From Ignavibacteriota bacterium (GTDB taxonomy: Bacteria > Bacteroidota > Ignavibacteria > Kapaibacteriales > UBA2268): a DNA stretch of 64,000 bases. Under the pieces are notes generated by a model. It ran no database searches and was not told the DNA's origin. It was given only the letters and a program-made list of their open reading frames with translations. This document shows, in pieces, positions 1 to 64,000 of this stretch. Location: NCBI GenBank assembly GCA_019637995.1, contig JAHBUQ010000001.1, positions 902,381 through 966,380 of the forward strand, written 5' to 3'. The position numbers were made by a program, and so were the translations under genes. Positions within the stretch are counted from its first letter, which is position 1, and each line of letters starts with the position of its first letter.

Positions 1-468
1 ATTGCCTTTGCATTTTCGGGACAGCTGATGTTTAAGTTTTTTGGAATTTCAGTTAATAGTTTCAGAATAGTAGGTGGAATAATATTTTTTATGATGGGTA
101 TGGATATGCTCCAGGCAAGAATTGGCAGGGTCAAAATTAATGAATCTGAAGTAAAATCCTACGTTAATGACATCTCGATTACACCACTTGCTATACCAAT
201 GATAAGCGGACCCGGTTCTATTACTAATGCAATTGTACTTATGGAAGATGCTGATACCATTTCACTTAAATTGCTCCTTTTTGGTTCGATATTTGCAGTT
301 ATGGGTTTGACATTTATAATTCTATACAGCTCATCAAAAATTATAAAATTTATGGGTGAAACCGGAAAAAATGTAATGATGCGGCTAATGGGGCTTATTG
401 TAATGGTAATTGCAGTTGAATTTTTCTTCTCGGGGCTTAAACCAATACTTATAGATATATTCAAATAA
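1..468 (+). CDS. MarC family integral membrane protein, 5'-truncated at the window edge
   Basis: The frame stays open upstream of the annotated ATG at 28 back to nt 1 (IAFAFSGQL...). The protein is hydrophobic and multi-TM with MarC/UPF0056-like motifs (GGIIFFMMGMDMLQA). The N-terminus is missing. Confidence 0.55.
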   Translation: MAFAFSGQLMFKFFGISVNSFRIVGGIIFFMMGMDMLQARIGRVKINESEVKSYVNDISITPLAIPMISGPGSITNAIVLMEDADTISLKLLLFGSIFAVMGLTFIILYSSSKIIKFMGETGKNVMMRLMGLIVMVIAVEFFFSGLKPILIDIFK

Positions 469-591
469 TATGATGTCAGAAAAAAAATATAATTAATATC
501 GTATAAAATAAAACAATATAGCCTGAATTAAATGAAATATGATTATTTTTGCTATTTATATTCAACTTGATTTAAAATAGAAAAAAATAAT

Positions 592-2730
592 ATGCTTCAG
601 GTAATTCAATACCAAAAAAAAGGTGATATCGTTGTCAGTGAAATGCCTCCTCCTGTTTGTCCTGAGGGTGGCATTTTAGTTCGAAGTTCGTTTTCATTAA
701 TTAGTGCCGGAACGGAGAAAACATCTGTATCCAAAGCAAAATCTTCTCTACTCGAACGCGCTAAAAAGCAGCCCGAGGATGTGAAACTGGTACTTGATTT
801 TATCAAAAAAGAGGGAATTCTCTCTACGTACAAACGAGTAAAATCCAAACTTGACTCTTATAAATCATTGGGATATTCATCATCCGGCATTGTAATTGAA
901 TCACGAAGCAGTCAGTTTTCCATTGGTGACCGTGTGGCTTGTGCAGGTGCAGGAATTGCAAATCATGCTGAAATTATAGCAGTTCCGTCGAATCTTGCTG
1001 TAAAAATTCCTGAAAATGTTGATTATCAATCTGCGGCTTATACAACAGTTGCGGCTATTGCTATGCAGGGCGTCAGACAGGCAGATGTCAGAATTGGAGA
1101 AACTGTAGCTGTAATCGGCTTGGGGCTTATTGGTCAGATTACAATTCAACTTCTCAGAGCAGCTGGCTGCAGGGTGATTGGTCTTGATATAAATGAGAAA
1201 CTATTTGATACTTCAATCAGTTCAGGAGCTGAAATTTCACTTAAAAGTTCCGACGAATCATTAAACTCTGTAATGTCATTCACACGTGGTCTGGGTTGTG
1301 ATGCTGTGCTGATAACAGCAGGGACAAGCTCAAATCAGCCGATTGAACTTGCTCTTAATATTACCCGAAAGAAGGGGAAAGTGGTTATTGTAGGTGCTGT
1401 CGGAATGAATATCCCACGTACACCATTTTATATGAAAGAAATTGACCTGAGAATTTCCTGTTCTTATGGACCGGGCAGGTATGATGTGAATTATGAAGAA
1501 AAAGGTATAGATTATCCTGCGGCTTATGTTCGGTGGACTGAAAACCGAAATATGTCATCAATTCTGGATTTATTGTCAAGTAAAACAATAGATTTCAATA
1601 AATTAACCACCCATTCCTTCAGGATTAAAGACGCACCTACAGCTTATGACCTTATTACAGGCAAAATTCAGGATGATTATCTTGGAATATTACTTGAGTA
1701 TGACCTAAATAAAGAAATTTTAACTTCGACTGTTTCAATTAAAAAGATTAAATCCACATCCGAAATTAATATCGGTTTTATAGGACTCGGGACTTTTGCC
1801 CGTAATTACCTTATTCCACCACTTCAGAAATCCGGTACTCATTTCGCAGGAGTTTCTTCAAAAGACCCCGTGAATGCCAAATCTGCTGCAGAAAATTTGG
1901 GATTTGATTTTTTAACAGCTAATGGCGATGATATTATTTCTGACGATAGAGTCAATACTGTTTTTATAGCATCTCGCCATGATAGTCACTCGGGCTATGT
2001 TGTTAATTCGCTCAAAGCAGGTAAGAATGTTTTTGTCGAAAAGCCGCTTGCTGTTAATCAGCTTCAACTTGATGAAATTCGCGATACCTTGAAAGAAAGT
2101 ACAGCAAGACTGATGGTAGGATTTAATCGAAGATTTTCAAAATCTTTTAAAACGATTTTTGAATATTTTTCAGCAAGAAGTGAGCCATTGTTCATTAATT
2201 ACAGAATTAATGCAGGATTTATACCGAAATCGCATTGGGTTCAGCAATCGGAGCAAGGAGGCAGAATAATTGGCGAAGTTTGCCACTTTATCGATTGTAT
2301 GCTTTATCTTACAAAAGCAAAGCCTGTAAGTGTATATGCATCATCTGTTTCATCAGCAAATAAAGAGCTTACTGACCACGATAATGTCTCAATAGTAATT
2401 AAATTCAGCGATGGTTCGCTTGGTACTATTTCATATATAGCTTCGGGAGGATCATCACTTCCAAAAGAGTTTTGCGAAGTACATTCCGATAGGAAAACTG
2501 CAGTTATGAATAATTTTGAGACCGTTGAATTTTACTCCGGCAGTGAAAGAAAACTAGTCAAGTCAGACGGTAAAAAGGGCATTGATGAGGAAGTTGAAGC
2601 GTTTATAAGTTCAGTCAGGAACGGCATTAGTATGCCTATCAAATTTGAAGAGATTTATCTTGTTACTAAAGCGACTTTTGCAGCATTACATTCACTGCAA
2701 AATGGTCAAACAATTTTTATAGAAGAATGA
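592..2730 (+). CDS. Bi-domain oxidoreductase: N-terminal Zn-dependent alcohol dehydrogenase-like/Rossmann domain plus C-terminal Gfo/Idh/MocA oxidoreductase domain
   Basis: The N-terminal half has an MDR/ADH-like fold with a GLGLIGQ Rossmann motif. The C-terminal half has the Gfo/Idh/MocA NAD-binding motif (IGFIGLGTFARNYLIPPL) and an EKP motif. This architecture is typical of polysaccharide-locus 'bi-domain oxidoreductases'. Confidence 0.7.
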   Translation: MLQVIQYQKKGDIVVSEMPPPVCPEGGILVRSSFSLISAGTEKTSVSKAKSSLLERAKKQPEDVKLVLDFIKKEGILSTYKRVKSKLDSYKSLGYSSSGIVIESRSSQFSIGDRVACAGAGIANHAEIIAVPSNLAVKIPENVDYQSAAYTTVAAIAMQGVRQADVRIGETVAVIGLGLIGQITIQLLRAAGCRVIGLDINEKLFDTSISSGAEISLKSSDESLNSVMSFTRGLGCDAVLITAGTSSNQPIELALNITRKKGKVVIVGAVGMNIPRTPFYMKEIDLRISCSYGPGRYDVNYEEKGIDYPAAYVRWTENRNMSSILDLLSSKTIDFNKLTTHSFRIKDAPTAYDLITGKIQDDYLGILLEYDLNKEILTSTVSIKKIKSTSEINIGFIGLGTFARNYLIPPLQKSGTHFAGVSSKDPVNAKSAAENLGFDFLTANGDDIISDDRVNTVFIASRHDSHSGYVVNSLKAGKNVFVEKPLAVNQLQLDEIRDTLKESTARLMVGFNRRFSKSFKTIFEYFSARSEPLFINYRINAGFIPKSHWVQQSEQGGRIIGEVCHFIDCMLYLTKAKPVSVYASSVSSANKELTDHDNVSIVIKFSDGSLGTISYIASGGSSLPKEFCEVHSDRKTAVMNNFETVEFYSGSERKLVKSDGKKGIDEEVEAFISSVRNGISMPIKFEEIYLVTKATFAALHSLQNGQTIFIEE

Positions 2731-2741
2731 TAATTGCTTAG

Positions 2742-5348
2742 GTGTATAATATGAAAATTAATTATATAATTTTACTGATTATTTCAATTTTATTTTTGCA
2801 AACTTTAGACTCCAAGAGTCAGCTTTCAAAAGAGCAACTTAAGGTTTTGATGCCATCTGAAAGTCGCTTTGTAACTGACCTGAGTGGGAATTGGGAACGG
2901 ACAGAAAATATGCGTGACTGGACATCTGTAAGGATTCCTTTGTCTGAGCAGATAGATGAAAAAGTCATTTACAAAAGATTTGTCAAAATTCCTGCTGAAA
3001 TGGTTGATAACTTTTCTTGGCAGTTGTATTTCCTTGGAATTGACCATAATGTCGAAGTATTCTGGAATGAGCAATTCATTGGAAAATATGTAGGCTCGTT
3101 AGTCCCTTTTAATGTAAGAATTCCGGATAATACAGTTAGAAACGAAACTAATGAAATAAGACTTGTCATAACACCTGCCACAAGCAAAATTAAACAAATA
3201 CGTAATCAGCACCTTAACGCCAGACGTGAATTTTCCGGAATCATCAGGGAAGTGTTACTTTTTGGAACACCACAGGCTTGGATATCTGATATTAGACATA
3301 ATGTAAAGTTAAAGGGACAAAATTCTGCTGACATTCAGGTTAAAGTCAGTTTGTCAACAGCAGAAATAAAAGCACTTATCAATAAGTTGAAAGTAAAGGA
3401 TTCAATAAGTGTTGCCTCGAATGATAAAATTAAACTTTCAATAATGTCCGAACTCAGGAAGCAGGGTAGTGGTGATTTGATTCAAATTTCATCTGAGAAA
3501 AGCATAACATTAGAAAGTGAAAGAACTATTGATGATGAAATAGCAATGCCTGTATCAGGGATTAATCTCTGGAGTCCTGAAACACCTGATTTGTATTATC
3601 TCACAGTCAAGCTAAAAAGAGGCGATTTAACAATTGATGATTATACTGTTCCAATCGGTTTTCGCTCTCTGAAAACAGCAATGGATGGTGAAAATTCTAT
3701 ACTTCTTCTAAATGGTCAGAATTTTAAACTAAAGGGCGTATCTTATGTAGAAGACTACAAAGACCTTGGTCAATCTCTGACTGTTTCTAAGATTATTCAA
3801 GACATTGAATTAATAAAAAAATTGGGCGCTAATACTGTTAGAGCAAAATTCAATACCCCGCATCCATTCTTTGTTCATTTGTGTAATTCAAACGGACTGA
3901 TGATTATGCTTGAACTTCCGATTTATGATGTACCCTCGAGCCTCATAAATCTCGATGAGATAAAAGTTTATAATCAAAATTTAGCTAAGCAATACGTAAG
4001 TAAGTTTGATATAAATCCATCTGTAATAGCATGGGGAGTCGGTGAAGGAGTTGATGAAAGCACTGAACATTATAAAAATTTTTCTGAATCAATATTAAAA
4101 TTATTTGCTAAAGATTCAGATAAATTAAAATATAAAATTCTCCCTCATGGTATAAGCAAAGTTCATACAGAAGGATTTGATTTTATTGGATATTCCGACA
4201 TCAGACAAAATGTAGATTTCAATCAAATAAATTATGAATTTAAAAGAATTCAGTCCATAATTGATAATAAACCACTATTTATGGCATTTGGTACTGAAAT
4301 TCAAATAAATAATCATAATGGTTATTCCGACCCTCTTTCTTTAGAGTTTCAGGCTTATAATATATTAAACTCTTTTAAAATTGTTGAAAAGAATAATGGA
4401 ATTGGATGTATAGTTAATACATACAATGATTATTTACAAAACAAACCTTCACTGACAACCAACAACGATTTACAGTATATCCAAACAAGCGGACTTGTTG
4501 ACAGAAACCGCCTCGAAAGGCTTTCATTCTCGACTCTTCAGGCATTATTCAATAAAGAAAAAGAACCATTGCTTAACGCCGGCAGTCACACCCGAAGCTC
4601 GCCTCCAATTTATCTGATATTCGGAATTTTGCTGGCAATTTTACTTGTATTTTTAATCAACAGATTCAAACGCTTCAGAGAATATATGTTCAGGTCAATT
4701 CTAAGACCTTACAATTTTTATTCAGATATACGAGACCAGAGAATAATTTCAAGCATTCAAACTATATTACTTGGTGTGATTTTATCATCTACTGTAGGAA
4801 TATTTTTATCCTCAATATTGTTTTATTACAAAGACAGTGAAGTTCTTGAATATTTTCTAATGATACTTTTGCCCTCAAATTCAATCAAAGAGTTTGTTTA
4901 CAGTTTGATATGGATGCCTGAGCTGTCTTTTATTTTTATAACTATTGTAAGTTATATGCTGGCATTTATAACGGCATGGATAATCCGTGTTTTTGCAGTG
5001 CTTTCGCGAGCCAGAGTTTACTGGAATGACTGCCTGACAATTTCTATTTGGGCTGCACTTCCTGCTGTCATTCTTTTGCCGATTTCAATTGTTTTAATTA
5101 GATTACTGGTAGCTTCACCTGCTACAATTTGGCTGTTTTTATTACTTTATGCCACAACAAGTATATGGACTGTTGCAAGACTTCTCAAATCAATTTCTGT
5201 AGTTTTTGATATTCCTGTAATGAGATCATACATAATTGGATTTGTGATAATGTTCATTTCCATTGCAGCGCCACTTGGATATTATCATGTAAAATATTCA
5301 TTTTTTGCATACTCATCATACTTTTTTGAAGTACTATTAAGCAACTAA
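2742..5348 (+). CDS. Membrane-anchored protein with a GH2-like (sugar-binding jelly-roll plus TIM-barrel-like) N-terminal ectodomain and a polytopic C-terminal membrane domain
   Basis: There is a signal/TM segment at the N-terminus. The GH2-like motifs are NTVRAKFNTPHP and IAWGVGEG (compare NxxRxxHYP and WSxGNE). The last ~250 aa form 7–9 predicted TM helices. Confidence 0.45.
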   Translation: MYNMKINYIILLIISILFLQTLDSKSQLSKEQLKVLMPSESRFVTDLSGNWERTENMRDWTSVRIPLSEQIDEKVIYKRFVKIPAEMVDNFSWQLYFLGIDHNVEVFWNEQFIGKYVGSLVPFNVRIPDNTVRNETNEIRLVITPATSKIKQIRNQHLNARREFSGIIREVLLFGTPQAWISDIRHNVKLKGQNSADIQVKVSLSTAEIKALINKLKVKDSISVASNDKIKLSIMSELRKQGSGDLIQISSEKSITLESERTIDDEIAMPVSGINLWSPETPDLYYLTVKLKRGDLTIDDYTVPIGFRSLKTAMDGENSILLLNGQNFKLKGVSYVEDYKDLGQSLTVSKIIQDIELIKKLGANTVRAKFNTPHPFFVHLCNSNGLMIMLELPIYDVPSSLINLDEIKVYNQNLAKQYVSKFDINPSVIAWGVGEGVDESTEHYKNFSESILKLFAKDSDKLKYKILPHGISKVHTEGFDFIGYSDIRQNVDFNQINYEFKRIQSIIDNKPLFMAFGTEIQINNHNGYSDPLSLEFQAYNILNSFKIVEKNNGIGCIVNTYNDYLQNKPSLTTNNDLQYIQTSGLVDRNRLERLSFSTLQALFNKEKEPLLNAGSHTRSSPPIYLIFGILLAILLVFLINRFKRFREYMFRSILRPYNFYSDIRDQRIISSIQTILLGVILSSTVGIFLSSILFYYKDSEVLEYFLMILLPSNSIKEFVYSLIWMPELSFIFITIVSYMLAFITAWIIRVFAVLSRARVYWNDCLTISIWAALPAVILLPISIVLIRLLVASPATIWLFLLLYATTSIWTVARLLKSISVVFDIPVMRSYIIGFVIMFISIAAPLGYYHVKYSFFAYSSYFFEVLLSN

Positions 5349-6250
5349 TGGAGATAATCAATATGCACTATATATTAGAAGAATTAAAATTAATCCGTAA
5401 AGGCAAGGTCAGAGAAGTCTATGAAGCCGGAAAAGATATTCTGTTTGTAGCATCTGACAGAATATCTGCTTTTGACGTAATAATGGCTCAGCCTGTTGCA
5501 GATAAGGGAAAAATTCTCACAGCAATTTCTGAATACTGGTTTCATGAAACAAAATCAATAATTGATAATCATTTCATTAGTTCGAATATTAATGACTTAC
5601 CATCTGAAATAACAGAGAAACACTCTGATATGTTAGCCGGTAGGTCTATGCTTGTTAAAAAAGCAGAGCCACTACCTATTGAGTTTGTAGTCAGAGGTTA
5701 TCTTGCCGGTAGCGGCTGGAAAGAATATAAGTTGAGTAAATCAGTTTGTGGCATTTCACTTCCTGATGGACTTCTCGAGTATTCTAAGCTACCGGAACCA
5801 ATTTTCACACCTGCAACAAAAGCTGAAACAGGTCACGATGAAAATATTTCTTACAAACAAGCTTCAGAAATTTTAGGTGAAGAAACTGCTTCATATCTGA
5901 GAACTATTTCAATAAAATTATATAATTTCGCTCATCAACGGCTGTACGAAAAAGGCATAATACTAGCCGATACAAAATTTGAATTCGGTAAAGATGATAA
6001 AGGTAATCTCATTTTAATTGATGAAGCACTTACACCGGATTCTTCGAGATTCTGGTTAATGTCAGACTATGTTCCTGGTAAACCGCAAATGAATTTTGAT
6101 AAACAAATTTTAAGAGATTATCTGGAAAGCATACCTTGGAATAAACAATATCCACCACCAAATCTTCCTGAAAAAATCCTACGTGGTACTTTAGAAAAGT
6201 ATGCTTATGCATACGAATTGATTACCGGCAATAAATGGCAAATTGATTAA
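5348..6250 (+). CDS. purC: Phosphoribosylaminoimidazole-succinocarboxamide synthase (SAICAR synthetase)
   Basis: Conserved PurC N-terminus (GKVREVYE, SDRISAFD) with full-length similarity. The ATG overlaps the upstream stop (TAATG). Confidence 0.9.
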   Translation: MEIINMHYILEELKLIRKGKVREVYEAGKDILFVASDRISAFDVIMAQPVADKGKILTAISEYWFHETKSIIDNHFISSNINDLPSEITEKHSDMLAGRSMLVKKAEPLPIEFVVRGYLAGSGWKEYKLSKSVCGISLPDGLLEYSKLPEPIFTPATKAETGHDENISYKQASEILGEETASYLRTISIKLYNFAHQRLYEKGIILADTKFEFGKDDKGNLILIDEALTPDSSRFWLMSDYVPGKPQMNFDKQILRDYLESIPWNKQYPPPNLPEKILRGTLEKYAYAYELITGNKWQID

Positions 6251-6252
6251 TT

Positions 6253-7500
6253 ATGAAAGCAGGCGGATTCTCACTTGAAAGTCAAACTGTAAGCTTTATT
6301 GATTGGAAAATAATAGTTTATACTCTAATCTTGCTCCTGGCAGGAATGTTTTCGCTTTATAGTGCTACTTACGGCTCTAATATGCAGGAATCATTCAATA
6401 GGCAAGTTATTTCAATGGGAATAGGAATACTTGGAGCTTTGGTTCTTGTATTTCTTCCTAAGAATCTAATGCGAAATTTAGCAGTTGTTTTCTATGGTAT
6501 ATCATTGATTATGCTTGTTGCTGTGCTATTTATCGGTGATGAGGTTTACGGCACAAAAGGATGGATAAGATTTGCAGGATTTTCACTTCAGCCTGCAGAG
6601 TTTGCAAAATTCGGTGTAATTGTGATGCTTGCATACTTTTTATCATCGAAAGGTACAGATATCAGCAACATTCGTGATTTTTCCATTTCTTCATTGATTG
6701 TGCTTGTTCCTATCGTATTGATTTTTCTACAGCCTGACCATGGTACATCATCAGTATTACTTGCAATTTTTTTTGGGATACTTTTTTGGAGTGGATTTAG
6801 TAAATTATTTCTTTATTTTATAGTATCATTACCATTCATTGTAATACTATCCCTTAAAGGTTTCTGGTTTATGTCGGGTTCTGTTTTGTTCTTTTCAGTT
6901 ATAGCAGTTTTTTTTCGCAACAATTGGATTTCAAAAGGTTTGGTGATTGGTGTATTCATAGTTTTTGGTTATATAGCTCCGGTCTTGTACAATGGTCTTC
7001 TTGACCACCAAAAATCCAGAGTCGAGAGCTTCCTGAATCCGGGATCCGACCCAAGAGGTCAGGGTTACAATGTAATTCAATCAATGATGGCTGTTGGAAG
7101 TGGCGGGCTAACAGGCAAAGGATTTTTGCAGGGAACACAAACTCAGCTCAGATATATTCCAATGCAATGGACAGATTTTATTTTCTCTGTACCAAATGAG
7201 GAATTCGGTTTCATAGGAGGTTTTGTTATACTCTTATTCTTTGGATTGCTCGTTTTAAGAATACTTAATGCGGCTAATGAATCCGACGACAAGTTCTACA
7301 GCATAGCTATATTTGGAATTGCTTCAACATTTTTGTATCACATAATCATTAATGTGGGAATGGTTATCGGACTTGTACCTGTAATGGGGATACCGCTGCC
7401 GTTTTTGAGTTATGGAGGTACTTCTATGATAATGAACCTGGCATTTATTGGATTTATTTTAAATGCATACAGAAACCACAAAAGAAAAAGATTAGTTTAA
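6253..7500 (+). CDS. rodA: SEDS-family peptidoglycan glycosyltransferase (RodA/FtsW)
   Basis: About 10 TM helices with the FtsW/RodA/SpoVE signature at the C-terminus (PLPFLSYGGTSM). It is not embedded in a mur/dcw cluster, so RodA is the more likely call. Confidence 0.7.
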   Translation: MKAGGFSLESQTVSFIDWKIIVYTLILLLAGMFSLYSATYGSNMQESFNRQVISMGIGILGALVLVFLPKNLMRNLAVVFYGISLIMLVAVLFIGDEVYGTKGWIRFAGFSLQPAEFAKFGVIVMLAYFLSSKGTDISNIRDFSISSLIVLVPIVLIFLQPDHGTSSVLLAIFFGILFWSGFSKLFLYFIVSLPFIVILSLKGFWFMSGSVLFFSVIAVFFRNNWISKGLVIGVFIVFGYIAPVLYNGLLDHQKSRVESFLNPGSDPRGQGYNVIQSMMAVGSGGLTGKGFLQGTQTQLRYIPMQWTDFIFSVPNEEFGFIGGFVILLFFGLLVLRILNAANESDDKFYSIAIFGIASTFLYHIIINVGMVIGLVPVMGIPLPFLSYGGTSMIMNLAFIGFILNAYRNHKRKRLV

Positions 7501-7516
7501 ATATTCGATATTAATT

Positions 7517-8260
7517 ATGATTAAAAATAAGAAAATTATTGTTGTCCTTCCGGCTTACAATGCAGCATCAACTCTTGAAAAAACATATAGTGAAATTCCT
7601 TTTGATATAGTAGATGAAGTTGTATTAGTAGATGATTTCAGCCGTGACAATACAGCTGATGAAGCCGGAAGACTTGGCATAAAGCACATCATAAGACACG
7701 AAAAAAATAAGGGTTATGGTGGCAATCAAAAAACTTGCTACAACAAAGCATTAGAGTTGGGTGGCGATATTATAATTATGCTACATCCTGATTACCAATA
7801 TACTCCACAACTGATTGAATCTATGTCTTATATCATTGCAAATGGAATTTATCCTGTAGTTTTAGGTTCAAGAATATTGGGAAAAGGGGCACTTAAAGGC
7901 GGTATGCCACGCTACAAGTATATTTCAAACAGATTTCTTACATTTGTTCAAAATATATTGATAAATCAAAAATTATCTGAGTATCATACAGGTTACAGAG
8001 CATTTTCGGCTGATGTTTTGAAAAGTATTCAATACAACAAAAATTCAGATGACTTTGTTTTTGATAATCAAATGCTTTCACAAATATTTTTTGCCGGATT
8101 TGAAATTGCTGAAATTACATGTCCAACAAAATATTTTCCTGAAGCATCATCTATAAATTTTTCCAGAAGTGTTAAATATGGTCTCGGAGTTTTGAAAGTA
8201 TCTCTGACACATATGTTAAATAAAATTGGGATATTGAAATCAGATTTATACTACAATTGA
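7517..8260 (+). CDS. Family 2 glycosyltransferase (dolichyl-phosphate mannosyltransferase-like)
   Basis: N-terminal GT-A fold motifs (VVLPAYNAAS, VDDFSRDNT, DxD-like HPDYQ). Confidence 0.8.
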   Translation: MIKNKKIIVVLPAYNAASTLEKTYSEIPFDIVDEVVLVDDFSRDNTADEAGRLGIKHIIRHEKNKGYGGNQKTCYNKALELGGDIIIMLHPDYQYTPQLIESMSYIIANGIYPVVLGSRILGKGALKGGMPRYKYISNRFLTFVQNILINQKLSEYHTGYRAFSADVLKSIQYNKNSDDFVFDNQMLSQIFFAGFEIAEITCPTKYFPEASSINFSRSVKYGLGVLKVSLTHMLNKIGILKSDLYYN

Positions 8261-8269
8261 CAAATTTGC

Positions 8270-8716
8270 TTATAAAAATTCCGAGCTGAAAGAATACGGA
8301 AGCAATTCATCTAAAGTTGTTCTGAAAATATTTTTTATTCTGTATTTTTCATCTAAATTTACTAATAATATTTTACAGCTACCATCATTATTGAATTCTG
8401 ATATTTTCTGACGGCAGAGTCCACATGGTGTTGGTGGCTTATTGCTTATTCCCCTTGCAGCAACAGCTATAGATTTAACTTCAATGCATCCGGTTTTGAC
8501 CATCGAATCAATCGCTACCATTTCGGCGTGTGATGTCAGAGTAAAATCAACACTTTCAATATTACATCCTGAATGAATTTTGCCTGAACTATCCATAAGT
8601 GCAGCTCCGACTTTGTATTTGGAATATGGTGAATAGCTGTAATCAATCATTTCAACGGCTTTGTCAACCAATAATTTTTCTTCATCATTCATTTTTTTTA
8701 AATCAATTTGTTGCAT
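8270..8716 (-). CDS. cdd: Cytidine deaminase
   Basis: Zinc-binding CDA motifs HAEMVAI and PCGLCRQ. The ~148-aa length fits the tetrameric Cdd type. Confidence 0.85.
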   Translation of the reverse strand: MQQIDLKKMNDEEKLLVDKAVEMIDYSYSPYSKYKVGAALMDSSGKIHSGCNIESVDFTLTSHAEMVAIDSMVKTGCIEVKSIAVAARGISNKPPTPCGLCRQKISEFNNDGSCKILLVNLDEKYRIKNIFRTTLDELLPYSFSSEFL

Positions 8717-9128
8717 TGTCTAATCTCCTGATTTCATCTTCAGTTAAGGTTTTTAGTGCATACAAGTGCCAAGTTACTCCGATACCAACAGCAATCAAAA
8801 TCAATCTCACCCATAAAATTTCCACCAAAAAAAATGATACGCCAAGCGTAAGCCATGTCAAAATTAAGGATTTAATTCTTGCTTTTGATTCAATTCCTCT
8901 GAATTCGCGATAATTTCTTATCATTCTTCCAAACATTTTGTTTCTGATAAGCATCTCGTAATATTTTTCAGAGCTTCGAATAAAAAACCATGCTGCAAGT
9001 ATTATGAATATTGTCGTGGGCCATACAGGTAAAAATATACCGATGATTCCCAAAATTACACAAAAAATCCCCATAAACTGATAGAAAAAACGCTTAAATA
9101 TATTTGGTTCTATCTTGTATTCATTCAT
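8703..9128 (-). CDS. YbaN/DUF454 family inner-membrane protein
   Basis: Characteristic FxRFxxQxxGxxxxxxGxxGxxLPxxPTT N-terminus with two TM helices. It overlaps cdd by 14 nt, so the two form an operon. Confidence 0.7.
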   Translation of the reverse strand: MNEYKIEPNIFKRFFYQFMGIFCVILGIIGIFLPVWPTTIFIILAAWFFIRSSEKYYEMLIRNKMFGRMIRNYREFRGIESKARIKSLILTWLTLGVSFFLVEILWVRLILIAVGIGVTWHLYALKTLTEDEIRRLDNATN

Positions 9129-9509
9129 TAAATTTCATACTTAAATTATCAGATACGTTAAAAATGAATAAAAATTTTAATTTTGAACTTACTAGTAGGT
9201 TAAGTTTAGATCTACAAGTCAAAACATGGGAAATCATAAGCAACTAAATTATTGAAAATTTCATCAAAATCTTAAAAATATTGTAATTGAAAGCCACGAT
9301 AATTTAATTATATTAAAAATTACAGATGCATTGGTTAAGCAAAATAATTTTAAAAATCAATGCGATTATAGTATAAGTTTGTGAAAGTATAAAATATGAT
9401 AGAAATTTTTGAAAAAACAAGCATTTTTACTGATTTTATTTGGTTAACTAATTTTAACATTGTAAATTGCTTTTTATTTTAGTGTAATTTTAAAAAAGGT
9501 TATCAGAAA

Positions 9510-11171
9510 ATGAAATTTGTCAAAATATTTTCCTTACTCAGCATTTTAATAATTGCTATAAGCTGCTCTGAGCAAAAAACACCAGAAAATAATTCAGGAA
9601 ACGATATGTTGGATGAAATGACAAACAGAATTACCACTTATGCACCAATTGATTTGAAAGTTGATATTTCTCACCTGACAGAGCGTGAAAAAATACTGAT
9701 TCAGAAATTGATTGAAGCAGGAGAAATAGTTGACCGTATATTTTGGAAACAAGCATCCCATGATGCTATTGCAGTTAGGGATTCACTAAGGGCTCTCAAC
9801 ACAGACGAGGCAAATAAATTTCTCGAATTCGTAATGATTAATTATGGTCCTTATGATGATTTAACAGACAAAGCCAGATTTGTCGGTATTGGTCCTGAAA
9901 GGCGACCTGTAGGTGGAGGTTTTTATCCCGAAGATATGACAAAAGAAGAATTTGATGCATTTGTTGAGGCAAATCCAACACTCGCAGATGTATATAAAAA
10001 TGATTATACAATCATAACACGTGAAAATGGAAATCTTAAAGCAATTCCTTATGGAGTGTTTTACCCTGAGTCAATGGAACTTGCAGAAAAGCTTCAGGAA
10101 GCAGCAAATTTCGCAGATAATGAATCTTTGAAACGTTTTTTAATTATGCGGGCTGATGCTATTCGTACCGATAATTATTTCCCAAGTGATATGGCTTGGA
10201 TGGAGATAGTTGGAAGTAATATTGACGTTGTGATAGGTCCAATTGAAAACTATCAGGATGAAATGTTTAACTATAAAACGGCTCACGAAGCTGTAATTAT
10301 GGTTAAAGATATTGAAGCTACAAGAGAACTTGAAATGTACAAAGCAAATCTTGATAATTTCGAGCATAACTTACCAATTGACGATAAATTCAAGAATAAA
10401 ACAATTGGAGATGGCAATATTATTCAGGTATGTAATGTGGTTTATTTTGGTGGCGACTGCAATCAGGCAATTAAAACTATTGCATCGGCACTTCCAAATG
10501 ATCCGAAAGTTGCTGATGCAAAGGGTAGAAAACTTTCAATGTTCAAGAACCACATGGAAGCTAAATTTGAAGCCATAGTCAAGCCGATTGGAGAATTAAT
10601 GTTTGTACCAGAGCGTGCAAAATATTTAAGCTCAAAAGCATTTACAAGTTTCGTTACACTTCACGAGGTCTCTCACGCACTTGGACCAAAATATACTTCA
10701 AATGCAAATAAGGAAGAAATCAGAGCAGCACTTAAAGAAAGATATTCAGCAATTGAGGAGACAAAAGCTGATATTTTGAGTATGTTCAATCACAAATATT
10801 TAAGAGCAACTAATCAATATACCGATGAGTATATAAAACAAGCTATGACAACATATGTTGCAGGATTATACCGGTCTATTCGTTTTGGTGGTGGAGCACA
10901 TTACAGAGCAAATCTGATACAACTTAACTATCTAAAACAAGGTGGAGCTATTTTGCGCCTCCAAAACGGCAAATTCGACATTAACGAAGAAAAATTCTTT
11001 GACGTTGTTGAAAATTTAGCTAAAGAAGTTTTGATGATACAGGTAAACGGTGATTATGATAAAGCCGGTGAAATGCTTGACAAATTTTCGGTAGTTACTC
11101 AGGAAATTGAAGAAGAAATTAAAGCACTCTCGAATATACCGAGAGATATTAATCCTAAATACATTTTTTAA
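9510..11171 (+). CDS. Putative zinc metallopeptidase lipoprotein (HEXXH, DPP3/M49-like family)
   Basis: Lipoprotein signal (…IAISC). HEVSH motif with a downstream EETKAD, reminiscent of the M49 HExxGH/EECRAE motifs. Typical length about 550 aa. Confidence 0.45.
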   Translation: MKFVKIFSLLSILIIAISCSEQKTPENNSGNDMLDEMTNRITTYAPIDLKVDISHLTEREKILIQKLIEAGEIVDRIFWKQASHDAIAVRDSLRALNTDEANKFLEFVMINYGPYDDLTDKARFVGIGPERRPVGGGFYPEDMTKEEFDAFVEANPTLADVYKNDYTIITRENGNLKAIPYGVFYPESMELAEKLQEAANFADNESLKRFLIMRADAIRTDNYFPSDMAWMEIVGSNIDVVIGPIENYQDEMFNYKTAHEAVIMVKDIEATRELEMYKANLDNFEHNLPIDDKFKNKTIGDGNIIQVCNVVYFGGDCNQAIKTIASALPNDPKVADAKGRKLSMFKNHMEAKFEAIVKPIGELMFVPERAKYLSSKAFTSFVTLHEVSHALGPKYTSNANKEEIRAALKERYSAIEETKADILSMFNHKYLRATNQYTDEYIKQAMTTYVAGLYRSIRFGGGAHYRANLIQLNYLKQGGAILRLQNGKFDINEEKFFDVVENLAKEVLMIQVNGDYDKAGEMLDKFSVVTQEIEEEIKALSNIPRDINPKYIF

Positions 11172-11197
11172 AAAATTAATGATGACAGGGAGGCGTT

Positions 11198-12271
11198 ATG
11201 CCTGAAATTAAAGTAACAAAAACAGAAAAAACAAGAATTAATAACGTTAACTGGGATAATCTTGGATTTGGTGTTTATTTTTCAGACCATGTATTTATAG
11301 CTGAATATAAAGACGGCAAATGGAATGACGGAGAGATAGTCCCTTATGGTCCGATACCGATGGAACCGACAATGTGCACTCTGCATTACGGACAATCAAT
11401 ATTTGAAGGTATGAAAGCATTCAAAGCAGAAGATGGCGGTATAAATTTATTCAGACCTGACAGAAATGCTCACAGATTAAATCATTCAGGTTCGAGAGTA
11501 TGCATCCCACCTTTTGACACTAATCATTTTGTTGATGCTTTGGTACAACTCATAAAAGTTGATAAAGATTGGGTTCCAACAAAAAGAGGACATTCGTTAT
11601 ATATTCGCCCGCTTGCTTTTGGTGATGGAAACTTTTTAGGTGTTCATTCATCCAAAACTTTCAAACTGATAATTATGACATCACCCGTTGCTTCTTACTA
11701 TCCTGAAGGTCTTGCACCTGTGAAGATATTAGTTGCGAAAGATTTTGTACGTGCTGTTCGAGGTGGACTTGGTTCAGCAAAGACTGCTGCAAACTATGCT
11801 GCATCTCTTCTAGCAAGTGAAACTGCAAAGAAAGAAGGATATTCACAGGTGCTCTGGCTTGATGCAGTTAATCGTCATTTTGTTGATGAAGTAGGCGCAA
11901 TGAACATTATGTTTGTTATAGGTGATGAAATAGTTACTCCCCCTCTTGATGCAGGTACTATTTTACGTGGTGTTACACGCGATACAGTTCTTGAACTTGC
12001 ACGCGATTATGGTCTGAAAGTCAGCGAACGAACAATCACAATTGAAGATGTATTTGAATCTCATAAAAAAGGTGAACTCAGGGAAGTTTTCGGAACTGGT
12101 ACGGCTGCAGTTATTTCGCCTGTAGGGCATCTTCATTATAATGGTGAAACAATCATCATTAACAATATGGAAATTGGTCCGGTTGCACAGCGCCTTTATG
12201 ATAATATCACCGGTCTGCAATACGGTGAAATCGAAGATACAAAAGATTGGATTGTTAAAGTTAATGTGTAG
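11198..12271 (+). CDS. ilvE: Branched-chain amino acid aminotransferase (class IV PLP enzyme)
   Basis: Full-length similarity to IlvE, including the PLP-lysine region and the GTGTAAVISPV motif. Confidence 0.9.
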   Translation: MPEIKVTKTEKTRINNVNWDNLGFGVYFSDHVFIAEYKDGKWNDGEIVPYGPIPMEPTMCTLHYGQSIFEGMKAFKAEDGGINLFRPDRNAHRLNHSGSRVCIPPFDTNHFVDALVQLIKVDKDWVPTKRGHSLYIRPLAFGDGNFLGVHSSKTFKLIIMTSPVASYYPEGLAPVKILVAKDFVRAVRGGLGSAKTAANYAASLLASETAKKEGYSQVLWLDAVNRHFVDEVGAMNIMFVIGDEIVTPPLDAGTILRGVTRDTVLELARDYGLKVSERTITIEDVFESHKKGELREVFGTGTAAVISPVGHLHYNGETIIINNMEIGPVAQRLYDNITGLQYGEIEDTKDWIVKVNV

Positions 12272-12284
12272 TGTTAAAAAAAAT

Positions 12285-12320
12285 GGGCTGACTTGATTTA
12301 ATAAAAGTCAGCCCTTACTA
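12285..12320 (+). terminator. Hairpin downstream of ilvE (gggctgactt…aagtcagccc)
   Basis: A 10-bp perfect stem with a 10-nt loop, A-run before it and a T-rich tail after it. Confidence 0.45.
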
Positions 12321-12683
12321 ATTTCATAATTTTCAATTCTTCTCAGAATTATTATTCGATGATTCTGAAATCTTTATATAAATTGGTATCAAATCAATAT
12401 TTTCTTTATCGGCAATCTGGATTTTTTGTCTGCAAATTTCGATAAACAAAGTTTAAACTTCTTATACATTTGTATTTTTTTTTGAGAAAACTTTCTTATC
12501 ATATTTCGGAACTAACCTAAATGAATCAGATTTCCTGTCGTTGTCTGAAATTAAATACATCAAATATTCTGAATTGTAAACCCAATTATATCTTGAATTC
12601 ATTTTTGAACTTATTTGAGAATTATCCCTTAATTGACAAAAATGTTTGATCAAAAAAATCAACTACTTGCTTTAAATTGTCAA

Positions 12684-13304
12684 TTAATAAAATTCTGCAA
12701 CGACTCTGCATGAAGCTGAATCTGCATCAATTTTTAAGGGTAAAGCAATCACATTGAAGTTTCTAACATTTATTAATGATTTTAGATTTGTTAAATTTTC
12801 GATAATCAAAATATCATTTCCAAGAAGCATTTTGTGAATTCTATATGGGTGTCTGTCCGGACTTGGGCTGTCCATTCCGACAATCGAAACACCTTTATTT
12901 ATTAATACATCTGCGAATGATTCTTGAATATCAGGATATGAGTTATAGTATTCCTCACTCCCAAAAATATCCTCAAAACTTGTATAAATCAAAACAATAT
13001 CGCCAATTGAAATATCAACATTTTCAAGCAAATCCGAATTAATCTCCTTTTCTCTCGCATCTATCAAATGACCTCTACCGAAGAATTTATTAATAGGAAA
13101 ATCACACAATTTTCTTCCTCCGTCTATCATGTGAAGCGGTCCATCCATGTGCGTTCCGATGTGCATTCCGGAATTGAGCACATAGTTATTATAACCTGAT
13201 TCAACGTATTTAACAGTATGAGTTATTGAAGGTGATAAATCACCCGGGAATGCAGGCATTCCGTCCTGCATTAAAATAGATAAATCCAATATCTTATTAT
13301 TCAT
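12684..13304 (-). CDS. Cyclase family protein (kynurenine formamidase-like)
   Basis: HxGTHxDxPxH metal-binding motif (HIGTHMDGPLHM). The start overlaps the tsaD stop in an ATGA junction. Confidence 0.7.
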   Translation of the reverse strand: MNNKILDLSILMQDGMPAFPGDLSPSITHTVKYVESGYNNYVLNSGMHIGTHMDGPLHMIDGGRKLCDFPINKFFGRGHLIDAREKEINSDLLENVDISIGDIVLIYTSFEDIFGSEEYYNSYPDIQESFADVLINKGVSIVGMDSPSPDRHPYRIHKMLLGNDILIIENLTNLKSLINVRNFNVIALPLKIDADSASCRVVAEFY

Positions 13305-14311
13305 TTTTTTGCTCTTAATGCTGTTGAATTAACTGTAAAATCAAGCCTTTTAAAACTTTCCGGCTCTTCATTATATTTTTTTTCACCAATGAAACCAATC
13401 ATAGCGGCATTATCCACACAATACATAATATCCGGTGCAATCATTCTTATATAAATTTTTTGAGTCTCGAAATCCAGTTTTTCCCTTAGTCCGGAATTAG
13501 CTGATACACCTCCGGCAATAACTACTGAAGAAACTTTAAATTTTTTTGCCGCTTTGATGGTTTTATGAACCAATACATTAACAATCGCAGATTGAACTGA
13601 AGCAGCTAAATCGTAAGCGATATTATCGTCAATTTGTCCATTCAACTCTTTATGTATGAAATATCTCACTGATGTCTTCAAACCCGAGAAGCTAAAATCG
13701 AAATTATCATCATGAATCATAGGACGCGGGAATGTATATGCTGTCGGATTACCTGTTTTTGCCATTTTGTCAATAATAGGTCCACCCGGATATGGCAACC
13801 CCATCAGTTTAGCAATTTTATCAAATGCCTCACCGGCAGCGTCATCTTTGGTTAAGCCGATGATTTCATAATCTCGGTATGATTTTACATAAAATAATGC
13901 TGTATGCCCTCCGCTGACAACAAGCGCAATGAATGGAAACTCCAAAGTGCTATCCTGCAGGCAACCCGAGAAAAGGTGTCCTTCAATATGATTAACCGGC
14001 ACAACAGGCAAATCATATCTTAGTGATAATCCTTTCGCAAAATTTGAGCCAACAAGTAAGCTTCCGGCAAGTCCGGGTTGATTAGTCACTGCAATTGCAT
14101 TAATGTTATCAATTGAGCAATTCGCATTCTCCAAAGCTTCACGTGTTATAGCTGATACAGCTTGAAGATGAGCTCTTGAAGCAAGTTCCGGAACAACACC
14201 ACCGTATTTTGTATGAAAATATTGCGATGAGATAATATTACTGAATACTTCAGAATTGCTTACTACAGCAGCTGATGTTTCATCACATGATGATTCAATT
14301 GCAAGTATCAT
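13301..14311 (-). CDS. tsaD: tRNA N6-adenosine threonylcarbamoyltransferase
   Basis: N-terminal MILAIESSCDETSAAVV with Kae1/TsaD full-length similarity. Confidence 0.9.
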   Translation of the reverse strand: MILAIESSCDETSAAVVSNSEVFSNIISSQYFHTKYGGVVPELASRAHLQAVSAITREALENANCSIDNINAIAVTNQPGLAGSLLVGSNFAKGLSLRYDLPVVPVNHIEGHLFSGCLQDSTLEFPFIALVVSGGHTALFYVKSYRDYEIIGLTKDDAAGEAFDKIAKLMGLPYPGGPIIDKMAKTGNPTAYTFPRPMIHDDNFDFSFSGLKTSVRYFIHKELNGQIDDNIAYDLAASVQSAIVNVLVHKTIKAAKKFKVSSVVIAGGVSANSGLREKLDFETQKIYIRMIAPDIMYCVDNAAMIGFIGEKKYNEEPESFKRLDFTVNSTALRAKK

Positions 14312-15555
14312 AATTCCAATACCAGATTTCTGATTAATTCCAATGCTTTGCTTGCTGCTCTTTCCCGATTCAACAAGCGGTCATTTCCAAAATTATATAA
14401 TTTAGCAGTTGTTTCTCTTTCGTTCGAGATTCCAATCCATACAGTTCCAACCGGTTTTTCATCAGTGCCGCCTTCAGGTCCGGCAATTCCTGTTATTGAA
14501 ATTCCTATGTCTGAATGGAATATGCTTCTGATATTTTGTGCCATCTCAATAGCCGTTTTCTGGGATACTGCTCCAAAAGTATTGATAGTATCTCTATTTA
14601 CTTTTAAGTTGTTATTTTTAACTTCATTTGAGTACGCAATTATACCTCCTACAAAGTATTCTGAACTTCCTGATACTCTGGTAAGCCATTCTCCAAGTAA
14701 ACCACCTGTGCATGATTCGGCTACAGAAAGTGTAAGTTTTTTTTGTTTGAGAATATCTCCAAGAACACTTTCCATAGTTTCATTGCCGTAACCAATAATA
14801 AATTTTCCGGCTTTATCAATGATATGCTGTTTCATCTTATCAAGAATATTTAAAGCTTCATTCCGGGATTTGGCTCTGCTACCAATTCTCAGTCTTACAC
14901 TCCCTGCAGATGGTAGATATGCTAAATTAGCACCTTCAGGAAATTCATCAGGTTTGCCGATTAAATCTGCAAGATTCGATTCGAAAATTCCGGCAGTTTT
15001 AATAGTCAGATAAAGCTGAACCGAATCAGAGTATTTTTTGAAAAATTCAGTTGCAATTGGAAGAAAATCATTTTGAATTATGTATTTCATTTCTGTTGGA
15101 ACGCCGGGAAGAGCAAGAACTAATTTTTGGTCTTTATCAAATAAAATACCGGGTGCTGTCCCTACCCTATTTCTGAGTACTCTTGATTTTGAAGGAACTA
15201 ATGCCTGCGCTCTGTTGACGTCAGTCATCTTGCGATTGCGGGATTCAAACCATGATTCGAGGTAACTTAAAGTTTCACGGTGTATTATAAGTTCATCATT
15301 AAAATACTCTGTCAGTACACCTTTTGTAATATCATCATGTGTTGGACCGAGCCCGCCTGTTATTATTACTACCTCAGAACCGCTGATTAACTTTTCAAGT
15401 TCAGACTTCATAATAACAGCATCATCAGGTACGGTTGAGTGCATATATACAGAATAACCGATATTTGTCATAAATTCAGAAATAAATGCCGAATTACTAT
15501 TTATGACCTGCCCGATACAAATCTCATCACCAATAGTTAATACTGAAAATTTCAT
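14308..15555 (-). CDS. cinA: Competence/damage-inducible protein CinA (MoaB-like domain plus CinA C-terminal deamidase domain)
   Basis: N-terminal MoCF-biosynthesis-like domain (GGLGPTHDD) and C-terminal CinA domain (ESCTGGLL). The 4-nt overlap with tsaD indicates translational coupling. Confidence 0.85.
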   Translation of the reverse strand: MKFSVLTIGDEICIGQVINSNSAFISEFMTNIGYSVYMHSTVPDDAVIMKSELEKLISGSEVVIITGGLGPTHDDITKGVLTEYFNDELIIHRETLSYLESWFESRNRKMTDVNRAQALVPSKSRVLRNRVGTAPGILFDKDQKLVLALPGVPTEMKYIIQNDFLPIATEFFKKYSDSVQLYLTIKTAGIFESNLADLIGKPDEFPEGANLAYLPSAGSVRLRIGSRAKSRNEALNILDKMKQHIIDKAGKFIIGYGNETMESVLGDILKQKKLTLSVAESCTGGLLGEWLTRVSGSSEYFVGGIIAYSNEVKNNNLKVNRDTINTFGAVSQKTAIEMAQNIRSIFHSDIGISITGIAGPEGGTDEKPVGTVWIGISNERETTAKLYNFGNDRLLNRERAASKALELIRNLVLEL

Positions 15556-15648
15556 AAAATTACCATTTTTAAAATAATAAGGGATTGTCCGTGATATTTG
15601 AACAATCCCTTTTAAATCAATAACATAATTTAAGACAAATTACCGAAA

Positions 15649-17736
15649 TTATGCCTGAGTTTCATCTTTAGTTTCAGCTTCTGTTTCTGTATTTTCAGTT
15701 GTAGTATCAGCTTCTGCTATTTCTGCAACTTTTTCCTCTTCAGGGGCAGCTTCAACAACATCAACATCTTCAACCGGAGCAGCTTCTGTAGCAATCACTC
15801 CTTTAGGGGTAAGTATTTTTTTATTCACTACAGTATCGTCGAAAACTATACCTTCGAAATCTTCATTTGATAATTTCTTATAGTCAAGATTATACTCTTC
15901 GCTGAAGAAACTGGCTTCTGAGCTGTCGTAAGTTACTTCCATTGGAGCACTGTCAGCATTTGGTACCGGATGAGCTCTGTTATAATCATCAATAATTTGC
16001 TTGTCTTTATTGCGGAGTGCTTCAACTACTGATAATACAATTTTCTTTGCTTCTTTGTCGAATTCAACAACTTTAAGCGGAAGCATATCGCCAATTTTGA
16101 AATATTCGCTGATATTCTTAACCGGAGCAAATGAAAGCTGTGATACAGGAACAAAACCGTCAACACCTTCAGGCAATTCTACTATAACACCTTTTTCGAT
16201 AATTCTTTCAATTTTAGCTTCAGATTCTTGTCCGATGCTGTAAGTAGTTTCAAAAGTATCCCAAGGATTAGAATTAATTTGCTTATGACCAAGAGCTATA
16301 CGTCTTTGTTCTGGGTCAATGCTAAGAACCATCACTTCGAGTCTGTCACCTTTCTTGACAAATTCACCGGGGTGACGGATTTTCTTAGTCCATGATAAAT
16401 CACTGATATGAACAAGTCCATCAACACCCGGTTCCAATTCAACAAATACACCAAAATTGGTGAGATTGCGAACGATACCATTATGTTTTGACTCAACAGG
16501 GTATTTCTTCATTAAGTCTTCCCATGGGTCCGGATCGAGTTGTTTCATGCCAAGAGCAAGTTTTTTATTGTCTTTATCAATGTTTAATACCATTGCATCA
16601 ACAACCTGACCCATAGAAACGATTTGCGACGGATGCTTAACGTGCTGTGTCCATGACATTTCGCTTATGTGGATAAGACCTTCAATACCTTTTTCAATTT
16701 CAATAAACGCACCATAATCAGTCAAGCTGACAACTTTACCTGTGACTTTAGTAGATTTTTCGTATTTGTCACCGATAGTATCCCATGGATGTGGAGTAAG
16801 TTGCTTCATACCGAGCGAAATTCTCTTCTTATCGCCATCAAAATCAAGCACGACAATTTTTACAACTTCATCAAGAGATACGATTTCTGAAGGATGCGTT
16901 ACACGACCCCATGAAAGGTCAGTAATATGCACAAGACCGTCAACACCGCCAAGGTCAACAAACACACCGAAGTCTGAAATTGCTTTAACTGTACCTTCAA
17001 GTACAAGACCTTTTTCAAGGCGTGACATTATTTCATTACGTTGTTCTGATAATTGTTCTTCAAGAAGAACTTTATGCGAAACAACAACATTTTCACTTGG
17101 ATGATTTACTTTTACAACTTTTACATCAATTGTTTTGCTTACCCAACCATCAAAATCTCTAACAGGACGAACATCAATTTGTGAGCCCGGAAGGAATGCT
17201 TCTATACCAAGAAGGTCAACAACCATACCACCTTTGATTCTGCGTAAAATCTTTACTTTGGTAACTTCTTGCTTGTCGAATAATGCTATAATATCTTCCC
17301 AGATTCTCATGAAATCTGCACGGCGTCTTGAAAGAAGCAGTTTTCCACTGGAATCTTCCATTTTTTCGATGAATACGTCTATTTCATCACCGATTTTGTA
17401 AGTTTCGGCATTAAGTAGTTCTGCTTTTGGCACTACGCCAAGAGATTTGAACCCTATGTCAACAAAAACTTCATCTTTAGTGATGTTGACAATTTTACCG
17501 TTAACAAGTTCATCTTCTTTAATTGTTTTGATTGCACTGTCAAACATTTTTGAAAATGTTTCATCATCAAGTTCAAATGAATCAAATCCACCTTCCAAAA
17601 AGTTTACAACAGCGTCTGCGTCGTAACGTTTGACCTGTTTTTGAATGCCGCTCATAGGATGTTTGGAATCAGCTCCCTGAAAATCGCCTTCTGCTACAGC
17701 GACAACATCCTGATTCATATTAGCATTTTCCGACAT
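15649..17736 (-). CDS. rpsA: 30S ribosomal protein S1 with an extended acidic C-terminal tail
   Basis: Six tandem S1 domains with repeated GxVxG…DLSW motifs. The last ~110 aa are low-complexity and rich in E/A/T/D. Confidence 0.9.
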   Translation of the reverse strand: MSENANMNQDVVAVAEGDFQGADSKHPMSGIQKQVKRYDADAVVNFLEGGFDSFELDDETFSKMFDSAIKTIKEDELVNGKIVNITKDEVFVDIGFKSLGVVPKAELLNAETYKIGDEIDVFIEKMEDSSGKLLLSRRRADFMRIWEDIIALFDKQEVTKVKILRRIKGGMVVDLLGIEAFLPGSQIDVRPVRDFDGWVSKTIDVKVVKVNHPSENVVVSHKVLLEEQLSEQRNEIMSRLEKGLVLEGTVKAISDFGVFVDLGGVDGLVHITDLSWGRVTHPSEIVSLDEVVKIVVLDFDGDKKRISLGMKQLTPHPWDTIGDKYEKSTKVTGKVVSLTDYGAFIEIEKGIEGLIHISEMSWTQHVKHPSQIVSMGQVVDAMVLNIDKDNKKLALGMKQLDPDPWEDLMKKYPVESKHNGIVRNLTNFGVFVELEPGVDGLVHISDLSWTKKIRHPGEFVKKGDRLEVMVLSIDPEQRRIALGHKQINSNPWDTFETTYSIGQESEAKIERIIEKGVIVELPEGVDGFVPVSQLSFAPVKNISEYFKIGDMLPLKVVEFDKEAKKIVLSVVEALRNKDKQIIDDYNRAHPVPNADSAPMEVTYDSSEASFFSEEYNLDYKKLSNEDFEGIVFDDTVVNKKILTPKGVIATEAAPVEDVDVVEAAPEEEKVAEIAEADTTTENTETEAETKDETQA

Positions 17737-17957
17737 TAAAGTCCTCCAAAAAAAAATTATATTAGTTTAACAAATAGTGCAATATTGCACCGGAATTATT
17801 TTTTCGTTTTTGTAAATTTTAGCCTTGCAAAATAACACTTAATTTTATAATAAACAAATAATTTAAGTGATTTTTTTTAAATTAGATGAAATTTTTTTTA
17901 ATAATGTCTTTTTTGAAGCGTCTATTTGATTTTAAATTTATAGAATGTGAAATAATA

Positions 17958-19361
17958 ATGATTTCAAATAAAGCTACTTTTTCTGCAATTGAATTAGCTT
18001 CAATTTTTGGTGATAGTAAACTTATTAATTTTATAGAAGATCAATCAGTATGTGGAATTGTAACCGATACAAGAATAATTGAAAAGGGCAATATTTTCAT
18101 AGCTTTGATTGGCGAAAAATTCAACGGACACGATTTGGTTTCTCAGGCTTTTGAAAAAGGTGCTTCAGCTTGTGTTATAGAAATAAAATATTCTGAAAAT
18201 ATCCTGCAAAACTTTCCCGAAAAATCATTCATAATTACTGATAATAATTTAGATGCATTAGGTAAAATTGCAAATTATCACAGAAGAAGATTTAATTTCC
18301 CTGTGCTTGGAATAGCCGGCTCAAACGGCAAAACAACAACCAAAGAAATGGCTGCGGCAGTACTTGCTAAAAAGTATAAGGTGCTCAAAACATTCGGAAA
18401 TTTTAATAATAAAATTGGTCTGCCACTTATGTTACTTCAATTTTCTGAGGATTATAATTTTGCAGTACTTGAAGTTGGCACAAATACTCCCGGAGAAATT
18501 TACGACTTATCAAAAGTATCAGAGCCAACTGACGCATTGATTACAAATATCGGGAAAGAGCATCTCGAATTTTTAATAGACCTCGACGGTGTCGAACTTG
18601 AAGAGACATATATATTTTCTGCAGTAAGGTCAGGCGGACACGCTTTTGTAAATTATGATGATGAGCGATTGAAAAATTATGGACATATTCTAAGCAAATT
18701 TACAACTTACGGCGAACATGAGCATGCCACAATAAAATGTAGTTACGAACTAAATACTAAATTAAATCCACGAATTACAGTATTCAAGCAAGACAAAACC
18801 AGCTATTCGTTTGATATGCAAACCGTTGGTTATGCTTCAGCTCTCAATGCAATAGCGGCAATCGCAGTAGGAACTCATTTTGATGTAAAAGATAGCGAAA
18901 TTGCAGAAGCATTATCAGATTTCAAGCCGCTTGAAGGTGAATCGGGATATGGCAGGATGGCAATATTTTCAAAGAATAATATCACAATTATTAATGACAC
19001 ATATAATTCTAATCCTGACTCAATGAAAGCGGCACTAAAAAATATTGAAATGTTCAAATCCGATGGACTCAAAATTGCTGCGCTCGGTGATATGCGTGAG
19101 CTTGGAGAATCAGCATTTGAAGAGCATCAGAACACTTTAAAAAATGCTTTAGAAGTATGTGATTTGATTTTTGTAACAGGAAATGAGATGAGTAAAGCTG
19201 CTGAAATTCTTAAATCTGATAAAATTAAAGTTTATGAAGATAAACAGACTTTATCAAATGCAATAGCTGCTTCTCTCAAACAAAATGATTGCCTGCTGGT
19301 CAAAGGCTCACGCGGTATGCAGATGGAACAAATAGTAAATAATTTAAAAGAAATTTTATAA
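17958..19361 (+). CDS. murF: UDP-N-acetylmuramoyl-tripeptide–D-alanyl-D-alanine ligase
   Basis: P-loop GIAGSNGKTTTKEM with the Mur ligase middle and C-terminal domains. The ORF track starts at 17886, but the 24-aa leader looks non-native. The ATG at 17958 (MISNK…) is the more plausible start. Confidence 0.8.
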   Translation: MISNKATFSAIELASIFGDSKLINFIEDQSVCGIVTDTRIIEKGNIFIALIGEKFNGHDLVSQAFEKGASACVIEIKYSENILQNFPEKSFIITDNNLDALGKIANYHRRRFNFPVLGIAGSNGKTTTKEMAAAVLAKKYKVLKTFGNFNNKIGLPLMLLQFSEDYNFAVLEVGTNTPGEIYDLSKVSEPTDALITNIGKEHLEFLIDLDGVELEETYIFSAVRSGGHAFVNYDDERLKNYGHILSKFTTYGEHEHATIKCSYELNTKLNPRITVFKQDKTSYSFDMQTVGYASALNAIAAIAVGTHFDVKDSEIAEALSDFKPLEGESGYGRMAIFSKNNITIINDTYNSNPDSMKAALKNIEMFKSDGLKIAALGDMRELGESAFEEHQNTLKNALEVCDLIFVTGNEMSKAAEILKSDKIKVYEDKQTLSNAIAASLKQNDCLLVKGSRGMQMEQIVNNLKEIL

Positions 19362-19371
19362 GAATATTATA

Positions 19372-20160
19372 ATGAATACATATAATAATGATAATATAAA
19401 GAATAAAGTTCGCGAAGATTACAGCAAAGTTGCACTTTTAAATACTTTAGATAGTAGTAGCGGTTGCTGTGGTTCACCAATATTAGTTAATTCAGAATTA
19501 TCGCTTAATATGGGTTATAAAAATTCGGATTTAAAAGCTGTACCTGATGGTTCCAATATGGGTCTTGGATGTGGCAATCCACAAGCAATCGCATCAATTA
19601 AATCAGGGGAATATGTACTTGACCTTGGCAGTGGAGGCGGGTTTGATTCTTTTCTTGCTTCACCTCAGGCAGGAGAAAGCGGCAAAGTTATTGGTGTTGA
19701 TATGACCCCTGAAATGGTCAGCAAAGCTCGAAGCAATGCCGAGAAAAGCGGGTTTTCAAATGTGGAATTCAGACTTGGTGAAATTGAGTATTTACCGGTT
19801 GCAGATAATTCGATTGATGTGATAATATCTAACTGTGTAATCAATCTCTCACCCGATAAGCAGCAAGTGTTTAATGAAGCATTTCGTGTACTAAAGTCTG
19901 GAGGCAGGCTTGCTATTTCAGATGTAGTTGCATTTGCTAAATTTCCTGATGAGGTTCGTTCAAACCTGACTCTTTACTCAAGCTGTATTTCGGGTGCTGA
20001 AGAAATTGACAAACTTGAACAAATTATTCGTAATTCAGGTTTTGAGAATATCGAAATCAAGCCAAAGGATGAAAGCAAAAAATTTATGAAAGAGTGGGCT
20101 CCGGGAACTAATCTAACTGATTTTGTTGTATCAGCCACAATTGAAGCTGTAAAACCATGA
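19372..20160 (+). CDS. arsM: Arsenite S-adenosylmethionine methyltransferase-like protein
   Basis: Class I SAM-methyltransferase motif I (VLDLGSGGGFD) with an ArsM-like N-terminus (REDYSKVA…GCCG) and conserved cysteines. Confidence 0.7.
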   Translation: MNTYNNDNIKNKVREDYSKVALLNTLDSSSGCCGSPILVNSELSLNMGYKNSDLKAVPDGSNMGLGCGNPQAIASIKSGEYVLDLGSGGGFDSFLASPQAGESGKVIGVDMTPEMVSKARSNAEKSGFSNVEFRLGEIEYLPVADNSIDVIISNCVINLSPDKQQVFNEAFRVLKSGGRLAISDVVAFAKFPDEVRSNLTLYSSCISGAEEIDKLEQIIRNSGFENIEIKPKDESKKFMKEWAPGTNLTDFVVSATIEAVKP

Positions 20161-20284
20161 TTATATTACCCTTGAAATAATAATTGAATTATAGAATGAT
20201 GAGCAATAACGAAGTATAAATATCAATAAAAAAAATTACACCTAAACTAAATAGATTTTAAATTAAACAGCCTAATTATAAAAA

Positions 20285-20318
20285 AGCCCTCAACATAATT
20301 TGAGGGCTTTTATTATTT
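20285..20318. terminator. Bidirectional rho-independent terminator between convergent arsM and mmdB
   Basis: The sequence aaaaAGCCCTCAAcataatTTGAGGGCTttttatt has an A-run upstream and a T-run downstream. Confidence 0.6.
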
Positions 20319-20335
20319 TAATCAACCAATGAATA

Positions 20336-21490
20336 TCAAGCAGCCCAAGATATTTTTAACAGATAACTAAGCAAAATACCGGCTGCAACTGCAGAGCCAA
20401 TAACACCTGATACGTTTGGGGCCATTGCATGCATCAATAAGTGATTATTTTTATTTTCTGCAAGACCTAATGCCTGAACAACTCTTGCACTATCCGGAAC
20501 TGCTGATACACCCGCTGCACCAATCATAGGATTAAGTTTATTATCTCCCTTAAGGAATAAATTCATTAACTTAGCAAACAATACTCCGCTTGCGGTAGCA
20601 ACCATGAATGATAACGCACCTAAAACGAAAATGAGTATTGACTGTGGCGTTAAGAATGTTGTAGCCTGAGTTGAAGCACCAACAGTAACACCAAGCAATA
20701 TTGTTACAATATCAATCATTTGTTTACTGGCAGTATCTGCAAGTCGTTTTGTAACACCGGATTCTTTGAGTAAATTACCAAAGAAGAGCATTCCGAGAAG
20801 TGGCAATGCACCCGGCGATATGAATGTCGTCAGCAATAACCCAACAACGGGGAAGAACATTTTTTCCAACTTGGAAACTGCACGCGGCGGTTTCATTCTG
20901 ATTAAACGCTCATCTTTTGAAGTCAGAAGTTGAATAATCGGCGGTTGAATAACTGGCACAAGAGCCATATATGAATAAGCAGCAATTGCAATCGCACCGA
21001 TAAGTTCGGGAGCGAGCCTCGAAGCAAGAAATATCGCAGTAGGACCATCAGCTCCACCGATGATACCGATAGCGGCTGATTGTTCGAGAGAAAAACCCAT
21101 TGTAAGTGCAGCTAAAAATGTTATAAATATACCAACCTGAGCAGCAGCACCCAAAAGCATCAGCTTTGGATTTGACAATAGGGTTGAAAAGTCCGTCATA
21201 GCACCGATACCGAGGAAAATTAAGGGTGGATAAATACCCTGAAGTACACCAAAATACAGGTAATTCATAACACTGCCGGACTCATAAATTCCAAGCTGCA
21301 AACCAACACCTTCCATAAAAGGTATATTACCAATTAAAATACCAAATCCGATAGGAACAAGCAATAGTGGTTCGTAGTCTTTTTTTATAGCTAAATAAAT
21401 AAAGATTATACCAACAGAAATCATTATCAAATGTCCCCAGGTTACGTTTGCAAAGCCCGAGAACTCAAGAAAATGCATCAAACCTTCCAT
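20336..21490 (-). CDS. mmdB: Na+-translocating decarboxylase beta subunit (OadB/MmdB family)
   Basis: Polytopic membrane protein with full-length similarity to OadB/GcdB/MmdB. It is the last gene of the four-gene decarboxylase operon. Confidence 0.85.
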   Translation of the reverse strand: MEGLMHFLEFSGFANVTWGHLIMISVGIIFIYLAIKKDYEPLLLVPIGFGILIGNIPFMEGVGLQLGIYESGSVMNYLYFGVLQGIYPPLIFLGIGAMTDFSTLLSNPKLMLLGAAAQVGIFITFLAALTMGFSLEQSAAIGIIGGADGPTAIFLASRLAPELIGAIAIAAYSYMALVPVIQPPIIQLLTSKDERLIRMKPPRAVSKLEKMFFPVVGLLLTTFISPGALPLLGMLFFGNLLKESGVTKRLADTASKQMIDIVTILLGVTVGASTQATTFLTPQSILIFVLGALSFMVATASGVLFAKLMNLFLKGDNKLNPMIGAAGVSAVPDSARVVQALGLAENKNNHLLMHAMAPNVSGVIGSAVAAGILLSYLLKISWAA

Positions 21491-21492
21491 GA

Positions 21493-21927
21493 TTAATTGC
21501 CCCCTATCTCAACCAGAACATCTCCTTCGAGTACTGAATCGTTCACATTAACCTTAATAGCAGAAATAACTCCATCTATGTCAGCTTTTATGTCATTTTC
21601 CATTTTCATCGCTTCCATGATCAGAATAGTATCTCCGACTTTAACTGTATCCCCAACCCTTCTCTTAATTTCAAGAATTGTACCTGGTAAGGGTGACTTT
21701 ATTGACATAGTCGTTGAAGCTGTCGGTACGTTTGTTTTTTGTCCGGGATTATTGTTGGGAGTAGTGATTGAACGAACAAGTTTTGGAGTTTTTATAATAG
21801 GCTTATCTAATTTTATGTCAACTTGATAAACTGTACCATTTACTTCAACTTCCGCAACATTATCCTCTATGTCTCTAACTTCGACATCATAGTCGTTCCC
21901 GCGAATAGCAAATTTAAATCTTTTCAT
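21493..21927 (-). CDS. mmdC: Biotin carboxyl carrier subunit of the decarboxylase
   Basis: C-terminal biotinyl domain carrying the EAMKMEN biotin-attachment motif. Confidence 0.8.
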   Translation of the reverse strand: MKRFKFAIRGNDYDVEVRDIEDNVAEVEVNGTVYQVDIKLDKPIIKTPKLVRSITTPNNNPGQKTNVPTASTTMSIKSPLPGTILEIKRRVGDTVKVGDTILIMEAMKMENDIKADIDGVISAIKVNVNDSVLEGDVLVEIGGN

Positions 21928-21948
21928 TTTTTTTCCTGATTGATATTT

Positions 21949-22383
21949 TTATACATGTTTTCTGATATTGTAAATTTTCGAACTCCATGGAGCATAAGGT
22001 CGAGGAACTCTATCTATTGTCAGAATAGCACTTTCCTGGTCGTGTACCTGTGCGAAATACAAGTGAAGCGCCATGCTGATAGCAGCATTGATTTCACCTG
22101 AAACATCTTCCTGATTTGCAGAAGATACTGCCACTTTTTCAGAAGGGCGTACATTTCTAAGTTGTATTTTTTTTATTACTTTAGCTGTGCCTGCAACTGC
22201 AAATGCTGTAATCGTCAATACAGCAAAAACAATCACAATCCCTACAACCGACATTACTGTAGCATCGTCCATGTACTGATTTTGCAAATCGAAAGTGATA
22301 CTATTCAGACTTTTAACACCCGCATCCGATAATCCCGCGATTAGTTTTGTCATACCATTTAAAATTTCGTATGTCATCATCAT
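21949..22383 (-). CDS. Small membrane-anchor subunit of the Na+-pumping decarboxylase (OadG/MmdD-like)
   Basis: A single TM helix followed by a soluble tail. Its position between the carboxyltransferase and biotin-carrier genes matches mmdADCB-type operons. Confidence 0.5.
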   Translation of the reverse strand: MMMTYEILNGMTKLIAGLSDAGVKSLNSITFDLQNQYMDDATVMSVVGIVIVFAVLTITAFAVAGTAKVIKKIQLRNVRPSEKVAVSSANQEDVSGEINAAISMALHLYFAQVHDQESAILTIDRVPRPYAPWSSKIYNIRKHV

Positions 22384-22389
22384 ATCTCC

Positions 22390-23952
22390 TTATAATGGTA
22401 TGTTGTCATGTTTTTTGAGTGGATTGTTATCCTTCTTAGAAGCGAGCATCTGTAAAGCACGAATAATTCTAAATCTTGAATTTCTTGGCTCTATAACATC
22501 ATCAATATACCCATATTTTGCGGCAACATAAGGATTTGCGAATTTATCTTTATACTCCTGTTCTTTTTCAGCAAAATATTTTGCTCTGTCATTCGGATCA
22601 GCAAATTCAGCAAGTTCTTTACTATATAATACTTCTATTGCACCTTTTGGTCCCATTACTGCGATTTCTGCTGTGGGCCAGGCGTAGTTTATATCACCGC
22701 GTAAATGCTTTGAACTCATTACATCATAAGCACCGCCATAAGCTTTTCTCAAAATGACAGTTACCTTAGGTACTGTTGCTTCTCCGTAAGCAAATAACAG
22801 CTTAGCACCGTGAATAATGATGCCGCCGTATTCTTGTGCTGTACCCGGCAAGAATCCGGGAACATCTACAAGAGTAAGAATTGGAATGTTGAAAGCATCT
22901 GTTAATCTTACAAATCTTGCCGCTTTACGTGAAGCATTAATATCAAGTACACCTGCAAGATAGTTTGGCTGATTAGCTACAATACCAACCGGCATTCCAT
23001 TGAATTTCGCATAACCTGTAACAACATTCTGGGCATAATTTCTTTGAATTTCTAAAAATTCGTCATCGTCAACTATTGAGTGAATGACATCCTTCACGTC
23101 GTAAGGTTTGTTCGGATTATCAGGAATAATATAATTTAATTTATCTTCTAATCTGTCAATTGGGTCAGAGCAGGAGTAAATAGGCGGGTCTTCCATATTG
23201 TTTTGTGGAAAGAAGCTCAATATTTTGCGAATAAGCAATAATCCTTCTTCCTCATTCTCTGCCACAAAGTGATTAACACCTGATTTAGTTGCATGAACGT
23301 GTGCGCCGCCAAGCTGCTCAACTGTTACATCTTCATTTGTTACTGTCTTAACAACTTTTGGACCGGTTACGAACATATAGCTCGTACCTTTTGTCATGAT
23401 TGTGAAATCTGTTAATGCCGGCGAATAAACAGCACCACCTGCACAAGGACCGAAAATTGCAGAAATTTGAGGAACAACACCCGATGCCATAATATTACGT
23501 TGAAAAATATCAGCATACCCACCGAGTGATTTCACACCTTCCTGAATTCTCGCTCCACCACTGTCGTTGATACCGATAATTGGGGCACCGACTTTCATGG
23601 CTTTATCCATTACTTTGCATATTTTCTGGGCATACATTTCTGATAATGAGCCACCAAAGACTGTAAAGTCCTGTGAAAATACAAATACTAATCTACCGTC
23701 AATCGTTCCATAACCTGTTACAACACCATCAGATAAAACTTCGGTACCTTCAAGTCCGAAGTCGCGTGTTCTATGTGTAACAAACATATCAAATTCTTCA
23801 AAACTTCCCTCATCCAAAAGCATACTGATACGTTCGCGTGCTGTGTATTTTCCCTTCTTATGTTGGGCTTCAATTCGTTTTTCACCACCACCGAGGCGTG
23901 CTGTTTCACGCATCTTCATCAGCTCTTTGATTTTTTCTTCAATCATCGCCAT
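22390..23952 (-). CDS. mmdA: Methylmalonyl-CoA decarboxylase alpha subunit / acyl-CoA carboxyltransferase
   Basis: Full-length similarity to propionyl-CoA carboxylase beta / MmdA carboxyltransferases, with two crotonase-fold halves. Confidence 0.85.
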
Positions 23953-24130
23953 AATATTTCCTCAAAAAGAGTAAAACTAAATAAAAATTAATTTTCAAAT
24001 TAATAAAATTCATTAATACAAAAATACATACATAATTGTAAATAGACAAGTTTATTGTGAAAAACATTGTCAAAAATTTGTTTTTTATAATAATATATTC
24101 ACAATAAATTCATTGTTAGTGTCATATTTA

Positions 24131-24176
24131 TAAAAAAATCCCTGATATTACATATCATTGTTATAATATCAGGGAA
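24131..24176 (-). terminator. Rho-independent terminator downstream of dnaN on the minus strand
   Basis: A 12-bp stem (tccctgatatta…taatatcaggga). On the minus strand it is followed by a T7 run. Confidence 0.55.
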
Positions 24177-24201
24177 TTTAAGATTTCAAGTAGGAATATT
24201 T

Positions 24202-25386
24202 TTATGCTGTAATTCTTACCGGCATAACTAGCATTAATAATTCATTTGCATCTGATTTAGGAGTTATTAAAGCAGGGCGATTCGGTTCTGAGAAGGACAT
24301 ATTAAAAATATTATCCTGTGTATCTTTTGTATCAATATTTTCAAGTGCATCAAGAACAAATTTATAATTAAATGCAATAGAAAATTCAGGTCTGTTAAAT
24401 TCACATGATATAATTTCATGACCATGTTTGCCGGTTTCTTCATCTTCAGCAAACACTTTAATTTGATTTGATTCGATGAAAAATCTCACCTGACGGGATT
24501 TTTCATTCGAGAAGAGTGAAACACGCTTCAATGCAGTAATAAACTCATTAAGATCGGCTGTAAGCAAAAGCTCATTTCCCTTTGGAAGCACTGATTCATA
24601 AGGTGGGAATTTCTCATCAATGACTCTTGTCATGAATGTGGAGTTTTCCATATCAAATCTTGCGTGAGTTATCTTACCATAATTTTCTATGGTAGTCATA
24701 ATAACATCTGAATCAACTTTCTTTAAAATTTCAACCGCTTTCGCTGGGAGTAACAAGTCAAAATTTTGTGGAAATATGGGTTTATCAGAATTAACCGTAC
24801 ATTTAGAAAGTCTGAAGCTATCTGTAGCAACAGCATTCACAAAAGTTTCGCGGAATTGAAAGAATACACCTGTCATAGCTATTCTGTATTCATCAGTCGA
24901 AACACTGAATATTGTTTTGTCAGCTAAGCGAACAATTTGCTCACGTGTAAATTCAGCTCTGTTATGCATTGATGAAACAACTCCTTCTGCTTCATCAAAT
25001 GCTGCTTCAGTATCGAAAAGTTGAGGTATGTCTATATAATCATCCGGGTCAAGTCCTTTCATTTCGTAAGTGCCTTTAGCTGAAATAATTTTTACCTCAA
25101 AATTTTCGAGATTAGTCTCAAATTTGATGGAGCCGACAGTTCCCAAAGCTTTAATGATTTCATTCAGCATTCTTGCAGGAACTAAAATCGCTCCTGCTGT
25201 TTCGCTGATAACTTCAGTATTTGCAACTATTGTAATATTTTGATCAGTAGCAATAATTTGCAACCTGTTACCGTCAAGTTTGAAATAAAGATGCTCCAAA
25301 ACCGGAACTGTAGATTTTGGTGGTACTGCCGGAAGTACCTTTTGGAGTACTTTCTGTAAATCCGAAAGTAATACTGTAAATTCCAT
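24202..25386 (-). CDS. dnaN: DNA polymerase III beta sliding clamp
   Basis: N-terminus MEFTVLLSDLQKVL…VLEHLYFKLDGNRLQIIATD with a three-domain clamp layout. No dnaA is adjacent. Confidence 0.85.
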   Translation of the reverse strand: MEFTVLLSDLQKVLQKVLPAVPPKSTVPVLEHLYFKLDGNRLQIIATDQNITIVANTEVISETAGAILVPARMLNEIIKALGTVGSIKFETNLENFEVKIISAKGTYEMKGLDPDDYIDIPQLFDTEAAFDEAEGVVSSMHNRAEFTREQIVRLADKTIFSVSTDEYRIAMTGVFFQFRETFVNAVATDSFRLSKCTVNSDKPIFPQNFDLLLPAKAVEILKKVDSDVIMTTIENYGKITHARFDMENSTFMTRVIDEKFPPYESVLPKGNELLLTADLNEFITALKRVSLFSNEKSRQVRFFIESNQIKVFAEDEETGKHGHEIISCEFNRPEFSIAFNYKFVLDALENIDTKDTQDNIFNMSFSEPNRPALITPKSDANELLMLVMPVRITA

Positions 25387-25464
25387 TTTTACGCCTGTTG
25401 TATGATATTAAAAAACTTTTTATTATTTTGCATAAATTAAAAAGTAAATTTACAAATTTAGTTT

Positions 25465-26172
25465 TTGAAAACAAAAATAAATATTGATTTTTTCACTTAT
25501 GGAACTGCTATGTTGATAACTAAATATGGAGTAGATAATTTTTTAGCTATAATTGTAATATCATTACTTTTAATAGCTTTAGGTACTTTTTTGCCAAAAT
25601 CATGGTTCAACTATATACCCCTAAGCTTTGGTATAATTTTATTTATATTTGCCTTTGTCTTTTTCAGGGACCCTGAAAGAGTGATACCTACTGAAGTTTT
25701 GGAAAATGATAAATTCATTTTAGCACCTGCTGACGGCAAAGTAGTTGAAATAACTGATGACATTGAAAAAGACTACGTTCAGGGTGAGGCAATCAGGATA
25801 AGTATTTTCCTATCTCCGCTTGATGTTCATGTTAATCGAAGTCCTGTATCGGGCAAGGTTGAGTATTACAAATATTTTCCCGGTGAATATCTTGTAGCCT
25901 ATCATCCAAAATCTTCAGAGCTTAACGAACACAGTAAAATCGGCGTGATTACATCATCAGGAAAAGTAGCTTTCAAGCAGATTGTTGGAGTGCTTGCCAG
26001 AAGAATTGTATGCGATGTTAACGTTAACGACAATCTAAAAGCCGGTGATAAAATCGGAATGATGAAATTCGGTTCCCGAATGGATATTTTCGTGCCTAAA
26101 GGAACTGAGTTTATGTCAAAAGTTGGAGACCGTGTAGTTGCAGGTGAAACTATTATGGCAAGAATGCCATAA
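25465..26172 (+). CDS. psd: Phosphatidylserine decarboxylase (short archaetidylserine-type Psd proenzyme)
   Basis: N-terminal TM helices, the LSPLDVHVNRSP motif and the GSR cleavage/pyruvoyl motif near the C-terminus. Confidence 0.75.
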   Translation: MKTKINIDFFTYGTAMLITKYGVDNFLAIIVISLLLIALGTFLPKSWFNYIPLSFGIILFIFAFVFFRDPERVIPTEVLENDKFILAPADGKVVEITDDIEKDYVQGEAIRISIFLSPLDVHVNRSPVSGKVEYYKYFPGEYLVAYHPKSSELNEHSKIGVITSSGKVAFKQIVGVLARRIVCDVNVNDNLKAGDKIGMMKFGSRMDIFVPKGTEFMSKVGDRVVAGETIMARMP

Positions 26173-26179
26173 TTATTTA

Positions 26180-26989
26180 CTAATTTTTCTCGCTCCATTT
26201 TGTAAATATTTCAGTTAATATTTTCAGCCCGTCTGATAGTGCGGCAGGACCGGGTTGGAGAATTATACCCGAATCAATTTCGAAAATATTATTACTTTTT
26301 ACAGCATTGATGTTATCCCAGCCCTTTCTTTTTAGCATAGTTTGTTTTCGGAAGGGCTTTCCGCACCATGAAGCTAATATTATGTCGGGATTTCTTATGA
26401 TAATTTCTGTATCATCTTCTACAATTCTGCCATTTGCATTATGCGATAAACGATGCTCTTCAAAAATATCTTCTCCACCGCAAATTTCGATTATTTCACT
26501 AACCCAACAAATTCCGGTAATTATCGGGCTAAACCACTCCTCAAAATATACTTTAGGTTTTCTTTTCAATTTTTGGGCTGCAAGTTTTGCTTCTTGTATA
26601 TTATGATTAAGCTCTTCAATCAATCTGTCAGCTTCAGATTCAAAACCTGTGATTGCGCCCAATTTTAAAATCATAGATAAAATCCCTTCGACACTTCTAT
26701 GATTAAATGTATAAACCTCTACCCCATTTTTAATCAAATCACTAACAATATTTGCCTGTAAATCAGACCATGCGAGAACTAAATCCGGCTTCATATCAAG
26801 AATTTTGTCAATGTCAGCATCAAGATATCTTGATACAATTTCTTTCTCGAGTTTAGCTTTTTCAGGTCTTACAGTATATTCTGTAATGCCTGTTATCAGC
26901 TTGTCTGCACCAATCCTATAGAGAGTTTCAGTAGTTTCTTCAGTCAAGCAAATAATTCTTTCAGGATATTTTGGGTTTATGATATTCAT
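26180..26989 (-). CDS. BtuF-like cobalamin / Fe-siderophore ABC substrate-binding protein
   Basis: Class III 'helical backbone' periplasmic binding fold (ERIICLTEETTETLYRIGA…, WxxLQ). There is no obvious permease or ATPase partner in the window. Confidence 0.55.
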   Translation of the reverse strand: MNIINPKYPERIICLTEETTETLYRIGADKLITGITEYTVRPEKAKLEKEIVSRYLDADIDKILDMKPDLVLAWSDLQANIVSDLIKNGVEVYTFNHRSVEGILSMILKLGAITGFESEADRLIEELNHNIQEAKLAAQKLKRKPKVYFEEWFSPIITGICWVSEIIEICGGEDIFEEHRLSHNANGRIVEDDTEIIIRNPDIILASWCGKPFRKQTMLKRKGWDNINAVKSNNIFEIDSGIILQPGPAALSDGLKILTEIFTKWSEKN

Positions 26990-27051
26990 TTTATTTTTTC
27001 CAATTTAATTTATTTTTATGTAAACGTTTAATTTATTCAAATATTCAATTT

Positions 27052-27090
27052 AAAAAAAAATGCCCACTTCATTTAATAAAAGAGGGCATT
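27052..27090 (-). terminator. Terminator downstream of the Spy/CpxP-like gene on the minus strand
   Basis: Hairpin atgccc…gggcat that reads as a stem followed by a T9 run on the minus strand. Confidence 0.5.
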
Positions 27091-27112
27091 GATTTATAGA
27101 AATCTAAAAAAA

Positions 27113-27772
27113 TTATTTGAGACTATTTAGAAATCTTTCCCAGATTTCGAGTTGTTCTTCATTTAAAAGTTCAGCAATAGCATCAAATAATTCATCACGA
27201 CAATCTTTTAATCCTTCACGGATTTCAACTAAAGCAGGATTGTTGATCATAGCTTCCCTAACCTTTTGATTAAGCTGATTAATCAACCTCTGAGCCTGTT
27301 CACGAGTAATATCTCCGCTTTTGACCTGCTGCATAATTTCACGTCTTTCAACATTAGCACGCTGTACGATTGCTTGCCTTACAGCTTGAAGCTTACGGAA
27401 CCACTGAATTTCGCAAATATGGTGTTTATTGAGCAATTCTCTAAGAGCTGCCATTTGCTCATCATCAAGTTCCATTGCTCTGATTACTCTTTGCAATATA
27501 ATTTTGTTTCGGACATGTGGCGGCAATCTTCTTTCGTCTAATTTGCCATCAGGGCGCATTGGCTGTAATTCGTCCAATTTGATGTCACTGTCAATAGTGG
27601 CTTCAGTGATTTCAAAGTTTTCGACATTGTATTCGAAAACTGAAAGTTGATCGGGTGAAAGACTATCACTACCTGCGATATTGTTACTTTCACTGCAAGA
27701 GCTTAGAAAGGCAAGAGAAATACTCGTTACAATTATTAAAGATAATTTCAGAAAATTCATAGAAAACCTCAA
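27113..27772 (-). CDS. Spy/CpxP-family (LTxxQ motif) periplasmic lipoprotein
   Basis: Lipobox (LSSC). The C-terminal half is helical with repeated LxxEQ motifs (LDDEQ, ITREQ, LNEEQ). Confidence 0.45.
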   Translation of the reverse strand: MRFSMNFLKLSLIIVTSISLAFLSSCSESNNIAGSDSLSPDQLSVFEYNVENFEITEATIDSDIKLDELQPMRPDGKLDERRLPPHVRNKIILQRVIRAMELDDEQMAALRELLNKHHICEIQWFRKLQAVRQAIVQRANVERREIMQQVKSGDITREQAQRLINQLNQKVREAMINNPALVEIREGLKDCRDELFDAIAELLNEEQLEIWERFLNSLK

Positions 27773-27939
27773 ATATTTAAAAAGAAATTATTTATTTACG
27801 ATTTTTAGACATACAAAATTATAAAAAGGTTTAATCTTTCAATCAGAAAAAAATGAAATTTCAAATATTTTCAAAAAAATTTAAATAAATATTTCATTCA
27901 GACGATATATATTAAAGTAAAGTATTGAGTTAGTTAGAA

Positions 27940-29187
27940 ATGGAAGACCTAAACCTACAAATGAAAATTAAGGACGGAATCGAAAAAATTGGTCCACAAA
28001 GCTATGGTGTTAAGAATTACTATGTCCGTCAGAGTAGTAATAAATCTCAGCCAAGGCTAAAGCATTTCAGAGTAGGAGAAATATTGCAAGGAACTATACT
28101 CACAACAGACGGAAATGGAACAGGACTTGTCAGACTTCCAAGCGGAGACTTTAATTGTTATCTGCATAAAGGGCTCAAAAAAGGAGATGAGCTATTTTTT
28201 AAAATTACAAGTGTTGAACCCGGACTTGTGATTAAAGTTCACGCAGTACAGTCATTTTTTAAAAGAGTAAAAAGAAAAAAAGAAGATATTGTCAGAATAC
28301 TCGATCTTCCACAGGATGATATTTACTATTACACAGCTGATATTTATCTTACTTTTAAAAATATGATATACAAAGATGATCTGCTGAATTTTTATAAATT
28401 CTATGAGCGGGTACCGAATAATAACGTTTATGATGTTGAAGCTCTTAGCAGGACACTTTTCTGGCTCTCAGAGTCAGGTATTTCATTCGAATTTGATATT
28501 TTCAGTACCTCATATAAATATTTTTATGGCATGAAATATATGGATAGTTATATTAGCAGTGTACTTCTAAAAAAATTTTCGGAACTACCTGAAAATCTAA
28601 AAGCGATATTAAACCCCTTCAGAATGAAATATTATAATTCAAAAAATGAACCAAATTTAGGTGTTGACTTTTTATCAGTAAATTCAGAAACTCAGGGCTT
28701 AAATTTTTATACTTTAATGAAAAAATTATCTTCATCTCAATTATTTGACAACAATGAATATCTTACAGGCAGAATTTCTGATTTTATCCAGTCAATGTAC
28801 TTTTGGAATACGATTTGTACAGGTAGTGATGCTGCTTATCACTGGACATTTCCTTTTATGATTGCCGGAAAGACTAAGCTTATCACATTAGTAGTCAGAT
28901 CTCAATTTAATATACGACGAATGATGGGAATAAGCACTGGATCGTACGAGGATATTGATGTTGGAAATATTTTTAGCATTATTTTCAATCGTCACAGCAA
29001 CGAACTCAAAAATTATTTTGATAAATCACCGAATATTAAACAAATATTGGAAATTTTCGAAAAATATTTATCTGAGAGTGGATTAAAATTGCTCGCCATC
29101 CATTATTATGACGACGAGCTTATTACTGTTGAGTCTGCAGAAGGTGCTGTAATATCTACAAACAGAAGCATTTCATTTGTGGTTTAA
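27940..29187 (+). CDS. Hypothetical protein
   Basis: A 415-aa ORF with coding-like composition and no recognisable motif. Confidence 0.4.
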   Translation: MEDLNLQMKIKDGIEKIGPQSYGVKNYYVRQSSNKSQPRLKHFRVGEILQGTILTTDGNGTGLVRLPSGDFNCYLHKGLKKGDELFFKITSVEPGLVIKVHAVQSFFKRVKRKKEDIVRILDLPQDDIYYYTADIYLTFKNMIYKDDLLNFYKFYERVPNNNVYDVEALSRTLFWLSESGISFEFDIFSTSYKYFYGMKYMDSYISSVLLKKFSELPENLKAILNPFRMKYYNSKNEPNLGVDFLSVNSETQGLNFYTLMKKLSSSQLFDNNEYLTGRISDFIQSMYFWNTICTGSDAAYHWTFPFMIAGKTKLITLVVRSQFNIRRMMGISTGSYEDIDVGNIFSIIFNRHSNELKNYFDKSPNIKQILEIFEKYLSESGLKLLAIHYYDDELITVESAEGAVISTNRSISFVV

Positions 29188-29214
29188 ATTAGTCCACATC
29201 AATTCAGGTTATAA

Positions 29215-30891
29215 TTAATCTTTCAATTTTTTGTATTTAATTCTGTGTGGACCTGTATCACCAAGTCTTTTCTTCTTATTTTCTTCGTATTCGCTATATG
29301 AACCTTCAAAGAAATAAACTTGTGAATCCCCTTCAAAAGATAAAATATGTGTAGCAATTCTATCCAAAAACCATCTGTCGTGGGATATAATAACAGCACA
29401 ACCGGCAAAATTTTCCAAACCTTCCTCTAATGCTCTGAGAGTATTCACATCAATATCATTTGTAGGCTCATCAAGAAGAATTACATTTCCTTCACCTTTT
29501 AAAGTTTCTGCAAGATGCAATCTGTTGCGCTCACCACCTGAGAGTATTCCGCATTTTTTTTGCTGGTCAGGACCTGTGAAATTAAATTTTGCTACGTAGG
29601 CTCTTGAATTTACGGTTCTACCACCAAGTGTCATTAAATCATTACCACCCGAAACCTGCTCATAGACGGTCTTATCCAAGTCAATACTGGTATGAAGCTG
29701 ATCAACATAGGACATTTTCACAGTTTCACCGATAGTAATGTCTCCATTATCAGGATTTTCTAATCCCATAATCATTCTGAATAATGTAGTCTTACCTGCT
29801 CCATTGGGTCCGATTATACCAACGATTCCGGCAGGCGGTAGCTCAAAACTGAGATTCTCAAATAAAATTCTGTCGCCATAAGCTTTTGTAAGATTATTTG
29901 CCTGAATCACATTATTGCCTAATCTTGGACCGTTAGGAATGAATATTTCAAGTTTTTCTTCTTTTTGTTTCACATCTTCATCAAGCATTCTTTCATAAGC
30001 CGAAAGTCTTGCTTTTGATTTAGTTTGCTTGGCTTTAGGTGACATACGCACCCATTCCAACTCACGTTCGAGAGTTTTCATACGTTTTTCATTCTGCTTG
30101 CCTTCTTCTTCCAGCCTCTTAGACTTTTGCTCAAGCCATGAAGTATAATTACCTTTCCAAGGAATTCCTTCGCCGCGGTCTAATTCAAGAATCCAGCCTG
30201 CAACATTATCGAGGAAGTATCTATCATGTGTTATTGCAATTACAGTGCCTTTATACTGCCTCAGGTGTTCCTCAAGCCACTGAATTGACTCAGCATCAAG
30301 GTGGTTAGTAGGCTCATCAAGAAGAAGTATGTCAGGCTCACTAAGAAGCAATCTGCAAAGTGCAACTCTTCTTCTTTCACCGCCTGAAAGAATTTTTATA
30401 GGAGTATCCCCATCCGGACAGCGGAGAGCATCCATAGCACGATCGAGCTTATTGTCAAGTTCCCAGCCACCATATCTCTCGATTAAATCAGTCAGCTCAC
30501 CCTGACGGTCAATGACTTTCTGCATTTCGTCATCTTCCATTGGTTCGGCAAATTTTGCTGAAATATCTTCATATTCCTTAAGAAGGTCAACTATTTCCTG
30601 AACACCTTGTGATACAACCTCTTTTACAGTTGCATTTTCATCAAGTTCAGGCTCCTGAGATAAATGTCCAACCTTATATCCGGGGGAGAAAACCACATTA
30701 CCTTCATAGGCTTGGTCAAGTCCGGCAATGATTTTTAATAGAGTAGATTTACCCGAGCCGTTTAATCCTATAATGCCAATTTTGGCACCATAGAAAAATG
30801 AAAGGTAAATGTTGTTAAGAACTCTTTTATTTGGAGGGAAAACCTTTCCAACTCCAACCATAGAAAAAATAATTTTATTGTCTTCTGCCAT
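29215..30891 (-). CDS. ettA: Energy-dependent translational throttle protein EttA (ABC-F ATPase)
   Basis: Two ABC cassettes (GLNGSGKST, GPNGAGKTT, LSGGE signatures) joined by an arm-linker. Full-length identity to EttA. Confidence 0.9.
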   Translation of the reverse strand: MAEDNKIIFSMVGVGKVFPPNKRVLNNIYLSFFYGAKIGIIGLNGSGKSTLLKIIAGLDQAYEGNVVFSPGYKVGHLSQEPELDENATVKEVVSQGVQEIVDLLKEYEDISAKFAEPMEDDEMQKVIDRQGELTDLIERYGGWELDNKLDRAMDALRCPDGDTPIKILSGGERRRVALCRLLLSEPDILLLDEPTNHLDAESIQWLEEHLRQYKGTVIAITHDRYFLDNVAGWILELDRGEGIPWKGNYTSWLEQKSKRLEEEGKQNEKRMKTLERELEWVRMSPKAKQTKSKARLSAYERMLDEDVKQKEEKLEIFIPNGPRLGNNVIQANNLTKAYGDRILFENLSFELPPAGIVGIIGPNGAGKTTLFRMIMGLENPDNGDITIGETVKMSYVDQLHTSIDLDKTVYEQVSGGNDLMTLGGRTVNSRAYVAKFNFTGPDQQKKCGILSGGERNRLHLAETLKGEGNVILLDEPTNDIDVNTLRALEEGLENFAGCAVIISHDRWFLDRIATHILSFEGDSQVYFFEGSYSEYEENKKKRLGDTGPHRIKYKKLKD

Positions 30892-30949
30892 TTTTTTAAT
30901 TATAATATTTTACAAATCTTAATTTACTGTTTTAAATGAATTTATCAAG

Positions 30950-32329
30950 CTAGGAATTTTTGATTAACCTGACTGCAAAAGCTCCATCCATCTTGGTTAT
31001 ATGAGGAATTGAATAATAAAAACCGTTCTTACAAAGAGCCGGATGAATATAATTTTCTGCAGGGTCAATTGAAAATTCAGGATGGTTATTTAGGAACCAA
31101 TTGATGTTATCTTCATTTTCTTCCGGTTCGATGGTGCATGTAGAATAAATGATTACTCCACCCTTTCTTACAATTTTAGATGCATTTTCAAGAATTTTTC
31201 TTTGATGGGGAATTAATTTTGCGAGGTCCTCAGTTTCTTTTTTCCACTTAATATCAGGTTTTTTTGCAATTGTTCCAAGACCTGAGCAGGGAACATCTGC
31301 AAAAACAATATCAGGGGATTCATCAAATTTGTTAGTTTCGGCATCTTTGGTTACTGTTTCGATAATATCAAGCCCCAATCTAACTTTTCCGTCATTGATA
31401 AAGCGAAGTTTGGATTCATGTTTATCAACAGCCAGAACCTTTCCTTGATTTTCCATCATTTCAGCAAGTAAAAATGATTTCCCACCCGGAGCGGCACATA
31501 AATCAATAACCGACTGACCGGGCTTTGCGTCAGCAAGTCTTGCTGCTATCGAAGCGCTTGGATCCTGAATTGTAATTTTACCGGATTTAAAAATTTCGCT
31601 TGATGATATATCATATCTTGGAGATTCCAAAAGTAATGTTGATTTGTGAAACGGAGACTCGGAGTATGTAATATTATGTGTTTTGAAGATTTCCTTAATT
31701 GAATCAATGTCAGTATTTGTTTCAACAACTCTCACCGGAACATAAGGTCTCTGATTGTTGTAATCCATAAGTTTTTCGGCTTCCTGCAAACCGAAACGTT
31801 CAATCCATCTTTTGACCATCCATTTGGGATGAGAATACAAAACCGCAAAGAAATAAATTTCATCCTCAGCCCTATCCGGGTATCTTATATTCTCAACATT
31901 TCTTGCAATATTTCTAAGTACACCATTAACTATAGCAGCTGTTTTATCGCCCTGTATTTTCTTGACAATTTCAACTGATTCGTAAATTGCAGCAGGGATA
32001 GGTATTCTATTCAAAAAAAGCATTTGATATAATGCAATTCTCATAGAATTTTTTACTAAATTCAAACATTTCTGATAATCTCCATGATAAAATCCTGTAA
32101 GAATCCAGTCAATTTTTCCTCTCCATCTGATTACACCATTAACAATTTCATTTAGTAATGCTTTATCCCTATGGTCAATATTTTCTTGCCTGAGTTCGTT
32201 ACTAAGTAGTTTATCAATATAAGAATCACTTCTGTCATATCTATTCAAAATTCTTACTGCAAGTTGTCTGACGGTCGGTGAATATTCAGAATTTTCAATA
32301 AATTCTTCGCTTCCTGAAAATTTTTCCAT
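30950..32329 (-). CDS. rsmB: 16S rRNA (cytosine967-C5)-methyltransferase RsmB/Sun
   Basis: N-terminal NusB-like domain and C-terminal RsmB/NOP2 methyltransferase domain (DLCAAPGGKS, …PCSGLG…, TCT). Confidence 0.85.
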   Translation of the reverse strand: MEKFSGSEEFIENSEYSPTVRQLAVRILNRYDRSDSYIDKLLSNELRQENIDHRDKALLNEIVNGVIRWRGKIDWILTGFYHGDYQKCLNLVKNSMRIALYQMLFLNRIPIPAAIYESVEIVKKIQGDKTAAIVNGVLRNIARNVENIRYPDRAEDEIYFFAVLYSHPKWMVKRWIERFGLQEAEKLMDYNNQRPYVPVRVVETNTDIDSIKEIFKTHNITYSESPFHKSTLLLESPRYDISSSEIFKSGKITIQDPSASIAARLADAKPGQSVIDLCAAPGGKSFLLAEMMENQGKVLAVDKHESKLRFINDGKVRLGLDIIETVTKDAETNKFDESPDIVFADVPCSGLGTIAKKPDIKWKKETEDLAKLIPHQRKILENASKIVRKGGVIIYSTCTIEPEENEDNINWFLNNHPEFSIDPAENYIHPALCKNGFYYSIPHITKMDGAFAVRLIKNS

Positions 32330-32389
32330 AATAAATATTAGTTTAAATAGTTATTTACATAGTTTCAAAACCATATTACGTAAAGTATA

Positions 32390-33193
32390 ATGCGTCTATT
32401 GTATATTTATATTGTTATTATTTTTAGTTTGACCTTTGCATCACTTGGTCAAACACCTTATGTATCAACTCCTTTAATGCCGGCAAAGGATAGAGTGCCG
32501 GGATATTTTGGAGTATTAATCGGATTGGGGCAGAATTTTCAATCCGGGGAATTTTATGTTGATTGCTCCGATTGCATTTTTGAATCTGGAGTTGGTACCG
32601 GTTTTACTATTGGAGCCGCCTATGACAGAGTTGCACTTCCATGGCTAAAATACGGCATTGCCGGTTTCTACGATTACTCTGCTTTAAGCAGCACGTTCAG
32701 GGAAAATGAAATAATACCATTTGAGCTTGAAAATAGTGGAATCAGAGAAAATATCAATGTACAATTCCGGCATACAGCCGACCTGAATATTCATAATTTA
32801 ACAGCGATGCCATATATCAAAATGGAGCCTTTCAGTTTTATGTTTTTCAGACTCGGATTTGGAGCTTCATATATTTTCTCTTCATCTCTTAAGCATGACA
32901 AGGAATTACTTCAAAAAGAAGCAACGCTTAGTAACGGTGCTGTCGTAACGATAAGAATTCCGGGTAGGACAGGATATCGGGTTAATGTACAGGATTCTGA
33001 GATAAGGCAATTAAACAACTTAGTATTAAGTTTGATGCCGGCATTAGGTTTTAAGATTAATTTCAGCGAAACGACCTATCTGATGCCATACCTACAATAC
33101 AACGTACCTTTTAATGATATTTCAGATGAGGGTCAGAACTTCAGATTGAACCAATGGAGATTTTTCATTGAATTAGGATTCAAGTTGCATTAA
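32390..33193 (+). CDS. Hypothetical outer-membrane beta-barrel protein
   Basis: Signal peptide followed by alternating hydrophobic beta-strand periodicity and an aromatic C-terminal strand. Confidence 0.4.
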   Translation: MRLLYIYIVIIFSLTFASLGQTPYVSTPLMPAKDRVPGYFGVLIGLGQNFQSGEFYVDCSDCIFESGVGTGFTIGAAYDRVALPWLKYGIAGFYDYSALSSTFRENEIIPFELENSGIRENINVQFRHTADLNIHNLTAMPYIKMEPFSFMFFRLGFGASYIFSSSLKHDKELLQKEATLSNGAVVTIRIPGRTGYRVNVQDSEIRQLNNLVLSLMPALGFKINFSETTYLMPYLQYNVPFNDISDEGQNFRLNQWRFFIELGFKLH

Positions 33194-33558
33194 TTAATTT
33201 TCATATATGATTTTTTTAAGTACATATTGTAAATTTTTATCGCAAATCAACTAAAATTTCTTTGTCTTTTGAATACTTTTCACTAAATTAGTTTTTTACA
33301 ATTTACAAATTGTGAAAAACTTTTTTTTTATTAATTTATGATTAAAACTTGATAAAAGTGATTTTTTTTTTGGTTTCATAAAAAAAGTTTATTAACTTGC
33401 TGTGAAGTTTGTGTAAATTTTGAATCATAAATTTTGTTTTTTGAAAACTTGATTATAAGTACTTGTAAAATCATATTATTATGAAATTTACCGGGAATAA
33501 ACGGAATTTTTAATTAGCAATAAATATATTTTAAGTTATTTTAAACAGGTATGAGCTT

Positions 33559-36222
33559 ATGCAAAGAATTATTACAGTTATGTTTGCTCTGACATTTATG
33601 TCTTTACTAACGGGTATAAATCTTTTTTCACAGGCTACCGGTACAAAGTCTGAAGCAATGCAGATTAATGCCCCGGGGTCACTTTATTTACTGAGTGCTG
33701 AAATAGTAGTTCAGCAGGGTGATAAAGGAATTTTAGGCAAAACACAAAGGATAAAGATTATTAATCTCGGTCCGATTGTAAATTCACCGGGTGTAGATTA
33801 TGCACCTACTGTCAGTGCTGACGGTAAAACTTTGTTTTATGTATCTGATCGCCTGGGTTCAAAGGAAAATAATGGCACTCCCTCGCATGATTTCTGGGCA
33901 GCCAAGAAGAATGATCGCTTAGATACTGTATTCTTCACACCATACAATATTGATACATTAACCGGCTTAAATTATCTCAATGTAAATACAGAGCTTAATG
34001 AAGGCGCTGCATCAATTTCGGCTGACAGACAAACTCTCTATTTTACAGCTTGTGACCGTCCTGATGGCTTTGGGAAGTGTGATATTTACAAGTCCACTAT
34101 AGAAGGCGATAAATGGGGCAGACCTGTAAACCTTGGCGCTAATGTAAATACTGATAACTGGGAATCCCAGCCATCAATATCTCCTGACCAGAAGCGTATA
34201 TATTTTGTTTCTACAAGAAAAGGTCCAAACAGTAACGGAAAACCTGTCATCGAAAATATGGATATATGGTATTGTGACTGGGATGATGATCTTGAAGACT
34301 GGAAACCGGCAGTAAATCTTGAAGCTATCAACACTAAAGGATGGGAATATACACCGTTTATTGCTGCTGACAATTCTACATTGTTTTTTGCTTCTAACAG
34401 CCATAAACCAAATTATGGTGGTTTAGACTTTTATTTTACAAGGTATGACCCGGTATCTGATTCATGGTCTAAACCTGAAAATCTTGGACAGCCTATTAAT
34501 ACTAAAGATGATGAAGCATTTATTACTTTGCCTGCATCAGGTGACATAATTTATTTTTCTTCAACAAGAAAAGATTTACCCGGATATCAGGGAAATCTTG
34601 ATTTATTTATGGCATTTGTGCCTTCGTTCTTCCGTGCTGTTACAGTCCTTACAACAGTAATTGACGAATGCTCTCAAGAATTCATCCCTGCTGTTGTTAC
34701 AGTTAAGAATCCTGTTACAGGCAGAGTTGTTAAGGACAGCATAACTACATTTAAACCAAAATTTGAAGTAGTGATATCAAATCCAGATTATGGCAATCCT
34801 AAAGACTCATTGAAATATGTTGACCTTGAAATTACAGCAGCACACCCGAAATACGGCAGTAAAACTGTTACTCAGCGGGTTACACGTCCTGATATGACAG
34901 AAGATCCGGATGAAGTCAACAAGCCTGCTGATGAAATTGATGTTGTTATTACTCTTGGACAAAGACCAACTCTTGCACCGGAAATTGATGAAGCTGAATA
35001 TATTGCTCAGCAAAAAATCAATAAACCAAGTATGGGTAGCTGGAGAGGTCTTGTGATGAAAGAAACAAAAACCTGGAATCTTTATCCCTTGCTTAATTAT
35101 GTATTCTTTGACCAATGCTCTGATGAACTTCCTGAAAGATATATACTTTTTGATTCACCTGAGCAGACAGAAATATTTACTGATACTACAATTCTTGGTG
35201 GTACATTAGATAAATATTATCACTTATTAAATATTTACGGATACAGATTACGCAATAATCCTGATGCCAAAATTGTTATTAATGGTACTAATGATGGGCT
35301 AACGCAGTGTGAAAAGAATAACACTAAACTTGCTGACTCAAGAGCTCAAAAAATATACAATTACTTGCGGGATATTTGGCAAATTAGCGAATCAAGAATG
35401 AAACTTGAACTTCATAATAAACAAGGTACTCCAAAAGTTCCAACAAGTACCAGAGTTGACTCAATCGGTGTTGAAGAAAACCGTCGCGTTGAAATCTGGT
35501 GCAGCGATTGGGAAGTTGTAAAACCTGTATTTGATATTGGTTCTGTAACTGAGCCACAGCCAAGAAATATGACATGGGCTATGAAGAACGGTATAGAAGA
35601 TGCACTTGTTGTTAAGAGAAGAATTGAAATTAAACGTAATAACGAAATGTGGAGAACTATCTCTGACATTGGAACAATTGACGAAAAGAAAGAATGGAAC
35701 TGGCAAAGCACTGCAAGAGTTTATCCTACTGATGAAGTTGCATTCACTGCTCAGCTTGTTATCACGACTCAAACCGGCGCTGAATGTACTTCTGACGAGG
35801 TTGATATTCCTGTTCTTCAGGTCACACAATCAAGACTCCGTACTGAAGGTACAATGGATACTACTCGTGAAATTTACAATCTAATTCTATTCCCATTTGA
35901 TAGTGATAATGCAGGACCTCTCAATGAAAGAATCATGAGAGATTACGTTTATTCAAGATGTCGTCCAACTTCCAAAATCGAAGTAATCGGACACACGGAT
36001 GTTGTTGGTATGTATGACCATAATATGAAATTATCAACAAGACGTGCTAACTCAGTTCAAAATGGAATCAACAAGGAAACTAAGAGTACATACAATCAAC
36101 TTAATTCAAAAGGTGTAGGTGAGGAAGACCCACTTTACACAAATGACCTTCCTGAAGGCAGATTCTATAACAGAACTGTTCAGGTTATTGTCCGTACTCC
36201 GCTTAGTGAATATGAAGATTAG
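33559..36222 (+). CDS. OmpA-family protein with N-terminal TolB-like beta-propeller repeats and two OmpA-like domains
   Basis: Signal peptide. Repeated SPD/S(A)DG…LYF(V)S beta-propeller blades. There is an internal OmpA-like region (NTKLADSRAQKIYNYL…NRRVEI) and a C-terminal OmpA domain (FPFDSDNAGP…TRRANSV…NRRV). Confidence 0.7.
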   Translation: MQRIITVMFALTFMSLLTGINLFSQATGTKSEAMQINAPGSLYLLSAEIVVQQGDKGILGKTQRIKIINLGPIVNSPGVDYAPTVSADGKTLFYVSDRLGSKENNGTPSHDFWAAKKNDRLDTVFFTPYNIDTLTGLNYLNVNTELNEGAASISADRQTLYFTACDRPDGFGKCDIYKSTIEGDKWGRPVNLGANVNTDNWESQPSISPDQKRIYFVSTRKGPNSNGKPVIENMDIWYCDWDDDLEDWKPAVNLEAINTKGWEYTPFIAADNSTLFFASNSHKPNYGGLDFYFTRYDPVSDSWSKPENLGQPINTKDDEAFITLPASGDIIYFSSTRKDLPGYQGNLDLFMAFVPSFFRAVTVLTTVIDECSQEFIPAVVTVKNPVTGRVVKDSITTFKPKFEVVISNPDYGNPKDSLKYVDLEITAAHPKYGSKTVTQRVTRPDMTEDPDEVNKPADEIDVVITLGQRPTLAPEIDEAEYIAQQKINKPSMGSWRGLVMKETKTWNLYPLLNYVFFDQCSDELPERYILFDSPEQTEIFTDTTILGGTLDKYYHLLNIYGYRLRNNPDAKIVINGTNDGLTQCEKNNTKLADSRAQKIYNYLRDIWQISESRMKLELHNKQGTPKVPTSTRVDSIGVEENRRVEIWCSDWEVVKPVFDIGSVTEPQPRNMTWAMKNGIEDALVVKRRIEIKRNNEMWRTISDIGTIDEKKEWNWQSTARVYPTDEVAFTAQLVITTQTGAECTSDEVDIPVLQVTQSRLRTEGTMDTTREIYNLILFPFDSDNAGPLNERIMRDYVYSRCRPTSKIEVIGHTDVVGMYDHNMKLSTRRANSVQNGINKETKSTYNQLNSKGVGEEDPLYTNDLPEGRFYNRTVQVIVRTPLSEYED

Positions 36223-36255
36223 TATTTTAGAAGTATCATAAAAGAAATCTCCTTT

Positions 36256-36292
36256 AGCCGTCTGGAAAATTAATTCAGACGGCTTTTTTTTT
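36256..36292 (+). terminator. Rho-independent terminator after the OmpA-family gene
   Basis: A 9-bp GC-containing stem (AGCCGTCTGgaaaattaattCAGACGGCT) followed by a T9 run. Confidence 0.75.
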
Positions 36293-36360
36293 ATGTAACT
36301 TTTTGGACTTTAGTTTGTCTATATATTTTATAAATTATATCATTTTGTGGATTAAATTTT

Positions 36361-38004
36361 ATGAAGCGTTCGATACTCTTTTTGTATATATTTTCAATTT
36401 TCGGTGCTAATATTTTTCCGGTTTTTAGCTATTATCCTAAATTCGAATATAGTAACAAATATTTTGATTTTATGGATTATTCAAAATTGATAGTCAAAGT
36501 AAATGGCTTTAACGGCTATGATAATTTGATAAATCATCCGAAAATTTCAAATCTCAGGATTAATTCATATTTCCATATAAATCATGATGCAAATCCACCA
36601 TTAGGCAGTCAAAATGTATATACGATTTCATCATATAATGAATTAACAAAGTATTTCGAGATTCACTTAGAAGATTATACAATTAAGCAAGCATCAGAAC
36701 TTGCTGATGAATTGAATCAAATGGATTATATTCAGGTTGCATATTTTGAGCCCTATCCTGTCCCACCATCGAATGCAACACCTGATTTCAGAAATAGACA
36801 GGAATATTTCAAACCGGCAAGCCTTGGTACAGGATATTCGCAGATAAAGCACCTGCCCGGGGCAAAAGGTAGTGGCATAAAGTATTGTGATGTTGAGTAT
36901 GCTACAATATTAGACCATGAAGACTTTGACGATGAAAAATTGAAGGTCGCTAATGCAGAATTTTCTTACCCTTCAACCAGCTGGCATGACCATGGTGCAG
37001 CAGTTCTTGGAATTGCATATGCTTCTGAGAATGATTTTGGAATTGACGGAATGATAGGAGATGCTGAAATTTATATTGCATACCCTTGTTACAGCACTCC
37101 AAATTGCAATTATAACGTAGCACGGGCAATACTTGATGCTGCTAATATACTTGATTTTGGAGATGTAATTTTAATTGAACAGCAAACCAATATTCCTTAC
37201 CCTGCCACCGGTCGCTATGGACCTGTTGAGTTTTATGCCGCGTCTTTTGACGCAATCAAATTTGCAACAGAAAAGGGTATAACTGTTGTGGAAGCCGGAG
37301 GCAATGGAGGATTGAACCTTGACACTAATTTTCTTAATGGAGTTTTTGATAGAACTGTCCGAAATTCAGGCGCTATTATGGTAGCAGCCGGATCTCTGGA
37401 AAGTAACCGAATACTCGGTTTCTCTCCCTACGGAAGTCGAATTGATTTATTTGCAAATGGAGAAAAAACTACAACAGCAGGTTATGGTGCAGCATTTAAT
37501 GATCCACAAGCAGGTAAAACAAGGGCTTATACTCATTCGTTTGGAGGTACTTCCGGAGCATCAGCAATTGTAGCACCTGTTGCCGTATCTCTTCAGGGTA
37601 TGTTTCACGCAATGACAGGTGCTAAGTTAGACCCAAAAACACTAAGAGATGTACTTTATGATACGGGAACTATCTCAGCTACTTTGGATAAAAATATTGG
37701 TAAAATGCCTAATCTGGCTGATGCTTATAAATACATTTTAGATAATTACACATCAGTTGAAGACAATAATCAAACAGATGAAATTGATATTACTATTCTT
37801 GGAAATTCTACTATATTGATTGCTAACCTATCAGCAAATCTTTCGGATAAATCAATACAAATATTCGATGTACTGGGAATTGAGGTTATATATGCAGGTG
37901 CAGGACTTTGCGTATCCACAAAGAGAATTGACATATCCCATTTGCCGGCAGGTGTATATTTTGTCAGAATTGGTATTAAGGTAGAAAAATTTATTAAGAT
38001 GTAG
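36361..38004 (+). CDS. Subtilisin-like S8 serine peptidase with a T9SS C-terminal sorting domain
   Basis: S8 His and Ser motifs (HGAAVLG, GGTSGASA). The C-terminal ~80 aa match the T9SS CTD consensus (…GVYFVRIGIKVEKFIKM). Confidence 0.8.
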   Translation: MKRSILFLYIFSIFGANIFPVFSYYPKFEYSNKYFDFMDYSKLIVKVNGFNGYDNLINHPKISNLRINSYFHINHDANPPLGSQNVYTISSYNELTKYFEIHLEDYTIKQASELADELNQMDYIQVAYFEPYPVPPSNATPDFRNRQEYFKPASLGTGYSQIKHLPGAKGSGIKYCDVEYATILDHEDFDDEKLKVANAEFSYPSTSWHDHGAAVLGIAYASENDFGIDGMIGDAEIYIAYPCYSTPNCNYNVARAILDAANILDFGDVILIEQQTNIPYPATGRYGPVEFYAASFDAIKFATEKGITVVEAGGNGGLNLDTNFLNGVFDRTVRNSGAIMVAAGSLESNRILGFSPYGSRIDLFANGEKTTTAGYGAAFNDPQAGKTRAYTHSFGGTSGASAIVAPVAVSLQGMFHAMTGAKLDPKTLRDVLYDTGTISATLDKNIGKMPNLADAYKYILDNYTSVEDNNQTDEIDITILGNSTILIANLSANLSDKSIQIFDVLGIEVIYAGAGLCVSTKRIDISHLPAGVYFVRIGIKVEKFIKM

Positions 38005-38132
38005 GGAGTCAATTCTTACGAATCTAATTAATTAAGTGGAAAGTGAGCATCCTAACCGGTGGATTATTTTTTTTTTGCTTGTGAATAATAGTGTATCTGC
38101 TTGCTCGATAACTGATACTTAATCCTATTAAG

Positions 38133-38177
38133 TAAAAATGTCAAACTAATATTACGATTAATTTGACATTTTTTTAT
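38133..38177. terminator. Bidirectional terminator between the convergent S8 peptidase and HMA genes
   Basis: The sequence aaaaATGTCAAActaatattacgattaaTTTGACATttttttt has an A-run and a T-run on opposite sides. Confidence 0.6.
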
Positions 38178-38206
38178 TTGATTTCACGGATATAATTACA
38201 TCAACC

Positions 38207-38590
38207 TTACTTCTTTGGAGCTGATTTAGTTGCTTTTGTATCGCAACAATCTTTGCCGGATGATTTAGTTGATTTATCTGTTGAGCAGCATCCATCACTT
38301 TTTTTATTAGCAACAACTTCTGCATCATAACCCATTTTAGAAATTGCTTTAGTTATTTTTGTTTCATCAGTTTTCGAGGCATCATACTTCACAGTTACAA
38401 CTTTGCTTTCTACATTTGATTTAGCCTCCATCACACCAGAAGATTTTTTCAAACCTTTTTCAATCTTAGATGCGCATGAGCCGCAATGCAGATTAGTTTG
38501 AATGTTTACTTCTTTTGTATCAGCAGCAAATAAATTCGTTACAGCAAGAAGTAAAATTGCTGTAATCAATGATAAATTCAGTTTTTTCAT
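38207..38590 (-). CDS. Secreted heavy-metal-associated (HMA) domain protein with a Cys-rich C-terminal tail
   Basis: Signal peptide, an HMA CxxC metal-binding motif (LHCGSCASKIEKGL) and a C-terminal CC…CC tail. Confidence 0.6.
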   Translation of the reverse strand: MKKLNLSLITAILLLAVTNLFAADTKEVNIQTNLHCGSCASKIEKGLKKSSGVMEAKSNVESKVVTVKYDASKTDETKITKAISKMGYDAEVVANKKSDGCCSTDKSTKSSGKDCCDTKATKSAPKK

Positions 38591-38633
38591 AAAAATTCTC
38601 CAAAAACAAATTAATAAATATATTTAAAAGTAA

Positions 38634-41414
38634 TCATTTTTTAATTAATTCTAATGCTTTGAGTATAAAATTGTCATATTCAACAGCAAGATTTGTTACT
38701 TCATAATCCATAAGTATATCAGGCTGAATTGAACTTCCAAAAATTGCTTTACCTTCTTCAGGTGAGTTTACCATTAGCCCGGCAAATGATACTCCCATAT
38801 TGCCATACAGTCTGAAAGCAATTGATTCCGAAGCATATCCGCTTGTCGGTTGACCGAGAGTCTGACCTATTTTGTTGGCTTTAGCCATAGAAATAATAGC
38901 TTCGGCATAACCTGTAGTTTTCTCGTCAATCAAAAATATCAACTTCTTATCTGAAAGTTTACCATTTCCTGAAATATCTTTACCACCGAACTCAATATTC
39001 GTTAACTCATGATGATTTGGGAAAGTGTAAACAGGTACAGACCATTTTGGAGTGCTTAATTCTCCGGTTTTGAAAAATGCGAGCAGGTATTCACTTACCG
39101 ATGTAAATCCACGCAAATCAAGTATCAATCCTTTTCTTTCTGACAAAGGCTCAATATAATCTCTAAGTCTGACATCATTCATCTCGGTTAAATCAATATA
39201 AACATAGCCACTATCAAGCTCAGCAATTGCAGGAGGGCGAAATTCAAATACATTTTGCATCAAGAAGTTACGTTTGTACTTATCTTCAATTTCCGAACCG
39301 TCACTTTTGCGGAATTTCAAAATAGCTTCTGAGTCTTTATTACCGGAACGTATTTCAGTCAGAGCTTTTAGAATTTTTAAACTATTATTATTTCCCGGAA
39401 TTATGTGAATTATATTATTGAGAATATTATTAATCGGAATGCCGTCAATGCTAACCAATTCATCACCATAAGAAAGGTTTAAAGTAGTATCAACAACATT
39501 GCTGACTAATACTCTGTCATTAATATAACGCAAAACAAATGGGAAAGAATAATCAATTGCTATTTCTGGATGCCAGGCTGCAGACCTTCCGTCTTTCGTT
39601 ATAAGTAAAAGTGACCTTACAGTTGCATGAAAATCATAAATATCCTTATCCGTTGACGACTTTTTTAAAGCCACGGTCAGTGCTGAATCAAGAGTTCTTT
39701 CTTCAATCGGATTTGGAGAAAAGTGCTTAATTATATTCCACAGCTTTATTGTTGCTGCTATTCTTGTATAATTGTCATTATAATTCAGATTATAACCACT
39801 TGGTTTAGTTACTATATCTTTTTCAGCTATATTTATTTCTGGAAGCGGCTTATCACCATCACCATAGTAAATATACGGGTGATGCAAATATAAATCGTTA
39901 GAAATTTTGTGTGAATAATATTTTCCAATTAAAGGATAATTTAATCTTCCATTATTATCAGATTCAATTTTTAGAGAGAACTTTCCTTTTGTACTTTCAA
40001 GACTATCAGTCAAAATTGAGTAACCTGCTTGTATCACTGCATCTTCGATACTCCAGTATTCAGGCATACCATTTTCAGCAATTAATTCAAATCCTGAATT
40101 GAAAACAGTAATTTCATCAATTTTTTTTCCATTCTCGACAATATCAATTTTTACATCATCAAAATATGATTTACCCTCTCCCAGAAATACCAATGCTAAC
40201 TTAATAACATGAATATCATCAGGCAAATCCATTGAAACTTCGTATCTTTTCCAGCTTGATGACATAGCCGGTGTTTCAGCTGAAGTAGCGGCGACATACT
40301 CTCTTGATGCTATTTTGTCTGCTCTTGCCCAAATCTGAGCATTAGCACCGGGTGATGCTTGTTCTACTTTAATTGATGCACTGATTTTTACTTGTTTACC
40401 CTTATACTTTACCGCATCAATTAACTGTACCGCAGATGCTTCCCTTGCTCTTAGGGTTGAAAAAGCATTGATTGTAACAGCTGAAAATAATTCATCAGAG
40501 CGATCAACTGGTCCCCCGTTATATTTTTTTAATAAAGCGAAATGGTCAATACTTTTATCCGGCTTTGGAACCATAGATTCATAAGCTTGTTTTTGATTTA
40601 TCAATGCAAGAGGCGAAAGAGATTTTGCATAATTTTGAATATTTGAAATTAGTTCTTTCTGATTTTTGCTTCTGCTGACTTTTGCAATAGCGTCAAGTGT
40701 CAGAATTTCTTCCTGACTTGAGATTAATGTATTGGCAGGATTGAAAAAATGTAAATAACCATAAGCTTCAGATAAAGCTTTTAAATTGGATAACTCAATA
40801 TTTGTAAGCTCTTTTGAAGGCTCATCTTTTGAATTATCGGGTTGATGTATTTCAATTTTGAAATCATCAAGCCATAGCTTGCCTGTGCCTCGAATAAGTC
40901 CACCGATACGTAATTCATTAGTCTCAGGAGGTACAATGAATGTAATACTCTGCTCACCCCAAGTATTTGACGTTATAGGTTTTTCTTCCTGATATATTGA
41001 AAAAGTTATATCTTCCTTTGTTGACCTGCCAATAGCCCATAATTCGCCCTTAGACATCGTGTTTGTTGATTCGAACTTAGCCATAGCCTTAATTGTAATT
41101 TTGCGATTTCGGTAAGGTATAGCATCTAAAATCTGATAAATAGGTAAAGTTGTTGCTTCTATGTCTGATATATCAATATGTTTCTGAGGATTATTAAGAA
41201 AAATGCACAATTTGCCTTCAGCAGGTGACTGATCACTTGTTTCGATTATCATTCCTGCCTCTAACTGCTTTCTGGAGTAGCTCCACGAAGGAGGTAAATA
41301 TCCAGGCATCCCTTTTTCAAAATTCAAATTGTCAGGATGAAACAAAGCCTGAGAATTTGTAGTAAAATTATTTAAAAATAGAACTAAAATTAGTAAAAAT
41401 AGTGTTTTTTTCAT
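38634..41414 (-). CDS. Large S41-family (tail-specific/C-terminal processing) peptidase
   Basis: Signal peptide. The C-terminal catalytic region has S41 motifs (LILDLRGF, KLIFLIDEKTTGYAE). The long N-terminal extension is possibly carbohydrate-binding. Confidence 0.65.
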   Translation of the reverse strand: MKKTLFLLILVLFLNNFTTNSQALFHPDNLNFEKGMPGYLPPSWSYSRKQLEAGMIIETSDQSPAEGKLCIFLNNPQKHIDISDIEATTLPIYQILDAIPYRNRKITIKAMAKFESTNTMSKGELWAIGRSTKEDITFSIYQEEKPITSNTWGEQSITFIVPPETNELRIGGLIRGTGKLWLDDFKIEIHQPDNSKDEPSKELTNIELSNLKALSEAYGYLHFFNPANTLISSQEEILTLDAIAKVSRSKNQKELISNIQNYAKSLSPLALINQKQAYESMVPKPDKSIDHFALLKKYNGGPVDRSDELFSAVTINAFSTLRAREASAVQLIDAVKYKGKQVKISASIKVEQASPGANAQIWARADKIASREYVAATSAETPAMSSSWKRYEVSMDLPDDIHVIKLALVFLGEGKSYFDDVKIDIVENGKKIDEITVFNSGFELIAENGMPEYWSIEDAVIQAGYSILTDSLESTKGKFSLKIESDNNGRLNYPLIGKYYSHKISNDLYLHHPYIYYGDGDKPLPEINIAEKDIVTKPSGYNLNYNDNYTRIAATIKLWNIIKHFSPNPIEERTLDSALTVALKKSSTDKDIYDFHATVRSLLLITKDGRSAAWHPEIAIDYSFPFVLRYINDRVLVSNVVDTTLNLSYGDELVSIDGIPINNILNNIIHIIPGNNNSLKILKALTEIRSGNKDSEAILKFRKSDGSEIEDKYKRNFLMQNVFEFRPPAIAELDSGYVYIDLTEMNDVRLRDYIEPLSERKGLILDLRGFTSVSEYLLAFFKTGELSTPKWSVPVYTFPNHHELTNIEFGGKDISGNGKLSDKKLIFLIDEKTTGYAEAIISMAKANKIGQTLGQPTSGYASESIAFRLYGNMGVSFAGLMVNSPEEGKAIFGSSIQPDILMDYEVTNLAVEYDNFILKALELIKK

Positions 41415-41661
41415 TTTGAAACAGTATTATTTAAAATATATCTATAATAATTTGATAGGACGATTAAATCAATGCTTAATTAGCATTTTTGTTTATAAAA
41501 GTTAACTCTTTTTTTATTTTCAACATTTCTAATCATCAATTATATAGAAATTTTGAGAACAAAATCATTAAAATTATAAAATTCATAGTTTATTTAATAA
41601 TATTTTATAAATTTGCATAATTAAAATCTATCATTTAAAAATTAGTTTTGGAGAATTTGAC

Positions 41662-42171
41662 ATGTTAAAATATCTGAGTTTGTTGATAATTTTGGTCCCG
41701 GCGATTTTGTTATCAAATCCATTTTCAACAAAAAAGGGCGGACACTGCTTTACAATTGATATTCCTGATTATATGTTACCCACATATCAGTTGAATGATG
41801 TTGCCTCACTTCAGTATGAAAATATCACACGCGAAGCATATACTCTCGTAATTGATGATTCAAAAGATCGCCTTGAATATCTTGGTATGAAGTTTATGAA
41901 TCCAACAGAATTTTTATTGAAATTTACTGACAGTTACTTGCTTGAAGCTGAAAATCGCAAGATTTCTGATGTTAAGGAATTTTCAAATAACGGAAATCTG
42001 ATTGCTCAAGCTGAACTAAGCTGGACTCAGGAAGGTAATGACTTTTTCATGATAATTAGCGTTATTGAAACAAAAACTCACTTTTATAAATTACTAAGTT
42101 GGTCACTTCTCGAAAACCGCGATCAGCAATACGATGATTTTATCAAAATATCAAAATCTCTTAAAGATTAG
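41662..42171 (+). CDS. Hypothetical secreted protein
   Basis: Signal peptide and no recognisable motifs. Confidence 0.35.
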   Translation: MLKYLSLLIILVPAILLSNPFSTKKGGHCFTIDIPDYMLPTYQLNDVASLQYENITREAYTLVIDDSKDRLEYLGMKFMNPTEFLLKFTDSYLLEAENRKISDVKEFSNNGNLIAQAELSWTQEGNDFFMIISVIETKTHFYKLLSWSLLENRDQQYDDFIKISKSLKD

Positions 42172-42183
42172 GATCCTATAATT

Positions 42184-42621
42184 ATGGATGAATTCATAAA
42201 AGCAGCAATTGATGAGGCTAAACGAGGAATTGAGGAAGGTGGTATTCCTATTGGCTCTGTAATTGTTCATAACGGTAAGATAATCGGCAGAGGTCATAAT
42301 CGCAGAGTGCAATCAGGAAGCGTAATACTCCACGGCGAAATGGATGCTTTGGAAAATGCCGGAAGATTACCCGCAAAAGTATATCGCGAGAGCACGATTT
42401 ATACTACTCTTTCTCCTTGCTCTATGTGTAGCGGTGCAATTGTGCTTTATGGAATTCCTAAAGTTGTAATTGGAGAAAATCAGACTTACATTGGCGAAGA
42501 AGAATTGCTTCGAAGCCGCGGTGTTGAGGTGGTTAATCTCAACAACGAGGAATGTAAGTTGATGATGAATGATTTTATTAATAAATTTCCAGATATTTGG
42601 AACGAAGATATTGGAATTTAG
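42184..42621 (+). CDS. Cytosine/nucleoside deaminase (Fcy1/CDA-fold, CMP/dCMP deaminase zinc-binding family)
   Basis: HGEMDALEN and PCSMCSGAI zinc motifs. The N-terminus closely resembles Fcy1-type cytosine deaminases (GGIPIGSVIV…GRGHNRR). Confidence 0.75.
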   Translation: MDEFIKAAIDEAKRGIEEGGIPIGSVIVHNGKIIGRGHNRRVQSGSVILHGEMDALENAGRLPAKVYRESTIYTTLSPCSMCSGAIVLYGIPKVVIGENQTYIGEEELLRSRGVEVVNLNNEECKLMMNDFINKFPDIWNEDIGI

Positions 42622-42734
42622 CACGATTATTGATAATATACATATTATATTCAATCATTATGCTTTTTTAAATATTGATTTAATATAATTTTAGTTATTT
42701 TTGTTTGTATAATTAATACAATGAACTTAAATAA

Positions 42735-43397
42735 ATGATATTTAACGAACAAAATCCGGTAAGTTTGGTATTTGCTGACGATCACGAAGTTGTCAGAGCG
42801 GGCATCAGACGTATGTTGTCACTTGATAAAACCTTCAAGATAATGGACGAAGCAAATAACGGCAGAGATGCTCTGGACTTAATTCTTTACCACAAGCCTG
42901 ATATTGCTTTGCTTGATATTATGATGCCGCAAATGTCAGGTGTTGAAGTTACACGCGAACTTAAAGAAAGAAATTCTGAAACTTTTGTTGTAATACTCAC
43001 TGCATTTGAAGACGGAGCTCACCTCGAGAAAGCACTTTCAGCAGGCGCTGACGGCTATCTTACAAAGGATATTCCATCTAAAGAGCTTATAGCGGCACTA
43101 CATACAGTAGTTACAGGAGAGAGAGTTTTTTCTAAATCAATTGTTCTTTTGGCTCAGAACAAATTTATGACACGTGGCTCACAAGTCGAGCCTCATATAA
43201 AAATTACTAAGCGAGAGCAGGAAATACTGAATTTGATAGCAACCGGAAAATCAAGTGTGGAAATTGCCGAAACACTCTATCTATCAGTCAGGACTGTAGA
43301 ATCCCATCGTTACAATGTTATGCAGAAATTAGGAATCAAAAATACAGCCGGATTGATAAGATTTGCAGTACTTAATTCTGATACTTTTAATCAATAG
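42735..43397 (+). CDS. Two-component response regulator, NarL/FixJ (LuxR-type HTH) family
   Basis: REC domain (DDHEVVRAG, phospho-acceptor D in LLDIMMP) and a C-terminal LuxR HTH (LTKREQEIL…GKSSVEIAETLYLSVRTVESH). There is no adjacent histidine kinase. Confidence 0.85.
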   Translation: MIFNEQNPVSLVFADDHEVVRAGIRRMLSLDKTFKIMDEANNGRDALDLILYHKPDIALLDIMMPQMSGVEVTRELKERNSETFVVILTAFEDGAHLEKALSAGADGYLTKDIPSKELIAALHTVVTGERVFSKSIVLLAQNKFMTRGSQVEPHIKITKREQEILNLIATGKSSVEIAETLYLSVRTVESHRYNVMQKLGIKNTAGLIRFAVLNSDTFNQ

Positions 43398-43478
43398 TTT
43401 GCATATTGAATCATAATATTTAAAAATACTTATCTGCTCATATCGTTTTTGAATATAATTATATTATGAGCACAATAA

Positions 43479-43874
43479 ATGAAATTTGACCGCATTTTAG
43501 ATTATTTGATGTTCCGCGAAGGCGGGCAAGAAGATAATTTCACAGATAATCCGGCAGTTACCACCGGATCTATTGTTTGGGGTGTTATTCTCAGAACTTC
43601 TATAGTAATAATTGTAACATTAATTTTATTAAAACAATACGATTTTCATCAGTATTGGTGGTATTCCTTTTTTGCTATCTGGTTTTTTGTTGGATTTCCT
43701 GCTTTCAGGCAGTACCAGAAATTTAAAGAAAGAATCAAGGTTTTGGAGGAAGAAACTCTTTGCGGTAAATGCAGACATTTCAATGAAGGTGCCCAAGTCT
43801 GCCAGATTTACGATATGCACGTAAGTAAAAATCATATTCCTTGCGAAGGTATGAGCTGGGAACCAAAATTATAA
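43479..43874 (+). CDS. Hypothetical small membrane protein with a C-terminal Cys cluster
   Basis: Two TM helices followed by CGKC…C…C, which may be a zinc ribbon. Confidence 0.35.
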   Translation: MKFDRILDYLMFREGGQEDNFTDNPAVTTGSIVWGVILRTSIVIIVTLILLKQYDFHQYWWYSFFAIWFFVGFPAFRQYQKFKERIKVLEEETLCGKCRHFNEGAQVCQIYDMHVSKNHIPCEGMSWEPKL

Positions 43875-44246
43875 GCATTAATATCTGCTTTAATAATTTG
43901 TATTTGATTTATGCCAATACAAAACAATTATTTGGAGTCACATTTTCTGAAGTAGATGAGTATTTATTTCTATTAAAATCTTTTTTGATATACTTTAATA
44001 AAATAAATAAATCATTCAGGATTTATTTCCCATTACAAATGACTTTAAAAAAATTTGAAGAAATATATTATAAATAAAATCCACACACATATTGATACAA
44101 AGAATGCGTTTTATGTTAATATTCAATAAAATATTATTCAAAATTCAATAAATATTTTTTAGTAATTTATAATTGTGTTACATTTGCACTTCTTAAAATA
44201 TTTTCTTTAATAAAAGTACTTAATATATATCTAAAAGATTGTAACT

Positions 44247-45476
44247 ATGTATAAATATTTGATTTTTTTACTGTTAATATGCTTAACAAGCAAAATTTAC
44301 TCTCAAAATGAATGGGGTGGTACCCCATATGGCTATGTTAAAGCTGACGTTTTTTTGGATACAAGGCAAGTAGTAAACGTTAGAGATGGTCACGTACTCC
44401 TCTACCCCGCTCCGCGTCTTGAAGCAAATGGTGAAGATGCTAATGAAGGATTGAACTTCAACATTTTGGCAATTCAATCAAGATTTGGATTTAGAATTAA
44501 AGCTCCTGATTTCCTTGGAGCTAAAGCAAGTGGTGTAATTGAAGGTGAATTCTTTGGCTCCACAAATACTGATATCGGGAGTGTAAGACTTAGACTTGCT
44601 AATGTCAAACTTGACTGGGGTAAACACGAAGTAGTTGCCGGTCACGACTGGCATCCATTATTTATTGCTGAAGCATTAGCTCAGACAATATCTTTCAACA
44701 CAGGAATACCTTTTGTAGCATTTGCAAGAAATCCGCTTGTTACTTATACCTATAAAACTGATAACTTCAAAGCTATGCTTTCAGGAGTAACTGAGATGGA
44801 GTTCCCAAGTACAGGACCTCAGGGACCATCTACTTCATACCTTAGGAATGCAGGATTTCCTATGCTGAATCTCGGACTCAGATACTCGATTGATAAGTTT
44901 TACTTTGCAGCAAATGCAAATTACAAAGAACTGAAGCCGCGTTTAATAAGTGATCAGGGATTCAAAGACCATAACGTTACTTCCGGATTTACTGCAAATT
45001 TTCTAATGAGATACAAAACTGATGATTTCTATATTACTGCTTCAGTTCTTCAGGGACAGAATACTTTTGATTTGTTGATGTTGGGTGGATATGCAGTTAA
45101 AAGCATTGACCCAACTACAGGAGTATGGGAATATTCCGCAATGAATACCCGCTCTGCATGGCTTGATATGCAATATGGTAAAGACCTGACCTTTGGAGTT
45201 TTTGGTGGCTTTGAAACCAATTTGGGTGCGAATGATGAAATCGTAGGTAATTACTATGCACGAGGTATAACTCAAAATAAAGACGCCGGTACGGATATTG
45301 ATTATATTTATAGATTATCTCCACGTATTGCTTATAAATTAGGTAAGACACAAATCGCCACAGAGCTCGAATACTCGGCAGCCGCTTATGGCAAAAGAGA
45401 CAACAAGGGTAAGGTAAGTGATTCGCAAGAAGTAAGAAACCTGAGAATACTCGTTGCTGCTTTTATTTTCTTTTAA
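44247..45476 (+). CDS. Hypothetical outer-membrane beta-barrel (porin-like) protein
   Basis: Signal peptide, amphipathic beta-strands and a C-terminal aromatic residue (…AAFIFF). Confidence 0.4.
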   Translation: MYKYLIFLLLICLTSKIYSQNEWGGTPYGYVKADVFLDTRQVVNVRDGHVLLYPAPRLEANGEDANEGLNFNILAIQSRFGFRIKAPDFLGAKASGVIEGEFFGSTNTDIGSVRLRLANVKLDWGKHEVVAGHDWHPLFIAEALAQTISFNTGIPFVAFARNPLVTYTYKTDNFKAMLSGVTEMEFPSTGPQGPSTSYLRNAGFPMLNLGLRYSIDKFYFAANANYKELKPRLISDQGFKDHNVTSGFTANFLMRYKTDDFYITASVLQGQNTFDLLMLGGYAVKSIDPTTGVWEYSAMNTRSAWLDMQYGKDLTFGVFGGFETNLGANDEIVGNYYARGITQNKDAGTDIDYIYRLSPRIAYKLGKTQIATELEYSAAAYGKRDNKGKVSDSQEVRNLRILVAAFIFF

Positions 45477-45522
45477 TATGCTTATAATCACTGACAATAA
45501 TTAGAAGTGCTATATTATTATT

Positions 45523-45561
45523 AAACTTCCGAAGTTTTGAAAACTTCGGAAGTTTTTTTTT
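45523..45561 (+). terminator. Long perfect palindromic hairpin plus T-run (terminator or REP-like element)
   Basis: AAACTTCCGAAGTTTTgaAAAACTTCGGAAGTTT forms a 16-bp stem, followed by a T9 run. A second copy of the arms lies at 62909–62941. Confidence 0.65.
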
Positions 45562-45776
45562 ATCTTTCATGAAATTGTCAATTGTCAATTGGTGAAAGCT
45601 ACGTAGTTGCGAACTATTAATAGCAAAAAGATACCCAACACCACCACAAAAATCAATGTTCCCAAAAATCTTTGTGCAATCAAATACCTGAAAGTAGTCT
45701 TGTGCCACTTTCATCTGCAATTCTTGATGTTTGTTTTGTTGGGCATAAGGCAAAATTTGATAAAATGATTCACTAA

Positions 45777-46154
45777 TTAATTATCATCAATATATGAAAA
45801 GGATTGTGGTGGTGCCATATTAAACTCTGCTTTAAGGCATTTAGGGTTCTTATACTTAAAAAACTTCTTAATTTTTATTGCAAACCCTCTTTCTTTATCT
45901 GAAAAATATCTATAATAAAAGTCTTCTGAAACCCCTGAATACTCGTGAGTTAAATGCCAAAGTGTATCAATATCAAAATTTAATATTTCATCTATTTCAA
46001 ATTCACCAATGACCTGTTGAACTGGAGATGAAGCATAAACAATTATTGACTTGACACGTTTATTTTTGAATATTGATCTTCTATACTCAAATTTTTTTGT
46101 TCCATCAAAAATTTTAAATGCAAATTCTGGTTTAATTGATAATAAGACTTTCAT
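45777..46154 (-). CDS. ASCH-domain (PUA-like) protein
   Basis: Canonical ASCH GxKxxExR motif (DGTKKFEYRR) near the N-terminus of a ~125-aa beta-barrel-sized protein. Its start overlaps the end of the upstream 510-aa gene by 23 nt. Confidence 0.75.
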   Translation of the reverse strand: MKVLLSIKPEFAFKIFDGTKKFEYRRSIFKNKRVKSIIVYASSPVQQVIGEFEIDEILNFDIDTLWHLTHEYSGVSEDFYYRYFSDKERGFAIKIKKFFKYKNPKCLKAEFNMAPPQSFSYIDDN

Positions 46155-47664
46155 TTGTTCCCGTTTCTCTTAATATTATTTCAAATTGGGTTTTAGTTAT
46201 TCTTTTTAATCCTCTAATCTCATTGTCTTCACCTGAAAGAATTCCTAAATCTAATAATCTTTGACGATTTATTCTTTTACCTGTTGGGAATGAATGAGTA
46301 TATAGAAAATTTATGATGAAAGGTCTAGATTTTGGAGACCAATTCCAATACTTTCTAAGTTCATTATCGGAAAATATACTTCTTTTTCTACATTTAAGTA
46401 TAAAATCATTTTCATCTGAAATATCAGTAATTTTATCTTCAGCAATTGCAATTGTAGTAATTACACTACTATAATAGGCGGATCTACCTGATGCTGCAGT
46501 TCTATAAAAAACAATGATATCCCCTTTTCTTATATCTCTTTCAATTGAACGAGATATATAAACTTTGCTAATTGCATTTCGATGTGGTTGATTTTCAATA
46601 AAATCGAAAGGAGACTCAGTCGTTAATATTGAATCAGGTAACAATTCTGTATGGTAATCTGGATAAATCGGTATCATAAATATATTTGTTTCTTTAGATA
46701 GATATGGAAATGTGAGTTTGGGATTATTTATATTGAATGCTGGAGTAAAATCACGAACATATACTAATTCTTCACCATTATTTGATGATTTTGTACCATA
46801 GTAAACAAACCCCCATTCCTCAAGCAGCCCAATCAATCTTTTCTGCTCTTCTCTTTTATTGAAAATTGTAACATAAATTTCATCAACTTTATTTTGAATA
46901 GCATTATCAAAAATTATTTTCATAAATCGCTCACCTAATCGTACCCCATTGCTTATGACTTTAAATGTACCTATTTTTAATCTCTTTTTTGGTTTAAAGA
47001 CTGGGGCAATATCTGAATAATTTTCATCACGATTTTCTACTTTCAAGAAGAGAAATGAAAGAATTTTCCCTTTATTTATTGTCACGTAAGCAGTTTCGTC
47101 TGATTTTTTCAAATACCATTTCTCGAACCCTGAATAATCTTCTTTGAAACTATCAAAAAAAGTGTCAGATAAATTTATTTCACCGAATAAATTTTTTGTT
47201 ACCGAAAGTACTTTATAATCAACTAAATCAGGATTTTCTGAAACAACTTTTTCCAGAAAAGAATCAATTTTAAAAACTCTATCATCAATTCCTAGAAGTT
47301 CTGCCTTTTTATGTATTTTCTTATCTTCAGTGATTAGAAAATCTATTCTTTCACTATAAATTTCATTTAAAAGAATTGTATCATTTCTATCATTTTGATT
47401 AACATCTAAAGTTTCTGAAACAACAATTACTTGAGGTCGCAATGGAGTTGTTGTTTTTAAAATCTCATAGCTTTTAAGTTTTACAGAAAGTGTATCAACC
47501 GTTTCCTTATTGCTATTTTTTTCAATCTCTTCAATAGTAATAGGGTGTACGCATTTTGTATATTTACCTTTATCTATCCATCTAAATAGAACTCCAATAT
47601 CAACATTGAAGACTCTACTTGCTTCACGATGAATAATTATGTTTGTGTCTAATAAAACTTTCAT
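46132..47664 (-). CDS. Multidomain protein: N-terminal PIN-like nuclease domain, central GNAT-like acetyltransferase-like region, C-terminal domain of unknown function
   Basis: PIN signature MKVLLDTNIIIH… with a later …FLITEDKK (third acidic residue, TxD). The central region resembles GNAT motif A and its core (ISNGVRLGERFMKIIFD…EIYVTIF…LLEEWGF). No recognisable motif was found in the last ~180 aa. Confidence 0.5.
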   Translation of the reverse strand: MKVLLDTNIIIHREASRVFNVDIGVLFRWIDKGKYTKCVHPITIEEIEKNSNKETVDTLSVKLKSYEILKTTTPLRPQVIVVSETLDVNQNDRNDTILLNEIYSERIDFLITEDKKIHKKAELLGIDDRVFKIDSFLEKVVSENPDLVDYKVLSVTKNLFGEINLSDTFFDSFKEDYSGFEKWYLKKSDETAYVTINKGKILSFLFLKVENRDENYSDIAPVFKPKKRLKIGTFKVISNGVRLGERFMKIIFDNAIQNKVDEIYVTIFNKREEQKRLIGLLEEWGFVYYGTKSSNNGEELVYVRDFTPAFNINNPKLTFPYLSKETNIFMIPIYPDYHTELLPDSILTTESPFDFIENQPHRNAISKVYISRSIERDIRKGDIIVFYRTAASGRSAYYSSVITTIAIAEDKITDISDENDFILKCRKRSIFSDNELRKYWNWSPKSRPFIINFLYTHSFPTGKRINRQRLLDLGILSGEDNEIRGLKRITKTQFEIILRETGTNESLIIN

Positions 47665-47890
47665 AATTAATCTGATTGCATAATTTACAATTCCTAATCA
47701 CCTATCTACATCTTCTCAATAAATGATTTTACAAAAATAGCAAAAAATATAATACTTACACATATTTTTACTGCATTTATTTTCAAGAAGTTTTCCACTA
47801 ATAAAGCCTTCCCAAAGCTCATCACTCAAGGAAGGTCTTTTATTTCATCATCTCCTTCAGGGTCTTGTCCTGAAATAGGTTGACACAAAA

Positions 47891-48316
47891 TTGGAGAAAA
47901 AGATGTCACAAAAGAAAAAATTTCTTATTTTAGGAGACAAGCGAATGTACACAGAGAATTTTAAAAAATCTGTAGTCGCCGAAGTAGAATCAGGTCGCAT
48001 AAGTAAAGAAGGCGCTCGCATAAAGTACGGCATAAAGGGAAATTCAGCAGTACTTAATTGGTGTCGGCAATACGGCAAGAATCAATATAAACCAAAATCA
48101 CCAGGTAGTTTAACTATGAATGACAAGTTGATATCACAAACATATAAAAATCGAATAAAAGAATTGGAGCAGGAACTATCTTCCAGCAAATTGAAAGTAA
48201 GTTATTTAGAAAATGTAATTGACGTACTTCAAGAACAGGGGGTAATAGATGCTGTAAAAAAGCCAGATACACCGCCATTGGTCTCACCAAAGCGGTCAAC
48301 CCGAAAGCATCGATAG
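47891..48316 (+). CDS. IS3-family transposase OrfA (HTH / leucine-zipper part)
   Basis: N-terminal HTH (…YTENFKKSVVAEVESG) and a coiled-coil, typical of IS3 OrfA. The frameshift heptamer lies near its 3' end. Confidence 0.85.
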   Translation: MEKKMSQKKKFLILGDKRMYTENFKKSVVAEVESGRISKEGARIKYGIKGNSAVLNWCRQYGKNQYKPKSPGSLTMNDKLISQTYKNRIKELEQELSSSKLKVSYLENVIDVLQEQGVIDAVKKPDTPPLVSPKRSTRKHR

Positions 48317-48339
48317 AAAGTATATGCAAAATAGCATCA

Positions 48340-49152
48340 TTGAGCCGTCAAGCCTATTATAAGCATAACAGCAAGATAGAACTAGACACAGTAAACAATC
48401 ATAAAGTACTTTCAATGGCTCTGTCTAAGCGTATACGTAATAGTAAACTAAGCTGTAAAAAGATATATTCAATGATTAAAGAAAGTCTCAAAACTGAGAA
48501 TATAAAGTTAGGTCGTGACAAATTTATCAATCTGATGGGTGAAAATGGTTTTCATGTAAAGCGAAAAAGACGTAATCCCAACACAACAAAAAGTAAACAT
48601 ACATTGCCAACATATACAAATAAACTCAAAGGTATAAAGATAAATAGAGCAGACCAGGTCTGGGTTAGCGACATAACCTTTGTTCGAACTTCACAAGGTT
48701 TTATGTACCTGTCATTAGTGACAGATTTATACAGTAGAAAGATTTTAGGCTACAACTTGAGCAAGAGTCAAAAAACTTCGGAAGTAATAAAGGCTTTACA
48801 AATGAGTCTTAAAAATAGTAAACGTCAGTCCGAGACCATCCACCATTCAGATCGTGGAATCCAATATTTATGTAGTGAATATACCAAGCACTTGAAATCA
48901 AATAATATCGAAACAAGCACAACAAAAGGAGGTAGTCCCCAAGAAAATGCAGTCGCCGAAAGAATAAACGGAATCTTAAAGCAAGAATACGGAATCTCAG
49001 ACTTAAGAATAAATATTCCTCAATGTCGAAAATTAGTTAAAGAAGCAATCGAGCTATATAACAATGAGCGCCCACACTTAAGTTTAAATATGAAGACTCC
49101 AGAACAGTATTACAATGAATTTTATTGCAATCTAAATAACAATATTCGATGA
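48340..49152 (+). CDS. IS3-family transposase OrfB (rve integrase-core DDE domain)
   Basis: DDE motifs (DQVWVSDITF, HHSDRGIQY, …ENAVAERINGILKQE). Confidence 0.9.
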   Translation: MSRQAYYKHNSKIELDTVNNHKVLSMALSKRIRNSKLSCKKIYSMIKESLKTENIKLGRDKFINLMGENGFHVKRKRRNPNTTKSKHTLPTYTNKLKGIKINRADQVWVSDITFVRTSQGFMYLSLVTDLYSRKILGYNLSKSQKTSEVIKALQMSLKNSKRQSETIHHSDRGIQYLCSEYTKHLKSNNIETSTTKGGSPQENAVAERINGILKQEYGISDLRINIPQCRKLVKEAIELYNNERPHLSLNMKTPEQYYNEFYCNLNNNIR

Positions 49153-49219
49153 TATTAATCGAATTTATTTTATAATTTATTTGTCAACCATTTTTAGGAC
49201 AAGACACAGAGAGTTGAAA

Positions 49220-49248
49220 CCCCGTCCCCGTCCCCGCCCCTCGCCACC
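49220..49248. repeat. C-rich tract (CCCCG)n-like, a G-quadruplex motif on the minus strand
   Basis: The sequence cccgtccccgtccccgcccctcgcc reads on the minus strand as four G4 runs with 1–2-nt loops. This is very atypical for an AT-rich genome. Confidence 0.8.
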
Positions 49249-49612
49249 TTTTCTATTAATAGTACGCTACTACGTAGCTAAAATATGTGTTTCCGGTGGG
49301 TTTCATTTTTCTATAATCATTTAATCTCTTCGAGATTATTCCCGTGCTACAACATCCATTTTCTATTAATGTTACGCTTCTACGTAGCTAAAATATGTGT
49401 TTCCGGTGGGTTTCATTTTTCTATAAATATTTAATCTCTTCGAGATTATTCCGGTGCTACAACATCCATTTTCTATTAATGTTACGCTTCTACGTAGCTA
49501 AAATATGGGTTTCCGGTAGGGTTTCATTTTTCTATAAATATTTAATCTCTTCGAGATTATTCCCGTGCTACAACATCCATTTTCTATTAATGTTACGCTA
49601 CTACGTTGCTTT
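49249..49612. repeat. Tandem direct repeat, 110-bp unit × about 3.3 copies
   Basis: Unit starts at 49249, 49359, 49469 and 49580, with the last copy truncated. Copies are more than 95% identical. Each carries the TAATCTC-TTCG-GAGATTA hairpin and a CTACGTAG palindrome. Confidence 0.9.
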
Positions 49613-49614
49613 TT

Positions 49615-49664
49615 CCCGACCCCCGACCCCCAACCCCATCCCCTATCCCCAAACCCCCGACTCC
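49615..49664. repeat. C-rich tract with multiple C4–5 runs, a G-quadruplex motif on the minus strand
   Basis: The sequence cccgacccccgacccccaaccccatcccctatccccaaacccccgactcc has at least six G4+ runs on the minus strand. Confidence 0.8.
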
Positions 49665-49803
49665 AGAAATACCTAAGCTCATCGAACAATGCTACAACTA
49701 AAAAATGGATTTTAAGCAGACTCACTACCGGAGTAAAAAAGCCAGCAAAAATTCACCGACAAGAAAATTAACAAATGCCGATTGGGCATATACATATTAA
49801 AAA

Positions 49804-49835
49804 AGTCCGATATTTTGTTCAATACCGGACTTTTT
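49804..49835. terminator. Bidirectional hairpin terminator downstream of the DEAD-box helicase gene
   Basis: The sequence aaaAGTCCGatattttgttcaataCCGGACTtttt has an A-run and a T-run on opposite sides. Confidence 0.5.
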
Positions 49836-49861
49836 AAAATTAATTTTTTTGAATCTGCAAA

Positions 49862-51178
49862 TTATCTCGAATTACTTTGCCTACCATAGCTCTTTGCTGA
49901 ATTACTACTTCTTCCTGCAACAGGTGCATGATTAGCACTAGGTCTCGCATTGTTAGGTCTTCCACGCTGCTGTTTAACAGGTTTTTCGGGCTTGAGATTC
50001 ATCAAAGGGAATGGATGGTCTTCAACAACAGGAATATTCTTTGAAATAAGCTTTTCAACATTACGCAGATGTTCCTTTTCCAATGCGTCACAAAATGAGT
50101 ATGAAGTTCCTTTTGCTCCTGCTCTGCCTGTTCTGCCAATTCTGTGAACGTAAGTTTCCGGAATGTTCGACATTTCATAATTGATTACATATTCCAAATC
50201 ATCAACATCAATTCCACGGGCGGCAATGTCGGTTGCAACTAAAACACGTGTTGTTTGTGATTTAAAATTTGCTAAAGCCCGCTGCCTGGCATTCTGAGCT
50301 TTATTCCCGTGAATTGCTTCTGCGGCTATGTTGTGATTTTGAAGAATTTTTACAACTTTATCAGCACCGTGCTTGGTATTAGTGAAAACCAATGCCGTTT
50401 TAATATTCGTATCTTTCAAAATATTCAATAACAGAGCGTTTTTATTTACCTTGTCAACAAAATACACAGATTGCTTGATGATATCAACTGTTGATGATGC
50501 CGGAGTAACTGATACTTTTACCGGTTTCTGCAAGATAGAGCCGGCAAGATTTACAATTTCAGGTGGCATAGTCGCTGAGAAAAACAGTGATTGCCTTTGT
50601 TTAGGAAGTAAAGTCAGCAATTTCCTGATATCGTGAATAAAACCCATATCAAGCATACGGTCTGCTTCGTCAAGTACGAAAATTTCTACATGCTTTAGAG
50701 TCAGGAATCCTTGATTTAGCAGGTCTAAAAGTCTGCCGGGAGTGGCAATCAGTATATCAACACCACGCTGGAGTACATTAGTTTGAGGTGTTTGTTTAAC
50801 GCCACCAAATATTACTGTGCTGACCAAACCTGTATGCCTGCCATAAGCTTTGAAACTTTCATCAATCTGTATTGCAAGTTCACGTGTAGGAGTAACAATC
50901 AGACTTCGGATTTTTCTTTTTGAACCGTGTGGTTTGGTGTTGCTCAATAATTGTAATATCGGTATCGCAAAAGCTGCAGTTTTACCGGTACCTGTCTGTG
51001 CACAACCAAGCAAATCTTTCCCTTCTAAAACTTTAGGGATAGACTGTGTTTGAATTGGCGTGGGATTTGTATAACCTTCTTCCTGAATTGCTTTTAAAAT
51101 CGGTTCGATTAAATTAAGAGATTTAAACTCTATTTTAGATTCTATTTTTGAAACAATTGTTTCATTTTTCTTTGTCAA
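49862..51178 (-). CDS. DEAD-box ATP-dependent RNA helicase (RhlE/DeaD-like) with a basic C-terminal tail
   Basis: Q-motif, AQTGTGKT, DEAD (VLDEADRMLDMGF), SAT and HRIGRTGR motifs. The C-terminal tail is rich in Arg, Gly and Ser. Confidence 0.9.
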   Translation of the reverse strand: MTKKNETIVSKIESKIEFKSLNLIEPILKAIQEEGYTNPTPIQTQSIPKVLEGKDLLGCAQTGTGKTAAFAIPILQLLSNTKPHGSKRKIRSLIVTPTRELAIQIDESFKAYGRHTGLVSTVIFGGVKQTPQTNVLQRGVDILIATPGRLLDLLNQGFLTLKHVEIFVLDEADRMLDMGFIHDIRKLLTLLPKQRQSLFFSATMPPEIVNLAGSILQKPVKVSVTPASSTVDIIKQSVYFVDKVNKNALLLNILKDTNIKTALVFTNTKHGADKVVKILQNHNIAAEAIHGNKAQNARQRALANFKSQTTRVLVATDIAARGIDVDDLEYVINYEMSNIPETYVHRIGRTGRAGAKGTSYSFCDALEKEHLRNVEKLISKNIPVVEDHPFPLMNLKPEKPVKQQRGRPNNARPSANHAPVAGRSSNSAKSYGRQSNSR

Positions 51179-51314
51179 GTAAAAAACCTTGTGGTAAATA
51201 AATATTAATGCAAAAGCATTAGACTAAGTATAAACGATTGATTAAGAAATTTAGTGGTTCAATGTTAATATAAATTTGAATTTCATTATGCTGGCTTAAG
51301 TGGAATAATATCTT

Positions 51315-51632
51315 TTACACAATCTTAATTCCGCTTCTCAAAATCTCTTCAACTATTGGATTATCGGAATTAAAATCATTCTTACGAAATGTATGTGGTT
51401 GAATATCAATGCTTGTTTTTAAAGTGGCACCGGCAATTTTTTTTAAATCAAGAAATCTATTTCCAACAAAATCATCTGAAATAAGAGCAACATCAATGTC
51501 GCTCCATTCATTATAAGTGCCTTTAGCATAACTCCCAAAAAGAAAAGCTTCAACAATTTTAATCTGTGATTGCTCAATTTGTTCAACTAGTTTTTTGACT
51601 AAATCTATAGCTTTATTTGTGCTTTCAGCCAT
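51315..51632 (-). CDS. Nucleotidyltransferase-domain protein (MNT-type, minimal Pol-beta fold) without an adjacent HEPN partner
   Basis: GSxxxG…DxD motif (GSYAKGTYNEWSDIDVALIS). No HEPN-like ORF lies within 140 bp downstream. Confidence 0.7.
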   Translation of the reverse strand: MAESTNKAIDLVKKLVEQIEQSQIKIVEAFLFGSYAKGTYNEWSDIDVALISDDFVGNRFLDLKKIAGATLKTSIDIQPHTFRKNDFNSDNPIVEEILRSGIKIV

Positions 51633-51807
51633 AGGTATTACTTTGTAATTTGATAATATAAAAGTAACGATTAATTCAATAAATATTGTTTAAAATATTA
51701 ACAAATTGCTTGTGAAAAATCTGTATTTTAAATCAAGAAATTGCAATTTAAAAGAAATAATTTCGTTAATATTTGTTTGAATATGTATAGTAAGTAGAGA
51801 TATACAA

Positions 51808-51987
51808 ATGCCGGAAATATCACGTTTTTTTGGAATTATAATAACGATGAATTTCAACGACCACAATCCACCACATTTACATGCTGAATACGGTGAGTTT
51901 GAAGCAATTTTTGATATTCAGGGTAATTGTATTATTGAGGGTAATTTACCACGAACTGCTATTAAACTTGTAAAAATCTTGGATTAA
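51808..51987 (+). CDS. DUF4160-family small protein (59 aa), absent from the ORF track
   Basis: Translation MPEISRFFGIIITMNFNDHNPPHLHAEYGEF… matches the DUF4160 signature (SxFxGIxIxMxxxDHxPPHxH). It sits directly upstream of the DUF2442 gene, which is the usual pairing. Confidence 0.6.
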   Translation: MPEISRFFGIIITMNFNDHNPPHLHAEYGEFEAIFDIQGNCIIEGNLPRTAIKLVKILD

Positions 51988-52071
51988 CATACATAATGTC
52001 GAATTATTAGAGAATTGGAATTTATTGAGAAATTCTTTACAACCAATTAAGATAACCCCATTAAAATAAAA

Positions 52072-52302
52072 ATGATAAAAATTACAAACATATCTCACAT
52101 AGAAAATTATCTACTGAAAGTATCTTTTGATGATAATACATCAAAAATTCTTGATTTTGAAAAAATACTCGAATTTAAAGGAATGGCACAACCACTAAAA
52201 AATATTGATTATTTTAAATCCGTTAAGTTATTGAGAAATGGAAGAAGTTTCGGTTGGGATAATGATTACGATTGTTGTGCCGATTGGGCGTACAGATATT
52301 GA
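52072..52302 (+). CDS. DUF2442-family protein
   Basis: MIKITNISHIENYLLKVSFDDNTSKILDF… is the typical DUF2442 N-terminus. Its partner DUF4160 gene lies 85 bp upstream. Confidence 0.7.
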   Translation: MIKITNISHIENYLLKVSFDDNTSKILDFEKILEFKGMAQPLKNIDYFKSVKLLRNGRSFGWDNDYDCCADWAYRY

Positions 52303-52364
52303 AAATATAAAAGTCCGGCAATTATTATTACCGGACTTTCTATTCATAAAAGACTGACTACCAA

Positions 52365-52958
52365 TTACAAATTCAATCTAACTCCAAATCTAAATGTAAC
52401 AAAATTGTCCTGAAAATCTGTCGAGTAAAAGCCAATTTGAACAAATATGGATTTATTTATATCATTGATTATGTTGTAACCCAAATTCATTGACATTATC
52501 ATTTGAGTACTAATGTCAGAGCCGGTCATGATACCACCTCCAATAGTCATATACAAATTTTCAATTTTTTTAGGATGAAATTTAAGACCAATAGTAGTAA
52601 ATCGCAGTGATTGAAAATTATCGCCTTCATCTGTCTTAAAATTCATACGTGTACCTTCTGTCAAAACCTGAATATATGAAATTGTTTTGGGTAGTTTGTA
52701 ATCGAAAGAAAATCCAATTGATGAACCATGTATAAAATCCGTACCCGTAGCACTTTCAGTCAATCTTGTACCTGTAAATAGTCCGTTATATCCACCAAAT
52801 ACTCCCAAATAATATGGGGAATTTTCATTGATGGGAGTTGTTTCCAAATACTTGTCAGTGGAAGTTTGCGACATTGCATTTTGACCCATAGATAATGCAA
52901 TAAAAAAGAGGCAAGCAATTGTGAGGCTGATTGCTTTGATTTTAAGAGAGCTGAACAT
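52365..52958 (-). CDS. Small outer-membrane beta-barrel protein, paralog A
   Basis: Signal peptide begins at an internal Met (MFSSLKIKAISLT…) and the C-terminus is …FRFGVRLNL. It is clearly homologous to 53826–54371. The track ORF extends to 53054, but that N-terminal extension is unlikely to be real. Confidence 0.5.
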   Translation of the reverse strand: MFSSLKIKAISLTIACLFFIALSMGQNAMSQTSTDKYLETTPINENSPYYLGVFGGYNGLFTGTRLTESATGTDFIHGSSIGFSFDYKLPKTISYIQVLTEGTRMNFKTDEGDNFQSLRFTTIGLKFHPKKIENLYMTIGGGIMTGSDISTQMIMSMNLGYNIINDINKSIFVQIGFYSTDFQDNFVTFRFGVRLNL

Positions 52959-53226
52959 AAAATACTCCAAAAATAAATTATACAACAAGAATTTTGTAAG
53001 TATTAGAAACTGTTCATATTTGTACTTCAATATATTTGAAAAAAGAATATACAAAAGTATATTAATTTTTTGAAATCACAAAAGAAAAAATATTTTTTTG
53101 ATAATTAAACACATATTTTGAGATTTTATTTTAAAGCACATTTTTATCTAAACTATAAATACAATATATTTTTATATGTAAAGTTATATCAATATAAGAT
53201 ATTACTAAATAGTATAAGATTTTAAT

Positions 53227-53457
53227 ATGAAAACAGTATCACTAAAAATAGACAATTCTATATATGATGATTTAGAATCAGTATTAGCCAATTTCAAAAT
53301 ATCAAGAAACAGATATATCAACGATGCAATTAGATTCTATAATGATTTCCAAAAGAGACAAATCCTCGAAATCGAATTGGAAAAAGAGTCGAAACTTGTC
53401 AGTTCAGAATCAATGAAAGTTTTGGGAGAATTTAGTGAGTTGGATTATGTTGACTAA
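53227..53457 (+). CDS. Ribbon-helix-helix (CopG/MazE-like) antitoxin
   Basis: N-terminal beta-strand plus two-helix RHH pattern (TVSLKIDNSIYDDLESV…ISRNRYINDAIRFY). Its 3' end overlaps the toxin gene by 23 nt. Confidence 0.5.
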   Translation: MKTVSLKIDNSIYDDLESVLANFKISRNRYINDAIRFYNDFQKRQILEIELEKESKLVSSESMKVLGEFSELDYVD

Positions 53458-53791
53458 ACAGTTTGAAATCTGGCTTGCAGATTTGAACCCACAAATGGGA
53501 ACAGAACCGGGAAAGACAAGACCTGTACTAATCATACAAACAAATTTGCTTAATAAAATTCCGCATCCATCAACTATTATTTGTCCAATTACAACAAATG
53601 TTGAACCTGACTCTAAAATATTAAGGGTGAATATACCTCATAATACAACAGGACTGAATAAAAATAGTGATATTATGATTGACCAAATTCGTGCAATTGA
53701 TAATAAAATGTTAATCAAAAAAATTGGTGAATTACCTGATAATTTAATATCAAAAGTGAAAATGAATTTGATTATACTTTTGAATTTCTAA
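53435..53791 (+). CDS. PemK/MazF-family type II toxin (mRNA interferase)
   Basis: FEIWLADLNPQMGTEPGKTRPVLIIQ… is the MazF/PemK hallmark (…GxEQxGxRPxxVV/II). Confidence 0.8.
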   Translation: MSWIMLTKQFEIWLADLNPQMGTEPGKTRPVLIIQTNLLNKIPHPSTIICPITTNVEPDSKILRVNIPHNTTGLNKNSDIMIDQIRAIDNKMLIKKIGELPDNLISKVKMNLIILLNF

Positions 53792-53825
53792 ATTTAAAAG
53801 GAATCATATTTTGTAATTCTATGTT

Positions 53826-54371
53826 TTATAAATTAAAATTAGTACCAAAACTAATCTTCAGGAAAACATCCTTAAAATCGGTTTCTGCTCCACCAATTTG
53901 AATAAAAAATGATCTATTTTTCTCATTAAAAAATTCATGACCGATATAAAATGACCTAATAAATTGAGTTTCTCTACCTGTCATTATTCCAACTGATGTT
54001 GAAAAATATAAAATCTTAACAGGAAACTTAATACCTATTGTATTGAAACTAATAGATTCGTAGTTCTCTTTGCCATTTTTTTCAAAGTTCATAAAGTTAG
54101 ATTCTGATAAGAATTGTAATTTTACTTTTGAATATTTAAATTTGTATTCAAAAAGAATTCCAAATGACATTCCATTGACGATATTGGTACCAACGATATC
54201 GGAAGTCAGGGGAGAATTGTTAGGTATTCCTGTATATCCAAACGAGAATCCTACACTAAATGGTGATTGATTTATCCGTATAGTATCAGTTTGAGATAAA
54301 GACTCCGCTTGTGAGAATAATAAAATGATTGCAAACACAAGTTTGCTTACAAATAATAATTTTTTCAACAT
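53826..54371 (-). CDS. Small outer-membrane beta-barrel protein, paralog B
   Basis: The signal peptide runs from an internal Met (MLKKLLFVSKLVFAIILLFSQA). Shared blocks with paralog A include MNFxxxxxxN(F/Y)xS(L/I)xF(T/N)TIG(L/I)KF, GIMTG and F(V/I)QIGxxxTDFxDxF…(F/G)xxNL. Confidence 0.5.
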   Translation of the reverse strand: MLKKLLFVSKLVFAIILLFSQAESLSQTDTIRINQSPFSVGFSFGYTGIPNNSPLTSDIVGTNIVNGMSFGILFEYKFKYSKVKLQFLSESNFMNFEKNGKENYESISFNTIGIKFPVKILYFSTSVGIMTGRETQFIRSFYIGHEFFNEKNRSFFIQIGGAETDFKDVFLKISFGTNFNL

Positions 54372-54416
54372 CTTTATCCACTCCAAATCATGAAATTTTA
54401 AATAATTGTATTTCAT

Positions 54417-55694
54417 TTACAAAACTAAAAACTTGATAACTTTATTGGTTGTACCGCTGTTAATCCTCAAGAAATATACACCGCTTAGCACATTACTTTT
54501 AATATCAATAGATAATGGATGTTGTGATAATACTTTAAAATTATCATTTCCTATATTATTTCCGAGAATATCTGTAACAATTAAATTGTTTAATAATTCA
54601 TATTCAATATTTATGTTTGTATTCAAAATTCTGTTGTCAACAACGATTGACAACATTTCAATTGAATTATTTATAACTTCATTTTCAACAGATACTGTAT
54701 TAAAATCAGCCTGCCATAAATTCCGATGATTTGAAATACAATAAAGGAAATTTTGATGTATAAAAGTACCCCGAAAACCTTCGTCACTTTCAAATAATAT
54801 ATTCCATGTATTACCTGAATCATTTGAAAAAAGTAATATCCCAACGTTAGTAGTATTATTTTTCCCTGAGATAATAATTTTGTTATCAATAAAATTTGTA
54901 TTAAAAAATGAGAAATTACCAGATAATCCTGTTTCAACTTTTCGCCAGTTTTCTCCATAATCTTCAGACTTATATATCTCACCGTTCTGGTTTGATACTA
55001 TACCAATACTACCTTCAAATTTAATATTCCTAACTGCAGAACTATTATTTTGATTGAAATAATCAACTTCTTTCCAATTTTTACCGAAATCAGTCGATGT
55101 TAAGACTTGTCCGTTTCCACTGCCAATAAATAATTCACTATTAGCTTTTGAAATTGAGTTTAATATTTTTACATTGTTTAATTTAAGATAATTACTTGTT
55201 AGTCCGCCATCATAAGTGAAAGATATGAAACTGTTTTGATTTAAATCACTACCTACAAAAATGCATGTATCGTTTCCAAAAAATTCATATCCTGTTATAA
55301 AAATTATATTCCCACCAAAATCATTTAAAAATTCTGACCAATTTAAACCGTTATCTGTTGATTTTAGAATTGATGGCATTGTCCCCGATGGATGTAAAAC
55401 GGACATATAAATATCATTATTATTACTAAATGAAGAGAAAATCCATCTGTCTTGGATATTAATGACCTTAGAACTAAAATCATTTAAGTCAACTTCCGTT
55501 ATTTTGCCACCCACATTGAAAAGTAACACTTTGTCCTCAAAATGGACAAAAGCGGATATTGAGTCAGGTCCCGTGTGAACATTTGTCCAATCAGAGCTTA
55601 AAACTGCTCTAGAAGATAAGAGCAAAACAAAAATTAGAAATTTCATAAATACTGTCTCCAACAATTCATTTAAAATTCTTATCAAATTAATCAT
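54417..55694 (-). CDS. Secreted Ycf48/BNR-like beta-propeller protein with a T9SS C-terminal sorting domain
   Basis: Signal peptide. Repeated SxDxGxxW-like blades (STDNGLNWSE, STDFGKNWKEV, SEDYGENWRKV, SNDSGNTWNI). C-terminal CTD …GVYFLRINSGTTNKVIKFLVL. Confidence 0.6.
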   Translation of the reverse strand: MINLIRILNELLETVFMKFLIFVLLLSSRAVLSSDWTNVHTGPDSISAFVHFEDKVLLFNVGGKITEVDLNDFSSKVINIQDRWIFSSFSNNNDIYMSVLHPSGTMPSILKSTDNGLNWSEFLNDFGGNIIFITGYEFFGNDTCIFVGSDLNQNSFISFTYDGGLTSNYLKLNNVKILNSISKANSELFIGSGNGQVLTSTDFGKNWKEVDYFNQNNSSAVRNIKFEGSIGIVSNQNGEIYKSEDYGENWRKVETGLSGNFSFFNTNFIDNKIIISGKNNTTNVGILLFSNDSGNTWNILFESDEGFRGTFIHQNFLYCISNHRNLWQADFNTVSVENEVINNSIEMLSIVVDNRILNTNINIEYELLNNLIVTDILGNNIGNDNFKVLSQHPLSIDIKSNVLSGVYFLRINSGTTNKVIKFLVL

Positions 55695-55959
55695 CCCGCA
55701 GTAAACAGCAGGGTATCAAAATAATACATATTAAAATGTAACTACTCAGAAGTATCGTTTTTCAAAGGGATAAAGCCCTTTGTTACTGTATTCCGCAACC
55801 GCTATAGCAGTACGCAAATAAAAATATAAATGCAAAATTTTGTGAATAACAACATATTTACAATTAAAATATTACATTGGCAATAATATAAATAGAATAT
55901 TTGATAATTTTGACTGAGTAGTTACAATAGATTTGAAATATTAGCTAATAATTAATATT

Positions 55960-56826
55960 CTAAAATCCAAGCCAACTAAGGATCGTTGTTACTGCAACCA
56001 CCACAGCACCAATAACCCCTCCTAGATTACCAACTGCAACCCCATAAGAAGCTAGTAAAGAACGGTATGCAACAACTGGAACTGGTGAACCATCATCAAT
56101 TGCCTTTGCAGCAGTCAATGCATCCATTATGGTCGCACCCGCTGCGGTATACCAACCTATCCATTCAGGATTTTCTTCATTATCGTAATCTTCTTTCCAG
56201 ATATTCCACCCATTATTAGGATTATTAATAGCATCATCCCAATATACTAAACTAAATTTTGATACTGCAGTAGCTGAGAAAACAACTTTTTTCTCATGTT
56301 GAGAATAAGTTAAATTTGAAGATACTGAATTCTCAAGTAATTTTATTTGATTAATTGTAGCATCAACTTGATTAGAAGTTGAACAAGTAGCCATAGTTTG
56401 AAATAATTGATTTAAAGAATATGCAATGTTGCTTGAAAATTGTTCATACAAATATTCTTCAAAAGTTTGATTAGAATCAATTGCATCAATTATAAGTTGA
56501 AAATGTGCTTCATTTGAAGAAATCAATGCTGCTGGAAGTACTGTAATTGAATAAACCGAATCACAATAATTACTTATGTGAGTAGTTACTGAACTACCAA
56601 ATGAAGCAGCACCAGTAGAACTTACGTATTGATTAATTACATAATCACCAATTTCATTATGCATATAGCCAATAGAATCGTATGGATTAACAGGGTTCCA
56701 CAAATTATTGTATGACCCGCCAAAAGATAAAGGCTGTCCGTCAAAATTTTGATTAACAGACTTGTCAGAATCAGAGCATGATATTACAGTTATGCTTAGC
56801 AATATATATATATATATATATTGCAC
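55960..56826 (-). CDS. Hypothetical lipoprotein with a C-terminal glycine-zipper TM anchor. Uses a GTG start and has a (TA)9 repeat in codons 3–8
   Basis: Only GTG is available as a start after the upstream in-frame stop. Lipobox …VISC. C-terminal GNLGGVIGAVVVAVTTIL. Confidence 0.4.
   Translation of the reverse strand: MQYIYIYILLSITVISCSDSDKSVNQNFDGQPLSFGGSYNNLWNPVNPYDSIGYMHNEIGDYVINQYVSSTGAASFGSSVTTHISNYCDSVYSITVLPAALISSNEAHFQLIIDAIDSNQTFEEYLYEQFSSNIAYSLNQLFQTMATCSTSNQVDATINQIKLLENSVSSNLTYSQHEKKVVFSATAVSKFSLVYWDDAINNPNNGWNIWKEDYDNEENPEWIGWYTAAGATIMDALTAAKAIDDGSPVPVVAYRSLLASYGVAVGNLGGVIGAVVVAVTTILSWLGF
56803..56820. repeat. (TA)9 dinucleotide microsatellite
   Basis: The perfect repeat tatatatatatatatata lies inside the N-terminal coding region (YIYIYI) of the lipoprotein gene. 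Confidence 0.9.
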
Positions 56827-57040
56827 TTGGAAGATTTAAAATAACTCATCATAAAACCTTTTTATAAATTTAACAAATAAGTCCTGCACCAAAGTAAAAA
56901 TATTTTATCAATCTACCAAGTTTAAAATGATTTATAATAAAAATATTTTAAAATATTATTCTTATAAAATATCTGACCGATTTAATAGTTATACATTGAT
57001 TAATTTACATATATCATAATATTTATATCGGAGTCAAAAA

Positions 57041-58180
57041 ATGAACTATCTTCTAACTGAAGAGCAATTAATGCTAAAAGACCTTGTCGCAAAATTCGGT
57101 AAAGAAAAAATAGCTCCTGTAGCTGCTGAAAATGAAAGAAACCACAGATTTCCTGCTGATATTATTGCAGAAGCCGGTGAAATGGGGCTTATGGGTGTTG
57201 CATTCCCGGATGAATATGGTGGTGCAGGTATGGATTTTGTTTCGTACTTCCTTACAGTTGAAGAATTATCCCGCTGGTGCGCCTCGACAGGTGTGATTGT
57301 ATCGGCACATTCATCCCTTGTTTGCGACCCGATTTACAGATTCGGAACTGAAGAACAAAAACAAAAATATTTACCCGGATTGCTTAGCGGTCAAAAAATT
57401 GGTTCATTTTCATTGACGGAATCAAATGCCGGTTCTGATTCAGGTGCAACTCAGACTACAGCAAAATTTGACGGTACAAACTGGGTATTAAACGGCTCAA
57501 AATTATTTGCTACAAATGGTAAAGAAGCTGACATTTTTGTACTGATTGCCTCAACTGAACCATCATTAAAAACTCGCGGAGTTACTGCATTCATAGTTGA
57601 AAAGGAAACTCCGGGTTACAAAATCGGCAAAGTAGAACAAAAGCTTGGTATCCGCTCATCATCAACAACAGAAATTATTCTTGAAAATGTTGTGGTTCCG
57701 CCTTCAAATATGCTTGGCGAGCTAAATAAGGGATTCAAAGTTGCAATGACTACGCTTGATGGTGGTCGTATTGGTATTGCTGCACAAGGACTTGGAATAG
57801 CCCGAGCTGCAATTGAAGATTCGATTAAATATGCTAAAGAACGCTACCAATTTGACCAGCCGATTGCAAATTTCCAAGCTATTCAATGGATGATTGCAGA
57901 TATGTGGGTTCGCTACGAAGCTGCTTGGCTATTGACCTGGCGAGCTGCAAAAATGAAACAGGAAGGTCTTGATTATAACCGCGAGGCAGCTATGGCTAAG
58001 CTCGACTCATCTGAAGTTGCTATGTTCTGTGCAAACCGTGCTATTCAGATTCATGGTGGCTACGGCTATACTGAAGATTTCAATGTTGAGCGTTATTATC
58101 GTGATGCAAAAATTTGCGAAATTTATGAAGGTACAAGCGAAATTCAGCGTCTTGTGATTTCACGCAGTTTGTTGAAATAA
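57041..58180 (+). CDS. Acyl-CoA dehydrogenase (short/branched-chain, butyryl-CoA dehydrogenase-like)
   Basis: Full-length ACAD fold with the catalytic Glu region (…YEGTSEIQRLVISR) and FAD-binding motifs. Confidence 0.9.
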   Translation: MNYLLTEEQLMLKDLVAKFGKEKIAPVAAENERNHRFPADIIAEAGEMGLMGVAFPDEYGGAGMDFVSYFLTVEELSRWCASTGVIVSAHSSLVCDPIYRFGTEEQKQKYLPGLLSGQKIGSFSLTESNAGSDSGATQTTAKFDGTNWVLNGSKLFATNGKEADIFVLIASTEPSLKTRGVTAFIVEKETPGYKIGKVEQKLGIRSSSTTEIILENVVVPPSNMLGELNKGFKVAMTTLDGGRIGIAAQGLGIARAAIEDSIKYAKERYQFDQPIANFQAIQWMIADMWVRYEAAWLLTWRAAKMKQEGLDYNREAAMAKLDSSEVAMFCANRAIQIHGGYGYTEDFNVERYYRDAKICEIYEGTSEIQRLVISRSLLK

Positions 58181-58203
58181 TTTTTAGGATAAGCGGAGAA
58201 AGA

Positions 58204-61200
58204 ATGCATAAGATTAGAGTAGTAACAGCGGCGGCATTGTTTGACGGGCATGATGTATCAGTAAATTTGTTCAGAAGGTTATTGCAAAAGCGTGGTGCTG
58301 AGGTTGTTCATATAGGTCATAACCGTAGTGTAAAAGAAGTTGTTACAGTCGCATTGCAGGAAGATGTGGATGCAATTTTGGTAAGTTCTTATCAGGGTGG
58401 GCATAACGAATATTTCAGATATATGGTTGATTTGCTTAAAGAATCCGGCGCTCCGAATATTTTGGTGTTTGGCGGTGGCGGTGGTGTGATTCTTCCTTCT
58501 GAAATTGAAGCACTTGAAAATTATGGAGTAACTCGAATTTATCACGCTGTTGATGGTCAGAAAATTGGAATTGACGGTATTGCAGATGATATTATCGCAA
58601 GAATTACAAAAAACATCGAAGAAAGCAGAAAAAATATTGAAATTTCTGAGGAGTTAATTTCTGCAAATAATTGTGAAAATCCTTTGACAATTTCCAAGCA
58701 ATTAACTGTAATTGAAGATAATGATGATGAAATTCTTCGCAGCAATTTAAGAGAATTATATAAAAAATATGATAAAAATAAATCTCTTGTTTTTGGAGTT
58801 ACAGGTACAGGTGGTAGTGGTAAAAGCTCTTTAATTGACGAGGTGATTGGTAAATTTTTGTCTTTTACTGATGCAAAAATTGGTGTTCTTGCAGTTGACC
58901 CTTCGAAATCCACAACGGGCGGCGCTTTACTTGGTGATAGAATCCGTTATAATCAAACTTTTAATGAAAGAGTTTACTTCCGCAGTTTTGCAACACGTAA
59001 AAGTAAAACCGAAATTTCACTTGGATTAAATGATTCAGTACTTGCTCTCAAGTCATGCGGTTATGATATTATTATTGTTGAAACCAGCGGAATTGGACAA
59101 GGCGATAGCAATATCACAGGAATCTCCGATAAATCTTTATATGTGATGACTTCAGAATTTGGGGCTCCTTCGCAGCTTGAAAAAATTGACATGCTTGATT
59201 TAGCTGATTTTGTGGCAATCAATAAATTCGAAAAGCGTGGCTCTGAAGATGCATACCGTGAGGTGAAAATTCATTTCCTCCGCAACCGCAATCTGAAAGT
59301 AGATAAAACTATTCCGCTTGATGAGCTCGAACTTCCGGTATATGCTTGCTCAAGTAATCAGTTCAACAATCCGGGGGTTAATCGCCTTTTCCGTGATATG
59401 CTGAATTTAGTGAGAGAAAATAATCCTGCTGTTAATGTGAAAGAAGATTTAATCTCAATGTTACCCACAAAATTTGACAGGTACAACGGATTAATCAGCC
59501 ATGACAGAGTTTCCTATCTATCCGAAATTTCAGAAACTGTAAGAAATTATAAAAATCGTGCTTTAGAGCAGGTTCAGATTGCAAAATATGCGAATAGTTT
59601 AAAAACTTCTGCGGAGATAATTGAAAATTCACAGATTAAGGATGAAGTTCAAAAAGAATTTGATAAAAAATATAATGAATTAAGTGAAGATTCCAGAAAA
59701 TTTTTAGAATCATGGACTCAGGTCAAAGATGATATGAGCCGTGAAGAGCTGAATTACACAATTATGGGTAAGGAATTTTGTATTAATCTTTATACAAAAT
59801 CGCTTTCCGGTTCGATGATTCCGAAAGTTGCCCTTCCAAAATATGATGATTGGGCAAATTTGCTTAAATTTTATTATTTTGAAAATCTTCCGGGTTCATT
59901 TCCTTATACAGCCGGAGTATTTCCATTCAAGCGTACTACTGAAGACCCGAAGAGGCAATTTGCCGGCGAGGGCAGTCCGGAAAGAACTAACAAGCGATTC
60001 CATTATTTATGTGCAAATGATTCTGCAAAGAGATTATCAACTGCTTTTGACGGAATCACACTTTATGCCGAAGACCCTGCTGTTCAGCCGGATATTTACG
60101 GAAAAATAGGCGAAGCCGGCGTTTCGATTTGCAATATTGATGATATGAATGTTCTGATGAGAGGATTTGACTTGATACATCCACTAACATCAGTATCAAT
60201 GACGATAAATGCACCTGCTCCGATAATGGTTGCATTCTTCTTTATGACTGCATTTCGTCGCGAGCTTGAAAAAGTGAAATCAAGTGGAAAATTACTAACT
60301 GATCCTGAAATTGAACAGCTGAAAATTGATACTTTCCGAAAAATTCGCGGAACTGTTCAGGCGGATATGCTGAAAGAGGACCAGGCGCAGAATACAATTA
60401 TTTTCTCAATTGATTTTGCAATGAAAATGATTGGCGACTTGCAGGAGTACTTATCTAAAAATCGCATAATGAATTATTATTCTTTATCAATTAGCGGTTA
60501 TCATATTGCGGAAGCCGGTGCTAATCCAATTACACAGCTTGCTTTTACACTTGCTAACGGATTTACTTACGTGGAATATTTCCTTAATCGCGGGCTTAAA
60601 GTTGATGAATTTGCACCGAATTTGTCCTTCTTCTTCTCAAATGGTATGGATCCTGAATATTCTGTAATAGGGCGAGTTGCCCGAAGAATTTGGGCTGTAG
60701 CTATGAAATATCGCTATGGTGCAAATGATAAAAGTCAGAGATTAAAGTATCACATTCAGACTTCCGGCAGGTCGCTTCACGCTCAGGAAATTGATTTTAA
60801 CGATATTCGTACCACATTACAGGGCTTACTTGCGTTCTATGATAATTGTAATTCACTGCATACAAATTCTTATGATGAGGCAGTTACAACTCCAACGGAA
60901 GAGTCAGTAAGACGCTCAATGGCAATTCAGCTTATCCTTTCAAAAGAATTTGGTATGCTGAAAAATGAGAATCCAAACCAAGGTTCATTTATTATCGAAG
61001 AATTAACTGATTTGGTGGAAGAAGCTGTACTGATGGAATTTAACCGTCTTTCAAGGCGTGGTGGAGTTCTTGGTGCTATGGAAACACAATATCAACGCTC
61101 GAAAATTCAGGAAGAATCTATGTATTATGAATTCCAAAAGCAGACGGGCGAATATCCTATAATCGGCGTGAATACTTATCTGAATGAAAGTGAGAGTAAT

Positions 61201-61446
61201 CCTTATGAATCTATGCAGGTTATACGTACAAGTGATGATGAGAAACGGCAGAGAATCAATGAAGTTAATGCTTTCAAATCTAAAAATGAAGCTAATTTAG
61301 AATCTGCTCTTGACCGCTTACGTACAACTGCACTGAAAAATGGCAACATTTTTGAAGAACTATTAAATACAGTTCAATACGCAACTATGGGACAAATTAC
61401 TCAAGTACTATATGAAATTGGCGGAAAATATAGAAGAGGAATGTAG
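58204..61446 (+). CDS. icmF: Fused isobutyryl-CoA mutase (B12-binding domain + MeaB-like G-protein chaperone + mutase substrate-binding barrel)
   Basis: The N-terminal B12-binding Rossmann domain carries DxHxxG (DGHDVSVN). The central P-loop GTPase has GVTGTGGSGKSS. The C-terminal ~550 aa are a methylmalonyl-CoA-mutase-like TIM barrel. The ~1080-aa length matches IcmF. Confidence 0.85.
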   Translation: MHKIRVVTAAALFDGHDVSVNLFRRLLQKRGAEVVHIGHNRSVKEVVTVALQEDVDAILVSSYQGGHNEYFRYMVDLLKESGAPNILVFGGGGGVILPSEIEALENYGVTRIYHAVDGQKIGIDGIADDIIARITKNIEESRKNIEISEELISANNCENPLTISKQLTVIEDNDDEILRSNLRELYKKYDKNKSLVFGVTGTGGSGKSSLIDEVIGKFLSFTDAKIGVLAVDPSKSTTGGALLGDRIRYNQTFNERVYFRSFATRKSKTEISLGLNDSVLALKSCGYDIIIVETSGIGQGDSNITGISDKSLYVMTSEFGAPSQLEKIDMLDLADFVAINKFEKRGSEDAYREVKIHFLRNRNLKVDKTIPLDELELPVYACSSNQFNNPGVNRLFRDMLNLVRENNPAVNVKEDLISMLPTKFDRYNGLISHDRVSYLSEISETVRNYKNRALEQVQIAKYANSLKTSAEIIENSQIKDEVQKEFDKKYNELSEDSRKFLESWTQVKDDMSREELNYTIMGKEFCINLYTKSLSGSMIPKVALPKYDDWANLLKFYYFENLPGSFPYTAGVFPFKRTTEDPKRQFAGEGSPERTNKRFHYLCANDSAKRLSTAFDGITLYAEDPAVQPDIYGKIGEAGVSICNIDDMNVLMRGFDLIHPLTSVSMTINAPAPIMVAFFFMTAFRRELEKVKSSGKLLTDPEIEQLKIDTFRKIRGTVQADMLKEDQAQNTIIFSIDFAMKMIGDLQEYLSKNRIMNYYSLSISGYHIAEAGANPITQLAFTLANGFTYVEYFLNRGLKVDEFAPNLSFFFSNGMDPEYSVIGRVARRIWAVAMKYRYGANDKSQRLKYHIQTSGRSLHAQEIDFNDIRTTLQGLLAFYDNCNSLHTNSYDEAVTTPTEESVRRSMAIQLILSKEFGMLKNENPNQGSFIIEELTDLVEEAVLMEFNRLSRRGGVLGAMETQYQRSKIQEESMYYEFQKQTGEYPIIGVNTYLNESESNPYESMQVIRTSDDEKRQRINEVNAFKSKNEANLESALDRLRTTALKNGNIFEELLNTVQYATMGQITQVLYEIGGKYRRGM

Positions 61447-61552
61447 TACAATTGATAATTGATAATTGAAAATTTAAATTAATGGACTTGGCTTTTTGAG
61501 GTTAAGTCCATTTTTTGTTTGGAATGAAATATCTAAATTGAATTCACCTGAT

Positions 61553-61846
61553 TTATACTCTATTTTTCCAATAATCTGGTTTTCTTTTAGAGTGCATTAT
61601 TGCAACAATAACAATTTTCTTCTTATCAATAAAGTAAATAATATTATATGGAAATCGCTTACATGGGCATTTTCGGGTTCTATCAGACAACTTTTTCCAT
61701 AGATATGGAAAATAAATAATACGTTTAATTGATTTTTTAACTTCCTCTGCAAATTCGTTTCCCAATTCGCCAAGTTGCTTGTTATAGTATTGAACGGCTT
61801 CCTTTAATTCGTTTTCTGCAGGTTCGAGAAATGTAACTTTATACAT
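61553..61846 (-). CDS. RelE/ParE-family type II toxin (plasmid-stabilisation protein)
   Basis: C-terminal …IVIVAIMHSKRKPDYW hallmark of the ParE/RelE superfamily, with a length of about 97 aa. Confidence 0.65.
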   Translation of the reverse strand: MYKVTFLEPAENELKEAVQYYNKQLGELGNEFAEEVKKSIKRIIYFPYLWKKLSDRTRKCPCKRFPYNIIYFIDKKKIVIVAIMHSKRKPDYWKNRV

Positions 61847-61848
61847 TT

Positions 61849-62076
61849 TTAAGTTAGTTTTAATCTGTTGAAAACTATTTCGGAATCAACTTCTTTAATA
61901 TCACCTTTGATGTAAGAATCAATTCTTTTTTCAGATTCAACCGCCCAGGAAATTGATACTTCATCATGAGAATCAGAATCAAAACTTGTAATTAGCTTAT
62001 CAATGATTTCTAATCTTTCAATTGGTAAAAGTGAAAGTAAATCAGCTACTAATTCATCTTTTTGTAAAGTTTGCAT
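61849..62076 (-). CDS. Putative addiction-module antitoxin (TIGR02574-like component)
   Basis: A 75-aa acidic protein (LLSLLPIERLEIIDKLI…) sitting immediately upstream of the RelE/ParE gene with a 2-nt spacer. Confidence 0.55.
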   Translation of the reverse strand: MQTLQKDELVADLLSLLPIERLEIIDKLITSFDSDSHDEVSISWAVESEKRIDSYIKGDIKEVDSEIVFNRLKLT

Positions 62077-62145
62077 ATTTAAAATTCCTTAATATTTATA
62101 TCTAATATAAACGAGTAGATATAATGAATATTATTGTTAATTATT

Positions 62146-62754
62146 TCAGTCCTTGATATTATAACTAATCAATTCTTTTTCAGATTTTTTGATAAAAACG
62201 CCCTTTTGTGAATGACTATTCTCTAAATGCTCTATTTTAATTAAACCAACTCCTGGTGAACAATAATGATAATCATCGAATCCGTGACCTGTGCCCATTC
62301 TAGCATAAAATTTGTACTTAATGCATCTAAATTTACCAGCCCGAACAGTTATTGTCGTATCAATATTTTCAACTTTGCAAAGACCAAAATCCGATGAATA
62401 AAAATCACCAACATTACAGGGATACGTGTATATCAAGTAATGGTTTAATTTGTAATTTGGGTCAACATAAGAAAGTAAACTGTCATTTATATATCCGAAA
62501 CTAAATATTCGACTAAAGTACTTTATATAAGAAAATCTAAAGTCATCAATAATTGTATCGCTCAATACCTTTATTGTATCCATTTTATATTTGACTAAAC
62601 TATCCTCACCCTTTACTTCGTATTCTTGATAAATCCAAATATTTCCCTTGTCAAGAGGAAGTATTCTCTTGATTTTTGATGGTTCCGTCGGATTATCACA
62701 ACATTGCAATAACAATATTACTGATATTACGATTAAATAATGAATTTTTCTCAT
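62146..62754 (-). CDS. Hypothetical lipoprotein
   Basis: Lipobox LLQCC. It overlaps the upstream T9SS protein gene by 4 nt. Confidence 0.4.
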   Translation of the reverse strand: MRKIHYLIVISVILLLQCCDNPTEPSKIKRILPLDKGNIWIYQEYEVKGEDSLVKYKMDTIKVLSDTIIDDFRFSYIKYFSRIFSFGYINDSLLSYVDPNYKLNHYLIYTYPCNVGDFYSSDFGLCKVENIDTTITVRAGKFRCIKYKFYARMGTGHGFDDYHYCSPGVGLIKIEHLENSHSQKGVFIKKSEKELISYNIKD

Positions 62755-64000
62755 CTCACTACCATAAATTTTTGTGAATAATTTCCTATTCGAATGAAAT
62801 ACACTCCTGCGGGTAGTTTCTCTACATTCATCCGATGACTGGCAGTCATCGGATGAATTTTTTCGGACATTACCTCAATTCCATGTACATCAAAAATTTG
62901 AACTTTATAAACTTCGGAAGTTTCCAAAACTTCCGAAGTTTGAATTGTGATGAAATCGCTTGCAGGGTTAGGAAATATCCTATTATCAAAAGGATTTATA
63001 ATTTCTTCATGATTTACTTTTGTCAGAAAATCGGATTTGAAAACACCATCATATTTTGTTCCTATATAAGCATTATTATTATCTCCAAATGTAATATCAG
63101 TAATGATAATACGACCAATTGATGTATCATTTAATGGGAGCCATTTGTTACCATTATCCTTAGAAAAATAAATCTGATTATTTCCAGTTGAATAATATAG
63201 AATATTGTTATTATCAATCTCCATGAATCTCACACCATCATTTGGTGAATCAAGAGTTGTGAAAGTTTTACCGAAATCAACAGACCTGAAAACCGCATCA
63301 CCACCCTGCCAGGCATTCATACTTATAAACAAATCGCCATTAGCATTAAAATTGACAAAAGTACCATAATTTTCAGGTACATCAACAGGTAGTTTCCGAA
63401 ATGAATTACAATTGTCATCAGAAAAATAAACACCTTCATGATAAGTACCAACAAGTACATATTTGTTCTGATAAGTTGCAATTGAAACAATTTGATAAAC
63501 ATTCAAATCAATTGTATGCCAAGAAACTCCATTGTCATCTGAATAATACAAATATCTGCCACTGGCATAAATTCTACCGTCGTCAGATTCTGCAAAACAA
63601 GTATTTGTTTCAGAGTCAGTTTCAAGATTTTCAATAATATTCCATGTTTGACCTTCATCTTTTGATAGAAGCACACCAATTTCACTGGAAGCATACAGAT
63701 TACCGGATTTTGAGTATAAAATTGCTGTACTCTCAATATCCGAACTTATTGGTAATTCTAATTGCTCCCATTCGATTCCGGAATTTGTCGTTCGGAATAT
63801 TCCGCTTGTTGTGGATGCAAAGACATTACCTTTTTGACTAATAGCAATTTGATTCACATTTGAATTAATAATCCCAATGTTCTTTTTTTCTCCTGAATTT
63901 TTAGCAATATCATAACATATTACGCCATTACTCCAGGTAGCTGCAAAAATATAATCATCTTTATTTGTAAGCGATTGAGACAGTACTTTTGGAAATCCAT
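62751..64000 (-). CDS. Secreted Ycf48/BNR-like beta-propeller protein with a T9SS C-terminal sorting domain, 5'-truncated at the window edge
   Basis: The frame is open from the track GTG (63857) through nt 64000 with no stop, so the N-terminus lies outside the window. Repeated SxDxGxTW blades (SKDEGQTWNI, SDDNGVSWHT, SVDFGKTF). C-terminal CTD AGVYFIRIGNYSQKFMVVR. Confidence 0.6.
   Translation of the reverse strand, partial: GFPKVLSQSLTNKDDYIFAATWSNGVICYDIAKNSGEKKNIGIINSNVNQIAISQKGNVFASTTSGIFRTTNSGIEWEQLELPISSDIESTAILYSKSGNLYASSEIGVLLSKDEGQTWNIIENLETDSETNTCFAESDDGRIYASGRYLYYSDDNGVSWHTIDLNVYQIVSIATYQNKYVLVGTYHEGVYFSDDNCNSFRKLPVDVPENYGTFVNFNANGDLFISMNAWQGGDAVFRSVDFGKTFTTLDSPNDGVRFMEIDNNNILYYSTGNNQIYFSKDNGNKWLPLNDTSIGRIIITDITFGDNNNAYIGTKYDGVFKSDFLTKVNHEEIINPFDNRIFPNPASDFITIQTSEVLETSEVYKVQIFDVHGIEVMSEKIHPMTASHRMNVEKLPAGVYFIRIGNYSQKFMVVR
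62909..62941. repeat. Second copy of the AAACTTCGGAAGTTT / AAACTTCCGAAGTTT inverted-repeat element, embedded in-frame in a CDS
   Basis: Two 15-bp arms separated by a 3-nt loop. It matches the intergenic hairpin at 45523–45555 with the arm order reversed, and it encodes a duplicated ETSEV motif in the protein. Confidence 0.7.

Follow-up and report, generated by a model that had tools for sequence, protein, structure and literature searches.

A two-gene PIN-GNAT-EVE and ASCH cassette assigned to the candidate defence family PDC-M11

Two overlapping minus-strand genes in the window, the whole 64-kb stretch of DNA that was analysed, almost certainly constitute a two-gene member of the (PIN)-GNAT-EVE + ASCH family, which is listed in PADLOC as the candidate system PDC-M11. 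Gene A encodes a three-domain protein that combines a PIN domain, a GNAT acetyltransferase fold and a PUA-like domain, and gene B encodes a stand-alone ASCH protein. With a probability of roughly 60%, we read the cassette as a horizontally mobile, toxin-antitoxin-like module that acts against phages or through abortive infection.

Locus, gene geometry and prior description

A preliminary description of this DNA had reported an overlapping two-gene cassette, and both open reading frames are exactly as claimed, with 23 nt in common. The motifs it quoted were located in A at aa 4-12 (LLDTNIIIH) and aa 111-116 (ITEDKK), and in B at aa 18-26 (GTKKFEYRR). The features of the locus are as follows.

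45777..46154, minus strand: gene B, 125-aa stand-alone ASCH protein (PADLOC PDC-M11B), GKER/ZmASCH class; ATG start, from the ORF list
46132..47664, minus strand: gene A, 510-aa PIN-GNAT-EVE protein (PADLOC PDC-M11A); ATG start, from the ORF list
46132..46154, minus strand: 23-nt dual-coding overlap of A and B; A ends in NESLIIN and a stop codon, B starts with MKVLLSIK
46135..46704, minus strand: C-terminal PUA-like (EVE/ASCH-type) domain of A, about aa 321-510
46705..47217, minus strand: GNAT acetyltransferase-fold domain of A, about aa 150-320 (Foldseek, PHROGs)
47230..47664, minus strand: PIN domain of A, about aa 1-145 (Pfam PIN_3, Foldseek, residue check)
47665..47856, minus strand: 192-nt non-coding intergenic stretch upstream of A, between the IS3 end and the A start
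47857..49210, plus strand: IS3-family insertion sequence with HTH_Tnp_1 and rve ORFs; context, not part of the system

The 23-nt overlap is probably a translational-coupling junction, with the coupling itself being what we infer from it. Reading of the sequence upstream of A turned up a TAnnTTTG-type motif, TATTTTTG, at 47739-47732, 68 nt ahead of the A ATG; it is a candidate Bacteroidota-type promoter, on an assignment that we take from general knowledge of Bacteroidota -7 elements. A sigma-70 scan gave 19 sites against 14.8 +/- 4.2 in shuffled sequence, with no excess.

Assignment to PDC-M11 rests on both genes. A matches the PDC-M11A profile (PDLC04422) at E = 5.4e-217, with aa 1-509 aligned to positions 1-500 of 501, and B matches the PDC-M11B profile (PDLC04425) at E = 1.9e-50. 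A homolog search found the A product to be 100% identical to KIT33_12920 from a Candidatus Kapabacteria MAG. PDC-M11 is one of 145 candidates in PADLOC-DB v2 (Payne et al., bioRxiv 10.1101/2024.01.29.577857), and since it is a candidate system, membership says nothing on proven function. The PDC systems are defined there by embedding in type I restriction-modification (R-M), BREX or DISARM operons. No R-M embedding or clear defence island was found around the cassette in the 64-kb window, where the other PADLOC matches, listed without their ORFs, amount to isolated generic domains of helicases, ATPases or kinases; PDC-M11 membership does not depend on having R-M or other defence systems close by, which is a matter of context.

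The architecture, which the preliminary description did not recognise from described toxin-antitoxin or defence families, already appears in Bell, Wolf & Koonin 2020 (PMC7641849), in PADLOC-DB as PDC-M11 and in a phage record that names its genes GevT and GevA. The operons go back to Iyer, Zhang, Burroughs & Aravind 2013, as cited in PMC7641849, and Bell et al. state that PIN-GNAT-EVE operons 'almost all' encode ASCH. Both papers are purely computational descriptions; they present the same three-domain protein with the same adjoining ASCH gene, and the occasional AAA_17 neighbour, the type I R-M association and the PIN-less prophage versions that they mention are shared by the family studied here. 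Nothing essential distinguishes our locus from these published operons, although it is a bare pair beside an IS3 element and outside an R-M operon. According to Bell et al., none of these modules had been characterised, and the literature that we searched contained no experimental study of a (PIN)-GNAT-EVE + ASCH system, though one may exist beyond it.

The phage record (GenBank PV340567.1, 2025) labels homologs as GevT toxin and GevA antitoxin. These labels are depositor annotation, and no paper behind them was found in the literature searched. GevT and GevA come from lambdoid E. coli phages, where they occupy the prophage immunity region right after cI, in the rexAB position. Between the GNAT-EVE part of GevT and aa 160-510 of A the identity is 39.6%, and GevA shares 46% of its residues with B from end to end. 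Gene order and the 23-nt overlap are as in A/B, but GevT has no PIN domain.

Domains and conserved residues of the two proteins

The N-terminal PIN domain proposed in the preliminary description is confirmed. Pfam PIN_3 matches aa 2-116 of A just above its cut-off (27.7 bits against 27, E = 5.4e-6), and Foldseek, queried with an AlphaFold model of A (mean pLDDT 81.7, pTM 0.71), matches the domain to the PIN-like HARP RNase P 7og5. The acidic set is complete in a residue check (D6, E46, D95, E113 and D114; pattern 'DEDED'). Direct Pfam and NCBIfam scans of A returned PIN alone, with neither a GNAT nor an EVE match, so structure prediction was needed; no NCBIfam equivalog was found for A. Against TIGR00305, A scored 16.1 bits where the cut-off is 29.15. 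With this score below the cut-off, a VapBC system was rejected: the PIN domain is fused to GNAT-EVE and does not stand alone, and upstream of A, where a VapB-type antitoxin gene would be expected, lie 192 nt of non-coding sequence followed by the IS3 element.

The GNAT-like core suspected in the middle of A draws its support from structure prediction and from PHROGs, Pfam giving none. The AlphaFold model matched dozens of GNAT structures at Foldseek probability 1.00, with Naa60 (5icw, E = 3e-5) followed by NatC, Ard1, PaiA, AAC(6') and others, and aa 155-293 matched the PHROGs acetyltransferase family phrog_13728 at E = 9.5e-22. The nearest structures are protein N-terminal acetyltransferases, and the substrate may also be a protein or a small molecule. 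Among 59 diverse members of the A family, 7 have a Pfam Acetyltransf_1 match, and the GNAT domain is the most conserved part of the protein: Y177, W183, E210, K230, Y264, T266, F286, E299 and P320 are invariant, and the same is nearly true, in the family alignment, of a G244-E-R246-F247 loop that probably binds the pyrophosphate of acetyl-CoA.

About 180 C-terminal residues of A had been set down as devoid of recognisable motifs, but structure matches reveal a PUA-like (EVE/ASCH-type) domain there. Its best structural match is ZmASCH, and other near folds are those of the EVE-HNH enzyme VcaM4I, McrB N-terminal domains and the PD-T4-3 reader. K367 is invariant in this domain, Y387 is present in 57 of the 59 members, and G381-D382 are conserved. 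The domain is predicted to be an EVE/PUA-like modified-base reader. When the B family was compared with it by hhalign, a weak match was obtained (probability 17%, E = 0.0015), which is suggestive of shared ancestry between B and the C-terminal domain of A.

The stand-alone ASCH protein reported for B is upheld by Pfam ASCH (21.9 bits against a cut-off of 21.2) as well as by the PDC-M11B match. An NCBIfam 'ribosomal protein L22/unknown domain fusion' model scores 58.6 bits with B, the match falling in the C-terminal part of the model, and homologs of B are annotated by JGI as 'predicted transcriptional regulator', but a Pfam scan found no HTH domain in B. In an alignment of 51 diverse B sequences G18, K20, E23, R25, Y40, Q117 and S118 are conserved, with K20, E23, R25, Y40, Q117 and S118 invariant. 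The closest solved relative is ZmASCH (PDB 5gus/5guq; E = 8.6e-12, or 6.6e-20 with the family profile), which has the same GKER octapeptide and whose Tyr47, Gln127 and Ser128 align to Y40, Q117 and S118 of B, whereas its Lys53 aligns to Gln46. On these sequence grounds B is placed in the GKER/ZmASCH branch of ASCH proteins; it has the conserved Lys and Glu of the GKER class (ZmASCH, TthASCH, EOLA1 and TRIP4 ASCH), which is also marked by an ASCH fold built as a beta-barrel.

Both the definition of this class and the finding that the Lys/Glu dyad is essential for deacetylation of ac4C in tRNA come from a 2026 preprint, in which all 19 ASCH proteins assayed, including ZmASCH, deacetylated tRNA ac4C in vitro. 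ZmASCH was inactive on free ac4C in that study, and there was no significant drop in ac4C in vivo. It had earlier (2017) been reported as a Mg-dependent ssRNA nuclease that binds ssDNA as well as RNA. Judging from these conflicting ZmASCH activities, B could instead be a nuclease or a mere binder. An analogy between B and YqfB had been drawn in the preliminary description and has to be redrawn: B carries the GKER motif where the YqfB type has a GK[T/S]R octapeptide, and it gives no profile match to YqfB, so we rejected it as a YqfB-type ac4C amidohydrolase, and an analogy with ac4C amidohydrolases rests on the 2026 preprint instead.

Pairing, effector swapping and mobility in the family

Conservation of the PIN-GNAT and ASCH pairing, which the preliminary description had left to a gene-neighbourhood survey, is complete in the loci surveyed: in all 80 related loci B is the next gene downstream of A, in the same orientation. 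The loci belong to Bacteroidota, Spirochaetes, Verrucomicrobia, Chloroflexota, Bacillota, Proteobacteria and archaea, and in 70 of them the two genes overlap by exactly 23 nt. Homolog searches returned more than 5,400 relatives of A and more than 3,300 of B, and these numbers together with the unbroken pairing place the cassette far beyond chance. Clustered at 50% identity, the family comprises no fewer than 1,864 groups, found in bacteria, archaea, plasmids and phages.

The two proteins also occur as fusions, both as ASCH-PIN-GNAT-EVE (P0312, P0264, P0292 and others) and as PIN-GNAT-EVE-ASCH (P0247). Such fusions are no harder to reconcile with ASCH as a co-reader or regulatory subunit than with ASCH as an enzyme that opposes A, and perhaps easier. 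Across the family GNAT-EVE is constant and the N-terminal effector is swapped, being PIN, TIR (P0366) or absent. Among 34 diverse PIN-bearing clusters, 10 have lost the PIN active site (pattern G-I-x-E-N), so RNA cleavage by PIN is not essential to the core mechanism of the family. A third gene, U, stands beside the pair in 39 of the 80 loci. The form seen here is the bare two-gene one, and a tblastn search for a remnant of U under or beside the IS3 element found none (best E 0.026, elsewhere in the window).

The cassette is horizontally mobile. Its distribution is patchy, crossing phyla and domains at 58-84% identity, and nucleotide homology with other loci begins at the A ATG and stops inside B. 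It has a GC content of 28.1% against 34.0% for the window, and a GC3 of 0.16-0.18, compared with 0.24-0.31 for the genes around it. A full-length homolog with PIN is present in phage psiM100, and PHROGs includes a PIN-containing family. Defence-type genes are among the immediate neighbours of related loci (HsdS, HsdM, HsdR, AAA_17, HNH, PDDEXK and AbiEii-type ATPases), and on rhizobial plasmids HTH-ASCH fusions adjoin PIN-GNAT-EVE genes.

At the locus itself the neighbours are the IS3 element, a porin-like gene and a DEAD-box helicase gene. The preliminary description was right to place an IS3 element about 200 bp from the cassette: HTH_Tnp_1 and rve ORFs are present between 34-nt terminal inverted repeats (47857-47890 and 49177-49210), the near end 193 nt from the A start codon. 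It was likewise right about nearby toxin-antitoxin genes (MazF/PemK, 53435-53791; MNT nucleotidyltransferase, 51315-51632) and about a repeat array (a 110-nt x 3.3 repeat with flanking C-rich runs, 49249-49610). However, its use of the IS3 element as a meaningful mobile context does not hold, for only one copy of the element is present and the similarity to other loci breaks off exactly at the cassette ends; we regard it as an incidental neighbour. No second IS3 copy in the window and no matching flanking duplication was found, and a composite transposon around the cassette was rejected on these grounds.

Possible mechanisms and competing readings

If the cassette is a toxin-antitoxin-like module, A would be its effector. 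The C-terminal EVE/PUA-like domain would dock on a nucleic acid, most likely an RNA (tRNA, for example), that bears a particular (modified) base, the GNAT domain would acylate the docked target from acetyl-CoA, and the N-terminal PIN domain, whose active site is intact here, would cut RNA, arresting translation in the infected cell. The conserved overlap would set B in fixed proportion to A, and B would hold A harmless in uninfected cells. That B does so by removing the acetyl mark through the invariant Lys20/Glu23 dyad, in a writer-eraser logic, is a real but doubtful possibility; B might also bind the same substrate, or A itself. A full system of reversible nucleic-acid acetylation, toxin-antitoxin or immune, with an EVE-guided GNAT as the writer of an N-acetyl mark on RNA (or DNA) bases, PIN destroying marked or nearby RNA and ASCH as the dedicated eraser that shields uninfected cells, we consider somewhat unlikely. 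The preliminary description had thought of a modification-linked toxin or defence module, or of an acetyl writer with an ASCH eraser; as a proposal about function this is reasonable and agrees with the predictions of others, but the novelty that it attached to the architecture falls away.

The proposed logic, in which a toxin modifies nucleic acid and a partner enzyme removes the mark, is that of DarTG, and for A/B it is hypothesis only. DarTG also acts in phage defence. It works by ADP-ribosylation of DNA rather than the acetylation presumed here, and its folds are different, with no homology to A or B. In the type II toxins TacT, AtaT and KacT the GNAT fold likewise serves as a translation-targeting toxin, acetylating aminoacyl-tRNA. 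Each of these toxins is a small protein of one domain, with an RHH/DUF1778 antitoxin encoded upstream, whereas in A the GNAT domain is fused to PIN and EVE and the partner is a downstream ASCH protein; neither A nor B gave a profile match to the TacAT, AtaRT or KacAT families in Pfam or NCBIfam.

The evidence can be arranged differently. The cassette might be a modification-dependent, restriction-like sensor without self-toxicity, in which EVE and B are two readers of a hypermodified base in phage DNA or RNA, PIN (TIR in relatives) is the effector, GNAT marks or inactivates foreign nucleic acid, and B is a co-sensor rather than an antidote. The kinship of the A C-terminal fold with type IV restriction readers (VcaM4I, McrB and PD-T4-3) fits this, as do the frequent adjacency of the family to type I R-M, the fusion of ASCH to A at either end and, in Methanohalophilus, to HsdS (PMC7641849), and the argument of Bell et al. 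that the ASCH proteins of these operons bind modified DNA. Even so, we judge it unlikely. It does not readily explain why an acetyltransferase should be strictly conserved, and it makes the invariant, catalytic-type Lys/Glu dyad of B superfluous in a pure reader; the phage homologs, moreover, are annotated by their depositors as toxin and antitoxin. Type IV reader-nucleases of this kind use an HNH or PD-(D/E)xK nuclease where A has an RNase-type PIN, and A/B differs from them further in having an acetyltransferase and, as a protein of its own, another PUA-like domain. The usual activity of PIN domains is RNA cleavage and not DNA endonuclease activity, which further counts against a restriction-like sensor. 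It is quite improbable, too, that B is a classical antitoxin that binds A and/or represses the operon through DNA in a type II-like manner, with its enzymatic potential irrelevant. The inferred translational coupling and the fusions would suit a stoichiometric complex, the JGI label of B homologs and the ssDNA binding of ZmASCH would suit a repressor, and Bell et al. noted HTH-ASCH fusions, like those beside PIN-GNAT-EVE genes on rhizobial plasmids, and suggested a regulatory role. Against this, B lacks an HTH domain of its own, and its gene lies downstream of the toxin gene. Most type II antitoxin genes are not downstream of the toxin. In addition, the invariant K20, E23, R25, Y40, Q117 and S118 map to the cleft that was defined in ZmASCH and TthASCH as the site of nucleic-acid binding and catalysis, which argues for substrate chemistry over a protein-protein interface.

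Bell et al. (PMC7641849) suggested aminoacyl-tRNA as a possible GNAT target and proposed a counter-measure, in which phage GNAT-EVE acetylates host aminoacyl-tRNAs and host PIN-GNAT-EVE degrades the damaged tRNAs. PIN-less GNAT-EVE + ASCH pairs do occur in phages and prophages, PIN-bearing forms are located mainly on chromosomes or close to R-M systems, and the two forms have GNAT-EVE in common at about 40% identity. However, the split between host and phage is not clean, given psiM100 and the PIN-containing PHROGs family; PIN is inactive in about 30% of PIN-bearing clusters, and the host form keeps all conserved GNAT residues, which a pure degrader would not need. We therefore rate the counter-measure as very improbable. 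Hardly credible at all is a housekeeping role, in which the acetylation of tRNA or rRNA would be adjusted by a writer, an eraser and a nuclease of the cell. ASCH proteins can erase tRNA ac4C (2026 preprint), and the match of B to the L22 fusion model might be taken as a housekeeping sign, but the distribution is patchy across phyla and domains, the cassette is a GC outlier whose unit of homology is the bare gene pair, relatives sit on plasmids, in phages and beside R-M genes, and an NCBIfam equivalog is absent.

There is nothing unusual about the locus itself, which adds a further copy, in a Kapabacteria MAG, to a mobile candidate defence cassette already catalogued. The family is noteworthy for being very widespread and strongly conserved. 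Taken together, the reported tRNA ac4C deacetylation by GKER ASCH proteins and the obligate GNAT-ASCH pairing make the idea of a writer and an eraser, working as an immune or toxin-antitoxin system, a hypothesis that can be tested directly. If the reversible-acetylation reading is true, the pair would correspond to DarTG with acetyl-CoA chemistry, and no earlier defence system would be based on acetylating nucleobases reversibly; the membrane-anchored U would then be a component that had escaped notice in about half of the family.

The gene pair and its domains

The cassette consists of two minus-strand genes with a 23-nt overlap in the ORF list:

46132-47664, minus: gene A, 510-aa ORF, ATG start
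45777-46154, minus: gene B, 125-aa ORF, ATG start

Their products are each 100% identical to KIT33_12920 (A) and KIT33_12915 (B) of a "Candidatus Kapabacteria bacterium" MAG. In PADLOC-DB, A matches PDC-M11A (E 5.4e-217) and B matches PDC-M11B (E 1.9e-50), both end to end; the PDC systems are 145 candidates, embedded genes in type I R-M, BREX or DISARM operons. We conclude, with a probability of about 95%, that the locus is a member of the PIN-GNAT-EVE + ASCH (PDC-M11) family.

Pfam finds PIN_3 at aa 2-116 of A, with a score just at the curated threshold, and beyond this domain neither Pfam nor NCBIfam recognised anything. We compared an AlphaFold2 model of A, built from 58 homologs (mean pLDDT 81.7, pTM 0.71), with the PDB using Foldseek. 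Its middle domain matched dozens of GNAT acetyltransferases at probability 1.00, among them Naa60, NatC, Ard1, PaiA and AAC(6'), and its N-terminus gave one PIN-like match, HARP RNase P. Residues 155-293 also match the PHROGs "acetyltransferase" family (E 9.5e-22), and 7 of 59 diverse relatives match EVE, and 7 of 59 Acetyltransf_1, in Pfam on their own sequence. Together, the Foldseek and PHROGs matches and the relatives' own domains establish the order of A as PIN-GNAT-EVE.

Across 59 diverse members (29-51% identity), conservation peaks in the GNAT core, with Y177, W183, E210, K230, Y264, T266, F286, E299 and P320 invariant and a loop, G244-E-R246-F247, nearly so; the reader domain keeps K367 in every member and Y387 in nearly all. 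The acidic PIN set of A is complete (D6, E46, D95, E113, D114). These acids are lost in 10 of 34 diverse PIN-bearing clusters, a coherent subgroup with the pattern G-I-x-E-N instead (for example P0284, P0287, P0288, P0295, P0303 and P0340 in family alignment A2); here PIN has probably lost its activity and been retained to serve a different purpose.

B matches Pfam ASCH, again with a score just at the curated threshold, and is related in sequence to ZmASCH of Zymomonas mobilis (5GUS/5GUQ; E 8.6e-12, or 6.6e-20 with the family profile); the same comparisons gave no link to YqfB. K20, E23, R25, Y40, S42, Q117 and S118, which include the residues of the GKER octapeptide, are invariant in 51 diverse B sequences; Y40, Q117 and S118 align with the functional ZmASCH residues Tyr47, Gln127 and Ser128, whereas B has Gln at the position of ZmASCH Lys53. 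B also matches the C-terminal 120 residues of PRK12279, "50S ribosomal protein L22/unknown domain fusion protein" (NCBIfam, 58.6 bits); some organisms thus have L22 joined to an ASCH domain of the B type, which may point to a link with the ribosome or RNA.

The sequence observations of the preliminary description thus stand, namely the two overlapping genes and the motifs quoted from them, and so does most of its domain reading: PIN is borne out by PIN_3, the GNAT-like region by Foldseek and PHROGs, and ASCH by Pfam. Its "unknown" C-terminal domain is a PUA-like modified-base reader, and the architecture it did not recognise was already in Bell, Wolf & Koonin 2020 (PMC7641849), in Iyer et al. 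2013, credited there with the first description, and in PADLOC-DB. According to PMC7641849, almost all of these operons carry the ASCH partner, often with an AAA_17 ATPase; PIN forms neighbour type I R-M and other defence systems, PIN-less forms reside in prophages, and none of the modules has been characterised. In the literature searched we found no experimental study of a PIN-GNAT-EVE + ASCH system. Our own survey of related loci found HsdS, HsdM, HsdR, AAA_17 (VakA-like), HNH_5, DUF1016/YhcG and AbiEii-type ATPases as immediate neighbours, which agrees with the published defence context.

Pairing and architectures across genomes

In a scan with each species represented by a single genome, we found at least 541 loci with relatives of A, and we examined the best 80 (56-84% identity). 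Their hosts are Bacteroidota, Bacillota, Myxococcota, Thermodesulfobacteriota, Spirochaetes, Verrucomicrobia, Chloroflexota, Chlorobi and Proteobacteria, along with four archaeal MAGs. In all 80, B follows A in the same orientation, and 70 of them show an overlap of exactly 23 nt. In three archaeal loci A and B are separated by ~56 nt, and in two Flavobacteriia-type loci another gene is inserted between them (L060:9478-10482(+), a Chryseobacterium MAG; L075:3054-4010(+), a Bacteroidia MAG).

An exhaustive search of 50%-identity representatives gave at least 1,864 clusters, with three main architectures of ~500 aa, ~350 aa (without PIN) and ~620 aa. The ~620-aa forms are ASCH-PIN-GNAT-EVE fusions (P0312, P0264, P0292, P0274, P0272). 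P0247 (632 aa) instead carries ASCH at its C-terminus (PIN-GNAT-EVE-ASCH), but might also have arisen artefactually, through a frameshift where the two genes overlap by 23 nt. The natural fusions and the conserved overlap show that A and B work together. In P0366 (532 aa), TIR replaces PIN (TIR-GNAT-EVE; TIR_2 E 1.7e-13), and such exchange of the effector (PIN, TIR or none) is characteristic of defence systems.

A third conserved gene, U, immediately precedes A in the same orientation in 39 of the 80 loci, and the two often overlap by 4 nt. Examples are:

L003:6937-8001(+): U
L039:6914-7981(+): U
L055:6970-8004(+): U

Its product, ~340-375 aa long, has two predicted transmembrane helices at the C-terminus, preceded by ~270 soluble residues. 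U has no match in Pfam or PADLOC and may encode a membrane component of the system that has so far escaped notice; it is absent from the window, and PADLOC's PDC-M11 definition comprises two genes without it. The genes inserted in L060 and L075 have a U-like layout (~320 aa, a single hydrophobic C-terminal helix), and a U HMM found no homology to U.

Mobility and local context

At 28.1% GC, against 34.0% for the window, the cassette ranks among the lowest 4% of windows of its size, and its GC3 is 0.16-0.18 against 0.24-0.31 in neighbouring genes. We compared positions 45701-47856 with the closest loci, cassettes in unrelated phyla (L001-L008 and L036). Nucleotide similarity, 74-78%, begins within 4 nt of the start codon of A and ends inside B, with no relationship in the flanks. 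What is transferred is thus the gene pair alone, and the cassette moves without recognisable mobile-element boundaries.

Relatives also occur in 16 phage and 33 plasmid records. In eight lambdoid E. coli phages, a GNAT-EVE gene and an ASCH gene lie immediately after cI, the position of rexAB in lambda. Their products are 39.6% identical to A aa 160-510 and 46% identical to B, and the genes share the 23-nt overlap. In one phage the depositors label the pair "GevT toxin" and "GevA antitoxin" (L081, Escherichia phage PhiR47_2, PV340567.1, 3965-5393; a 2025 record). No paper using these names was found in the literature searched, and we treat the labels as a lead, not as evidence.

Nearby features of the window are:

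47857-47890 and 49177-49210: 34-nt inverted repeats of an IS3-family element, with HTH_Tnp_1 and rve ORFs
49249-49610: tandem repeat, 110-nt unit, 3.3 copies, 95% identity
51315-51632, minus: MNT-type nucleotidyltransferase (E 1.1e-12)
53435-53791, plus: MazF/PemK-type toxin gene (Pfam E 4.6e-29)

The surroundings are much as first described. The IS3 element, 193 nt from the start of A at its nearest end, is single-copy, and we saw no sign of a role in mobilising the cassette. The "G4-flanked repeat array" corresponds to 49220-49651, where the 110-nt repeat starts 39 nt from the right inverted repeat between C-rich runs (CCCCGT x 3.5 at 49220-49240; CCCGACC/CCCCCAACCCCAT at 49615-49651). The toxin-antitoxin genes are the MazF/PemK toxin, whose antitoxin could be the overlapping upstream ORF at 53227-53457 (+), and the MNT nucleotidyltransferase; no complete known defence system was found elsewhere in the window.

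Upstream of A, a sigma-70 scan was uninformative, and a TATTTTTG motif at 68 nt could be a candidate Bacteroidota-type -7 element. Between B (ending at 45777) and a convergent porin-like gene (ending at 45476), a perfect 15-bp stem hairpin with a T-run at 45523-45555 probably terminates the porin-like gene and may act in both directions; on the strand of B there is a weaker hairpin at 45713-45689.

Possible function

We lean towards a toxin-antitoxin or defence role. The reader domain of A would target the acetyltransferase/RNase to a nucleic acid, and the co-translated B would neutralise A, possibly as a deacetylase. The specific writer-eraser chemistry seems rather unlikely. Several points speak against the detailed model: PIN is probably inactive in ~30% of PIN-bearing clusters, the nearest structural neighbours of the GNAT domain are protein acetyltransferases, and the reported activities of ZmASCH are ambiguous. 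A 2026 preprint describes removal of ac4C from tRNA in vitro by 19 ASCH proteins, ZmASCH included, with the octapeptide Lys and Glu essential, but ZmASCH did not act on the free nucleoside, and its in vivo effect was not significant.

The ASCH fusions fit a co-reader as well as an eraser, and the cassette might instead be a non-toxic dual-reader restriction-like sensor. B might alternatively be a binding or transcriptional antitoxin, or the cassette a counter-measure to phage GNAT-EVE toxins; a housekeeping role is contradicted by the mobility data. The cassette is a fresh member of a family that is already known.

Follow-up and report, generated by a model that had tools for sequence, protein, structure and literature searches.

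The stretch of DNA analyzed here, a window of 64,000 nucleotides from the genome of an Ignavibacteriota bacterium, carries between positions 49220 and 49664 a tandem array with a C-rich tract on either side. The question raised by this locus is what kind of element the array is and what it might do. The original prediction had offered a recombination element of the Neisseria pilE type, an array of structured RNAs, a barrier to transcription or replication and a target hotspot for the neighboring IS3 element. We suggest that the array is a locally amplified copy of an undescribed, lineage-specific, noncoding mosaic intergenic repeat, which is present in two genomes (that of the window strain and that represented by the 7-kb metagenomic contig L008), and we put the probability of this reading at about 0.6.

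Tandem Repeats Finder reports a single array from 49249 to 49610 with a period of 110, 3.3 copies, 95% matches and no indels, as well as a weaker period of 52 within the same array. Three near-identical 110-bp units and a truncated fourth had been described, and the unit starts (49249, 49359, 49469 and 49580) are exact, but the third unit has 111 nt. The 110-nt unit is itself composed of two diverged half-units, A (57 nt) and B (53 nt), which follow a common plan: a shared head, TTTTCTAT(T/A)AAT, and then a small hairpin with a three-base loop. Half-unit A reads TTTTCTATTAAT-GTTAC-GCTAC-TAC-GTAGC and half-unit B TTTTTCTATAAAT-ATT-TAATCTC-TTC-GAGATTA, each continued by a tail. The modules are thus arranged as C tract, (A-B) three times, A, C tract, with the last A directly abutting the right tract (Table 1). 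The hairpin of half-unit B is identical in its three window copies and appears in every predicted fold. Its 7-bp stem had been recognized correctly, but the loop is the trinucleotide TTC and not of the UUCG type, which counts one G twice. Likewise, the palindrome CTACGTAG had been assigned to each unit; it is whole in copies 1 to 3, but copy 4 reads CTACGTTG. The stem of half-unit A is mismatched in four of five copies. A further, solitary A module lies 3.6 kb away from the array, and since it precedes AATTGAC heptads and not a C tract, C-richness is not obligatory for these modules.

Table 1. Features of the repeat array and its surroundings (positions in the 64,000-nt window)
Feature	Position	Strand	Evidence
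Left C-rich tract, CCCCGTCCCCGTCCCCGCCCC (49220-49240) then TCGCCACC	49220-49248	+	Minus strand: predicted four-run G4 motif with 1-2-nt loops; G4Hunter -2.52
Half-unit A copy 1, head TTTTCTATTAAT, GCTAC-TAC-GTAGC, CTACGTAG at 49270-49277	49249-49305	+	nhmmer A profile, E 6e-11
Half-unit B copy 1, head TTTTTCTATAAT, hairpin 49322-49338	49306-49358	+	nhmmer H1 profile, E 2e-12
Unit 2: A2 49359-49415, B2 49416-49468, hairpin 49432-49448	49359-49468	+	Tandem Repeats Finder, nhmmer profiles
Unit 3 (111 nt): A3 49469-49526, B3 49527-49579, hairpin 49543-49559	49469-49579	+	Tandem Repeats Finder, nhmmer profiles
Truncated fourth A module, palindrome CTACGTTG, abuts right C tract	49580-49614	+	Sequence, nhmmer profiles
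Right C-rich tract, seven C3-5 runs at 6-7-nt spacing: CCCGAC CCCCGAC CCCCAAC CCCATC CCCTATC CCCAAAC CCCC	49615-49664	+	Predicted minus-strand G4 motif; G4Hunter -2.84
Solitary A module, then AATTGAC heptads, then bidirectional terminator hairpin 45523-45555	45590-45627	-	90% identical to 49249-49279; nhmmer E 1.6e-9
IS3-family insertion sequence, 1346 bp, neighbor and not part of the repeat	47861-49206	+	CAG target duplication, 47858-47860 and 49207-49209
Bidirectional intrinsic-terminator hairpin, stops the convergent gene of the DEAD-box helicase; boundary of the intergenic region on the right	49797-49838	.	Hairpin

The array is noncoding, as there are stops in all frames and the period is not a multiple of 3; a 93-aa open reading frame running over it is spurious because neither 110 nor 111 is divisible by 3 and every frame contains stops. 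As had been proposed, it is no CRISPR array either: the intervals between the hairpins are repeats (95% identity) or low-complexity tracts and do not contain unique spacers. On the anatomy of the array we reject readings as CRISPR, attC sites, coding sequence, promoter array and intrinsic terminators. Just beyond the right C tract, positions 49688-49713 read GCTACAAC and then TAAAAAATGGATTTT; the first 8 nt of this site equal the tail of module B, and the 15 that follow match the complement of the B/A junction AACATCCATTTTCTA at 87%. It may be a rearranged repeat fragment or a chance resemblance.

The tracts at 49220-49240 and 49615-49658 carry four and seven C runs, respectively, that is, at least four on either side. 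The pattern CCCC-N1-7-CCCC-N1-7-CCCC has only two matches in the 64-kb window, both flanking the array, where shuffled sequences lead to an expectation of 0.01. G4Hunter (25-nt window) peaks at -2.52 in the left and at -2.84 in the right tract, and the 99.9th percentile of the 64-kb window is 1.56. On the minus strand, where the G-run units are GGGGATA, GGGGAT, GGGGTT and GGGGGTC, the ViennaRNA quadruplex model predicts four-layer quadruplexes that are about 36 kcal/mol more favorable than the best duplex fold. The view that the flanks are canonical minus-strand G4 motifs is therefore in keeping with the sequence, which is as had been given, with the G4Hunter scores of 2.5 and 2.8 and with the predicted four-layer structures. 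They are also anomalous in composition for this genome, as had been noted: the genome has 34% GC, the window ranges from 25 to 40%, and there are just these two C4-run tracts in 64 kb.

GC-extreme repeats of this kind could be assembly artefacts. However, a second assembly, GCA_026129425.1, is 100% identical over 49207-49932 and contains all units and both tracts in the same copy number on a piece that starts at a contig end. We conclude that the array and its tracts are not artefacts of assembly, since the whole structure recurs without a difference. One contig of the second assembly stops at window position 47860 and the next begins at 49207, which are the two ends of the insertion sequence, a repeat with multiple copies. 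By exact look-up, the window belongs to an uncultured Ignavibacteriota / 'Candidatus Kapabacteria' MAG; its proteins (MBX30428xx) are found in the second assembly as MCW58858xx, and the sole match of the 423-aa helicase is to the same assembly. Both assemblies stem from the same strain, so their equal copy number is uninformative on polymorphism. The open reading frame over the array and two variants of the helicase start gave no record in the exact look-up.

Relatives of the repeat were sought by scanning metagenomes with an exact 21-mer of the hairpin. The only real relative is on contig L008 (7150 bp, 31% GC); L010 was discarded as a relative because its lone 37-nt match has no family features around it. 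On L008, which is otherwise unrelated to the window, module B (called H1 there) is present in eight copies at nhmmer E-values from 1e-6 to 1e-13 with a profile that was built from the same 11 copies, namely the eight of L008 and the three of the window. Plain BLAST of the window region against L008 likewise finds 80-91% identity over 34-55 nt (E 3e-3 to 4e-14), and the mean column identity of the copies of both sources is 84% over 46 nt. The contig has a second hairpin module of its own, H2, with six copies of the form GTTACAGATATTYA-ATCCC-NNN-GGGAT-AATTTC. Profile searches found no module A on L008 and no H2 in the window.

C-rich repeats of 6-7 nt follow six of the eight B/H1 copies of L008, either directly or past the second hairpin module, and the other two are followed by the next hairpin module. 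An example is CCCTAAC CCCTAAC CCCGAAA CCCAAAA CCCGATA. At least four runs of three or more C are found in eight of the 10 tracts tabulated (eight from L008 and two from the window). For the L008 tracts, on a contig with 31% GC, G4Hunter gives 1.6-2.1 on the G strand, where the run units include GGGTATC, GGGTTTC and GGGGTTA. Because six of the eight B copies on L008 precede such repeats, we regard the pairing of a hairpin module with a G4-capable tract as a trait of the family; and as the two are coupled on L008 and a solitary A module occurs in the window, we treat hairpin modules and tracts as one dispersed, modular repeat family. The tracts had been seen as brackets of a unique array. This no longer holds, since C-rich 6-7-nt repeats recur after hairpin modules on L008; the tracts at the flanks represent a recurring module of the family, and their predicted propensity for quadruplexes is very high.

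The layouts on L008 comprise four tandem units of about 122 nt, an H1-H2-C element paired with an H1-C element, a solitary H1-C and one inverted copy. Within the tandem cluster, as in the window array, all modules have the same orientation. The internal tandem unit is present in 3.3 copies in the window, as four units on L008 and as solitary copies elsewhere. Orientation to the genes varies: three of the four L008 clusters are co-directional with them, and the window array is antisense to its two neighbors. The elements come after terminators and ahead of a promoter-like module, and they separate small same-strand gene pairs which resemble toxin-antitoxin pairs by sequence appearance alone.

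The promoter-like module, R, measures 118 nt and is found on the minus strand of L008 at 4086-3961 and at 3234-3111, in both cases after an H1-C element; the two copies are 97% identical and head two different small-gene pairs. It has a -7 box of the Bacteroidota type (TAATTTTG) and a mini-ORF encoding MRNKRR*. The organization around it looks cassette-like, and the 7-kb contig contains no recombinase.

Such an organization brings to mind attC-like recombination sites or the boundaries of a gene-cassette system. The separation of small gene pairs that look toxin-antitoxin-like, the nearly identical copies of module R that stand behind the element and open two distinct cassettes, and the wealth of toxin-antitoxin genes in the window neighborhood would fit. 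However, a regular expression scan of the array and of the L008 elements finds no RYYYAAC...GTTRRRY core pairs. There is no long imperfect palindrome, as the folds contain only local hairpins of 5-7 bp, and neither integrase nor Y1 transposase is among the 30 annotated proteins between 27 and 64 kb of the window. Moreover, elements stand in tandem with no genes in between. In our view such a role is improbable.

With 11 copies of the B/H1 hairpin at hand, the proposal of a structured noncoding RNA array can be judged as well. It would consist of small structured or cis-regulatory RNAs, each unit contributing one or two hairpins when the plus strand is transcribed. The B hairpin is indeed perfectly kept in the three window copies and in all folds, and a single G-U wobble substitution is found in L008. 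Rfam 15, on the other hand, yields no match at gathering score, and at E of 10 or below it gives nothing for the array and only sub-threshold noise at the helicase terminator; for L008 there is no match at E of 1 or below. The fold of the whole region has z-scores of -2.2 on the plus and -0.8 on the minus strand. Among the 11 hairpins there are no compensatory changes, 12 of 77 stem cells are unpaired, and shuffles do as well. To this come the mismatches in the A stem and the absence of a Bacteroidota-type -7 box (TAnnTTTG) from both strands of the unit, as read from the sequence. An RNA array is thus unlikely.

The repeated dyads could also serve a dimeric DNA-binding protein, in the manner of centromere-like sites or regulatory iterons. 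Direct 110-nt repeats with two dyads each, CTACGTAG and TAATCTC-N3-GAGATTA, have the right appearance. Against such iterons speak the chromosomal setting with no partition or replication genes nearby, the scattering of single modules in 3' intergenic regions (on L008 and at 45.6 kb in the window) and the free decay of the dyads between copies. We therefore strongly doubt this interpretation.

The exact 21-mer of the hairpin gave four chance matches of 21-24 nt in 185,579 species genomes. In viral contigs it was unmatched, as were two further patterns from L008, and BLAST of 49205-49800 against plasmids and phages returned nothing. Two protein-based queries, a chimeric six-frame translation of the spurious reading frames for other arrays and the concatenated L008 proteins for related contigs, also gave no match; both queries were probably ill-suited and are uninformative. 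About 100 kb of DNA from syntenic relatives, whose helicases are 78-95% identical in amino acids, contains no module and no tract, and where the helicase gene is 79-87% identical in DNA, homology ends near the helicase stop codon. A search of the relatives for the unit and its flanks had been suggested; the outcome is that the element is not conserved at this locus. As these 100 kb are free of copies, its abundance appears low or patchy. For the tracts, the DNA seen gives two per 64-kb window, eight on the 7 kb of L008 and none in the relatives.

Short tandem repeats of other sequence are found in the same lineage. In the window, 3.6 heptads AATTGAT (61450-61474, plus strand) come right behind the methylmalonyl-CoA mutase stop codon and just ahead of a terminator hairpin at about 61484-61516, and the same layout of heptads and terminator is seen at 45570-45590 on the minus strand, with the AATTGAC heptads after the solitary A module. 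L008 has AATTACG three times in a row, twice after stop codons, and contig L013 has ACTTTATA octads next to terminators. This lineage thus seems prone to short tandem repeats in its 3' untranslated regions. The bidirectional terminator hairpin at 45523-45555 has a perfect 15-bp stem (AAACTTCCGAAGTTTT-GAA-AACTTCGGAAGTTT) and recurs with 97% identity at 3976-4013 and 4956-4992 of L013, the closest relative, where coding DNA is only 87% identical; this hairpin could belong to a dispersed repeat of the terminator type. Downstream of a helicase with 90% amino acid identity, contig L015 (3178-3290) carries C- and G-rich hairpins, ATCCCCCTAACCCCC ... CAGGGGGAT and CCCCTGCCCCACGC ... GCGTGGGG, which have no sequence kinship with the repeat family of the array.

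How does this family relate to known repeats? Closest to the tracts are the heptameric intergenic G4 repeats GGGNATC and GGGGA(C/T)T of Xanthomonas and Nostoc, with a preference for four units; they are transcribed but serve no known function, and slippage has been proposed as their origin (Rehm et al. 2015, PMC4692102). The tracts described here share with them G-run units of 6-7 nt, usually at least four runs, an intergenic position often between aligned open reading frames and variation of length and sequence between copies. They differ in that the tracts are degenerate and heterogeneous, with only some units fitting the consensus (GGGGAT, GGGTATC), in their rarity in the DNA seen (two in 64 kb), and in that they are coupled to hairpin modules in an AT-rich Ignavibacteriota host.

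The comparison also bears on the suggestion that quadruplexes drive recombination and antigenic variation here as at Neisseria pilE. Two very strong G4 motifs on one strand and a region that varies between relatives are what such an element would display. The neighbors, however, are a DEAD-box helicase gene, a PIN/ASCH operon and an IS3 transposase; there is no variable surface-protein gene and no silent donor copy nearby, nor are there paralogous donor sequences in the window. In addition, the same type of tract recurs beside the toxin-antitoxin-like cassettes of L008, and no link to phase variation has been found for the documented heptameric G4 repeats (PMC4692102). We give a pilE-like role next to no chance.

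In its architecture the family is reminiscent of the BOX elements of Streptococcus, which are built as boxA-boxB(n)-boxC (PMC3049150). Both are intergenic modular mosaics with an internal module amplified in tandem, distinct terminal modules and spurious open reading frames. Yet the array has no sequence similarity to BOX; it lacks terminal inverted repeats, both its flanks are C-rich on the same strand, and no target duplication is evident. REP/BIME and REPIN clusters, on the other hand, go with RAYT transposases and alternate in orientation (PMC2817692, PMC3333891). The modules described here are likewise small, clustered extragenic hairpins with a conserved flank downstream of genes, and REP sequences are known IS targets; but the modules of the array and of L008 are in direct and not in alternating orientation, AT-rich stems close their 3-nt loops, the 30 proteins annotated at 27-64 kb include no RAYT/Y1 transposase, and the copy number appears low. 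Cyanobacterial STRR sequences are intergenic tandem heptanucleotide repeats which come in several flavors within one lineage. Heptamers also come in flavors here (CCCNAAN, AATTGAY, AATTACG), though with different sequences, in a different phylum, and either coupled to hairpin modules or placed between stop codon and terminator. Since the features that define BOX and REP (inverted repeats, target duplication, alternating orientation and RAYT) differ, we place the family outside any named one.

The array shares its intergenic region with an IS3-family element, which has HTH_Tnp_1 and rve open reading frames and imperfect terminal inverted repeats. The array had been said to begin 11 bp from the right end of this element; the C tract in fact starts 13 nt and the first unit 42 nt away from it. 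This closeness invites the explanation that the array is a preferred insertion target of IS3-family elements, a role that REP sequences play for IS1397 and further IS (PMC1525189). In metagenomes, the same IS (99.8-100% identical) occurs in five further copies on contigs L021-L026 (L021 and L024 represent one site). Their flanks (four different ones on the left, one on the right) are unrelated to the array and contain no module and no C tract. A hotspot is thus very unlikely. Because the units differ by about 5% and the IS copies by 0.2% or less, the array is older than the insertion.

To the left of the IS lies the minus-strand operon of PIN_3 (510 aa) and ASCH proteins and to the right the DEAD-box helicase gene (49862-51178, minus strand), behind which two weaker terminator-like hairpins are found besides the one listed in Table 1. 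The array is antisense to both neighbors and lies in the interval that separates the helicase terminators from the PIN/ASCH promoter. Farther out, the chromosome is unremarkable, with genes for T9SS-tailed proteins, acyl-CoA dehydrogenase, methylmalonyl-CoA mutase and RsmB, and the 30 annotated proteins at 27-64 kb of the window include no integrase, Y1 transposase or Cas family. Genes of the toxin-antitoxin type are dense around the array (45777-47664, 51315-52302, 53435-53791 and 61553-61846) and comprise PIN_3 with ASCH, an MNT nucleotidyltransferase, DUF4160/DUF2442, MazF and ParE; the PIN_3 protein has a long C-terminal extension with no Pfam match. The start of the helicase gene (51133-51178, minus strand) is uncertain: GCA_026129425.1 annotates 423 aa from an ATA codon, the longest open reading frame begins at a TTG 15 codons upstream of it, and the closest homologue (95% identity) has 430 aa.

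We suggest that the mosaic repeat arose and took its present place as follows. The family comprises two types of module, one with the conserved head TTTCTAT(A/T)AA(C/T)RTT followed by a stem of 5-7 bp and a 3-nt loop, the other made of short C-rich tandem repeats of 6-7 nt which could form quadruplexes on the opposite strand. The 110-nt periodicity could have been created when the heads of A and B, which are nearly identical, recombined unequally or slipped, and the C tracts by polymerase slippage of the 6-7-nt units. The region downstream of the helicase is variable, and the element would have entered it or grown there; the IS3 copy would have inserted beside the element later and by chance.

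Rho loads on C-rich, G-poor RNA, and a G-rich nontemplate strand favors quadruplex and R-loop formation. Transcription of the array in one direction would yield just such a C-rich, G-poor RNA, possibly a good Rho loading site, and in the other direction a quadruplex or R-loop could form on the G-rich nontemplate strand. The array might in this way passively punctuate transcription between the helicase terminators and the PIN/ASCH promoter. Its location there, and that of the L008 elements behind terminators and ahead of the promoter-like module, would suit such an insulator. Of the roles originally proposed, a barrier to transcription or replication is thus weakly favored. A passive transcription insulator is our leading guess, which we purely infer and hold with low confidence; provided that the array is the mosaic repeat we take it to be, a real insulating effect is possible rather than probable, and neutral selfish DNA may be at least as likely. 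It is a long shot that the hairpin-plus-C-tract elements act more generally in Ignavibacteriota as orientation-independent insulators or boundaries of small accessory-gene cassettes (toxin-antitoxin or defence), by way of Rho-loading C-rich RNA and a quadruplex or R-loop, and possibly as breakpoints at which some recombination system exchanges cassettes.

As known at present, the array represents a descriptive repeat family of an uncultured organism, the practical effect of which lies mainly in assembly breaks and spurious open reading frames. If the coupling of hairpin modules and tracts holds genome-wide, the little-studied class of heptameric G4 repeats would extend to a new, AT-rich phylum. 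G4 repeats would then also be tied to a defined sequence context, which could give a clue to the origin of the tracts and to whether transcription is punctuated by them.
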